Of a DNA stretch of 64,000 bases, positions 1-64,000 are shown one piece after another. The stretch comes from Octopus vulgaris (Eukaryota): NCBI GenBank assembly GCA_951406725.2, contig OX597820.1, positions 16,120,001 through 16,184,000 of the forward strand, in the 5' to 3' direction. Made by a program: the position numbers and the translations under genes. Below the pieces are notes generated by a model, which was not told where the DNA came from, ran no database searches, and saw only the letters and a list, made by a program, of their open reading frames with translations. The stretch's first letter is position 1. Every line of letters starts with the position of its first letter.

Positions 1-65
1 CTCTTGAGGTCTCTGGGTGAGACTTGGCGCCAACTTGTACAGACATAAAGCAAAAGTCAAACATA

Positions 66-146
<81 letters not shown>

Positions 147-162
147 TAATAATAATAATAAT
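1..162 (+). mobile_element. 3' end of a (TAA)n-tailed non-LTR retrotransposon (probably R4/Dong-like) with its TAA tail
   Basis: ctcttgaggtctctgggtgagacttgg...aaaagtcaaacata is followed by (TAA)n. The same 3' end recurs at about 38808-38933. Confidence 0.5.
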
Positions 163-385
163 ATTGACCTGATGTAGTACTAGGCAGTGGCTCTCATGGC
201 TTCTCATCTTAACTGATTGGAAGTGTTATCATGTATATAGTCTTGTCTTGGTATAAAAGATGGGCAACAGTAAATATTCTGCTCAATACCACAGATTTGC
301 TTGTCAGCTGTTTGACAGTAACCAGTTGAGCAAGTCCCTTGGTGGCTGACGATATGTGCATCTCTGATCACGAGCAGAAGTAGTG
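163..385 (+). mobile_element. 5' part of a ~540-bp interspersed repeat found inside (TAA)n tracts
   Basis: Homologous to 17745-18152 (+) and 45345-45880 (-), e.g. atattctgctcaataccacagatttgcttgtc. Confidence 0.6.
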
Positions 386-901
386 CTGGCCTTGTACTAA
401 AATTTGAAATCGTTTTTACTTGCAATGCTAAATAGCATTTTATTTACGTTATGAGTTGAGTTCAAATTCTTATGCAAATCCAAATTATCTTTCCTACTCT
501 CGAGGTCGGTAAAATATTTATTTGTCAATTTAACCACGTGTACCGGCCCGTTTCCTTCAAATGTGCATCCTTGTGCCAATCAGTATTGTACACACCATCC
601 TTCCTTCCTAGACCCCCTCCTCCTCTTGATTCCTTGTCTTTTTATGGACGACATATTCCTTATTCTTATTCTTTCTAGTATCTCTCCTCTCTACCATTTC
701 CACCTCCATTTTTTTCTTCACTCATTGTTTTTTTTCTTTCTCATTTTATTTATTAATGTTTCCGAATCTATTCAACAATTATTTTAACATTTTAAATATT
801 CTTATCATTATCTCATCTCTCCCACCACATCTGATTCTCTCTCTCTCTCTCTCTCTCTCCCTCTTTCTCTATCTATTTATCTATTTATGTATGTATGTAT
901 G

Positions 902-962
<61 letters not shown>

Positions 963-964
963 GA

Positions 965-1036
<72 letters not shown>

Positions 1037-1145
1037 ATCTATCTACGTCATAATGTTTTTCCTTCGGCTAAAAAGAAAGAAACCGACATCTGTCAAGGAA
1101 ACGTGTCTTCTGCAGAATTGATATGTAGATATATAGGGATAGATA

Positions 1146-2122
1146 GATACTTTGATACTTTGATACTTTGATAGGTTTCGGCCATTATTGGCCCAGGCCA
1201 TGTCTAACTTAATAGCACCACCTGGTGAAGTCTTTCAAGTCAGAATTTGGGCACTATGGCCCACTCAAGTAGAGAGTTATTGTTTACAGAGACATATCCG
1301 GGTGTAGGGGGTTTATCCGGGATTTCTTGAAGGAATCTGTCCAAAGACTTCTTGAACCCTATAGGGTCAGTTTCTGTTTTAATGTGTTTTGGTGTAATGT
1401 TAAAGAGAGCGGGGCCAATTGAGGTGAAATAATTGTGCCGTATTGTTGTTATGAGATGAGAGTGCGATTTTTGTTTTGGGCGGATGGCACGGGGCCCAAG
1501 CCTTGGATGTACCTTAAAGGTGATGCCAACATCATTTGGGCAATGCTGATGGAATATTTTCCACATCATGCAGATGATGTAGCGCTCACGACGACGTTGG
1601 AGAGAATAAAGTTTTAGCTTTTCTAGTCGACCCCAATAGTCGAGGCCTGTCATGCCATCTATCTTTCTTGTGATTGCCCTTTGAGGTGCTTCAACTTTTA
1701 TGATACTTTGTATTGTGTGGAGAGACCACAGTGGACAACAGTATTCAAGGTGGGGTCGGGCAAAAGTGGAGAAGAGAAGGATAATGGTGTGGATATCTCT
1801 CGACTGGAAAGTTCTGAGAATCCAGGAACACATTCTGCGGGCCATGTCAACTTTGGTGTTTATATGAGTGGCCCAGCTTATGTTGTTGTCCACAATTACT
1901 CCCAAATCTCTGATGTTGTTGGACGCCGCGAGAGTTTCACCTGAAGGAAGGGAGTATGGGAGTTTCAGGGCATCCTCTTTTCCAAAGTGGATTAACTCAA
2001 ATTTATCCTCGTTCAGCAGCATATTGTTTTTTTCTGCCCATTGGATAACAGCCAGTAGATCTGACTGAAGGCATGTCCGGTCACTCGCCTCATTTATGAC
2101 CTTCTGTAGCTTGGAATCATAG
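1146..2122 (-). mobile_element. 5'-truncated CR1/L2-group LINE: C-terminal part of the RT ORF, 3' UTR and (TATCAAAG)n tail
   Basis: The ORF 1240-~2119 is open for about 290 codons and has the motifs DSKL, RDLGVIVD, RPHLEYCCPLWS and LEKLKLYSLQRRRER. The tail reads (GATACTTT)3 on +. The ORF N-terminus beyond 2122 is microsatellite read-through. Confidence 0.85.
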
Positions 2123-2348
2123 ATACATACATAAATACATACATACGTACATAAATACATACATACGTAGAATGATTGATTGATTGATTGATTAACAGAT
2201 GGATGTGTGACTGACTGGCTGAATAGATACGTACATACACAATAAATACATACATACATACACACATACATACAGACATACATACACGCATACGTTACGT
2301 ACGTACGTATGTATGTGTGTGTGTATATATATTTATATACGTACATAC

Positions 2349-2404
<56 letters not shown>

Positions 2405-2481
2405 TTCTCTTTTTCTCTGTCCCCTCCCTATATATATATATAGGGAGGAAAGAGAAAAAGAGAGAAATAGATAGACAGATA

Positions 2482-2534
<53 letters not shown>

Positions 2535-3139
2535 CAGACAGATATAGAAAGAAGGAAATGAATAAATAAATAAATAGAAAAAGGAGAAAAAAGGAGAATA
2601 AACAGGCGAAGAAAACATGGGAGAAAGAAAGTGTAGAGCAGCCATTCCGGAAGTAACAATGAGTTGTTTTCAATAAACGTTTTGAGTCAAACCGGAAGAA
2701 CTCACACACAATGGCTAACATGGATGTTCATTGTTCTTGGTTGAAAAGAAAATAAGAAAGAAGATGGTGGTGGCAGCGATGCCGGTGGCGTTGGTGGTGT
2801 TGGTGATGATGATTTAAAGATAATAATTGACTTTCTAAACCACCCAAGGGTAGCCAAGATTATATATAAGACGATGCTTTTTTTTATTTTCTTTTGTTTT
2901 TTCCTGATATATTTTAGTTGTTACTGTGTTGTAGCAACAATTTACCTACTTAGTTTAAAAATAGATATTTCTGCTGCTACTGCTGCTGCTACTGCTGCTG
3001 CTACTACTACTACTACTACTGCTGCTACTACTATTACTGCTGCTACTACTACTGCTGCTACTACTACTGCCGCTGTCGTTGTAAATAGTCGTTGTCATAG
3101 TAGCGATGGTGGAGGTGGAAGAACTTATAATAATATCAA

Positions 3140-3790
3140 CTTCAAATTTTGGCACAAGGCCAGCAATTTCGAGGGAGGTGTTAAGTCAATTACAGCGACC
3201 CCAGTTTTCAACTGGAACTTATTTTATCGACCCTCGAAAGGATGAAAGGTAAAAACACCCTCGGTCGAATTTGAATACGGAACGTTTGTCTGAGGAAATG
3301 TCGCTGAACATTATGCCCGACATGCTAACGCTTCTTATTTCTTTATTGCTCACAAGGGGCTAAACATAGATGGGACAAACAAGGACAGACAAAGGGATGA
3401 AGTCGATTACATCGACCCCAGCGCGTAACTGGTACTCAATTTATCGACTCCGAAAGGATGAAAGGAAAATTTGACCGCGGCGGAATTTGAACTCTGAACG
3501 TAACAGCAAACGAAATACCGTTCAGCCTTTCGCCCGGCGTGATAACGTTTCTGCCAGCTCGCTGCCCTATAGTGTCTGAAAAGATTAGTTTCAAATTTTG
3601 GCACAAGGTCAGCAATATCTGGGAAGGGGATAAGTCAGTTTGATCAACCCCACTGTGTAAGTGGTACTTATTTTATCGACCCGAAAGAATGAAAATAAAG
3701 TCGACCTCGGTGGTATTCGAACTCAGAATGTAAAATTGGAAGAATGTTTTGGTACGGTAACGATTCTGCTAGCTCGCTGCTTCCCCCACT
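3140..3790 (-). mobile_element. Cluster of 3 tRNA-derived SINE copies (family A, Meta-domain-like body)
   Basis: Contains the reverse complement of gtcgactttgcctttcatcctttcggggtcgataaa..aagtacca and of the head ggcgagctggcagaaacgtt. Confidence 0.75.
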
Positions 3791-4204
3791 TGCCACCCAC
3801 CCCAATAAAGAATATAAAAAATGTAACTAAGAATGACATATCAACCGCTTGCGTTGATAATTTCGACGATTGATTGGTGGATTGCCGAATAACTATAACG
3901 TTGAATATTTCCGGTTTCCAGGTAAATTGTTCGCCTCCGAACCAAATTCGGTTCCTCTCTACACTCTTTCTGGACCTCCTAGAAAAAGCAGCCAAACCTT
4001 CTTCACATTACACCCTACCCTACAAGAACAGCAAACTTTCAGATTACTCGTCGTATATTTCATGGCAAATGAAAATGTCATGGAATATGGGACACAAAAA
4101 TGATAAAATATGGATAATTTTTAAAAAACCGTTTTTTCTTCTGTATCATAATTTCCCTTGTATGAAATACAATACAGGGACATTAGCAAAACACACACAC
4201 ATAT

Positions 4205-4298
<94 letters not shown>

Positions 4299-4768
4299 AT
4301 CAATATCAATTAAGGGTAAAACTAATTAATTACGAAGTAATCAATAAATTTCACCAAGTAGAATTCGGTATGAAAACAGGACCGTTATACGGTAAATTCT
4401 AGTAATACTAATATTAAGGGATCAGCAAAGGAATGCATCATCACATACCGAAGTTCAGAAATAGCAGCCAAAATCTATGCCATTTCTTCTACTTAAAAAA
4501 GTCTACTAGGGAAACCATAATACCCAGGCAGAGGGTAACGTAACGAAAATCAATCAATATCCGATTATCCATAGACGCGCGTTTCGGAATCAGGTTTTAA
4601 ATAAAGAATATCCAAAAATATAAACTTTACTAACCACATTCCTCTTCAGTATGGATTTTCTGTAATAATCCGAAGGTACTAAAACATTAGAATGACTCCT
4701 TCAATGTAACGGCCGCTAATGTAAGTACCGCCAGATTCAAAGTATGAATGAAAGTCGCTTAGCCTTTA
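4299..4768 (-). mobile_element. Penelope-like pseudo-LTR or retrozyme-like fragment between (TA)n tracts
   Basis: Contains the hammerhead at 4567-4656 and shares architecture with 4787-4990 and 24641-25186. Confidence 0.6.
4567..4656 (-). ncRNA. Type I hammerhead ribozyme, canonical core
   Basis: Minus strand: ATCCATA-CTGAAGA-GGAAT..(long loop)..ATTCC-GAAA-CGCGCG-TC-TATGGAT. Stem I is 7 bp, stem II 5 bp, stem III is palindromic and the cleavage triplet is GUC. Confidence 0.85.
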
Positions 4769-4880
4769 TATATATATATATATATAATCAATTTAGGGTA
4801 GCAAAAAATTCAATAGAAATTATTTTGCCACCAGCGGTCTAGTGAGAAAGAGGAAATAGTCAGAGATTATAAATAAATTC

Positions 4881-5159
4881 AACAACAATTGAGGAACGAC
4901 CACAATAGGCCGTTCGACCCACTAGAAATAGCAGCCAGGGCTCCAACCGCAAATAGTAGTAATTCCGAAATCTAAGGAAAAATAAAAATAAAAATAAAAA
5001 ATAAAAAAATAAAAAAATAAAATAAAAAATAAAATAAAAAATAAAATAAATGTTTTTTATTTTTCCTTAGATTTCGGAATTACTACTATTTGCGGTTGGA
5101 GCCCTGGCTGCTATTTCTAGTGGGTCGAACGGCCTATTGTGGTCGTTCCTCAATTATTG

Positions 5160-5161
<2 letters not shown>
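4881..5161. repeat. Near-perfect inverted repeat (~110-bp arms) around an (AAAAAT)n spacer
   Basis: 4881-~4990 is the reverse complement of ~5052-5161 with about one mismatch. Confidence 0.9.
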
Positions 5162-5213
<52 letters not shown>

Positions 5214-5582
5214 AAGGAAGGTTGTGTGATATTTATAGTAACAGGCTTGTAGAAAGCTTGGGAATTTGGGAAGGCTTGCAAGACTTCTAGTAGGTCAAAC
5301 AACAATAAGAAAGGCTTCTATGTTGTATAACACAGTAAGATGACCTGATGGAAATTAATCGTTCGGAAATTACTGAATATTCTGACATCATAACGAGTGA
5401 ATTAGACTGGCAATTAGCGAATCAACGCTGACACACCTTCATTGACATCATTTGTGTTTCGATGATATTTCCATCTGTTGTCCCAGGGCATTTATAACGA
5501 ATAGACCATATCCACGTCTTCTGGGACTTTGGCGTTTTTTTTTGGGTTTTTTGTCGTCCTTCTGTGCTCTTCTTACTAATTC

Positions 5583-5614
<32 letters not shown>

Positions 5615-5976
5615 TGTATGTATGTATGTATGTATGTATTATGTATGTATGTATGTATGTATGGAAGGATGGATGGATGTATTATGTACAGATAGAGAAA
5701 GAGAGAGGTTTGGAGAAAGAAGTTTGAAACTTTTTGTTAGACGTCCATACATATTCGTTTCCTTTCTCATGTATGATTCATGTTATATTTAGCTGCATGG
5801 AAGAATACATTTCTAAAATGGTGGTGCATTATTTCCCTTTATATATGTATATATAAATACACACACACCGCACACGCACACATACACACGCATATATATG
5901 TAAGCGTGTGCGTATGCGTTTTTATATACGTATATATGTTTATATATACATACACATATACACGTATATATATATA

Positions 5977-6488
5977 TCTATATATATAAAACTGTAGTTG
6001 TGTGAGTGTCTGTCCCCTTCGATTTAGATTCCTAACTACTCCCACATTTTGCGGTGCAGTTTAACCAAATTCGGGTATCTTATAGTCGTGATTCATATCG
6101 AGCCCGTCTGAGTATTAGCGCGCGTCAACGATGTGTCTACGATTTTAAAAATAATTTAACATCATTTTTTATTCCATTTTAATGCGTAATTTTTCGTGTG
6201 TCGATGGCGGCGGAGTTGGCGTCCATGGTCACACCTGCACCTGTTTGCTTCTCCCCCTTCTTCCCTCCCTCGTGAAGCTGTGGGGAAGGGAGTGTAAGGA
6301 AATCAACGTCGTAAAGCGTTGTCAAGGAGACCAGCGTTCTTTTAGAACAACGACTTCATGGCTTGAAGACACCAAAACAGAAATGGCTAAGAAAGCCCGA
6401 ATTGGCATCTATAAGGGAAGTAACTCTCTAAAAATGCTTATATAGTTATTTCCCTTACAAACCCGAGCAACGCCGGGCGATACTGCTA

Positions 6489-6489
<1 letters not shown>
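5977..6489 (+). mobile_element. Non-autonomous Helitron
   Basis: 5' TCTATATATATAAA, 3' hairpin CCCGAGCAACGCCGGG then CTAG, inserted at A|T, no TSD. Confidence 0.85.
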
Positions 6490-6554
<65 letters not shown>

Positions 6555-6811
6555 ATATATATATATAAATACATATATAAATAAACACAACTTGTATGTA
6601 TGTATGTATGTATGTATGTATGTATGTATGTATGTATGTATGCATGTATGTGTATGCATAAACGTGCATCGATATGTGTCAGAAAAAAAATGGGATGAAC
6701 AAATGAACATACGAAAGATACTCAGGATAAGATAGTACTTGGTCATAAGGTGGGCAAAGTCATCAAAGAAACGGTACCCGAGCAGCGATGTCTAATATCT
6801 TTTTACACTAT

Positions 6812-7085
6812 ATATAAATGGAAAAAATGCACATTAAATACAGGACATCACCAACGAGCGAGAAACACGTAAACACATAACGAGAGACAAGCATGGGACA
6901 AAATACCAAAAGAAGTCTGACTCCTCCTCAGTTGCCGACTGTTTATTACTACCTGTTTCGTGCTAACTGACGAGCTGTTAGACTTCTATTGTTATTTTGC
7001 TTCGTACTTGTCTCTCGTTGTGTATTTACGTATTTTTCGCTGGTTGGTGATGTCCTGTACTTAATGTCTATTTTTTTTTCATATA
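6812..7085. repeat. Diverged inverted repeat of a Penelope-like fragment
   Basis: ggacatcaccaac...agaagtctgac versus gttagacttct...gttggtgatgtcc. Both arms carry a CTGANGA box. Confidence 0.7.
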
Positions 7086-7139
7086 TACAAAAGGTCTTTG
7101 AACATTTTTGTTGGTCGTAATTATTCATACCATTATGTA

Positions 7140-7229
7140 ATTCCCGACGAGGAATCTAATTTGTATTTCATGAAGAGTTTTTCGTCTTTGTCTTTGCAAT
7201 TAATTAGACTCCGAAAAAATTTGTAGAAT
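7140..7229 (+). ncRNA. Degenerate type I hammerhead
   Basis: ATTC-CCGACGA-GGAATCTAATT..AATTAGACTCC-GAAA-AAATTTG-TA-GAAT, with a U4C change and a stem III mismatch. Confidence 0.55.
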
Positions 7230-7621
7230 GTATATTAGTTCTGTAGCACTTTGGATTTGAATTGAATTAAATTTCATCGCCACTTACAATTTTTTCCTTT
7301 CCTTATACATCATTTACTCTTTATATATATATATATATAGCGACTGCTACCATCAACTGACCATTCAAAATAGCACTATCATGGCGCTCCCAAATTATTA
7401 TTATTATTATTATTCCCCTTCTCCACCTCCTCCTTCTCCTCTTCCTTCTTTTTCTCCTTTTTCTAAGAATTCACAACGACCTCGAACCCACAAGAGTAAA
7501 CAAGAGAGAGACAGAGACAGGCAGAAACAAGGAAACTGCCACTCGTATTTGAATACTATACAAATATTCTTTTAAAAAAACTTTTCTTTTAATTTTTCTA
7601 AATTTAATTATTTAATTGTTA

Positions 7622-7657
7622 CAGTTGAAAAAGTATCAATGTCTGAAACCGGTACTG
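7622..7657 (+). ncRNA. Minimal hammerhead candidate with U3:A8 core
   Basis: CAG-TTGAAAA-AGTATCAATGTCT-GAAA-CCGG-TA-CTG. Confidence 0.45.
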
Positions 7658-7705
7658 AAATGTTTTTTATAAAATTATTTTAGCATTTTCTATCTTGACT
7701 TTTTT

Positions 7706-7756
<51 letters not shown>

Positions 7757-7939
7757 ATATACTGTTCCGTTCCGTGATAGAAAATTTAGTAAAAACAGTA
7801 CTCCATCTGGTGAGAGATAAATGTTATTTATTTAAAGGACGGAATGCATGTATTTAAGCGCTACTAATAGTTTCATATGCTGCGCCTGCAGAATATGTTT
7901 GAGTATATCTCAACGCATGAAACTATTGGTAGCGCTAAA

Positions 7940-8032
<93 letters not shown>

Positions 8033-8452
8033 AGAGGGAGGGTGGGGAGAGCAATAAGAAAATGGAGGGGATCAACTTTTAGACATTATATTATGTCAAG
8101 GTATTTATTTATTCATTTACTAAAATGACAATTACAAGAATATCCATACATGTATAACATATTATGCTTTACAGATAAAATATATAAAGATACCAGTAAT
8201 TAGAGGAATAGAAATTGGGAAAATATCTTACAGCTGTTTCTGGCAATATACATGTTCTCTTAAACTATTACATGTTTCAGTCCCAAGGCTGTGGCCATGT
8301 TGGGACACCGCCAGTTGAGTCGATACGTATACATAAATATATAAACACGGAGACACACAAATACACACACACACACACATACACACGCACACATATATAT
8401 TACATTATGTTATGTTCTGTTGTGTGTATGTGTATGTGTGTATATATATATA

Positions 8453-9132
<680 letters not shown>

Positions 9133-9754
9133 GCACAGAGAGAGAGAGAGATGCATACAACCATATATGTTCATGTTTGCGTGTAGTTATGACTATATAT
9201 ATGGAGACATCGTTGGATATAACGTATGCGAGGCATGACACTATTAAACAGGAAGTGCATGGATTTTTTATTATTTTGCATTGCTATTAAAACATTTATA
9301 TCTCATTATCTCTGTTTAATACCAGCATCTGTGGATGTGACTGTCCCTCGTATGTGCGTGCGTGTGTCTAAGTGTGTCCCTATGCATGTGTGCGTGCGCG
9401 CGCGTGTGTGTGTGTGTGTGGGCGTGTGTTTGGATGTGTTTGTGCGTGCGTGTATGCATCCATTTAGGTCTTTATGAGTAATATTAAAGAAGACTTGCCA
9501 CTTTCAACTGGCTTTGATCAAAAACGCTCCTTCGTTAAGAGTCGATATAACGATGTAATGCGCGTGCGCCTGTACAAGGAGACACCGACCCGCGTACAAC
9601 CAAACGCAGGCACACGCAAGCACACACATGCGCACACGCACACATGCATGAATGTATATATCTATATCTCTAAATATATAAGCACATATGTATAGATGCA
9701 TGTATGCATTTATATAAAAACACACACATACATAATACATACATATATATATTA

Positions 9755-9815
<61 letters not shown>

Positions 9816-10006
9816 TATATATAGTGAGAATTTAAGAAAAAAAACAAAAGACGATGACGGGTGTTTAAACAACAAACAGATGTATTAGTTTAACGCTCGG
9901 GAAGTGAGAAAGTCTTTTACGTTTCGAGCCTACGCTCTTAGATAGTATAAACTTTATAGTATAAACCCTTTCGGGTTTGTTTATAAAAATATTATTTATT
10001 TAGTTC

Positions 10007-10080
<74 letters not shown>

Positions 10081-10604
10081 TATGTATTAAGACCTGCTGG
10101 ATATGAATGTAGGGTATTTTCAGAAAAGTACTCAACCCGAGTTCTGAGCTATCAGCAATGTCGGATTCCAGTCTAATACCGAAATTCTTCAAGTGTAGAA
10201 AATCCTGGTTTCCCGACGGTAAAACCGTTGTGTGGGTGTAGCACATGTATGATGCAAGTCTGATGAAGTGCCGCTCTAATGTCGAAAACTCTAAGCGTTG
10301 CCTAAATCTTCACTTCAAATATTGAGTAAACTGGTGTTGCAAGAATAGTTGGTGCAGAAACAATTGTAATGAATCATTAAAGATGTGTTAAAAGATTTCT
10401 TTGTCTCATTATTTTAATTATAAGCATATACATATGCATGCATACAAGCACAAGAACGAAGACTACATATACAAGCCATGAATGGAACTGTCAAAGTATG
10501 TAAAACTTACCAAAAGTTTAGCATAAAAGTATATATGCACGTATCTAGACATGCAACTGTATGTATAGGTATACATACATACATAAAGCAAATCATACAG
10601 ATCT

Positions 10605-10824
10605 CTTTTACTCTTTCACTTGTTTCAGTCATTTGACAGCGGCCATGCTGGAGCACCGCCTTTAGTCGAGCAAATCGACCACAGGACTTATTCTTTGTAA
10701 GCCTAGTACTTATTCTACCGGTCACTTTTGCCGAACTGCTAAGTTACGGGGACTTAAATATACCACCATCGGTTGTCAAGTGATGTTGGGGTGACAAACG
10801 CAGACACATAAACATATGCACACG

Positions 10825-10893
<69 letters not shown>

Positions 10894-11000
10894 GACGGGA
10901 TTTTTTCAGTTTCTGTCTACCAAATCCACTCACAAGGCTTTGGTCGGGTCGAGGCTATAGTGGAAGACACTTGCCCAAGGTGCTACGCAGTGGGAATGAA
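10605..11000 (-). mobile_element. SINE family B (CORE-like accttgggcaagt block, internal microsatellite)
   Basis: Matches the copies at 32511-32955 and 46787-47187. Confidence 0.75.
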
Positions 11001-11202
11001 CTGTGTATGAGATCTGTTCATACACTATGCACAACTATGCTGTTGATGCTGAAAATTCGATGAAGGTGGTTTCGATCTCGGTTAGAAACCAGCTCCTCTT
11101 CATTGGCAAGAAATCTAGAAACAAAACTGATAACGTCCATGCTTCAGAAATATACATACATGTTTGTATGCATAGTTAGGAACTGAAATAAATATAAAAT
11201 GC

Positions 11203-11364
11203 GTCGGTAAAAAAATACTGATGAACGCATGCAGTAATGAAGTCGAACAGTACAGTCGCGACTAACATATTTAATATCGTGCCGCAAGACTCTTTTAATA
11301 AATTCATATTGTTAGTCACCCGAAGATTGGAAGCGTGAAACTGAGGGCATGGATTCAGTCTGAC
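11203..11364 (+). ncRNA. Hammerhead candidate with long stem II insertion and disrupted stem I
   Basis: CTGATGA(11218)-ACGC..~105 nt..GCGT-GAAA-CTGA-loop-TCAG-TC-TGAC. Confidence 0.4.
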
Positions 11365-11545
11365 TTAACCTTTGATAAATACTATTATTTCACTCTATAT
11401 CTCATCAAACTTGCTCCGTTTCGTTCGATTCTGCTACGCGGCCCATAACAATCTCTCTAAACATACGTTATGTTACTAGATTAATATCTATATAACAGTA
11501 TTGCGTACTATTTTTCGTCACTGATCCTGCTGACAAAATTTTATG

Positions 11546-11598
<53 letters not shown>

Positions 11599-11661
11599 TA
11601 TACATCTGCTTGTTTTGTACACCACCTGTCTTCGTCTTTTGTTTATTTTCGTAAACTTTCC

Positions 11662-11701
<40 letters not shown>

Positions 11702-11780
11702 TTTCTGTTGAGGAGCGTAGGCTCGAAACGTATATACTTTTTCACCTATATAATATATATTTGCTACCTACATGTGGCTA

Positions 11781-12214
11781 ACCCTTAAGGGTCGATGCTA
11801 CTGTAGCTTGTAGCCCCAAGAAAACGTCTCCTCCAGCTGGTTATTGACACACTCTCTGTGCCCTATCAGTATTTGCAAAGGGAAGTCATCGTGCTGCAAC
11901 TGTTTCTATCATGCTCAGAGATGTATTATTGCTTCTTTCCACTTTTCCGAGATCAGTGACTTTTCGTCACCAGATAAAGTACATATATTTGCATTGAGAA
12001 TCACTTCCCATCGCCAACCGGTGGTTGTCACACGCTGATGACGGGTCAGTACCCAGAAACTCAGGTCCGTGTGTATCATGTCAGGCCGGAGATGGGAATG
12101 ATGGCTTCCCTTTGCAAATACTGATTGAGCACAGATAATAGTGTGTCAATAGCCAGCAGGAGGAGATGTCTTCTTGGGGCTACAACCTACAGTAGCATCG
12201 ACTCTTAAGGGTTT
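11781..12214. repeat. Diverged ~110-bp inverted repeat enclosing a hammerhead
   Basis: aacccttaagggtcgatgctactgtag...tttgcaaagggaag versus cttccctttgcaaa...ctacagtagcatcgactcttaagggtt. Confidence 0.85.
12029..12073 (+). ncRNA. Minimal type I hammerhead ribozyme, canonical core
   Basis: CACACG-CTGATGA-CGGGT-CAGT-ACCCA-GAAA-C-TCAG-G-TC-CGTGTG. Stem I is 6 bp and the cleavage triplet is GUC. Confidence 0.85.
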
Positions 12215-12385
12215 TCACGTTTTTTATCATGGTATTTTAACAAAATTAGCGCTTTCTTTCATAGCGTACGTAACAGAGTCACACACTGTTGAGTACACAC
12301 TGTATGAAACCTCCAATTTTGCTAAAATACTATAATAATAAAAATAAAAACCAGAGGATGTTTCAATTTCATGCAAAGGATATGC

Positions 12386-12448
<63 letters not shown>

Positions 12449-12478
12449 GATATATATGTATATATATATGTATATACA

Positions 12479-12846
12479 CTAGCACTATGACCCGGCGTTG
12501 CCGGGTCATAGTGCTAGTGCATGCATATACAGCTGCGCGCGTGCGCACATACACGCGAGTATTGTCCAAATCTCCGACCAATCACATACAGCTAGCTGGC
12601 ATTCGATTGACGTATTAAGTTTCGGGCATTTTGATTGGGTTTTGGATAGAAAATTCACAAAAAAGGTAACTTCTATTGATTTTTTTCTATTGCGGGGTGA
12701 CTGGGGAAATGTAAAGATGTGCACGACCATCCTTGAGCGGTTTTGAATGACCATAGAAAGTGCGAGCCCTCTAACGGAAAAATTGTGGATTTGTATAAAG
12801 GATACACACACAGACAGACAGACATTTTGCCTTTTATATATATAGA
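12479..12846 (-). mobile_element. Non-autonomous Helitron
   Basis: Minus strand 5' TCTATATATATAAAAGG then (CTGT)n; 3' CCCGGCAACGCCGGG hairpin and CTAG|T. Confidence 0.85.
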
Positions 12847-12890
12847 TATATATGTCTGTGTGTGCGTGTGTGTGTGTATACATGTGTGTA

Positions 12891-12933
<43 letters not shown>

Positions 12934-13402
12934 AATAACGTGCAGCTATCAACCCATTTAGTGTGATTTTTCTACGCACTCTGTAGCGTTATGTGGGTAG
13001 CATATACACGTACACACACACACACACACACAGAAATAGAGAGCGTGAGAGAGAAAGAAAGAAAGGAAACAGGATTTTTTCACGTTTCCCCTTTGACTTA
13101 CCTGTTACTCGAACCCTTGTACCATTACTTTTGAACAGAAGACAAAACACACGGCACCACGTTTCTTTGAATAATAAATAAGAAAAACCTGAGTTGTTTG
13201 AAACTGTTGGAGTTTGATTTTAATTCTGCGTTTTGTGTTGTTTCATCAAACAAACAAGATTTATATACAGGCAGGTGGTCAGGAGAATATTTGCGTAGGT
13301 TGGTATGTGCGCGCGTGAGCATGTGTGTGCGTATGTGTGTGTGTATGTGTGTGTGTGTGAACATTACATGAATAATGAATATATCCGCGTATTACGTACA
13401 CT

Positions 13403-13462
<60 letters not shown>

Positions 13463-13750
13463 ATAAATAAAAATATATGCATACATACAAACATATATGT
13501 ACGTATATATATGTGTGTGTGTGTATGTATGTAAGTATGTATATGTATGTGTGTATATATATGTATATGTATATATAGAGATGTAAATATATATATATAT
13601 ATATATACACGTATATATATATAATACATATTACCTTCATTTTATATATATAAATATATTTATATTTATATATAGAAAATGAAGGTAATATGTATTATAT
13701 ATATATATATATATATATACACGCATATCTATCTCTATATATACACACAC

Positions 13751-13781
<31 letters not shown>

Positions 13782-14517
13782 TGTATGATTGTATGTATGT
13801 ATGTATGTATGTATGATTGTATGTATGTATGTATGTATGTGAATATATATATTCACAAGGAGGTATATATATAAATACGTACATTCATATATATATATGT
13901 ATGAACTCATACATAGATACCCAACGATACGTACCTACACACACACAAACACACACACACCCAAACACATCACCACCACCACCACACACCACGTATATGA
14001 CAAAGCTGCAAAGCACGAACAGCGGAGACTCTAATCCTGTTTTTCTTTTCAGAGGAAGAAGAAAAACTCACGAAAAGAAAGAAAGGGAAAAAAACAAAAA
14101 AAACAAAAAATAATAAATAAAGAAACACAAAAAAAAAAAAGAATGAAAGAGAAGAAAGAAAACGAAGGAAAAATAAGGAAATAACGGAGAGAAATACATA
14201 GAAACGCTTCCTTGACAACGTTTAATGCCCAAAGACTCTTTGTTCTTAATCCTTCTCAGATCTATTGTCGTCATTACTTTACTTGTACTTCCTGTCGCTT
14301 CTACCTGTTTGCTGCTTGACTTCCTGATAGAGTTTTGTCTCCTTGTTTTTTTTTGTTATTGTTATTCACATTAGATATATATATATATGCATCTTCCCAC
14401 CCATCCCAGTCCCGTGATCCTACCTCTCACAATCTACTTTCTTCTTTTCTTTCGCCTTCATCATAATTACTTTTTTTTTTACCTGTAAATATCTATCTAT
14501 CTGTCTGCCTATCTGTA

Positions 14518-14596
<79 letters not shown>

Positions 14597-14796
14597 TATA
14601 TCTATCTATCTATATTTGTCTATCTATCAATTTATCTATCTATCTATTTATCTATTTATTTATTTATCTGGTTACCTTTTTGACTGTCAGTCTTCTTACC
14701 TGTTTATTAGCTACTCTCTCTTTCCCCCCTTCTCTCTCTCTCTTCTCTCTCTTTTCTCTCTCTCACTATATATATATATCTGTTTATCTATCTGTC

Positions 14797-14841
<45 letters not shown>

Positions 14842-15004
14842 AATCTGTCTGTCTGCCTGCATGCGTGGTTCCTTATCTCTCGTCATTATGCATATATCCC
14901 GCCGTCTGTTTTTCTCTTCACAACAATCTTCCTAGCAATTTGTTATATACTCACTCGTCACATTCTCCTCTCCATACCTTTTTCTCTGCGCAAACCTTAT
15001 ATAT

Positions 15005-15218
15005 ATCACGTGATCACGTGACCGACCAGGCTATCAGACGTTGCTACACATCGCTGGTCACAATGCGCTTCTCATTGTTTTAGCCTTCAGATGATGCTAC
15101 CCCGCTGGCTAAGCGAGCAGGCCAACAGAAGAAAGAGTGAGAGAAAGTTGTGGCGAAAGAGTACAGTAGGGATCGCCACCGCGAGTCCGATGCCCTAACC
15201 ACTGGGCCATTGCGCCTC

Positions 15219-15220
<2 letters not shown>
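15005..15220 (-). mobile_element. Internally deleted SINE family C
   Basis: Head ggaggcgcaatggcccagtggttaggg and cacgtgatcacgtga tail. Confidence 0.7.
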
Positions 15221-15263
<43 letters not shown>

Positions 15264-15667
15264 CCCTCTGATTTTAATTATTCAAATTCTTCCCCTGAGG
15301 AAGGAGCTGGTTTCTATCAAAGATACAATGCTCCATCACTGCAATGTAGATAATGAAAACAACGTCGCATTTTAAACTTCCATATTTTTACAGTTCCACT
15401 CAAAGATTTGTAATTGTACTTTGCGAATCTGTTGGTTGATTTCTTTTTCTAAAATCCCAGCTTATCAACATTGTCACGTGGGCATTTACTATGTATGTAT
15501 GTATGTATGTATGTATGTATGTATGTATGTATGTATGTATGTATGTATGTATGCATGCATGCAAGCATACAACGTTATTCTCGGGTCTTTTTAGTATTTT
15601 AATTCTGACTCATGTAACAGAAAAGAAATTTCTCAAGAAAATATACGTATTTAACAGTTAATATTCA

Positions 15668-16330
15668 TTTCTTTATTGCCCACAGGGGGCTAAACATAGA
15701 GGGGGCAAACAAGGACAGACAAAGGGATTAAGTCGATTACATCAGCCCCAGTGCGTAAATGGTACTTATTTAATCGTCCCCGAAAGGATGAAAAGCAAAG
15801 TCAACCTCGGCGGAATTTGAACTCAGAACGTAAAGACGGATGGGCGGACGAAATACCGCAAAACATTTTGTCCGACGTGCTAACGATTCTGCCGGCTCGC
15901 TGCCCTAAGTTAATATTATCAGTTAATATTATCCCATTTAGTAAAGGTGGTGAGCTGGCAGAAACGTTAGCGCGCCGGGTGAAATGCTTAGCGGTATTTC
16001 GTCTGCGTTACGTTGTGAGTTCAAATTCCGCCGAGGTTGACTTTGCCTTTCATCCTTTCGGGGTCGATTAAACAAGTACCAGTTACGCACTGGGGTCGAT
16101 ATAATCGACTTAATCCCTTTGTCTGTCCTTGTTTGTCTTCTCTGTGTTTAGCCCCTTGTGGGTAATAAAGAAATAGGTATTTCGTTTCCCTCTGAGTTCA
16201 AGTTCAGCCGAGATTGACTTTGCCTTTCGTCATTTTGGGGTCGATAAATTAAGTACCAGCTGCGTACCAGCTGCGACTAGCCCCTTTCCCCAAAAATTTC
16301 AGGCCTTATGTCTATAGCAGACAGGATTAT
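15668..16330. mobile_element. Head-to-head SINE family A copies (one -, one + with duplicated body)
   Basis: Family A body on - at 15668-15905 and on + at 15945-16330. Confidence 0.75.
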
Positions 16331-17562
16331 TTCATTTAGTAACGATCCACAATGTCCACTATAATGTTCAATACATAATCGGCCTCATTTATCTGTAATT
16401 GTTAAAATCGAGTCTATTAAGTATGCTGTGGTTCAAGTATTCGTTACTTCTTCATCCTGGGGATCTCATAAACTTATATTCTGTCACTAAAATTGTTTGA
16501 CTGTGTTCACCACCTGGAAGTTAGCTTAATCACTAAATACTGTCGTACTAAGTTAATCTGTGTATCCAACTTAACGTGGCCGTTTTGTTAGAACGCCGAG
16601 TAATGCGGTATTTACCTTGAGAGATGATTTTTCATATGAATGTATGGTACACAAAAACACGTATTTATATCGTTGGTAAGCGTGAATCGTCTGTCAACGT
16701 ACTGCGACTCCTCGGTGACAGCCGTCCGCTAGGCGTACGCCAACCGAATCTCACTGCCAACGATATATAAAATTTCAGTGACTTTTCAGGCACCGATGTC
16801 GCAAATACCAGTCGGCCTGTTAAAAAAGTAATTACTAGCCACAGAACATCCACGTTAAATTGGGAACAAAGATTGCTTTCTGGTATTAATGCTCTTCAGT
16901 CACTAATAATTACTTACTAAGGTTGTATCACTGGTTATTGGATGCTTCAATAACGCGTTCACACATCGACAGTTTCGTAGTCTTTATCATAGCCAGATAT
17001 TCATAGAGCATTGACAAATGAATTCGTTTCATGTCAATAGATTTTTAGATACTTTTAAATAGGACTGTGGGAGCTGCCGAGCATCATTGACGTCTGCCGT
17101 ATTGAAATGTGTAGATTTCCTTGAAAACAAATGGTAACTGGGCTGTATTTAACTGAGTTGTTTCGCTTCATGGATCAAAGCAGATCTTCAACATCCTGTT
17201 ACTTTAAATTGTTTTAAAATTTCGCAATAGACAGCATGAATAACAGGATGCCGATTTATTTCTTGTTTCAAAATTTTTTGGACACACTCTTAACTATTGA
17301 TTCGTTACATCGTGACATTGTTATAACAACGAATATTCAACACTAAACTTCATATGTATTCTTAATACGATCTGCAAGATTCGAACGGGAATAAACCAAT
17401 CGCTGCCGTGTTTTTTTTTTTTTTTTATAGAAGAACAACTTTACGATAAATGTGTATTCATAACAAACTCGATTCATTAGCGCGAGACTCCAAGACAACT
17501 AGGGTTTCAACATCATTGTGTATCATCAGCTAGAAGCATTCAAATTAATGAAGCTAATAAGA

Positions 17563-17690
17563 CATCATCATCATCATCATCATTGTTCGACCGTGGTCGA
17601 GACAATGGAATTTACCATGCTACGCCAGACTTCACGGTCCATCATGGCATTACGGAGGTCATGTTGTTGGATGCCTGTATCCCTGGAGAG
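17563..17690 (-). mobile_element. Extreme 3' fragment of an RTE-type LINE with (TGA)n tail
   Basis: Minus strand translates SRDTGIQQHDLRNAMMDREVWRSMVNSIVSTTVEQ*, with the DR..WR C-terminal motif, then (TGA)n. Confidence 0.65.
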
Positions 17691-17744
17691 ACATACAGAT
17701 TTTGCTTATAACTTCAGCCAATAACTCTTTTTTATAACTTCAGC

Positions 17745-18151
17745 AAATATTCTACTCAATACCACAGATTTGCTTGTCCTTAACCAGTTGCGCATGTCCC
17801 TGACGATATACGAATCTCTGATCAAGAGCTGAAATAGTGGGGGAGCATCAGAGCAATTCTTTGGGGTTTGAATAACCCACCTCTGGAAACATGGGTGTTT
17901 CGTTCATCATCTTTAAACAAACCTAATTCAGGGACCTTTTAAGCGGATGGGCTACTCAACCTGAATAAAATCCTAACTGGGCCCCATTTGCAAGGTGAAG
18001 TGCTGTATATCTTGATTTCAGATCATCATATCGTGCACTTATAGTTGTGATGCATGTGTCAGGTGTACCAGACGCGTAGTCATGATAGGTATATTGGTCT
18101 TCGTATATTTGAACCCGTGCCACTTTGATGGCATGCGCTGCTCTCTCACTC

Positions 18152-18202
<51 letters not shown>
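17745..18202 (+). mobile_element. (TAA)n-tailed interspersed repeat, same family as 163-385 and 45345-45880
   Basis: Ends gctctctcactc-(AAT)n. Confidence 0.65.
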
Positions 18203-18204
<2 letters not shown>

Positions 18205-18206
<2 letters not shown>

Positions 18207-18935
18207 TCTACTATAGGCACAAGGCCTGAAATTTTGGGGGAGGAGGCCAATTGTTTAGATCGACCCCAGGACGCAACTGGTACTTAATTTATCGACTTAA
18301 TTATTTCTTTATTACCCACAAGGGGCTAAACATAGAGGGGACAAACAAGGACAGACAAAGGTATTAAGTCGATTACATCGACCCCAGTGCGAAGGCGGCG
18401 AGCTGGCAGAAACGTTAGCACGCTGGGCGAAATGCGAAGCCGTATTTCGTCTGCCATTACGTTCTGAGTTCAAATTCCGCCGAGGTCGACTTTGCCTTTC
18501 ATCCTTTCGGGGTCGTTTAAATAAGTACCAGTTGCGCACTGGGGTCGATATAATCGACTTAATCTATTTGTCTGTCCTTGTTTATCCCTTCTGTGTTTAG
18601 CCCCTTGTGGGTAGTAAAGAAATAAGTATTTCGTCTGTCTTTACCTTCTGAGTTCAAATTCCGCCGAGGTCGACTTTGCCTTTCATCCTTTTGGGGTTGA
18701 TAAGTTAAGTACCAGTTAATTGACTGGCCCCCCTCCCCACTAGAATAGAAAAATAACAGGAGTTACAAGGCCTGCAATTTTGGTAGAGGGGGTAGTCTAT
18801 TACTTATTTCTAGGGGACAAACAAGGACAGACAAGCGGATTAAGTCGATTACATCGACCCCGGTGCGTAACTGGTACTTAATTTATCGACCCCGAAAGGA
18901 TGAAAGGCAAAGTCTATTACATCGATCCCAATGCT
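18205..18935. mobile_element. Nested SINE family A cluster
   Basis: A + strand copy with head at about 18393 interrupts minus-strand fragments. Confidence 0.7.
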
Positions 18936-19572
18936 CGGCTGGAACGTATTTTGTCGCTTACTCAATAAGTATTGAGCAATCTTTCAGTAAAATTGTTTTT
19001 AAACGGCTGTATGTGCGTGTGTATGTATGTATGTATATATGTGTGTATACTTGTGTGTGTGTGTGTGTGTGTGTGTGTTTGTGCGCGCGCGCGTGTATTG
19101 AAATTAAGTGACAACAAATTAAAATGGCGGACACACCTCAGCTACTAAAAGAGATTATTTGTATCCGCTGGGACTCGAGCTTACCTTTACGTTCTACGTT
19201 GCATTATATCATTTGAATATGCATCAAGTAATTTCAAAACACACACACGCACGCACGCTCACGTGTAAGCAAATACACACGCACGTACGCATGCGCGCAT
19301 TTCGAGTCTATCTCTCTCTCCTTCCCCTCTCCTCCCTCCCTTCCTCTCTCACTAATTCAATCCACTATTATTTCCTGCCTTTTAAACTTCGCTCTTATCG
19401 CTTTTTTCTACTTCTCCTTTCCTTATCATTAACATATAGACACTCACATTCGTAAACTCACACACACAAACACACACACACGCACGCAACACGCTCACAC
19501 ACACGTACATACATACATACACACATACATATACCTGTACACTCACACACACCTCAGATCTTTCCTTCCCAG

Positions 19573-19698
<126 letters not shown>

Positions 19699-19941
19699 GT
19701 CTATCTATCTATCTATCTTTCTATCTATTCTGCCTATCTATCTGTCTGTTTGTCTGTCTGTGTCTGTCTGTCTGTCTCTCTCTTTCTCTCTCTCTCTCTC
19801 ACTCTCTCTCTCTCTCTCTATCTCTATCTATCTATCTATCTAACGATCTATATCTCTTATTCCTTCCTGCCTTCGTCTTTCTCATACACACCTCCATTTG
19901 TCCTCCATTTGTCTTCCATTTCTTTCTCTCTTGCTTTCTCA

Positions 19942-19983
<42 letters not shown>

Positions 19984-20267
19984 AGTTTAATATTATAATT
20001 TCTCTTTTTCTTTGCTTCTTTTCCTTGCTTCATTATACCACTTTAACTTTCACTTCCTCTCTTCAATCATTGTTCTACTTCCGCTTCAATGTAGCTATCA
20101 ACCCAGCTTCCGGCGCTGACCAAACAACTACAGGGGATGTAAAATGGTTATCGTTTTAACAATTCCATCACACGACTTCTCATTGCTAATGAATTAGACA
20201 TTTGTCTTGGTCTTTCTATAAGGGAATTATTTTGATCACCACAACCGTCCTAATCGCTCTTCTTCTG

Positions 20268-20299
<32 letters not shown>

Positions 20300-20458
20300 T
20301 TTTTTCCCTTTTACGATCCCTTTTGATCGAAAACCTACGCCACCTTTTTTTATTTCGGTTCTTTTTTTTTTTGTTTTTTCATCCCCCAAAAGAAAAGCTC
20401 TACCTTGTAACTTGTCCCATCTGTGTGCAGCCCTGTGTGGCAATAAAGAAACATATAA

Positions 20459-20575
<117 letters not shown>

Positions 20576-20888
20576 CTTACCTATCTACCTACTCCCTACC
20601 TACAACTTACCTACTACCTACCTGTCTAGCTGTCTGTCTCTCTATCAATTATCTCTGCCTATCTACCTGTTTGTCAACCTGTCTCTTCAAGTATGTATGT
20701 ATGTCATTGTTCAGTTTTATTTCAAGATTTCTTTCCAATAGAGAAAGAGTCGGTTTTTAACCTAGATCCAGGGCTCCTTCATTAAAATTTCGACATCAAG
20801 AACAAGGTATATTTTGTATGTATGTATGGATGGATGGATGGATGGATGGATGGATGGATGGATGGATGGATGGATGGATGGATGTGAG

Positions 20889-21307
20889 CAGATTTGTATA
20901 TTTTGTTTTATGTACGTATTCTCATGCATATAGTTGCGCATCTAGACACGCTCATATATACTTAAATGATGAACTTCTGGAAAGTTTTACAGAATTATAC
21001 AGTTCCGGTGATGGATTGGATCTATGGTCTTTGAATTAGATTTCTCCTTTCTAGTTTTGAGAAGCCTAATTTCTCAAAATTGGTATTTAGGCAGTATGTT
21101 ACATATCCCAGGCCTCCAATAATTACAGGTATGAAACTAAACTAGTAATCTGGATAGAGTAACTGCAGATTTCTCAATAGTTCAGCATAGGTGTTCTCTT
21201 ATTCACTGACTTTCAGCTTTATGTTAACATCCATTGGGCAGTATGTATGTATGTATGTATGTATGTATGTATGTATGTATGTATGTATGTATGTATGCAT
21301 GTATGTA

Positions 21308-21343
<36 letters not shown>

Positions 21344-21357
21344 TGTATGTATGTGTG

Positions 21358-21393
<36 letters not shown>

Positions 21394-21700
21394 TGTATGT
21401 ATGTATGTATGTATGTATGTGTGTATGTATGCATGTATGTATGTATGTATGTACGTATGTGGAGTGACCTGACACATACATACACAAATACATTGGAGCC
21501 CTGGGATATGTAACACACTGCTGCAATACCAATCTCAAAACCAGAAGAGTGGAAGCTGATTCGAAGACCACAGATTCATGCCATCACTGGAACTATAAAA
21601 AGCTGTAAAACTTTCCAGAAGTTTATCATTTAAATCTATATGAGCATGTCTAGATATGCAACTATATGCATGAGAATACATACATAAAACATACAAATCT
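20889..21700. repeat. Diverged inverted repeat (~210-230-bp arms) around a (TATG)n tract
   Basis: 20889-21120 versus 21492-21700, e.g. tctcatgcatatagttgc/gcaactatatgcatgaga and acttctggaaagttttacag/ctgtaaaactttccagaagt. Confidence 0.8.
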
Positions 21701-21705
21701 GTACA

Positions 21706-21756
<51 letters not shown>

Positions 21757-22368
21757 CATACGTACTGGGTAGAATGTTACTCGGTACAACGTGTCGCATA
21801 GTCATAGTGTAGTCGGACCAAAACGGCGACCCTGCCAAGACGACTAGCTAAGAAAGGTGATTTACGTGGGACACTCTCCAGGATGAAAAACAAAACCTGT
21901 CAAAAGTTGAAGGAACTCAGCAGAGCCAATGGTCATCCACAGGTTGGAACTGAGGGAGCCCCTAATCTAATAAAAACTCTGATGTACCTCCGGTTACTCC
22001 GTTTGCATCCTGTGATGTATGTATATGTATATATATTAATGTATATGTGCATGCGTGTGTATATATGCGTTTGTGTATATGTATGTATATGAGTGTAAGA
22101 TTGTGTCCGGTGCATATGTGCGGTTTTCATGCACACGTCCCCTTCATTTATACGGATGTGCATATGTTTGTATATGTTGTGTCGACGCCCCCATACGATG
22201 AAGTAGGCTAGCCCAATACGCATATATAGGGAGAGAAGTCTAGACGTCGAGGGTTGAGTAGAGGTCATCCGAACGTGCGATATAACAGTATATGCACGGG
22301 TGTAGGTGTGTGAAGGGAGGTGTATGTATGTATGTATGTATGTATGTATGTATGTATGTATGTATGTA

Positions 22369-22429
<61 letters not shown>

Positions 22430-22467
22430 ATACATATATATGTGTGTACGCGGAAGTGTGAATGTAT

Positions 22468-22506
<39 letters not shown>

Positions 22507-22636
22507 TATTTATATACACGTATATTTATACGTATAAATGTCTAAATATAATATATATGTATTATGTTACGTGTATGCATGTAAGAAACTATGTGTACAT
22601 GTGGATGGGGTTGCATAGATATATACATATATATGT

Positions 22637-22959
22637 GAAGGTGCGTAGCTTAGTCATTAGAGTATTCGGTTCACTATCGTAAGGTCGTGAGTTCAATTCC
22701 CGGCGACGCGTTGTGCACTTGAGCAAGACATTTTATTTCACGTTGCTCCAGTCCACTCAGCTGGCAAAAATGAGTTGTACCCGTATTTCGAAGGGCCAGC
22801 CTTGTCACACTTTGTGTCACGCTGAATATCCCCGAAAACTACGTTAAGGGTACACGTGTCTGTGGAGTGCTCAGCCACTTGCACGTTAATTTCACGAGCA
22901 AGCTGTTCCGTTGATCGTATCAGCTGGGACCCTCGTCGTTGTAACCGACGGAGTGCTCC

Positions 22960-22960
<1 letters not shown>
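22637..22960 (+). mobile_element. tRNA-derived SINE with family C tail (..aaccgacggagtgc)
   Basis: B box gagttcaattccc; the 3' half matches 47805-47980. Confidence 0.7.
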
Positions 22961-23047
<87 letters not shown>

Positions 23048-23723
23048 TACATGTGTGCGTATGTGTTTAGATATGTATGTGCTTAGATATGAGTACGTAC
23101 ATACATATGTATATGTGTGTGTACATATAGGTATATATGTTTGTGTGAGTGTGTACGTATATAGACGTTGTGAACGCAGGAGATTTATGTCTACGTATTG
23201 TGAGTATATGGTTGCGTGTATTTTTTATCTTTTTTCTTTTCCATCTATTAGAGTTACTTCCCTTTTATTTAACAGTTTTTCATAGCGTCTGTTGCCATTA
23301 ATAGCCGACGAGAATGCATCGTAGCTCTTCGCTCCGACATTCGAAACCCCGAGTACTATCATGACAACCGTTTACTGTTTGTTCTAAAATATAACACACA
23401 CAACAACAACAACAACAACACACACACACACACACTCATACACACATACATATATGTAGGTATGTATGTATTTATGTATGTATGCATGCAAATAGAAAGA
23501 AAGCAGAGACTAAAGATTTTCAGTCGATGAATATTTGAATATAAACAGAGAGATATTTCTATATTGATAGATTGAACTTACACAGAGACAAACGACAGAG
23601 AAATTTAAAGGCATCGGAGTCTGACATTATAGAACTGTACCGGAATCTGAATTCGAATCATTTGATCGCTACGAAGTGTTTTCTACGCCGACAATCTCTA
23701 GATGTCATCTGTTGACTGCATGG

Positions 23724-23756
<33 letters not shown>

Positions 23757-23799
23757 CGGACGGACGGACGGATGGATGGCTGGATGGACGGACGGACGG

Positions 23800-24270
23800 A
23801 TGGTTTGTATTCTTCACTTTGTACCCACTTGCGTTTTTTTTCTTTCCTCCAATTTTGTCGCGACCCGTTATATTTATCTCGTGACCCACTGAAGGGTCTG
23901 GACCTACATTTTGAAAAACGCTGCCCCAGTCCATCTCCATTGTTCACTGGATGGATGGATGGATGTATGGATGGACGGACGGACGGATGGTTTATATTCT
24001 TCACTTTGTACCCGCTTGTGATTTTTTTCTTTCCTTCAATTTTGTCGCGACGCATTTTATTTCTCGCGGCGCATTGAAGGGTGGGGGCCCACAGTTTGTA
24101 AAACGCTGGTTTACATTCTTCATTTTGTACCCACTTGCGTTTTTTTTTCTTTCCTTCAATTTCAGTTATCTCGCGATCCATTTTATTTATCTCGTGACCC
24201 ACTGAAGGGTCTGGACACACATTTTGAAAAACCGCTGCCCTAGTCCATCTCCATTGTTCACTGGATGGAC
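23800..24270 (+). repeat. Three tandem diverged copies of a hAT-MITE-like end, interspersed with (GGAT/GGAC)n
   Basis: ttcactttgtacccacttgcg...gacccac..gggt..ttgaaaaacgctg recurs at about 23800, 23990 and 24108. Confidence 0.55.
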
Positions 24271-24477
24271 GGATGGGTGGGTGGGTGGATGGATGGAAAT
24301 AATAAGGCATTAGTGTAGAACAGCATCGATAAAAGTGAATACTTTTATAAAACTGAAAGCCTCAGGGTGGATAAAAAGCGACGCGTCATCTTTGTTAAAT
24401 TATACATTAAACTAGGTGAAATAATAAACTAGTGTCAATTCTATGTAAATGTATATATGTATGTATATATATATATG

Positions 24478-24528
<51 letters not shown>

Positions 24529-24577
24529 GTGTGTACGCGGAAGTGTGAATGTATTTCTGTATATATATATATATATA

Positions 24578-24640
<63 letters not shown>

Positions 24641-24645
<5 letters not shown>

Positions 24646-25996
24646 CAACAATTGAGGGTAAAATTAATTAATTATTAATCAATTTCACCAAGTGTTCAGT
24701 ATGCAAAGGGGCCATTTAAGGCGAATTCAAATTATTACATTATATAAAAGGGCTTAGTAAAATAAATTACTTTGCCGCATACTGAACTCATTAGAAATAG
24801 CAGCTAAAAAACTTTTTTTAAAGCTATTTCTAATACTTAAAGAAAATCTCTCTCATATATAGTGTTTGCTTAATTCAACTCACAAAAGTTTGGGGGTAAG
24901 GACATCAAAAAATCGAATGCTAAGGTTATTTGAGAACGTACGTTTCAAGATTAGTCAAAACAACACTTCTATCATCAGCTCAGAAACTCCTTGGTTTGGA
25001 TTTGGAAACACTGAAAGTAAGAACATACCCTTTCGAAGATCCGCTCGTAACTAACAGTGCCAACAAACCCAAATAAGCAAGCGAAGAATTTCTGTTCTTC
25101 CCTTTCCACCAGCGTGGGTTAAAATCATCAAACACTATGCTTATTTCGGTAAAATCCGAAGCATTAATTAGAGGGAGATTAATTATAATTTCAACAATTG
25201 AGGGTAAAATTAATTAATTATTAATCAATTTCACCAAGTGTTCAGTATACAAAGGGACCATTTAAGGCGAATTCAAATTATTACATTATATAAAAGGGCT
25301 TAGTAAAATAAATAGAAGTGTTGTTTTGACTAATCTTGAAACGTACGTTCTCAAATAACCTTAGCATTCGATTTTTTGATGTCCTTACCCCCAAACTTTT
25401 GTGAGTTGAATTAAGCAAACACTATATATGAGAGAGATTTTCTTTAAGTATTAGAAATAGCTTTAAAAAAGTTTTTTAGCTGCTATTTCTAATGAGTTCA
25501 GTATGCGGCAAAGTAATTTATTTTACTAAGCCCTTTTATATAATGTAATAATTTGAATTCGCCTTAAATGGCCCCTTTGCATACTGAACACTTGGTGAAA
25601 TTGATTAATAATTAATTAATTTTACCCTCAATTGTTGAAATTATAATTAATCTCCCTCTAATTAATGCTTCGGATTTTACCGAAATAAGCATAGTGTTTG
25701 ATGATTTTAACCCACGCTGGTGGAAAGGGGAGAACAGAAATTCTTCGCTTGCTTATTTGGGTTTGTTGGCACTGTTAGTTACGAGCGGATCTTCGAAAGG
25801 GTATGTTCTTACTTTCAGTGTTTCCAAATCCAAACCAAGGAGTTTCTGAGCTGATGATAGAATACTAATCTTATATATATATATGATGTCCTTATATATA
25901 TATATATAAGTATAGAAATAGCTTTAAAAAAGTTTTTTAGCTGCTATTTCTAATAGTTCAGTATGCGGCAAAGTAATTTATTTTACTAAGCCCTTT

Positions 25997-26005
<9 letters not shown>
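24641..26005. mobile_element. 546-bp Penelope-like unit as direct (1.2 copies) plus inverted, circularly permuted copy
   Basis: The unit 24641-25186 restarts at 25187. 25314-25863 is the reverse complement starting from an internal point (~24970). Confidence 0.75.
24931..24982 (-). ncRNA. Type I hammerhead, canonical core, weak stem II
   Basis: Minus strand TGAG-CTGATGA-TAGA..TCTT-GAAA-CGTACG-TT-CTCA, with palindromic stem III. Confidence 0.6.
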
Positions 26006-26040
<35 letters not shown>

Positions 26041-26159
26041 GTATATATATATGTAAATGTATATATATATATGTATATATATATGTATATATATATATGT
26101 GTGTGTATGTATATGTACATATATATATGTATATGTGTATGTATGTATGTATGTATGTA

Positions 26160-26221
<62 letters not shown>

Positions 26222-27376
26222 GAGAGAGAGAGGCGGTGGGGTAGACATAGTTAAATTACGACAATAAATGGAAATCAAACCAGACGGAAGAAAAGAAAAA
26301 AAAACAGCTGAAAATATGTTAACTATCCACAGGAGTAGAAATAAAGATATGTTGCGATGGATCCTCCGTCGTTTGTAGCGATGAACATTCAGTTGTTTTA
26401 TCGACCGAACTATCTACCACCCGTTATGTTAAGGTATGCATGCAGGTAAGCATTCCACGAATAAGCTTGAGCCCAATGAAATCTCGAGGACAGAATCAGC
26501 GTGAAACAGTGTGTGAGGGAAGGATTTTCGATTTATATTCATACGGTGCAATCGATTCGAAAGCTTCTACACAGTTTCATTTCACTCAGTTTCATTCACA
26601 AGGCTTGAGTCCATCTCAGAATCTAGATTACAAAAACAAACACACCTAAGATATCGACCAATGGGATCGAACCAACAACCACATAGTTACAAAGTAAACT
26701 TAGTAATCGACTTAACCCCTTCGTCTGTCCTTGTTTGTCCCCTCTATGTTTAGCCCCTTGTGGGCAATAAAGAAATAAAAAAAAACATCGTTAGCTTCTT
26801 CTGACTTTCTGGCAGAAAGGGCCCCATATTTTAGAGAAAAGTTTGTGAAGTTGCACCCTTTTTCTAGATATGAAATAACTTCAGTTTAGAGTCCACACCG
26901 TATATAAATGTAGCACTTACACGATTAAATTCAATTCGTGTTTGTGTATGTTTGTGTGTCTCAAATTGAATTTGAAAGGTCTACTCGATCAGGATTGATC
27001 AGGAGCTATACAATAACAACAACAAACGTGATGGTGACAACTTCAACAACAAAGACAACGACGATGTTGATAGCAACAACAACAATAACAAAGAACATGG
27101 CGACGACGACGACAACGACGACGATGACGGAGACCGCGACAAACTCAATCATCGAATTACTGACAGTAAATTTCCTTTGGCGAAAGTCAAGTGATATCGA
27201 TGAATTGTGACCAAAATTATTGGAACAAATTTTCAGGCCGCCATCATAGTTTAGCTTTGTTTTCTATTGACAAAACACTTCCGGTTTTAATGCGCGGAAT
27301 AAACTGTCTCATACAAATACAATGTTGAGTCCTACGTGTGGGAAGTTGTTTGATGAGATGGAATGAAAGAAAAAGT

Positions 27377-27444
<68 letters not shown>

Positions 27445-27869
27445 AAAGTGTATTGACTTAGTGATTCATATTGACGCTGTCAGGCCGTCATCTGTATAAA
27501 TGAAATAAACGTATGCCGTAACCTAACGAAACGTATTGACGTCACACAGAAACTTATTAATAGTTAACAATAGGGCTAATGTCAATATATGTTATGTACT
27601 TTTGCTTTGCAATCTAATCCTTTTCCCGAAATGAATGCACGGGGCACAAATGACAAACTCATTCGTATAGCCTTGTGCGATTTAAGCATCCATATAAGGT
27701 AGTCCTTTTAGCTTTAATTTTTTTTACCTGTTGTGTTTGGGGAGAGTAATTTTCTTTTTGTGCCTTATGATTTAATACACACACCGGTAAAAATTTCCAC
27801 TTATTTCTTATTTTTATTCTCCTAAAATTTTCGTTGCGTCTTGCAACCTTTTCAATAGTCTTTCTCTGT

Positions 27870-28345
27870 AATTTGACTGCAGCCATGCTGGAGCAAGGTT
27901 TTGAAGGGTTTGTTTTTGTTTTTGTTTTTTAGTTAAACAGATCAATCTCAGTTCCTTTACCATTTATTATTTATTTATATTTTTTTGCAGTTTGGCATTT
28001 ATTCTGTCTGTTTCTTTTGCCGGACTGGTAAGTTACAGAGGCGTAAACAGACCAAAACTGGTTGTCAAGCAGTGGAGGCAGACAAACACAGATATAAAGA
28101 CACACACATACTCACACACGTACAAGTACACACATACACACACATACACATACACACACATGCACACACATAAATACACACCCACATACACGCACACACA
28201 CACACACACGATGGGCTTCCACACATTTTCCGTCACCTAGATATACTCAGAAGGCATTGGTCGGTCGGGGGCTTTAGTAGAAGACACTGTCTCTCAAGGT
28301 GTCGCACTGTAGGATTGAACCCGAAACCACGTGGTTGCAGCAACT
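27870..28345 (-). mobile_element. Old SINE family B copy
   Basis: ttgactgcagccatgctggagca ... ggtcggtcggggctttagtagaagacac. Confidence 0.6.
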
Positions 28346-28462
28346 CATGAGTTATAGAAAAAACTGTAAGTTCGAGAAAAGGCATAATATAATAAGAATT
28401 TACCTTTGAACATTGGTTTCAAATTCTGTCTCAAGGCCAGCAATTTTATGGGTCGAAGATCG

Positions 28463-28843
28463 TGGCACTCCGTCGGTTACGACGACGAGGGTTCCATTTG
28501 ATCTGATCAACGGAACAGCCTGCTCGTGAACTTAAACGTGCAAGTGGCTGAACACTCCACAGACACGTGTACCCTTAACGTAGTTCTCGGGGAGATTCAG
28601 CGTGACACAGAGTGTGACAAGGCTGGCCCTTTGAAATACAGGTACAACAGAAACAAGAAGAAAGAGTAAGAGAAAGTTGTGGTGAAATAGTACAGCAGGG
28701 TTCGCCATCACCTCCTGCCGGAGCCTCGTGGAGCTTTAGGTGTTTCCGCTCAATAAACACTCACAAAACCCGGTTTGGGAATCAAAGCCGCGATCCTGCG
28801 ACCGCGAGTCCGCTGCCCTAACCACTGGGCCATTGCACCTCCA
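28463..28843 (-). mobile_element. Full-length SINE family C
   Basis: Reverse complement of 47601-47980. Confidence 0.8.
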
Positions 28844-28977
28844 CAAGACGAAGATAGTCGATTACATCAACCCTAGTGCGTGAAGTAGTACTTTTTTTTA
28901 TCGACTCCGAAATAATATAAGGCAAAGTTGACTTCGAGGGAATCTAAACTCAGGACATAAAGACAGACGAAATACCT

Positions 28978-30312
28978 TATTTCTTTACTATCCACGAGGG
29001 GCTAAACACAGAGGGGACAAGCAAGGACAGACAAAAGGATTAAGTCGGTTATATCGACCCCAGTGCGTAACTGGTACTTAATTTATCGACCCCGAAAGGA
29101 TGAAAGGCAAAGTCGACCTCGGCGGAATTTGAACTCAGAACGTAACGGCAGACGAAATGCCTATTTCTTTACTGCCCACGAGGGGCTAAACGCAGAGAAG
29201 ACAAACAAGGACAGACAAACGGATTAAGTCGATTATATCGACCCCAGTGCGTAACTGGTACTTAATTTATCGACCCCGAAAGGATGAAAGGCAAAGTCGA
29301 CCTCGGCGGAATTTGAACTCAGAACGTAACGGCAGACGAAATGCCTATTTCTTTACTGCCCACGAGGGGCTAAACACAGAGGGGACAAGCAAGGACAGAC
29401 AAAAGGATTAAGTCGATTATATCGACCCCAGTGCGTAACTGATACTTAATTTATCGACCCCGAAAGGATGAAAGGCAAAGTCGACCTCGGCGGAATTTGA
29501 ACTCAGAACGTAACGGCAGACGAAATGCCTATTTCTTTACTGCCCACGAGGGGCTAAACGCAGAGAAGACAAACAAGGACAGACAAACGGATTAAGTCGA
29601 TTATATCGACCCCAGTGCGTAACTGGTACTTAATTTATCGACCCCGAAAGGATGAAAGGCAAAGTCGACCTGGGCGGAATTTGAACTCAGAACGTAACGG
29701 CAGACGAAATGCCTATTTCTTTACTGCCCACGAGGGGCTAAACACAGAGGGGACAAGCAAGGACAGACAAAAGGATTAAGTCGATTATATCGACCCCAGT
29801 GCGTAACTGGTACTTAATTTATCGACCCCGAAAGGATGAAAGGCAAAGTCGACCTCGGCGGAATTTGAACTCAGAACGTAACGGCAGACGAAATGCCTAT
29901 TTCTTTACTGCCCACGAGGGGCTAAACACAGAGGGGACAAGCAAGGACAGACAAAAGGATTAAGTCGATTATATCGACCCCAGTGCGTAACTGGTACTTA
30001 TTTAATCGACCCCGAAAGGATGAAAGGCAAAGTCGGCCTCGGCGCAATTTGAACTCAGAACGTAACGGCAGACGAAATGCCTACTTCTTTACTGCCCACG
30101 AGGGGCTAAACACAGAGGGGACAAGCAAGGACAGACAAAAGGATTAAGTCGGTTATATCGACTCCAGTGCGTAACTGGTACTTATTTAATCGACCCCGAA
30201 AGGATGAAAGGCAAAGTCGACCTCGGCGGAATTTGAACTCAGAACGTAACGGCAGACGAAATACCGCTAAGCTTGTTGCCCGGCATGCTAACGTTTCTGC
30301 CAGCTCGCCGCC
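28978..30312 (-). repeat. SINE family A tandem array: one tRNA head plus seven 184-bp bodies
   Basis: Units start (on +) at 28978, 29162, 29346, 29530, 29714, 29898 and 30082. The single head is at about 30263-30312. Confidence 0.9.
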
Positions 30313-30381
30313 TTGAAATTCCATTTAAATATTACCCATGTGTTTCACTGCGTTTGCTAAGTAATCCGGCTTATTGCAAAC

Positions 30382-30486
<105 letters not shown>

Positions 30487-30509
30487 CGTGTGTGTGTGTG
30501 TGTGTGTGC

Positions 30510-30695
30510 GTTTGTCCTGTTAACATCGCTTGACAACCGATGCTGGTGTGTTCACGTCCTCGTAACTTAGCTTCGGCTAAAAAGATCGATAGAATAAGTA
30601 CTAGGCTTACAAAGAATAAGTCCTGGGGTCGATTTGCTCGATAAAGGCGGTGCACCAGCATGGCCGCAGTCAAATGACTGAAACAAATAAAAGAA
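30510..30695 (+). mobile_element. 3' half of SINE family B following a long (TG)n
   Basis: acatcgcttgacaaccgatgctgg...ggccgcagtcaaatgactgaaac. Confidence 0.7.
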
Positions 30696-31001
30696 AAAAA
30701 ACTGTAAAAGAAATAGAGTTAGTTCTTTTGGCGGTAATTTGCGAGCTAAGCAAACTTAATGTGAAAGAACTCATTTCATTGGTTGAAAAATATACTAACC
30801 GAAGCCGTCTTGGTTTTTGAGCGAAAATTATTCCAAAAGATTGTTTCTGGGTGCTTCTTGAAATTTCCAATGATTGTTATAAAAACCACAATTATTCCAT
30901 GTTTTTTTTTAGTGACGAAGTTATGTCACTCACAACTTTGCATGTCTCATAGTGTTGAAATGTCTCTAACACTAACGTAATAGACATGGCATTATTCTCT
31001 A

Positions 31002-31393
31002 CTAGCAGTATAGCCCGGCGTTGCCTGGGTTTGTTTCGACCCTTTAGAATTGGAATTTTTGAAAAGTAATAATTTTGCATTATGTAGCTTGTTATTCTCT
31101 TTAAGTGAACATTTATCTGGTTGAAATACACCGAAAAATGGCGACACAGCAGTCAAAAGTCGTAAAAAATAGGGATTTTCATAGCAAAAAAAGCACCTTT
31201 TTGATGTAAATAGTTTTTGGTGTTGACATGGTCCGATTTGAATTTTTTCTTCTACGGAAGGAAGAACAAGCCATCTTCTATCATACTCTCAATTTTGGTC
31301 AACTTGCGCCACAGGGTCTCGAAAGAGATAGTGTTAGTTGAAGGCTACCAAACCTGCCACACACAGACAACTTCAGCATTATATATAGAGAGA
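31002..31393 (-). mobile_element. Non-autonomous Helitron
   Basis: Minus strand 5' TCTCTCTATATATAA; 3' CCCAGGCAACGCCGGG hairpin, then CTATACTG and CTAG|T. Confidence 0.8.
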
Positions 31394-31959
31394 TTGTGAC
31401 CTTAAGTCATTGATCTAAACTTTTTTCCTTAGAATACTTTGATGAATTAGTTAAGTAATTTTATTCTTGCCATCTCTTCACGACAAGTTATTAGAAAAAA
31501 AAAGAAAATGTTTACTCCTGATATATATTTTGCAATTGTAATTATTTATCTCTATAAAATAAAAGAAGTATTGATCAAAATAATGCGACTCTGATCTTTT
31601 GCTTTCGATAATACTTGTTCTATTGACTACTTCATGTTGCAAGAGAACACCATTAAAGAAAAGATTTAAACGTCACATATAACATATCTATACAACATAT
31701 TCAGTTTGTTTTCAATTAAAACCTTGCAGAGCTGTTGCACCAACACACATTATTATCTACTTAAATTAACTGATCTTGATAGTTGAACCGTTGAACCCTA
31801 GATAACTTCAACATTTGAACTGACAACCAGAATTCAACTATCTAGTTCGCTTAAACTGGTGATCTCGATATCTTTACTAGTTATGATATACCAAGGAAAT
31901 GTGGGAGAAAGTACAGGTTTATAACATTTGTTCCAACGTACGTTTCACCATTGAGGCTG

Positions 31960-32285
31960 TCTGGAACTTCTACAGTTGGGTGCAATTCGGTGTTTAACCA
32001 CAACGGATAATAAGGGATCACATTATTTGGAACCTTTGCAGTTGGGTGCAATTCGGTGCTTAACCACAGCGGATCATAAGGGATCACATTCTTTGGGACC
32101 TCTGAAGTTAGGTGCAATTCGGTGCTTAACCACAACGGATCATAAGGGATCACATTCTTTGGGACCTCTGAAGTTAGGTGCAATTCGGTGCTTAACCACA
32201 ACGGATCATAAGGGATCACATTATTTGGAACCTCTGCAGTTGGGTGCAATTCGGTGCTTAATCACAACGGATAATAAGGGAACAC
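31960..32285. repeat. 66-bp minisatellite, about 5 units
   Basis: gggtgcaattcggtgcttaaccacaacggatcataagggatcacatt..ttggaacctctgcagtt repeated with period 66. Confidence 0.9.
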
Positions 32286-32510
32286 ATTAATGCTTTATGT
32301 TACAGAGAACTTAGACATTACTTCCTCGTAACAGAACGCAATAAAGTGTTTCCTGATGATCCGTTGTGGTTAATCATTCCCTTGCACTTAGAGCATCCAA
32401 TACTGAGGCGCAAGCAACCACAATGGTGAAACGTACGTAGAAACTAATAATATAAACTTGCTCTCTCTTCCTTTCTCCCCCACTGTGTGTGTGTGTGTGT
32501 GTGTGTGTCT

Positions 32511-32694
32511 CAGGCGTGGTTGGGTGGTAAGTAGCTTGCTTACCGACCATATGGTTCCGGGTTCAGTCCCATTGCGTGGCACCTTGGGCAAGTGTCTTCT
32601 ACTATAACCTCGGGCCGACCAAAGCCTTGTGAGTAGATTTGGTAGACGGAAACTGAAAGAAGCCCGTCGTATATATGTATATATATAGATATAG

Positions 32695-32753
<59 letters not shown>

Positions 32754-32955
32754 TGTGTGTCTGTGTTTGTGCCCCAACATCGCTTGACAACCGATGCTGG
32801 TATGTTTAGGTCCCCGTAACTTAGCGGTTCGGCAAAAGAGATCGATAGAATAAGTACTAGGCTTACAAAGAATAAGTCCTGGAGTCGATTTGCTCGACTA
32901 AAGGCGGTGCTCCAGCATGGCCGCAGTCAAATGACTGAAACAAGTAAAAGAGTAA
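32511..32955 (+). mobile_element. Full-length SINE family B
   Basis: Head ggtaagtagcttgct..ggttcagtccca, CORE-like accttgggcaagtg, internal (TA)(TG)n, tail gactgaaacaagtaaaagagtaa. Confidence 0.8.
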
Positions 32956-33181
32956 TAGATATATATATATAGAGAGAGAGAAAGTGAGGGAGAGAGAGCG
33001 AGAGAGGGTGGGAGAAAGAGAGAGAGGGTAGAAGAGAAAGAGAGAGGGGGAAGAGAAAGAGAGAGAGAGAGGGAGTGGCAGTAATGCAGATAAACATATT
33101 TAGGTTTCACACACACACACAACCGCTATTTATGTCTGTTTTTCTGTATGTGTGTGTGTGTGTGTGTGTGTGCGTGTGTGT

Positions 33182-33212
<31 letters not shown>

Positions 33213-33307
33213 AGCTATACATAATCACAGATACAGATATATATAATGACACACATAATGCATAAACACACGCATACATACTCTTTTTTTTATTTCTCTC
33301 CTTTCTT

Positions 33308-33385
<78 letters not shown>

Positions 33386-33734
33386 GCACGCGCACAGACA
33401 CTCAGCGAAGCTGAAAGCGAAATCATTCACGTGACATACAGTTTTCCCCTCCCGAATCGTCAAGATAACAAGAAAAGATGCCGGAAATCCCGAACACATT
33501 GAACTTCTGTGAAATAGGAGAGTACCTTAACGAATTCGGGGAAAACCAGAAAATCTGAGGGGCATTATAAATACATACTCTCCCTTACGTTGAACTCTTT
33601 GTTAACTAAAATACAAATATCTTCAATAAAATATAGATATTTTGATAAAAATACCAATCATTTTTTTTCAAACAAAAAATTATTTGAAATATCTAACGCA
33701 GAATGCGGATCCTTCCATTAAGAAATTTTTTTTC

Positions 33735-33942
33735 TTTTCTACTCTAGACACAAGGTCCGAAATTTTGGGGGAGGGGGTCAGTCGATTAGATCGACCCCAG
33801 TACGCAACTGATACATAATTTATCGACCCCGAAAGGATGAAAGGCAAACTCGGAGGAATTTGAACTCAGAACATAAAGACAGACAAAATACGGCTATGCA
33901 TTTCACCCGGCGCGCTAACGTTTTTGCCATCTTGCCGCCTTC
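33735..33942 (-). mobile_element. SINE family A (short-tail variant)
   Basis: tatcgaccccgaaaggatgaaaggcaaa block plus head remnants. Confidence 0.7.
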
Positions 33943-34316
33943 CTTCCATCATGGAATTAAGAAAAAAAAAAATTTTTTTTTGTTTCTCGTGTAAACAAAC
34001 GGAAATTAACCCTTACTGCCTTTAATATAGATTTACATCCATGTGTATACTTTTAAATGTGTGCACACCTTTAAGTTTTACAGGTAGCCTACTTCTGCCG
34101 ATAGCAGTTGACTGCATTTTAGCTTTCAGTTAAAATTCAAGTGTTGTCAAAATACACTGTACTTCGTACTGTACTTGAAACAGTTGCACGCGTGCACAAA
34201 CACACGCACACATATAAATATGTATACACATATATATATGTGTGTGTGTGTGTGTATATAAATGTACATATACATATATGTGCGTGTGTGTGTATATATG
34301 TATACATATATATGTG

Positions 34317-34372
<56 letters not shown>

Positions 34373-34613
34373 TATATACACATACATAAATATGTATACA
34401 TATATTTATATATATACATATATATATACACATACATATATATGTATACATATATATATATACATATATATACACATACATATATATGTATATATATATA
34501 ATTGAGATTCGTATGAATTAGGTACTTAAGTTGAAGCACCAAGTCAGTCCGGTATTATCCGGATAGTTCGAAGGTGAATAAAATCAAAATAAGCAACAAG
34601 ATATCAAGTAGTA

Positions 34614-34701
34614 ATGCAGTACGACCGTTTCAAGCGACTCCATTTAATTAAACAATGCAATCATTACATCAATTTAAATGTAGTGCCATCTTCAGCTGCA
34701 C
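34614..34701 (-). ncRNA. Type I hammerhead ribozyme, canonical core
   Basis: Minus strand GTGCAG-CTGAAGA-TGGCACT..AGTCGCTT-GAAA-CGGTCG-TA-CTGCAT. Confidence 0.75.
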
Positions 34702-35701
34702 AAATAAATAAATGGAATTTTAACAAGTTGGACAATATAATTTTTCTCAAATATTTTAACAGAGCAAGAAGATGGAAGAAATTCATGTTATTGTTATTGT
34801 AGCTAAGAATAGACTACACGTCTAAGAATTGCATGGAGCATAGTGGGGTCATAGAGTTGTAAATGATTGTAATTAATTTCGAATTCATTTATCTCTTTAT
34901 CAACTACTAAATCTAAAGACTAGAAGACTGTGTCTATTTTGAATAAAGGACAAGAGGGTGTTGACAGCTCATGGCTAGGTATGGTCATAAATGTTATCAT
35001 ATGTATCCTTTTCTCCAGGGAGGAAATAAGACATTTGGTGTAGTCAGTTGGATATAAGTAACTGTTTATAAAAAGAGGCAGGGTAGAGGTAGACTTTAAA
35101 TCATGATGCTAATTACCAGTTAAAGGGGCAAGACGCTAAGAAACCTATGATGTTAATACAAAGTAAATTTTATTTAGAGACACAATTTAGAGGAGATTGT
35201 TTGTAAACAATATTGTTTAGTTGTATAAAGATAAAATTTAACAATTTCAAAAATGATATCATAACCAAAAGAGGTAAAAGGTGTGTATAAATCAATTATA
35301 AACATTAAACAGGAAGATTACATAAAATCAGTTTAATATTAATTAATTAATTAATCATTAGGTGGTTCAGGGCATTTACTTATGGAATAACTGGAAAGAT
35401 ATATGTGCTATCTATTAATTTTAAGCCATGAATCAGAAAAATGTAAAGGTGCATACAACTACATATACATTGATCTATGTACATATATGCATATATACAC
35501 ATACACAATATTTATATGGATATAGTATAAATATCTCACATAACTGAAAAATATCTATTTAAGAACAAGAAAATTAATAATTTATAAGGGATAAGAGGTT
35601 AAGAAGTAAGGATGTCAAAATACGAAACCAAAATAAGAATTTATGGAATTCTTATTATGTACAGATTTTATATATTGAGAAAAAGGAAGTAGGAATTGGA
35701 T

Positions 35702-35741
35702 ATTTAGGGCTTTCGTCCATTAAAAGGATTCATCAAGAATG
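35702..35741 (-). ncRNA. Degenerate minimal hammerhead
   Basis: Minus strand ATTC-TTGATGA-ATCC-TTTTAAT-GGAC-GAAA-GCCC-TA-AAT. Confidence 0.35.
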
Positions 35742-35864
35742 ATTTTTAATAGAAGTAAAGGAATGAATTTTCTTTAACAATTCATTCATGATGAATTTCT
35801 AAAAGTAATGAAAGTGCTAAATAAATAATTCTTACCCAAATCATGTCGTTTACCTATATATATT

Positions 35865-35910
<46 letters not shown>

Positions 35911-36029
35911 AGTGTGTGTGTGTGTGTGTGAGTGTGTAGTGTAGTCTAATGGGTTATAATCTAAGCTGTGTCCTCGCGAAGCTCATCTGCACATTCCATT
36001 AATTAAATGCATTCTCTTTTTTTCTTTTA

Positions 36030-36222
36030 TTCTTTTACTTGTTTCAGTCATTTGACTGCGGCCATGCTGGAGCACCGCCTGTAGTCGGACAAATCGACCC
36101 TAGAAGTTATTCTTTGTAAGCCTAGTACTTATTCTATCGGTCTCTTTTGTCGCTAAGTTACGGGAATGTAAGCACACTACTATCGGTTGTCGAGCAATGT
36201 TGGGGGGACAAACACAGACACA

Positions 36223-36306
<84 letters not shown>

Positions 36307-36515
36307 ACAGGCTTCTTTCATTTTCCGTCAACCAAATCCATTCACAAAGCTTTGGTCGGCCTGAGGCTACAGTAGAAGACACTTAGCCAAGGTGCCACGC
36401 AGTGGGACTGAACCTGGGACCATGTGATTCGGACCATGTGGCCACGCACTTGGAGTGGACCCGGAACCATATGGTTCGGAAGCAAGCTTCTTACCATACT
36501 GCCACTCCTGCGCCT
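36030..36515 (-). mobile_element. SINE family B with local internal duplication of the head
   Basis: Reverse complement of the family B consensus; the ggaccatgtg segment is repeated at about 36417-36475. Confidence 0.75.
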
Positions 36516-36877
36516 ATACATGTATGTAGATGTTCTATTGCAAATGAGAAAATCATACATACTGATTGAAACCCCGCTGAATCATAATATTTACTGCGTA
36601 TATAAATATTGAAACAAAAACTTGAAAATTTGGTGTATTTTAAATTCCATATTACACATTTCATTACAGCATAGGAAATACAATATAAATATAGAAATCA
36701 TTGTGGGCGTGTAGTAAGAAGCTTGTTTCTCAGCCATATGGTTCCGGGTTCACGCCAACTGCGTGGCACCTTGGGCAGATGTCTTCCACTATAGCTTCAG
36801 GATGAAGTTATAGCCTTGTGAGTGATTTGGTAGACGGAAACTGAAAGGTACCCGCCGTATATACATACATACATACA

Positions 36878-36977
<100 letters not shown>

Positions 36978-37042
36978 TACAAGTGAGGATTTATAAACCT
37001 CAGAGGAATAAAAATATCCAAGGCACACACACACACGCACAT

Positions 37043-37372
37043 ATTATTATTATTATTATTTTTTTTTTTCTTCTTTCAAATTTGCTTCCATTTCTTGGCG
37101 AGTGTCTTCCCGACTCCTAGGGCAAAGAAACTCATAGTATACATTGGTAGGCCATTAAACCAAACTCAATAGTTCGTTCATTTTTTTTTTTTAAGTTAAA
37201 TTAAAATGCATGAGCAGCAACAGTTCTCACATCGACAATGCTCTTCTCAATACGTGTGATGTACCAGTTAAGACAATCTTTTGCACTTCTTGCAGGGATG
37301 GTAAGCCAGAGATCATTCTCATATAATTTTCGGTTCCCTTCTTGATCATTCCTAGTGCTCCTACGATCACTG

Positions 37373-37375
<3 letters not shown>
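37043..37375 (-). mobile_element. 3' fragment of an R4/Dong-clade LINE inserted in (TAA)n
   Basis: PVIVGALGMIKKG...LQEVQKIVLTGTSHVLRRALSM* (REL-endonuclease C-terminus), a 3' UTR and an A/(TAA)n tail. The UTR end is duplicated at about 37400-37465 and a related copy lies at about 44660-44750. Confidence 0.75.
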
Positions 37376-37404
<29 letters not shown>

Positions 37405-37465
37405 TTTTTTTCTTCTTTCAAATTTGCTTCCATCTCTTGCCGAGTGTCTTCCCGACTCCTAGGGC

Positions 37466-37516
<51 letters not shown>

Positions 37517-37579
37517 AACCAAGAGAGATGGAGAGAAGATTAATAAAAGTTTATTAATCATATATATTTTTCTTTTATT

Positions 37580-37792
37580 TTTTCTTTTACTTGTTTCAGT
37601 CATTTGACTGCGGCCATGCTGGAGCACCGCCTTTAGTCGAGCAAATCGACCCCGGGACTTATTCTTTGTAAGCCCAGTACTTATTCTATCGGTCTCTTTT
37701 TGCCGAACCGCTAAGTAATGGGCACGTAAACACACCAGCATCGGTTGTCAAGCAATGCTAGGGGGACAAACACAGACACGCAAACACACACA

Positions 37793-37827
<35 letters not shown>

Positions 37828-37990
37828 GACGGGCTTCTTTCAGTTTCCGTCTACCAAATTCACTCACAAGGCTTTGGTCGGCCCGAGGCTATAGCAGCAG
37901 ACACTTGCCCAAGATGCCACGCAGTGGGACTGAACCCGGAACCATGTGGTTGGTTAGCAAGCTACTTACCACACGGCCACTCCTGCGCCT
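37580..37990 (-). mobile_element. Full-length SINE family B
   Basis: Near-consensus reverse complement copy. Confidence 0.8.
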
Positions 37991-38077
37991 ATATGTATAT
38001 ATATATTTGGGAATTCTAAGGGTGAACACGCTCTATTTGTACTCTCATACGTTCTTAACGGAACACACCTCAACTAA

Positions 38078-38116
<39 letters not shown>

Positions 38117-38119
38117 TGC

Positions 38120-38154
<35 letters not shown>

Positions 38155-38870
38155 CGTGCGTGTGTGTGTGTGTGTGTGTGTATGTGTGTGTCTGTTTCTG
38201 TGTTGACAATCGATATTGGTGTCTTCATGTCCCCGAAATCTAGCGGTTCGGCAAAAGGGACCGATAAAATAAGTACCAAGCTTTCAAAGAATAAGTCCTG
38301 GGGTGGCTTTCTTCGATTAAAAAACAAACCTTTACGGCGCTGTTCCAGCATGGCCGCAGTCAAATGACTGAAAAGAGGGAGACATCCCCGGACTGCTCGT
38401 GGAAACCCTACAAATCTCCGTCAGTCCTGACCACCTGGGTAAGCACCTTCTCTACTTTGTCTACAGGTGCATACTCAGAGTAGGCCCATTCACTCAGACC
38501 ATTCTTGCGACATTCCTCCACCTTTTAACAATATTACTGGCGGGGAAGAACCTCTCTTTCCACCCTCACTTTCCTCTTCAAGTGAAACTTGAAAAAGTTC
38601 ATGATGGCATGGCCAAAGGGAAAAGTGATTGTCTTCAGCCCTACACCTTTTATTGTCATCTTAACATCACACTATCATCTCGTAATCAAATTACTTTTAA
38701 AACAAACTTCTAATTTTCTTAAGTTTTTACAGACATTCTCTAGAACAATACTCTGTGCAAAACCAAAAATAAGGGACGCTAGTCATAATACCAACTTGAA
38801 CTTGCTGTCTCTTGAGGTCTTTGGGTGAGACTTGGAGTCAACTTGTACAAATACAAAGTAAAAGTCAATC

Positions 38871-38935
<65 letters not shown>

Positions 38936-38939
38936 GTGG

Positions 38940-39275
38940 TAGCACTCCGTCGGTTACGACGATGAGGGTTCCGGTTGATCCGAATCAACGGAACAGCCTG
39001 CTCGTGAAATTAACCCTTACCGTAGTTCTCGGAGATATTCAGCGTGACACAGAGAGTGACAAGGCCGGCCCCTTGAAATACAGGTACAACAGAAACAGGA
39101 AGAAAGAGTGAGAGAAAGTTGTACAGCAGGATTCGTTACCACCCCGTGCCGGAGCCTCGTGGAGCTTTAGGTATTTTCGCTCAATAAACACTCACAACGC
39201 CCGGTCTCGGAATCGAAACCGCGATCCTATGACCGCGAGTCCGCTGCCCTAACCACTGGGCCATTGCGCCTCCAC
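38940..39275 (-). mobile_element. SINE family C within (TAA)n
   Basis: Same head and tail as 28463-28843, with an internal deletion. Confidence 0.75.
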
Positions 39276-39318
<43 letters not shown>

Positions 39319-39423
39319 TTAACAATAATAACGATAATAATAATAATCATAATAGTAATAATAGTAACCATAATAATAATAATAATAATAACAATAATAA
39401 TAATAATCATAATAATAATAATA

Positions 39424-39504
<81 letters not shown>

Positions 39505-40377
39505 GACACCATCAAAAACAAGACCTCCATCCCTTCCTTAGTTCTGACCTCAGTGACCTCGTGACTGTCCATCCCTTTACGGCTGGCAACTTCACATTCT
39601 TTCCTCTCCTCATTTACCGTATCCATCATCGCGGCAACCAAGCCCAACGTTGTTGTCATCGTCGTTGTCGTCATCATCATCATCGTCATCGTCATTGTCA
39701 TCATCATCATCATCATCATCATCTTTATTACCGCCGTCTCTAATGTTTTACATAGTTCGATCTACTTAAGTTAATGTGTGACAAACAAAATACGAATTTT
39801 GAAAGAAGCTTCTATAAGACTAGTTTTTAAGCATTGAGAAGTAATGGGGGTTCACTAGAGCAAAATAGTAATCAAAGGGGTGCGTAGGTAAAAATAAATC
39901 TATGCATGTATATATGTATGGATATAATGGGTCAAAAATAAGGAGTGCGTTGTATTACGTTGATAAGATTTTCAGAAGTCAAACACGTACAGTAATAAAC
40001 AAACGAACGAGAAAAAGACACAGGAGGTTAAGTTGAAAAACGTATACTAAATGCACAGATAAACGGAGAGCAAACACAGGTCACCAACCCCTCATCAGAT
40101 ATTGGCCAGGGTGTCGAGCGCAATTTCGTGTCATTATCGATAATATAGCTTCCACTCTGGAGGCAACCAGCAAGAGAACTTGCTGGGAGTGCGACCAAAG
40201 CAACAAAACAAAACGAGACGGACAAACAAAGATGAATAAGGGATACGGAAATGGACAAACGAAAATGAATTAAAGCAAATTCGAGACGAGACTATTAGTG
40301 GACGGACGAGGGACAAAAAAGCGAAATAAATAAACAGAATATGGCTTTAGGGCCAGGCGAAGAAAACAAGAAATAAT

Positions 40378-40498
40378 AGGCATGACTGTATGGTAAGAAG
40401 TTTGCTTCCCAACCACATGGTTCGGGGTTCATTTCCACTGCATGGCACCGACCAAAGCCTTGTGAATGGATTTGGCAGACGGAAGCTGAAAGCCCATC

Positions 40499-40565
<67 letters not shown>

Positions 40566-40805
40566 TGTATGTATGTATGTATGTATGTATGTGTGTGTGC
40601 GTGTGTGTGTGTGTGCGCGTGTCTGTGTGTTCCAGTGTTTCTCCCACCCACGAAATCACTTGACATGTTGATGTGTTTACGTCCCTGTAACTTAGTGGTT
40701 TGTCAAAAGATACCGGTAGAATAAGTCCAGGGGTCGATTTCTTCGACTAAAAGGCGGTGCTCCAGCATGGCCACAGTCAAAATGACTGAAACGAGTAAAA
40801 GAAAT
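40378..40805 (+). mobile_element. SINE family B
   Basis: Head, internal microsatellite and tail are recognisable. Confidence 0.7.
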
Positions 40806-41035
40806 AAAGAATATACAACAAAAAAGATGTAATGATATAAAAAAAAACCTTACTCATTTACAGCTGAGTGGACGGGAAACGAAGTATTTTGCCCCCAAAA
40901 CAATGTACAACCCGGTTCGTGAACCGAAACCACGAACTTCTGATCGAGAACGCAGTACACACACACGTACACACACATACGCATGTATACATACATATTT
41001 ACATACATACATACATACATATATACATACATACA

Positions 41036-41070
<35 letters not shown>

Positions 41071-41724
41071 TCTTTCTACATACATACACTGGAGTGTCGC
41101 CTATATTGCTAAGCGCTTTATAGGTGCGAATCCAATGGTCACTCGATGACCGGTCATAGCATTCAACTTCCTCAAAAATAGATTACTGCTCTAGTGCTTT
41201 AGAGCATGATTTATTTAGGAATATAAGAACGACTGACGATATGTGTGTGTGTGTGTGTGTATGCGTTTGTATGTACTTAGTTCACACTTCCGTTTAGTCA
41301 GGAGGTAAACATATGAACCTTACGTGCGTTTTTTCCTGGTTCTCTTCCCATTTCCTTTCTTGCTTTTCTTTCCATTCACTCCTGGACTTTCTTCTGGTAT
41401 TGACGAAGGATAAGTCCAAAACGTTATACTTTTACTACACAACTTGTACCCCTTCTTTCAGAATCGACCTAATAGTTCTTTCTATTATAGGCACTTGCGG
41501 AGGTGCATGGTTTAGTGGTTAGGGTGTTGGACCCGTGATCGTAAGATTGTGGTTTCGATTTTTGGACTGGGTGACGTGTTGTTTTCTTGAGCAAAACACT
41601 TCATTTCCCATTGCCCCAGTTTACACAGCTGGTACAAAATGAATAATCTTGCAAAGAACTGGCGTCCCATCCGGGGTGGAATATATGAAACCAGAGAAAC
41701 AAGGGACACCGTTACGAAATCATA

Positions 41725-42500
41725 CGGACTGACCCCCCTAATGGGCACAAAGCCTGAAATTTTGTAGCGAAGGAAGCTAGTGGATTACATCGACTCCAGC
41801 GCTCAACTGATACTTGTTTTATCGACCCCGAAAGGATGGAAGGCAAAGTCGACCTCGGCGGAATTTGAACTCAGAACGTAGCGGCAGACGAAATACCCAT
41901 TTCTTTACTGCCCACAAGGGGCTAAACACAGAGGGGACAAACAAAGACAGACAGACGGATTAAGTCGATTACGTCGACCCTAGTGCGTAACTGGTACTTA
42001 TTTTATCGACCCCGAAAGGATGAAAGGCAAAGTCGACCTCGGCGGAATTTGAACTCAGAACGTAGCGGCAGACGAAATACCCATTTCTTTACTACACACA
42101 AGGGGCTAAACACAGAGGGGACAAACAATGACAGACAAACAGATTAAGTCGATTACATCGACCACCAGTGCGTAACTGGTACTTAATTTATCGACCCTGA
42201 AAGGATGAAAGGCAAAGTCGACCTCGGCGGAATTTGAACTCAGAACGTAACGGCAGACGGAATACCCATTTCTTTACTACATACAGGGGGCTAAACACAG
42301 AGGGGCAAAACAATGACAGACAAACAGATTAAGTCGATTACGTCGACCCTAGTGCGTAACTGGTACTTATTTTATCGACCCCGAAAGGATGAAAGGCGAA
42401 GTCGACCTCGGCGGAATTTGAACTCAGAACGGTGAGCTGAAAGAAATGCCGCTAAGCCTTTTGTCAGGTGCGTTAACGATTCTTCCACCTCGCTGCTTTC
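41725..42500 (-). repeat. SINE family A tandem array (about 3 full bodies plus a short-tail body)
   Basis: Period about 184, with atttctttact at about 41899, 42083 and 42268. Confidence 0.85.
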
Positions 42501-42572
42501 CACATCGACCGAATAATATCGACTGTCGACGTCCTCTGCACTCTTGTTGTGCTTTGCTATCTTATTTGCTAT

Positions 42573-42574
<2 letters not shown>

Positions 42575-42641
<67 letters not shown>

Positions 42642-42758
42642 ATCTTTCTATCTGTCTATCTATCTGTTTCTCTCTCTCTTTCTCCCACTTTCTCTCGCTT
42701 TCTCTTTCTTTCTCCCACTTCTCTCTCTCTCTTTCTCCCTCCTTCTCCCACTTTACTT

Positions 42759-42789
<31 letters not shown>

Positions 42790-43170
42790 ATCTGCCTATC
42801 TATGTGTCTATCTATCTGTTTCTCTCTCTCTTTCTCCCACTTTCTTTCGCTTTCTCTTTCTTTTTTCCACTTTCTCTCTCTCTTTCTCCCTCCTTCTCCC
42901 ACTTTACTTTCTCTCTTACTCCCACTGTCTCTTTCTCTCTCTTTCTCTCTCTTTCTCCCACTATCTCTCTTTCTTTCTCACTTGCTCCAACTTTCTCTCT
43001 CTCTTTCTCCCTCTTTCTCCCACTTTAATTTCTCTCTCTCTTTTTCTCTTACTCTCACTTTCTCTTTCTCTCTCTTTCTCTCCCTTTCTCCCACTATCTC
43101 TCTTTCTTTCTCACTTTCTCCAACTTTCCACCCCCCACTCTCTCTCTCTTCTCTCTCTCTCCCTCCCTCT
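42575..43170 (+). repeat. Long polypyrimidine low-complexity tract with recurring TTTCTCCCACT
   Basis: About 600 bp of almost pure C/T. Confidence 0.85.
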
Positions 43171-44014
43171 AAGTGTGTCGTTACGTGTATACGTACATAC
43201 ATACGTACATACACACATACATACATACATACACACACACACGAACACACACATACATACATACATACATACTTACATACACACACACATACATACACAC
43301 ACACATACATACATACATGCATACATACATTCACACACATACACATACATACATATTCACATATACAGAATATCTGCACACTACCAACATACGTCCATGA
43401 CGATAGCTGTCCTTCATCTTTGAAATGCTTTGACGTTATCCTCCCGTCTCTCCTTTAAAAGGATCGCCATTAATATATGCATGAGAGAGAAAAAAAACAC
43501 AAGCGGAACAGAACTTAACATTTCTCTTGTACCTAATCCTTTACTACTTTCCGTTGTTTATTCATAGAAAAGTTACAGGTGTTTGGTTCATTAAGTTTTA
43601 AAAAAAGAGGCTGTTGTGCTGACTTCCGTTCTCTTTTCACTTTAAATATCTTTCAATGAAGCCAGAACAATAGACGTTTAATAGGTCCCAACTGGTAAAG
43701 GCTTGGCTGAACACGTCAATCGAAGTCCGAATATGTCAGTACATGTGAATTGAGGAAGTAAAATATCTAGTTTTGCCAGTCTTCTTGTCGATAATATGCC
43801 ATGTTATCTTTTCGTGCTGTGAGATAAGCGTATCTCATAACACTTACGTTTTAATGTTTTAACGATACGCAGAAAATATAACTTGTCCAATCACGTTTAT
43901 CGATTTGCTTTTTCGATAGATTAAGAGTTTGTGATCTTTTTTTTTTTTTATTTCTTCCGTTCATTGAAAGTTTGTAACATCTTGATCATTGATATATCCT
44001 GTTCTTTTATAAGA

Positions 44015-44650
44015 TGGTGGTGATCTGACAGAATCGTTAGCACGCCGGGCGAAATGCTTTTGTGGTATTTCGCCTGTCGCTACGTTCTGAGTTCAAATTC
44101 CGCCGAGGTCGACTTTGCCTTTCATCCTTTCGGGGTCGATTAAATAAGCACCAGTTACGCACTGGGGTCGTTATAATCGACTTAATCCGTTTGTCTGTCC
44201 TTGTTTGTCCCCTCTATGTATAGCCCCTTGTGGGCAATAAAAAAATAAGAATCGCTAGAGCATCGGAGTAAAATGTTCAGCGGAATTTCTTCCAGCTCTT
44301 TACGTCTTGAGTTCAAATTCCGCTGAGGTTGACTTTGTCGAGGCCGGCAAAAGAAATACCAGCCAAGAACTGGCGTCGATGTAATCGACTTCCTCTCCAC
44401 TTAAAATTGCCAGCCTTGTGCCAAAATTAGAAAGGATTATTACTAAAGCAGTGAACTTGTAGAACCGTCAGCATGCCGGACAAAATGTTTAGCTAAACTT
44501 AGTCCGTCTTTATGCTCAGAGCTCAGATTCCGTCGATGTCGACTTTACCATTCATCCTCTCAGAGTTGATAATTAAGTACCAGTTGAACACGGGGGTCGA
44601 TGTAATCAGCTTACTCTTCTAAAATTGCTAGCCTTGTACCAAAATTTGAA
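44015..44650 (+). mobile_element. Three consecutive SINE family A copies of differing age
   Basis: Heads at about 44015, 44250 and 44448. Confidence 0.7.
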
Positions 44651-45281
44651 ACTATTATTATGTTTTTGTTTTCTTCTTTCTTCAAATTTTCTTCCGTTCC
44701 TCGTCGAGTGTTTTCCATGCACCTAGGGCAGAGAAGCTCATTGTATGCATTCCCAGATTACACGCGCAAATTCACAGACAAAATATGTATTTAAAAATTA
44801 ATTGCTAGCTGGATTTCGGCTCCTCCAAATTCTGTAGGAGTTTGCGGTGTGTTTCTCTTGGGTTGGCCTACTTAATGCAAAGTAATAAGCATATATTACT
44901 TCTTTATATTCTTCCCGGTTCCATTTAGTTCTTTTACTTTTTGAGCTTTCTGGTCGTTGTTGGTGAACTTTGGGAGCTTAATTTGGGACAAATCCCGTTT
45001 AAGTGACCTTCCAGGTTCGTATTCGGGGAAGACATTCTGCCATTTGAAACTTTTTCGCCATCAGACTTGGCAGCCTCCTGACGGGCGCGCTTCCTGTATA
45101 ACCATTGGACAAGCGATTCGGTGTACTGTTAATAATTTTTTTTTCAAGTAAAGTTAAACTATTATTAAGTTTTCATTTTTTAAAAATAATAAATAAATAA
45201 AAATAAAAAATAATAAAATGAAATTTAAAAAATATATAAAAAATTTTATTATTATTATTATTTTTATTATTATTATTATTA

Positions 45282-45342
<61 letters not shown>

Positions 45343-45344
45343 GT

Positions 45345-45880
45345 GAGAGAGCAATGTGAGCCATCAAAGTGACACTGGGGTACAAATATACGAAGCCCAG
45401 TATACCCATCATGACTACCCGTCTGATAAGAGTACACCAGCCACATGCATCACAACCATATCTGCACGGCATGGTGATCTCATATCAAGATAAATAGCAT
45501 ATGACTTTGCAGGTGGGGCCCATTTAGAATTTTCTTCAGGTTGAGTAGCCCATCCCGCTCAAAGGATCCCTGAATAAGGGTTGCTTAAGGATGTTCAACG
45601 AAACACCCATGTTTCCAAAGTTGAACTATTCAAACCAGAAAGAATTCCTCTCAACACATGGCCATGATGCTCCCCCACTACTTATGCTCGTTAATAGAGA
45701 TGCCACTAAAGGACATGCTCAACTGGGTAAAGTCAAACAACCAACAAACAAAGCTGTGTTATTGAGCAGAATATTTGCTGCAGCCCATCTTTTATACCAA
45801 GACAAATCCATGTACATGTAAACACTTCCCATCAGTTAAGAGAAACCATGAGAGCCACTGACTAGTATTGCATCAGGGTG
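45345..45880 (-). mobile_element. Apparently complete copy of the ~540-bp (TAA)n-associated repeat
   Basis: Flanked by TTA/TAA tracts and homologous to 163-385 and 17745-18152. Confidence 0.65.
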
Positions 45881-45888
45881 TAATTATC

Positions 45889-45943
<55 letters not shown>

Positions 45944-46304
45944 GGCCAACAGGCAGAATTGTTAGCACACTGGGCAAAACAAAATGCTTAACATCTTCAT
46001 TTTCATTTGCTATTATTGCACGCTATTTTCAGGAAGATTCCAGTCATGTGAAGTTTATGAGTAAAAGAATTTATCTCAAAACGTGTCAAAAATAATAAAT
46101 TATAACTACGTTGAGATCGTGTTAAATTTCTTTCAAGCGCTTCCATTATTCAAAATTTTCACCAAAACATAAAATTTTCAACAGAATATTTTCAAGAAAT
46201 GTATTTTCATGGTAATAACGAAAATCCTATTCCGAGGAATTAATAATAAAAGTTACATAATTTTTTCCATACAAATTAATGATAAAGTTATGTAATTATA
46301 GTCA

Positions 46305-46605
46305 GTGGAAGCGCATGGCTTAGTGGTAAGGATGTTGCACTCCTGATTGTAAGATTGTGGTTTCGATTCCTGGACCGGGTGATGTGTTGTGCTCTTGAGC
46401 AAAACACTTCACTTCACGTTGCTCTAGTCCACTTAGCTGTAGGAATGAGTACCGCTAGTGGAGGCGCGTCACTTAGTGGTTAGGGTGTTGGATTCACAAC
46501 CGTAAGATTGTGGCTTCAATCCCTGGACCTGACGATCCACTGTGTTCTTGAGCAAAACACTTCATTTCATGTTGCTCCAGCCCACCCAGCTGTAGAAATG
46601 AGTTT
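46305..46605 (+). mobile_element. Two tandem tRNA-derived SINE heads
   Basis: gtggaagcgcatggcttagtgg..ggtttcgattcc..ttgagcaaaacacttca occurs twice. A related copy lies at 41497-41720. Confidence 0.65.
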
Positions 46606-46786
46606 AGCCTGAAGAGGGATCGGCTCCATCAAGCTTTCTCAGCAAGACACGCTGCATTGCTGCAGTATTCCAACGACCCCCAGCGGGTTAAGGGACTTGT
46701 CAATAATCAATTATAGCCAATCGGAAGCCTCCAATCAGGTGAAATATTTAAATGCTTCAAGTTGTTGAAAGAAATTTAGCAAAATA

Positions 46787-46952
46787 GGCGTAGGAGTGGC
46801 TGTGTGGTAAGTAGCTTGCTTACCAACCACATGGTTCCGGGTTCAGTCCCACTGCGTGGCATCTTGGGCAAGTGTCTTCTACCGTAGCCTCAGGCCGACC
46901 AAAGCCTTGTGAATGGATTTGGTAGAGGGAAACTGAAAGAACCCCGTCGTAA

Positions 46953-47009
<57 letters not shown>

Positions 47010-47187
47010 TGTGCCTGTATTTGGTGTGTTTACTTTCCCGTACCCTAGCAGTTCGGCAAAAGAGACTGATAGAATAAGTACTGGGCTTACAAAGAATAAG
47101 TCTTGGGGTCGATTTGCTCGATTAAAGGCGGTGCTCCAGCATGGCCACAGTCAAATGACTGAAACAAGTAAAAGAGTAAAAGAGTAA
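46787..47187 (+). mobile_element. Full-length SINE family B
   Basis: ggcgtaggagtggctgtgtggtaag ... (agtaaaag)n tail. Confidence 0.8.
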
Positions 47188-47600
47188 AATTCCTACGTTG
47201 CAAAAATGTTTTACGAATGTCGAAGAATTTTCTCAAGAAATAAAAAACAACTGTGTTTACGACTGATGTCGATCTTCGGGTTAACCGAAATGTTGAGTAT
47301 TTTAGTGAAAAAATTTACAGAATCTATTAAATCATCTCCTAACCTTTGTGCTTCTTTTCACTGCACTGTACACAACATCAGGCTTTAAATATTTCGAATA
47401 TGTGATAGCAGTTGTGACAAAGATAAATTTATAGCTACCAGGGTTTTGCATAAACGAGTATTTGATTCACTTTTAAATTTATTAAAACTCTTTACTATAG
47501 TTAACTAAATTAAATTGTCTTACAAAGAATTGTTAACAACATGAGATCGACTAGTTTGTGATTGACTAGTTTGTCCAATGATTAAATGTTATATAGGGAG

Positions 47601-47980
47601 TGTGGAGGCGCAATGGTCCAGTGGTTAGGGAAGCGGACTCGCGGTCGTAGGATCGCGGTTTCGATTCCGAGACTGGGCGTTGTGAGTGTTTATTGAGCGT
47701 AAACACCTGAATTTCCACGAGGTTCCAGCAGAAGTGGTGGCGATCCCTGATGTACTCTTTCACCACAATTTCTTTTCACTCTTTCTTCCTGTTTCTGTTG
47801 TACCTGTATTTCAAAGGGCCAGCCTTGTCACACTCTGTGTTACGCTGAATCTCCTCGAGAACTACGTTGATGGTACACGTGTCTGTGGAGTGCTCAGCGA
47901 CTTGCACGTAAATTTCATAAGCATGCTGTTCCGTTGATCGGATCAACTGAAACCCTCGTCGTCGTAACCGACGGAGTGCC
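47601..47980 (+). mobile_element. Full-length SINE family C
   Basis: A box tggtccagtgg, B box gtttcgattcc, tail aaccgacggagtgcc. Confidence 0.8.
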
Positions 47981-48174
47981 ACGACGATATAGAGAGTGAT
48001 ATATAAGAGTGAAAGATATATGTTTATATATAAATTGATATATAAATTGATATATAAAGCGATGTATAAAAGTGTGGGTTTTTTTTCGTTGATTTGCAAG
48101 ATTCTTGATGTGAACTCGTGTGTTGAAACATTGTATCTCGGGAGGGTCATCACACTAATAATACATACACGATA

Positions 48175-48580
48175 GCAGAAATGTTAGCACGCCGAGCGAA
48201 ATGCTCAGCGGCATTTCGTCTGCCGCTACGTTCTGAGTTCAAATTCCACCGAGGTCGACTTTGCCTTTCATCCTTTGAGGGTCGATTAAATAAGTACCAG
48301 TTACGCACTGGGGTCGATATAATCGACTTAATCCGTTTGTCTGTCCTTGTTTGTCCTCTCTGTGTTTAGCCCCTTGTGGGTAGTAAAGAAATAGGTACTT
48401 CGTCTGCCGCTACATTCTGAGTTCAAATTCCGCCGCGGTCGACTTTGCCTTTCATCCTATCGGGGTCGATTAAATAAGTACCAGTTATGCACTGGGGTCG
48501 ATGTAATCGACTTAATTCGTTTGTCTGTCCTTGTTTGTCCCCTCTATGTTTAACCCCCTGTGGTTAATAAATAAATAAAT
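48175..48580 (+). mobile_element. SINE family A, head plus 2 bodies
   Basis: Junction aaagaaata-ggtacttcgtctgcc at about 48390. Confidence 0.8.
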
Positions 48581-49245
48581 AAATACACGCATTGGTTCTA
48601 TTTCACTTCTTTTATTAATTATAAGTGGACTTTTTTTTTTTTTTCTAGTTTCAACTCAGAGCTGCGGCTATGCTGATGCACCGTCGTTAACATTTAGACA
48701 ATTATCTAATCGATTTATTTGATTTGTTAACATTTAAACAATCAAGTAATCGATCGTTTGATTAATCTCTCGGTCAATCAATCAATAAGCTAAGTTTATC
48801 AAAGTCCTTTCGTCGCTATTCCCAACCGTATCCACAATCGACTACTTAATTACTCAAATGTTAACGAATTGACAAATAATGATAAAAGAAGTTAAATGGA
48901 ACCAATGAGTGGCATAATGACCCTCCCAAAATACAACCAAAAAAAATAGATAAATGTGATCTATCAAACAGGATGGAGCATCGTTTTTGTCTACTAGAAG
49001 ATTTGTTTTTGTTTTTTGTCCATTTTCATAGACTTTTCATTGCAGCTGAATTAATGTTCAAGATTTGGGGGAAATCTGAGAGGTGATATTTTGCGAGGTC
49101 AAAGCAGCTAGCTGGCAGTTTCTTTAACGTACCGAACAAAAGGCTTAGCTGCATTTCGTCTGCCTTTCCTCTTGCCTTTCGTCCTTTCGCATTTGATAGA
49201 ATAGGTACCAGTTGAGAATAGGTACCAGTTGAATAGGTACCAATA

Positions 49246-49850
49246 AGGCGGCGAGCTGGTAGAAATATTAGCACGCCGGGCGAAATGCTTAGCGGTATTT
49301 CATCTGCCGTTACATTATGAGTTCAAATTCTGCCGAGGTCGACTTCGCCTTTCATCCTTTCGGGATCGATTAAATAAGTACCAGTTACGCACTGGGGTCG
49401 ATATAATCGACTTAATCCGTTTATCTGTCTTTGTTTGTTCTCTCTGTGTTTAGCCCCTTGTGGGTAGTAAAGAAATAGGTATTTTGTCTACCGCTACGTT
49501 CTGAGTTCAAATTCCGCCGAGGTCGACTTTGCCTTTCATTCTTTCGGGGTCGATAAATTAAGTACCAGTTACGCACTGGGGTCGATGGAATCGACTTAAT
49601 CCGTTTGTCTGTCCTTGTTTGTCCTCTCTATGTTTAGCCCCTTGTGGGTAATAAAGAAATAGGTATTTCGTTTGCCGCTATGTTCTGAGTTCAAATTCTG
49701 CCGAGGTTGACTTTGCCTTTCATCCTTTCGGGATCGATTAAATAAGTACCAGTTACGCACTGGGGTCGATATGGTCGACTTAATCCGTTTATCTGCCCTT
49801 GTTTGTCCCCTCTGTGTGTAGCCCCTTGTGGGTAGTAAAGAAATAAGAAT
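49246..49850 (+). repeat. SINE family A, head plus 3 bodies
   Basis: Junctions aaagaaata-ggtattt at about 49477 and 49661. Confidence 0.85.
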
Positions 49851-50175
49851 AGGTACCAGTTGAGCACTGGGGTCGATGTAATCACTTAACACCACTCCAC
49901 CTCCCACGAAATTGCTGGCTTTGTGTCCAAATTTGGAACCAATATTTTCCTTGGTCAAAACGGTGAACTGGCAGAATCAGTAGCATGCCTGGCAAAATGC
50001 TAAACAGCATTTCATCCGTATTTACGTTCTGTGTTCAAATTCCTTCGAGGTCAAGATTGTCTTTCACCATTGGGTCGATAAAGTAAATACCAGTTGTGCA
50101 TTGAGATAGATGTGATCTACTTATCCCTGCCTTCGAAATTGCTGGCCTCAAGCCAAAATTTGGAACCAATATTTT

Positions 50176-50468
50176 CCTTCTCGGGCCATGCCTGACTCAT
50201 AAGGGCCGGTTTCCCGGTTTCCTTAGCGTATAGGTTCCCACCTGGACGGGACGCCGGTTCGTCACAGGTGAGCTGCAAGAGGCAGGAGGAAAGTGTGAGA
50301 GAAAGTTGTGGTGAAAGAGTCAGCAGAAGGTCGCCATTACCTTCTGCCGGAGCCGCGTGGAGATTAGGCGTTTCGCTCATAAACACACTCATCGCCCGGT
50401 CTGAGATTCGAACGCGCAATCCCTCGACCGCGAGTCCCGCTGCTCTAACCACTAGGCCATGTACCTCC
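50176..50468 (-). mobile_element. SINE family C head with a third type of tail, 12-bp TSD
   Basis: TSD AACCAATATTTT at 50164-50175 and 50469-50480. Confidence 0.75.
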
Positions 50469-50959
50469 AACCAATATTTTGCTTTGTCAAGAGTTGTAAC
50501 AGTAAACTCAGCATATTTCAACGTGGTTTAGAAAGTACATGTTTGAAGTGCTTCCTGAGAACAAGAATTATTATTATTATTATTTTTTTTTTTTTTTGAA
50601 AAATGCAACTCTAAGAATCGTATTTTCTTCTATATCTGCGTAATTCAGAGAGTTAGAGAAAAATCAATACAATTTATAAAATAAGCTAATGAAGTAGATT
50701 TGAAATTAGATGCGTTTGAATGGTTGGATTTAAGAGATCAAGAAGTACAGTCAACGGCCTTCCATTCCAAACTTCTTCGGAAGCAAAGGAATTCGTCACA
50801 TTAAAAGGTGATTTTGAAGAATGCGAACGTGAAAACGTACGAGTAATTGGGCTATTCTCATGAGAGATGGACCAAAACAGGTTTTCAAAAACTGCTTAGA
50901 ATGCCCAGAAAAATTACTATAAACAGATAAAAGTATAATGAATTGACTCGTTTTTGATC

Positions 50960-51385
50960 AGGCGCAGGTATGGCTGTGGGGTAAGAAGTTTGCATCGCAA
51001 CCCTGTTGTTTCTGGTTCAGTCCCACTGCATGGCACCTTGAGCGAATACCTTCTACTATAGCCTCAGGCCAACCAAAGCCGTGGAAATAGGCTTGGTAGA
51101 CGGAAACTGAAAGAAGCCTGTCGTATATATGTGCGTGTGTGTATTTTTGTTTGTGTTTAACCCCCCCCCACATTCACACACACCCATACACTCACCGCTT
51201 GATAACCGGTGTTGGGTTGTTTACGTTCATCGCTGTTTTAGCAAAAGAGAACGATGGAATAAATACCAGGCTTTAAAGAAAGAAAGAAAAGTATTGGCGT
51301 TGATTTGTTCGACTAAAATTCTTCAAGGCGGTGCCCCAGCATGGCCGCAGTCAAATAACTGAAACGAGTAAAACACAAAAGATGA
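50960..51385 (+). mobile_element. Old SINE family B copy
   Basis: ggcgcaggtatggctgtggggtaag...ggccgcagtcaaataactgaaac. Confidence 0.7.
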
Positions 51386-51412
51386 AGGATGTCAACATTA
51401 GGACAATTTTTT

Positions 51413-51811
51413 ATTTCTTTACTGCCCACAAGGGTCTACACAAAGAGGGGACAAACAAGGGCAGACAAAGGGATTAAGTCGATTATATCGACCCCAGTGT
51501 GTAACTGGTACTTATGTAATCGACCCCGAAAGGATGATGGCAAACTCGACTTCGGCGGAATTTGAACTCAGAACGTAGCAGCAGACGAAATACCTATTTC
51601 TTTACTACCCACAAGGGGCTAAACACAGAGAGGACAAACAGATTAAGTCGATTATATCGACCCAGTGCGTAACTGGTACTTAATTAATCGACCCCGAAAG
51701 GATGAAAGGCAAAGTCGACCTCGGCGGAATTTGAACTCAGAACGTAACGGCAGACGAAATACCGGTAAGCATTTCGCCCGGCGTGCTGACGTTTCTGCCA
51801 GCTCGCCGCCC
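51413..51811 (-). mobile_element. SINE family A, head plus 2 bodies
   Basis: Junction gacgaaatacctatttcttt at about 51590. Confidence 0.8.
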
Positions 51812-52884
51812 TCCATTAGAACAATTTCTTCCAGATCTGCGCAGCGTTGCCTTTAACAGGAAACTATTAATCGCATTATGTCACATTAATTTTTGTGCCC
51901 TGCTCCACATTAAGTAAATTAGAATTCTAACCACAGACATTGTTATCAGAGCAAACTCATTAGCGTGTTTTCAAATTACAAGATCAATGTAAATAAATAT
52001 ACGCCAAGAGGTTTTTTATCCTGTTTTGGAGAAATTCAGACGAATTAGCAATTGGTATTTTCAGATGAAAAAAGGCAGTAGGTTGGCGTACGCATGCGCA
52101 CACACACACACGGCAGGCTTCTTTCAGCTTCCGTTCACCAAATCTATTCCCACGGCTTTGGTCGGCCTAAGGCTATAGTAGAACAGGTAGCATGCCGGTT
52201 AAAATGCTTAGCAGTATTTCGTTCGACTTTACGCTCTGAGTTTAAAAAATATCCGCCGAGGTCGACTTTGCATTTCATTCTTTTGAGGTCGATAAATTAA
52301 GTACCAGTAAAATACTGGGGTAGATGTAATCGACTAGCCCCCTCCCCCAAAATTTAAGGCCTTGTGCCTCCAGTAGAAAGGATTATTATTTTCACTTATT
52401 TTCGTCCGTCGCTGGATTCTGAGCTCAAATGCCACCGAGATCGACTTTGCCTTTCATCTTTTCAGGGTCGATAAATTAAGTACCAGTTAAGTATTGGGAT
52501 CGATGTAGCCGACTATCCGCCTCCTCCGAATTTGCTGTCTCTTGTGCCTAAATTTGAAACTAATATTTTTTGTGGAAAAAATTATTTTATGAGATTTCAC
52601 ATACGTCACAAATTATGGATTCTCTTCAAAAAATTTAACGTATATTCCAAGTAGGAAATTTTTTTCTTTCATACTTACTTGGGTAGTCAAACTTTACAAG
52701 GGAAAATGAATCAATACAATTCTTGCAAATTCTCAGGATTTACAGCTTAGATATTTTGTAAATTTCATCTCTGACTGTCGCGTATATCACGCGAGAATGA
52801 CCCAATTATGAATAAACGTTCAGATTAAGAACTTTTGAAAGTGTAAAAGTGAACTTGCGAAAATTTTGGCGCTCTCTTACTCTC

Positions 52885-53089
52885 TCTTTACTCTTTTACT
52901 TCTTTCAGTCATTTGACTGTGGCCATGCTGGAGCACCGCCTTTAGTCGAGCAAATCGACCCCCAGGACTGATTCTTCGTAAGCCTAGTACATATTCTATT
53001 GGTCTCTTTTGCTGAACCGCTAAGTGACGGGAACGTCAACACACCAACATCGGTTGTTAAGTGATGTTGGGGGAGCAAACACAGAAACA

Positions 53090-53129
<40 letters not shown>

Positions 53130-53295
53130 CGACGGGCTTCTTTCAGTTTCCGTCTACCAAATCCACTCACAAGGCTTTGGTCGGCCCGAGGCTATAGTAG
53201 CAGATATTTGCCCAAGGTGCCCCGCAGTGGGACTGAACGCAGAACCATGTGGTTGGTAAGCAAGCTACTTACCACACAGCCACTCCTACACCTGC
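52885..53295 (-). mobile_element. Full-length SINE family B
   Basis: Near-consensus reverse complement copy. Confidence 0.8.
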
Positions 53296-53578
53296 TCTTA
53301 AAATTCTTACAAAATCACTTCTAGTATCCTTCTCAAAAAACAATTATGTTCTTGATATTAACAGCAAAATGTTATTAAAGTTATCTTACGTCTTTAATCT
53401 TTTACTTGTTTCAGTCGGTGTGCTGCAGCCATGCTGGGGCAATATCTTGAAGGATGTTTTAGGGAAGCAAATCGACACCAGTACGTATGTTGTTTTGCCG
53501 AACTGCAAGCTCATGGGGACGTGCACAAACCAGCACCACTTATCACGTGAGGAAGCGGGGGGACAAATACAAACGCAA

Positions 53579-53630
<52 letters not shown>

Positions 53631-54089
53631 GGCAATTGTCGGTCCGATGCAATAGTAAAAAACGCTTACTCGAAGTACCCCAAAGTGGAAACTAGCGCAA
53701 GTGTTAAGATTATCTCTACAGGATATTTTATAGAAATTATATCTGTAGGGAATATCTACAGAGATAACCTTAACAAATTATGTAAATCGCACTGCTAACA
53801 CAGGTGAACACAGTATTGACTAATAAAAGCGATTGAAACACATAACGAAATACGCGTCTCGACAAGTCAGAAACGGACATGTTTGTACCTCCCCACAGTC
53901 ATGTCTGCGCATAGCAACTTTTGTTTTTAGATTTAATTTTCTCCAAGTTTGAGATATATATTTCCAGTCATATTATTATTATTATTATTATTATTATTTT
54001 TACTTATTTCAGTTAATGGACTGCAGCCATGGTGGGGAACGTCTTGAAAGGTTTTCGTCGAAAACAATTGCTCATAGTACGTAATTCTA

Positions 54090-54654
54090 TTAGGTTGTCT
54101 GGAAAGTTTGTGCCGATTTTTGAAGGAAAGAAAAAGGTCAATAAATACTTGCCATTACATTTTTAATCAACCAAACATGAACCATTTTGTTGCACAATGC
54201 GTCTCCATCTTTCCTTTAACTTGAAAATACCCTCTTCCCAGAATTGAGGTGGTTTCATGGCAAAGAATTCATCAAGGTATCTTTTTACGTCATCCCAGGA
54301 ATTGAAATTTTTACCATTAAGACTATTCTGCAGAGACCTGAATAAGTGGAAATCCGAAGGAGCAACATTTGGTGAATATGGAGGGTGAGGTAGCACATCC
54401 CAGCCGAGCGGCAGCAATTTTGTCTGGTTCCCAAAGCATCAAGTGCCGAAAATGAACTTTCTTATCTTCCATTTTAAAGGGTTACAGAATTAACACAGGT
54501 TATAGGAACATAAACCTTCTTCCACGAAAAGATAGCTTAAACTGTGCTCTAAACGGAGGTGTAGTCAAACCCTATTTTATGGACACAACCATGTTCTAAA
54601 ATTAGCGGAAACGTAAGCTACTATAAATCGGCACAAACTTTCCGGACATTCCAA
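54090..54654 (-). mobile_element. Internally deleted mariner (MITE-like), 565 bp
   Basis: TA|TTAGGTTGTCTGGAAAGTTTGTGCCGATTT ... AAATCGGCACAAACTTTCCGGACATTCCAA|TA. Retains the transposase C-terminus LPHPPYSPNVAPSDFHLF (54163-54417). Confidence 0.9.
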
Positions 54655-55033
54655 TATTTGGATCTAGTAATTATTTTACTGATTTCTTTTGTCGAACCGC
54701 GATAGCTAGGGGTATGTAAGCAAATCAGCACCGGTTGCCAAGCGGTAGGGGAAGACAAACACACGCGCATATATGATAGGCTTCCAAACAGTTTCCGTCT
54801 ACCAATATCTTTGTTTATTGAAAATTTAAAGATAAAATCATACAGAGGATGGGAAGACAAAAAATAGCCACAAACAATAACAAGAACAGTCCAGTGAACT
54901 AATGAGAACATAATAGATTTGTGAAGCAAAGTGTGAAATAATTGAACACCTCATCACCTTCTGTGTCAGGGCACCTTCTGGCAAAGATTATACATACATA
55001 CATACCCAGATACACCCATACATATCCATAGAT

Positions 55034-55067
<34 letters not shown>

Positions 55068-55072
55068 CTATA

Positions 55073-55131
<59 letters not shown>

Positions 55132-55136
55132 ATATA

Positions 55137-55177
<41 letters not shown>

Positions 55178-55636
55178 ACATATCTATACATATATATATA
55201 TACATATATATATATACATATATATACATACCTATGTATGTATATGTATATGTATGTGTGTATGTATGCATATTCGTATTTGTGACTGTATAAACCTGTG
55301 TATATGTGTATGTGTGTATGTGTGCATGTATATGAGTATATGTATGTATATACGTGGATTATCATCATTGCTGTTTGTAAATAATGACTGAATTTAGGTC
55401 AAACTTTTAATGTCCTTTTGAGTAACAGCATGTACAGACATATCGCCACACGCACACACACACATACGCAAACACACACACACACATACACACATACACA
55501 CACACATGCATACATACACATGTTGATATTATACATAACACGAAGGTATACATTAATACCCATCCACAAGTATTCATACTCACACACAAGTATCCCAATA
55601 ATCATGCAGAAATATATGTGTGTGTATGTGTGTTTA

Positions 55637-55690
<54 letters not shown>

Positions 55691-55877
55691 AAATAAGAAA
55701 ATGGAGAAATATATCTAAATCATTCATCAACTATCAGATAATATCGAATCATATATTTTATTAAAACACTACACAAGAGCATTAAGATTAGACATTAATA
55801 CAGTACAATAATTACAATCAATATAATGAAATATAACTAAATAAATATAACAAGATATAAAAATACATATACATTAT

Positions 55878-55993
55878 AACTGACAGCTGTTTCGGCCATG
55901 CAGATAGGTATGTCTCATTTAACCTATATTAGCCATATATTGCGGGTATAAATGAGACATTAACAAAAATATCTTAAGGCCTCTTCGGAGATT
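55878..55993 (-). ncRNA. Type I hammerhead with U4C core and long structured stem II
   Basis: Minus strand AATCT-CCGAAGA-GGCC..ATGTCTCATTTA..TAAATGAGACAT..GGCC-GAAA-CAGCTG-TC-AGTT. Confidence 0.65.
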
Positions 55994-56594
55994 CTAATGT
56001 AAGTATGTGTACATACCCAAAAATCATTTACATATAAATATAAATATGAGTGCATATATACTCATATCCTTATATATATACACATATACATAATAATATA
56101 AATAATATAAATCAATATATATCAATAAACATAATAATGTTCTATATTGAATGTTACAGTTCCTCAACTAATATTAAGAAATTACAATAGATATATATTC
56201 ATACTTAATGCAGACATATATAGTAAACAGTTCATTATATTAATTTGTGTTACTTTACCAAAAGTCAATAATGCTAATATCAATACCGTTATCAATAACA
56301 ATAATGTTATCAATATATATATATAGTGTTAGGTGTGATGTACAGAAATTGAATATTGAGAGGAAAAGTCGTCAGAATTTTGGAAAAAAATTATTTATTT
56401 CTTCATTATTATTATTATTAGCGCTTTCGTTTGTTTCTCGAACTTGTCAAATAACATTTTGTGAACAGCTTGTTCATTTATATGAAACAGATGTTTTGTG
56501 TGGTTTTTGTTTAGAAGAAAACACTCTTTTTGTTTTTTGGGGGGATGAGGTTCCATGATAATGGAGATAGATAGAAATATAGAAATATAGAAGT

Positions 56595-56825
56595 CGGCGA
56601 GCTGGCAGAAACGTTAGCACGTCGGGCGAAATGCTTAGCGGTATTTCGTCTTCCGTTACGTTCAGAGTTTAAATTCCACCGAGGTCAACTTTGCCTTTCA
56701 TCCTTTCGGGGTCGATAGATTAAGTACCAGTTACGCACTGGGGTCAATATAAACGACTTAATCCCTTTGTCTGTCCTTGTTTGTCCCCTCTATGTTTAGC
56801 TCCTTATGGGCAATAATGAAATAAG
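56595..56825 (+). mobile_element. Monomeric SINE family A
   Basis: Head plus one body, followed by (GATA)n. Confidence 0.8.
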
Positions 56826-56829
56826 ATAT

Positions 56830-56899
<70 letters not shown>

Positions 56900-57238
56900 G
56901 GTCGGACAGATAGGTAGAGAGAGGAAGAGAGAGATGCTTCATGGCCAACGACTATAATTCTATGACTAAGCGATCACTGGCTTACTGGTATCACTTGTCC
57001 GTGAGGGTAGATAGAACATTCGGCTCCGCTTGACAATGTCCTTGAATGTCCACTCAGGTCTACCAGCGATTCAAGAGCCATCTGCCAGTTTCAAAAACGG
57101 GACTTTCTTTTGAAGCCCTTAATCACCAAAGCTGGCAATGTGCCCAGTTCAGCGGAGATTTATCACCATCATTAGATGGTGCATGGACTGAAAGATAATC
57201 TTCCTGAGGACTTCGGGGCTAGCGGTATTTTGCCACCA

Positions 57239-57473
57239 AAAGGGCGGCGAGCTGGCAGAATCGTTAGCACGCCGGGCGAAATGCGTAGCCATATTTCGTC
57301 TGCCGTTACGTTCTGAGTTCAAATTCCGCCGAGGTCAACTTTGCCTTTCATCCTTTCGGGGTCGATAAATTAAGTACCAGTTACGCACTGGGGTCGATGT
57401 AATCGACTTAATACCTATGTCTGTCCTTGTTTGTCCCCTCTGTGTTTAGCCCATTGTGGGTAATAAAGAAATA
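57239..57473 (+). mobile_element. Young monomeric SINE family A with 15-bp TSD
   Basis: GGTATTTTGCCACCA at 57224-57238 and 57474-57488. Confidence 0.85.
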
Positions 57474-57699
57474 GGTATTTTGCCACCATTAGATGTTCAC
57501 GACAGGTCTCAGTGTGTGTGTGTGTGTATGTGTGTGTTAAGTAGCCGCGTAGTATATCGTAGATTATGGCATATGTAAACGACTCATTAGATCCGTAGCC
57601 TCATTAATGGAGATAAATATACAATCTAGGTCAGTTTCATGGTAAATAGGAAAGAATAGTTGTCTCCCTTTGAGTAATACCAGCAGTGGCTGAAATGGG

Positions 57700-57960
57700 T
57701 CAGTCCGTGTAGCTTATTTCCCCGTTCTGTAATCTGCAAAGGAGGAAGAATACATTTCCAAAACTAACTATAGGGTTAAATGTTTCGCTCTTTGAACTCA
57801 AAAGGGCATCCGAATCGTGCAGTTTTTTGGGGATCATTGTCCTCTTGGCCAAGTAAAGTTTTCCCCATCTGCTTCCGCTGCTGTGGGGCACTGTTTCTTT
57901 AAGCAGCTTCCCGTTATTTTTTGTATGGCGACTCGCCTTCTTTTAATCACCATTTATACC
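57700..57960 (-). pseudogene. Possible highly decayed Tc1-like transposase relic
   Basis: Frameshifted minus-strand translation GENFTW / QEDNDPQKTAR resembles Tc1 F.QQDNDPKHT. Confidence 0.3.
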
Positions 57961-58876
57961 TTATTAATGCTGTAACGTTGTGTTTATTTTAATCCTAAAA
58001 GAGGACCTGTGATTATTTAGCTCGGCGTTAAAAGGAAGCGGACAACTGACCGATTTATATATATATATATATATATATATGATAAAATACAAAATGGGAC
58101 AAGAACGCAAAACATCCGGACAGCTAGGTGATACAAAAAGGTACAATAAAACATCCAGATAGACGATACAAAGAAAACAAGGACGGGTCCTTCGAAGCCT
58201 TTTATCTTCAGTCAAGAACTGGATCATCCTCGCAACGCAATTTTGGCTGATTAATCTTGAGATTGCTCCGATCTGGCCATATATATATATAATATATTAA
58301 TAAATAAAACATATGCATATATATATATATACATATATGTACGTACCTACATGTATATATACACGCATATATGAGTACAGGACACCAAAAAAACGTCGAA
58401 CACAATGAGAAACGAAAACATAGACACAAACCCAAGGAACTGGACATTTTTCTTAAACAACAAAAAAATAGAGTACAGGACAAATAACACAAGGAAAAAA
58501 ACCCATTCTTCAGTCGCCATGGTTTCATCTACTCTACGTTATATATATATTATATATAATATATATATTGTCAATTCAAATAAACAAACAATTAAGTAAA
58601 GGAGTAAAAAAGAAAACAAGCGAATGCGAGGACGTACACAAGAAACATTAATTCTACCCTCGGTGAAGGGAGAGAGTTGTTGTTAACGTTTGGAGCATAG
58701 CTCTTCGTCGGAAACAGAAAAGTCCAAAGAGAATGAAGAAAAAATATGGGAAAATTGACAATAGTTCACGTGGAGTTGCATTTCTGTAAAAGGGGACAAA
58801 CAAGGACAGACATTTCTGAAATGACCGGAAATATATAAATATAAATATAAATATAAATATAATATATATATGTATG

Positions 58877-58958
<82 letters not shown>

Positions 58959-59111
58959 CGGAGATGTATTTGCATAGCAAATGACCTGATCTGAGATCGT
59001 GTGCTGAAACAAAATCAATTGCATCGTGGAAGGTGTTTATAAGCCATTTAAAAACACACGAAAACCGTTAGATTCACTTAACCATCTAAATTTAATTTAT
59101 TTTAAATTTAA

Positions 59112-59162
59112 TTTGCCAAAATGTTTTCGTCGCTTTGAGATCGCGACGTGTTCACTGACAAA
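59112..59162 (-). ncRNA. Hammerhead-like motif with swapped G3:C8 core pair
   Basis: Minus strand TTTGTCA-GTGAACA-C-GTCGC-GATCTCAAA-GCGAC-GAAA-ACAT-TT-TGGCAAA. Confidence 0.55.
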
Positions 59163-59181
59163 ATTCCGTGCTGCATACAAT

Positions 59182-59249
<68 letters not shown>

Positions 59250-59307
59250 GTAAGTAAGTATGTATGTAGGTAGTTAGGTAGGTAGGTAGGTAGGTAGATA
59301 GACAGAC

Positions 59308-59374
<67 letters not shown>

Positions 59375-59548
59375 ATGCGAGTGAGAAAGACAGACAGACA
59401 GACAGACAGCGGCCAGGTCTTTTTTGAGTTCGTTAAAATAGGTACTTGTTGAACACTGGGGCGATGTAATCATCTTACCTAGTTGCCTTAAAATTACCGG
59501 CATTGTGTCCAAATTTTAAACCATTATTTACAGTCATGCTCAAATCCA

Positions 59549-59624
<76 letters not shown>

Positions 59625-60190
59625 TCGTCATTGTCATCGTCGCCATCTTCGCTGTCACCACTGTTATCGCCGCCGCCATCATCTCGAACCATTTTATTTG
59701 GCCTCACCTTCGAAATTAGGCCAACTATATCTTTCACATCAGGAAATTCCAGAGCAGGAAGTGATATAAAGTAATTACCGTAACAGAAAATCCTCACTTA
59801 ATTATCAGCTTGCCACCCAATGTGTTTATGTAGCAGTATATACACCCAGTGTGTATATGTGGCAGTATATATGACGTGCATATATGCATACGTAAATATA
59901 CATACATGCATGTATGCATACACTCATATACATACATAAACGTACATGGGATCATATGTACACCGACATACATATATATGCACATGTACACATACATACA
60001 CATATATATTTATACATATATATGGATATATACATATACACACACACACACACACTCACAAACGACACACACACACACTCACAAACGACACACACACACA
60101 CACGTGAGCGTCTTATTAATAATTTGCATGTACCTCGCGTTGTTTTTTCTTGTGATTTTTCTCCATTTTTTGAGAATTACACACACACAG

Positions 60191-60217
<27 letters not shown>

Positions 60218-60222
<5 letters not shown>

Positions 60223-61901
60223 TAGCCCCGCTTATTCGAGGTTCAGCATTCGCGGTCCCGGTTATTCGCGGAACTGATAATTGTTTGCAGAAGCCACCGC
60301 ATATTCGCGGAATCGTAAATATCGTCCGTGATTTTTTTATGGCATTTTTCGAGGCAATATTTACTTTTCCACAATTTTTATGGCTAAACTATTAATAATA
60401 ATATACCGTATTTTCCGGTCTACTGGACGTCCCTTCGCAACTGAAGATCCCTCTGGTGAGAATAGCCTCGCATCACGTCGCTTGATTTTTTTTAGATACA
60501 AGTACGCTGTATCTTGTATCTCTTCTTCCTGCTTTCAATCAAAGCTTGCAAATTCGTACAGCGACAACCAACGCAAGTTTTAAAATCAACGCTACATTTG
60601 ATCATACACAATGTTTATTTCAATAGGATAATTTTTAAGATCGTGAGTCAATATAGCCTCATGGTAATTAGGTTACTTGCTGGTCCCTCCCTCCCTCTCG
60701 CACTCTCTATTATTATTATAGTATAAATTACTGTATCAAGTGGTAATACATACTAAATTTTCAAAGCCATCATTATTCTTAATCTCTGCTCAATTTCCCA
60801 TTTGTGGTATGCGCATATTAGACGCAATGAAGATGTTTTGTAGGTTTTTGGGGGGTTGGGGAAACTGCTTCTAATAGCTATCTCCAGTATTTTGTTGGGT
60901 GCTGTGTTTTTCGTAGCGTGTTAATAAAGCCCTAAGATGCCGCTCAAAGGCCCTACACCTTTTGAGATTTCTGGTAGTGAACCTAAGCGCCAGAAAAATG
61001 TTATGACGCTCCATGAGAAGGCACAACTGCTAGATATGATGTTCCGGGAAGGTAAAAGTTAATGCTGCAGTAGGTTGCTATTAAGTTGTCAAGGAAAGCA
61101 CCATACGCTACACAAAGAAGAACGAGGTGGCGATCAGGACTACCGTAGCAGTAAGTTTCTGTGAAAGTGCCAAAAGATAACGATAGTTAAAAATGAGAAC
61201 TTCGTTAGGAAGGGTTCTGCTATGGTATTGTGGATCCGTAACTGCAAGAAGAAAACATCTCCTTGAGTGGCAACATCATCTGTAAGAAAGCGCGGAAATT
61301 ATACCAGCAGTTCGACAGAGGAGACGGAGCAGAAGGCACCGAAGAACCGCAACCAAGACCATTGACAGCCGGAGCCCGAAGATTTTCAAAACCAGCAAGG
61401 GATGGTTTGACCGTTTATAGAAACGGTTTAAAATAAAGTGTGTTACCCTGCATGGAGAGACAGCATCAACCGACAAAAAAAGACACCAAGAAGTACCTCA
61501 AGACCTTCAGGTAGATCATCGAGGACAAGAGATACAAGCCAGAACAGGTTTTCAGTATGGACGAGACTGGATTGTTCTGGGAGAAGATACCTTCCAGAAC
61601 GTACATAATGAAGGATGAAGCCAGAGCCCCAGGATTTAAGGCACAGAAAGACAGACTGAAGCTAATTACGTGTGGCAATGCTGCTGGCTTCATGATGAAA
61701 TCAGGACTCCTTTACAAGTCCGCGAACCCAAGGGCCTTCTAAGATAAGAATAAAAATCTGCTGCCTGTCCACTGGATGCACAACCCCAAGACCTGGATTA
61801 CCAAAAGTCTAACTTTGAATTGGTTCCATCAATGTTTCATCCCTCAAGCCAAGGAATGTCTCCAAAATGTTTGCGTGGAATTCAAGGTGTTGCTTCTTGT
61901 G
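60218..61901 (+). mobile_element. Decayed pogo/Tigger DNA transposon, 3'-truncated
   Basis: Left end CAGTGTAGCCCCGCTTATTCG with repeated TATTCGCGG. A broken ORF from ATG 60937 reads KRQKNVMTLHEKAQLLD, SKGWFDR, MDETGLFWEKIPSRTYI, GFKAQKDRL, LPVHW and FKVLLL. Confidence 0.85.
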
Positions 61902-62119
61902 CGTTGACTAGCTTCAGCCAACGAAGCTAGTCAACACATAATACAGCTATTATGCTCCCCCACCACAAAAAGCCACCACGTGGACTCTGTTGAGACTAGT
62001 GAGAAACAATTATGAACTTTTTTATTACACTTAACTTTAAAAAATAGTTTTGATAAGGTTCGTTGTTCCAAGATGAACCGAAACATGTAAAATTTCTAAG
62101 AAAATTAAAATTTATCTTA

Positions 62120-63399
62120 CGAGGGACGTTCAATAAGTAATGCCCCTGCAGTTGTTTGATCTAGCTAAAATTTTGCATGTACAATTATTTATATCTCTAT
62201 AGATTAAGTGGCAAATTACAGCTCTGAGCTAATTGTGGTTTCTGATTTACAGGTGTTTGAACTGAGTCAAGTGTGAAATGGAGCCTGTTGAGTGTCGAGC
62301 AGTGATCCGGTTTTTGTATTTGAAAGGACGCACACCACGGGAGACTTTTGATGAAATGAAAGTAACTTATGGTGATAATGCCCCATCATATGACCTTGTA
62401 AAACGCTGGTATCGGGAATTCAAACATCGTCGGAACTCTGTGGAAACAGCTCCCAGATTTGGTCGCCCCCTTCTGCCATTGATGAGGCAGCTGTCCGTCA
62501 AGTTGAGGCTGCCATTTTAGAAGATCGACGCAAAACTATTCGCCAAATAGCCCATGAGGTCAAGATTAGTACCGGGTCTGTGGAAACTATCATTCATGAC
62601 CATTTGCATATGCAAAAGGTGTCTGCCAGATGGATTCCCAGGTTGCTCACACCTTTCCAGAAGCAAGAACGCGTCGAGCGCTCGAGGATGAATTTGGAGA
62701 TGTGCCAAGAAGATGAGTCAAAACTTTTCAAAAGAGTGATTACACAGGATGAAACATGGGTCCATCACTATGATCCAGAGACCAAAGCCCAGTCAATGCA
62801 GTGTAAGCACCGTGACTCACCTCCTCCAAAGAAGGCAAGAGTGCAGCCCTCCGCTGGCAAGGTCATGCTCACAGTCTTCTGGGACCAGGACGGAGTAGTG
62901 ATGACAGATTTCCTGACAAAGGGTACCACAATTACTGGAGCCTATTATGCTTCACCTTTGAGGAAATTAAGAGAAGCTATCAAAATCAAGAGGCGGGGCA
63001 AGATCAGCAAAAGCATCCTCCTCCTGCAGGACAACGCTCCGGTCCACAACTCGCGTGTCGCCAGATCAGAAGCACAGGCGTGCGGCTATGAACTCCTCCC
63101 CCATCCCCCCTACTGTCCTGACCTTGCACCTTCTTATTTTCACCTCTTCCCAGCCATGAAGTTGTTTTTGAAAGGAAAGCGTTTCCCAGATGATGCAGCC
63201 TTGATTTCTGAAGTCACGTCGTGGTTGGAGGACCAAGCTGTGGTCTTCTACAAAAACGGTCTCCAGAGCTGCATCAAACGATGGGAGAAATGCGTAACTC
63301 TGGGTGGTTCGTATGTAGAAAGAGAAGCCAAGTGCCAAGTTTCGTTGATCTACTGCTATGGGAAGTGGGTCAGGGGCATTACTTATTGAACGCCCCTCG
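62120..63399 (+). mobile_element. Full-length mariner (DD34D type, irritans-like TIR), 1280 bp
   Basis: 29-bp TIRs CGAGGG(A/G)CGTTCAATAAGTAATGCCCCTG with 1 mismatch, and TA duplications at 62118-62119 and 63400-63401. Confidence 0.95.
62278..63389 (+). pseudogene. Mariner transposase pseudogene
   Basis: WIPRLL, TQDETW, QDNAPVH and YCPDLAPSY motifs. There is a frameshift near 62470 and the third catalytic Asp, 34 residues after the second, is Tyr. Confidence 0.9.
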
Positions 63400-63449
63400 T
63401 ATATAGTGGCGTTTTCAAACTTCTTTTTATAAATATATATATGTATATG

Positions 63450-63481
<32 letters not shown>

Positions 63482-63879
63482 TATACATACATATATATAC
63501 ATATATATATATATATATACATTATTATATAAGGTTAAAAAGTCTCTCTTGGGTGCTGCTGGTAGCATATAACCTCACTGCCTTGGATAAACTGCGGACA
63601 TCCTGTGAGATAAAATACATAAGACCCGTTAAAGAGTGAACGAAGCCAGGAGAGAACGGCCATCGATTTGTGTGCAAATGTGTTTCCTGAAAATCACTAT
63701 TAATTGGAAAGTATCTTGTGGTTTGAAAGGTCTAAGACAGTCGTCCTGAATCGTTTTTACCCTACTGGAGCCCTTTTCAATCTCTATTTCACTTTACTGG
63801 ACCCTCACAGATATTTGATGCTTTAAAAGTTTTGAGTTGTATTATTAAATATTATTAGATATTGTATCAAAAAAAAAAC

Positions 63880-64000
63880 AAACCACAGACTGTCTAGGGG
63901 ACGCAACTCAACCTTTTTTACTCTCAAAAAAAATTTACCATAATTTTTTTTCCATTTTTTTGCTATTTTTTGGCTATAACTCTCTAAAAATGCTTTATAG
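63880..64000 (+). mobile_element. Probable 3' part of another Helitron, cut by the window end
   Basis: taactctctaaaaatgct-tatag matches 6421-6445 of the Helitron at 5977-6489. Confidence 0.45.

What the first reader, a model, noticed from the sequence alone, without database searches (positions are those of the whole stretch)
4300..4940. Unnamed covarying stem motif ending in AGAAATAGCAGC shared by three divergent elements
Seen at ~4310-4470, ~4790-4937 and ~24650-24805: AGGGTA ... CACCA ... [stem] ... [stem'] ... AGAAATAGCAGC. The stems differ in sequence but pair each time: TTCGGTATG/CATACCGAA, TCTAGTG/CACTAGA and GTTCAGTATGC/GCATACTGAAC. In two cases the motif lies about 100-130 nt 3' of a hammerhead on the same (minus) strand. 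Inference: a conserved cis-acting RNA structure, such as an RT-recognition, priming or processing element, that I cannot assign to a known family.
Basis: partly seen in the sequence, partly recalled or inferred. Interest (0 to 1): 0.7.

Follow-up and report, generated by a model that had tools for sequence, protein, structure and literature searches.

The report
Retrozyme fold marking two copy starts
The three look-alike stems are one conserved, predicted RNA fold carried by many families of small protein-free jumping repeats that bear a predicted self-cutting RNA, and inserted copies end at two fixed spots just behind its hairpins, so it likely tells a borrowed Penelope-type enzyme where to start copying.

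Summary
Real, but it reads on the minus strand and is larger than described: a ~150-170-nt fold (12-mer GCUGCUAUUUCU, outer stem P1 enclosing hairpins P2/P3, then hairpin P4). The three elements are truncated copies of three families of non-coding hammerhead repeats (non-LTR retrozymes, 483-594-nt units) inserted in (TA)n; a strict pattern has 3,178 hits in the genome, control 0. The fold covaries across 12 subfamilies (7 pairs changed on both sides) and is better conserved than the rest of the unit. Copies end at two sites, mostly 7-15 nt behind CC(C)U at the foot of P2 or of P4, none between; 43 of 44 two-armed insertions have one end of each kind. That is the Penelope 'tail' footprint, so the fold likely sets two reverse-transcription starts. 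No helper element carrying it was found. Element 2's fold is homologous, antisense, to the HDV-like ribozyme head of an old ~215-nt repeat; the young families cannot fold that ribozyme. Not in Rfam or the papers searched. This scan found the fold and the two ends before on other DNA; two look-ups found no note of the antisense link.

The parts
4298..4765 (-). Element 1: one-armed, 5'-truncated copy of retrozyme family 1 (564-nt unit), long end at the (TA)n on the left
4567..4656 (-). Type I hammerhead of element 1 (stem I 7 bp, long stem II loop, short stem III; predicted cut after GUC at 4574)
   Evidence: stems differ but pair across families
4303..4473 (-). Start module, copy 1: 12-mer 4457-4468; P1 4444-4452 with 4364-4372; P2 and P3 inside; P4 4315-4355; CC(C)U and AU-rich run to the long end
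4787..5160 (.). Element 2: two-armed (inverted) insertion of family 2 (486-489-nt unit); long end at 4787, short end at 5160, A-rich junction in the middle; both arms stop before the hammerhead
4785..4940 (-). Start module, copy 2 (12-mer 4924-4935; P1 4918-4926 with 4838-4846; P4 4797-4832); found at 38.7 bits by a model built without this family
5107..5160 (+). Short arm of element 2: 12-mer, P1 5' strand and P2, ending at the short site
24642..26002 (.). Element 3: two-armed insertion of family 3 (~547-nt unit) with partial tandem and internal inversions; long end 24642, short end 26002
24645..24809 (-). Start module, copy 3 (12-mer 24793-24804); further copies at 25474-25638 (+, whole), 25191-25330 (-, partial) and 25940-26002 (+, short arm)
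24939..24978 (-). Hammerhead core of element 3 (GUU triplet, U-U at the base of stem II: a weaker variant)
3956..4021 (+). Decayed copy of the old ~215-nt repeat whose HDV-like head is homologous, antisense, to the front of the module (holds the 1-mismatch 12-mer at 3981-3992)

Best explanation
The motif is a conserved, predicted RNA fold at the ends of non-coding hammerhead repeats (non-LTR retrozymes) that likely recruits the reverse transcriptase-endonuclease of a Penelope-like element and likely sets its two start sites. Shown: the units are non-coding tandem monomers with one type I hammerhead each; the fold is kept by compensatory changes on the hammerhead strand; copies sit in (TA)n and end at two sites about 95-100 nt apart, each a few bases behind CC(C)U at the 3' foot of a hairpin (P2 inside the P1 loop, P4 just outside it); two-armed insertions carry one end of each kind. 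Inferred: the hammerhead would cut multimeric transcripts to unit length (linear or circular); the borrowed protein would bind the fold, nick (TA)n on both strands and prime from both 3' ends, using the AU-rich run behind each hairpin as a short match to the TA primer, much as a template-boundary hairpin works in telomerase RNA (analogy from my own knowledge); P1 would hold the two starts side by side, so that one cut end starts at the long site and the other at the short site, giving the inverted arm and the one-sided tail.
For: Carriers: monomers of 483-594 nt with one hammerhead each, whose stems change but pair; no ORF of note in 50 loci. Strand and fold: 15 of 16 subfamily representatives fold better on the hammerhead strand; on 12 representatives of the element 1/3 clade 95% of 342 cells pair, 7 of 29 pairs change on both sides, 0 of 500 shuffles reach the covariation score, slid controls pair 38-44%; the model built from these finds element 2's family, which was left out (38.7 and 45 bits), and further families share the layout with other stem sequences. 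Constraint: module 69-85% alike against 52-70% for the rest among five element 1/3-clade units; 55-63% against chance level (50-54%) between clades. Ends: element 1/3 clade 40 short, 46 long, 0 at 81-140 nt, 27 running on or unplaced, of 113; family 2 19, 22, 0 and 10 of 51; distance from CC(C)U 4-25 nt, mostly 7-15. 43 of 44 two-armed insertions are long+short, 1 long+long. Published parallel: anole PAc starts internally at two sites in a stem-loop, which bound the genomic tail, cuts and extends both strands, and is predicted to be a dimer (PMC11167929).
Against: No autonomous partner carrying the fold was found: seven groups of C-terminal-GIY-YIG elements sampled here also have two ends, but 33-60 nt apart and with no comparable fold (z about 0), so two ends do not need this fold and the helper is unnamed. 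The counted structure was derived from the same sequences and the 12 rows are related, so the covariation figures lean towards it; RNAalifold on the 16-row MAFFT alignment kept only 4 pairs because family 2 was misaligned. Many loci were picked with a long-form query, which guarantees one long end and selects against short+short. End positions are blurred by TA microhomology. The tail (about 95-100 nt) is far longer than the published 30-40 nt. PAc showed no difference in start site between strands, whereas the pairing here is strict. The sister arm was the strictly nearest sequence for only 37 of 88 arms (21 ties), so copying of both arms from one RNA is not shown.
Confidence: 0.7

Rival explanations
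1. The fold serves the RNA's life before copying (stability of the circle, gating of the hammerhead, binding of a host protein, or a DNA promoter element for the 12-mer); the two ends are set only by AU-rich microhomology to (TA)n next to any hairpin.
For: Both ends fall in AU-rich runs; autonomous elements have two ends without the fold; the 12-mer is the 3' strand of an upstream hairpin whose 5' strand varies, as a protein- or DNA-read word might be.
Against: The units hold many other AU-rich runs, including the P4 loop and the stretch between the sites, with 0 ends at 81-140 nt; the same hairpin-CC(C)U-end spacing recurs twice per unit and in families unalignable elsewhere.
Confidence: 0.15
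2. The likeness is only shared descent of one repeat family, with no selection on the fold.
For: Elements 1 and 3 are homologous over the whole unit; the 3' end of a TPRT element is the part always copied.
Against: Compensatory and G-U-compatible changes on one strand; families at chance identity outside the module keep the layout.
Confidence: 0.07
3. The motif is a new self-cleaving or processing RNA.
For: An invariant word beside helices, with no Rfam match.
Against: Each unit already has a hammerhead; the 12-mer varies across the superfamily and is predicted to be paired; the mapped ends are 3' ends at the target, not cut points inside the fold.
Confidence: 0.05
4. The plus strand is a working HDV-like ribozyme, so the units carry ribozymes on both strands and replicate as RNA like viroid-like agents.
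For: The module front is homologous to the antisense of an HDV-like head.
Against: The L3-like loop is absent in 50 of 50 family-2 copies and 140 of 149 element 1/3-clade copies; each of the two candidate catalytic cytosines is U in a whole young family (37 and 35 copies); P4 has A-C mismatches in family 2; 15 of 16 representatives fold better on the other strand.
Confidence: 0.03

Closest known systems
Metazoan non-LTR retrozymes (Cervera and de la Pena 2020, PMC7229834, parts 2-4 of 6 read; Li, Clavereau and Pollet 2026, bioRxiv 10.64898/2026.07.22.740005, parts 1-3 of 5 read)
   Same: Non-coding tandem units, one type I hammerhead each, low GC, proposed to be moved by Penelope-like elements.
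   Different: Units of 483-594 nt, longer than the 170-400 nt of the 2020 paper (within the 51-972 of the 2026 preprint). The parts read describe no conserved second fold, no fixed start sites and no cephalopod; they leave the mobilisation mechanism open.
Internal RT start stem-loop and 'tail' of Poseidon from Anolis carolinensis (PAc; Frangieh et al. 2024, PMC11167929, parts 1-2 of 4 read, supplements not read)
   Same: Two internal start sites downstream of a hammerhead that bound a one-sided tail; AT-rich target; both strands extended.
   Different: PAc is autonomous, its signal lies in the first 172 nt of the ORF, the sites are adjacent (tail 30-40 bp) in one AC-rich stem-loop, with no strand difference. 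Here the carrier is non-coding, the sites are about 95-100 nt apart behind two separate hairpins, and strictly paired one per arm. No sequence likeness was tested.
Insertion footprint of EN+ Penelope-like elements, (TA)n-targeting Neptune and Naiad clades (Craig et al. 2021, PMC8557442, passages and section 6 read)
   Same: Partial tandems, inverted 5'-truncated arm, tail at one end, (TA)n targets.
   Different: No RT/GIY-YIG ORF; longer tail; canonical type I hammerhead rather than a minimal variant or none.
HDV-like ribozyme heads of L1Tc/ingi-clade elements (L1TcRz, NARTc, SIDER; PMC3185411 and PMC4035085, passages read)
   Same: Applies to the old 215-nt repeat, not to the motif: nested P1-P4 order, one-pair P1.1, first base C at the 5' end, no ORF.
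   Different: The old head has P1 with 5 of 7 pairs, P3 of 2 pairs and an extra base in J4/2, and scores 15.7 bits against a gathering score of 35 (CPEB3 model). The retrozyme module matches it only in antisense and has lost the catalytic parts.

Membership tests
Metazoan non-LTR retrozyme | Short tandem repeat unit | tested here: met
   Head-to-tail units of 483-594 nt; arrays of 7 or more units at 545-nt spacing listed
Metazoan non-LTR retrozyme | One type I hammerhead per unit | tested here: met
   Core and stems I-III in all 8 monomers printed (for L188 read, as the script picked a wrong core); Rfam did not call them
Metazoan non-LTR retrozyme | No protein, GC under 50% | tested here: met
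   No element ORF in 50 loci; module GC 0.28-0.40
Metazoan non-LTR retrozyme | Unit length 170-400 nt as first described | tested here: not met
   483-594 nt; within the wider 51-972-bp range of the 2026 preprint
Metazoan non-LTR retrozyme | No LTR, primer-binding site or polypurine tract | not tested
   None seen in the monomers, but not searched for
Metazoan non-LTR retrozyme | Self-cleavage and circular RNA in vivo | not testable with these tools
   Needs bench work or stranded raw reads
Penelope-like element footprint | Partial tandem plus inverted 5'-truncated arm | tested here: met
   44 two-armed insertions
Penelope-like element footprint | Tail at one end only, 30-40 bp | tested here: inconclusive
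   One-sided in 43 of 44, but about 95-100 nt long
Penelope-like element footprint | (TA)n target as in Neptune/Naiad | tested here: met
   127 of 164 module copies of the two main clades end at (TA)n at one of the two sites; the other 37 run on into the next unit, end elsewhere or are cut
Autonomous Penelope-like element | RT plus GIY-YIG ORF | tested here: not met
   Absent from the units; present in other families of the genome (753-782 aa) that lack the fold
HDV-like ribozyme (module read on the plus strand) | L3 loop, P1.1 and catalytic C | tested here: not met
HDV-like ribozyme (head of the old 215-nt repeat) | Nested P1, P2, P3, P1.1, P4 and C-N-A-A junction | tested here: inconclusive
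   Column majorities over 58 decayed copies fit P2 (7), P4 (6), P1.1 (U-A, 44 of 56), P3 (2) and P1 (5 of 7); single copies pair poorly; 28 of the seed copies were picked by a pattern covering P4
HDV-like ribozyme (head of the old 215-nt repeat) | Rfam gathering score | tested here: not met
   CPEB3 model 15.7 bits, E 0.13, gathering 35, one copy tested
Any Rfam family (for the motif) | Match at gathering score | tested here: not met
   (best 150 of 228 shown)

The most novel reading that the evidence does not exclude
One RNA fold hands two start sites to a dimeric Penelope reverse transcriptase, so that both cut ends of the target are copied from one retrozyme RNA, and this fold was built from the antisense strand of an HDV-type ribozyme taken from an older retroposon: a ribozyme recycled, backwards, into a priming signal (or a relic of an ancestor with ribozymes on both strands).
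Probability: 0.15. Interest if true: 0.8.

Novelty: new variant of a known kind. Interest (0 to 1): 0.52.

Why it matters
How animal retrozymes are copied back into the genome, what a Penelope reverse transcriptase recognises on its template, and why Penelope insertions carry an inverted arm and a one-sided tail are open questions. This fold gives a defined, covarying 160-nt signal with two mapped start sites and thousands of natural variants, so each question becomes a mutagenesis experiment with the published in vitro assay. A portable signal that directs an RNA into (TA)n would also be of use for RNA-templated gene insertion. The link to an antisense HDV-like head would be an unusual case of RNA structure exapted across strands and across retroelement classes.

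Tried and rejected
Rfam on the window, on 4300-4960 and on a family-2 unit: nothing near a gathering score. Metagenome scan: 37 pattern hits, none with the P4 hairpin (at most 2 inner pairs) or a TA run, so chance. Coding explanation (the 12-mer reads Ala-Ala-Ile-Ser): no ORF, and indels of any length in the module. Helper search: GIY-YIG and EN-protein searches of the genome, 80 loci with Penelope protein hits checked for an adjoining module, the RNA model on 58 and 20 sources, relaxed patterns: every module near a Penelope ORF was a separate insertion, except two without a TA run between (L179, read; L032, a weak 32-41% hit, not read). Only top-scoring C-terminal-EN families were sampled; Naiad-type elements were not, and the genome-wide model search gave no answer, so the helper stays open. 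L053, at first taken for a coding partner, is best read as a nested insertion in a TA flank. A protein search with the 781-aa ORF gave only similar elements. Expression: no RNA holder listed; contigs of three runs guessed to be RNA and one unclassified run cover the unit, which says nothing on transcription, cleavage or circles. A hammerhead in the old repeat: looked for by eye on both strands, none. Direction of borrowing between the old repeat and the retrozymes: not resolved; no tree was built. Literature searches found no description of this fold; most subscription journals, Repbase and the supplements of PMC7229834 and PMC11167929 were not seen and could hold one.

Full report
Setting. 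The window is G000:C7:16120001-16184000 in a 2.8-Gb animal genome. That it is an octopus is my recall of its common repeats and the wording of earlier scan notes; no call names it.

1. Observation. The 12-mer has 6 exact copies in the window. The three regions fold better than all 200 shuffles on the minus strand (z -3.9, -5.6, -6.9) and less well on plus; the helices hold G-U pairs on minus that would be A-C mismatches on plus. A strict pattern (12-mer, 80-110 nt, GGTG, 18-45 nt, TACCCT) has 3,178 matches in the genome and 0 for the reversed control; a variant pattern has 2,080, control 4; a third, for more distant families, 1,532 on the forward strand (reverse count inflated by overlaps), control 0. 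Rfam has nothing near a gathering score. In metagenome contigs the 37 hits lack the hairpin and the TA run.

2. What carries it. Tandem copies give the whole units: 564 nt (element 1), 486-489 nt (element 2), 545-566 nt (element 3), and 483-594 nt over further families. They are non-coding and each has one type I hammerhead whose stem I changes between families but pairs; the predicted cut lies 123-130 nt before the 12-mer in the element 1/3 clade and about 75-79 nt before it in family 2. Insertions sit in (TA)n as partial tandems with an inverted, 5'-truncated arm. These are the features of metazoan non-LTR retrozymes (PMC7229834; bioRxiv 10.64898/2026.07.22.740005) with the footprint of Penelope-like elements (PMC8557442; PMC4209133 part 1 of 4). 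In the window, element 1 is one-armed (4298-4765), element 2 two-armed and cut before its hammerhead (4787-5160), element 3 two-armed with internal inversions (24642-26002).

3. The fold. Read 5' to 3' on the hammerhead strand: an upstream hairpin whose 3' strand is the 12-mer (its 5' strand varies by G-U-compatible changes); P1 (7-13 bp); inside it P2, CC(C)U, an AU-rich run, a small P3 and a U-rich linker; then P4, CC(C)U and an AU-rich run. Of 16 subfamily representatives 15 fold better on this strand. On 12 representatives of the element 1/3 clade, 95% of 342 cells pair, 7 of 29 pairs change on both sides (18 cells), no shuffle of 500 reaches the covariation score, and slid partners pair 38-44%. 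The structure came from these sequences and they are related, so this leans towards it; RNAalifold on all 16 rows kept only 4 pairs because MAFFT misplaced family 2. An independent check: the covariance model from the 12 rows finds element 2 at 38.7 bits and its relative L191 at 45 bits, and still more distant families. These keep the layout with other stem sequences and with variants of the 12-mer, so the fold, not the 12-mer, defines the superfamily. The module is better conserved than the rest of the unit: 69-85% against 52-70% within the element 1/3 clade, 55-63% against chance (50-54%) between clades.

4. The ends. Counting from the 12-mer to the next TA run, distinct copies end in two windows and never at 81-140 nt: 40 short and 46 long of 113 (27 run on, end elsewhere or are cut) in the element 1/3 clade, 19 and 22 of 51 (10 others) in family 2. 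Both ends lie 4-25 nt, mostly 7-15, behind CC(C)U at the 3' foot of a hairpin: P2 for the short end, P4 for the long end. In two-armed insertions both 3' ends point outwards, and 43 of 44 have one long and one short end (35 of 35 in the smaller set). Many loci were picked by a long-form query, which fixes one long end, not the other. The sister arm was the strictly nearest of 87 other arms for 37 of 88 arms, tied for 21.

5. Mechanism. In anole PAc, reverse transcription starts internally at two sites that bound the genomic tail, both DNA strands are cut and extended, the protein is predicted to be a dimer, and hammerhead cleavage is not needed in vitro. By that precedent the two ends here are inferred to be two RT starts. 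The repeated unit hairpin-CC(C)U-AU-rich run suggests a boundary hairpin followed by a short template that matches the TA primer; P1 joins the two units, which would place both starts near a dimer holding both target ends. All of this is inference from genomic footprints; binding, priming, cleavage and circles were not tested.

6. The helper is not found. The genome has many intact RT-GIY-YIG ORFs of 753-782 aa with the Cx4CxxC linker of the Neptune/Nematis type (clade features). Seven such groups have variant hammerheads where read and two ends 33-60 nt apart, but no comparable fold, and the model does not match their ends. One family-2 copy is joined, without a TA run, to a decayed Penelope RT fragment in the same sense (L179), which may be a template switch; it is one case. 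Naiad-type elements were not sampled.

7. An old repeat shares the front of the module in antisense. The 12-mer alone (plus one W 66 bases on) has 23,830 matches against 104 for the control; many of the first 100 listed are not retrozymes. They belong to a decayed ~215-nt repeat with a (CAA)n tail on the opposite strand, one copy of which lies at window 3956-4021. Its head reads as an HDV-like ribozyme: weak CPEB3 match (15.7 bits, E 0.13), column majorities fitting P1-P4 with deviations, a design known from L1Tc/ingi elements. A profile of this head matches element 2, L191 and L190 beyond the 12-mer (21.6, 21.9, 17.8 bits; 0 of 300 controls that keep the 12-mer reach them), and L327 at 20.9 bits (no control run); for elements 1 and 3 the match does not go beyond the 12-mer (21 and 10 of 300 controls reach it), and 2 of the 12 targets did not match at all. 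The head's 5' boundary falls within a few bases of family 2's short end. The young families cannot form the ribozyme on their antisense strand. Either a retrozyme ancestor took up the old head backwards and turned it into the P2 start unit, or the old repeat began as a short retrozyme arm; the HDV-like fold favours the first, the coinciding boundary the second, and I could not decide.

8. Prior knowledge. Six literature searches found no account of this fold. Earlier notes of this scan describe what appears to be the same fold and the two fixed ends in this genome and another, a Naiad helper in mussels, and the HDV-headed old repeat; I had noted the two ends and the HDV likeness before those look-ups. 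Two look-ups found no note on the antisense link.

Verdict. A real, selected RNA structure in a known class of element; most likely the recognition and twin-start signal for a Penelope-type enzyme (0.7). New variant of a known kind; interest 0.52.

Noticed in passing
window 3956-4021 (+); L228-L255: Old ~215-nt repeat with an HDV-like head and (CAA)n tail; some copies are in tandem (L230, L240, L242, L247) or inverted (L236). Its head is homologous in antisense to the family-2 module.
   Followed up: partly
L179:1500-2290 (-): A 5'-truncated family-2 unit is joined without a TA run to about 280-380 nt of decayed Penelope RT coding sequence in the same sense, with no Penelope sequence beyond the 3' end: possible template-switch chimera.
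   Followed up: partly
L118, L119, L120, L194, L196, L197 (G000, many more listed): At least two very young Neptune-type Penelope families with many intact 753-782-aa ORFs; variant hammerhead cores and tails of 33-60 nt; the 781-aa family has a further 330-390-aa open frame upstream in several copies.
   Followed up: partly
3' ends of autonomous groups A, A2, B, C, D: Words loosely like the 12-mer (GC, then ATTT(T)C or similar) lie 22-37 nt before the short end; picked by eye, not tested against chance.
   Followed up: no
window 4988-5054: The junction of the two arms of element 2 is an expanded (A5-7 T)n run, as if the enzyme slipped on the U-rich tract downstream of the hammerhead.
   Followed up: no
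window 1240-2427 (-): 395-aa open frame ending in a LINE-type reverse transcriptase C-terminus (a related piece in L013); family not determined.
   Followed up: no
window 62394-63389 (+) and 54163-54438 (-): Mariner-type transposase frames (331 aa nearly whole; 91-aa fragment); name recalled from the motifs, no call.
   Followed up: no
L319:2277-2717 (-), L322:1234-1743 (+), L068:1360-1650 (+): GIY-YIG-like frames unlike the Neptune-type ones: probably other Penelope clades and, for L068, a host nuclease exon.
   Followed up: no
The element-3 family is held by DNA-like or unclassified runs of four organism labels, so it is shared among related species.
   Followed up: partly
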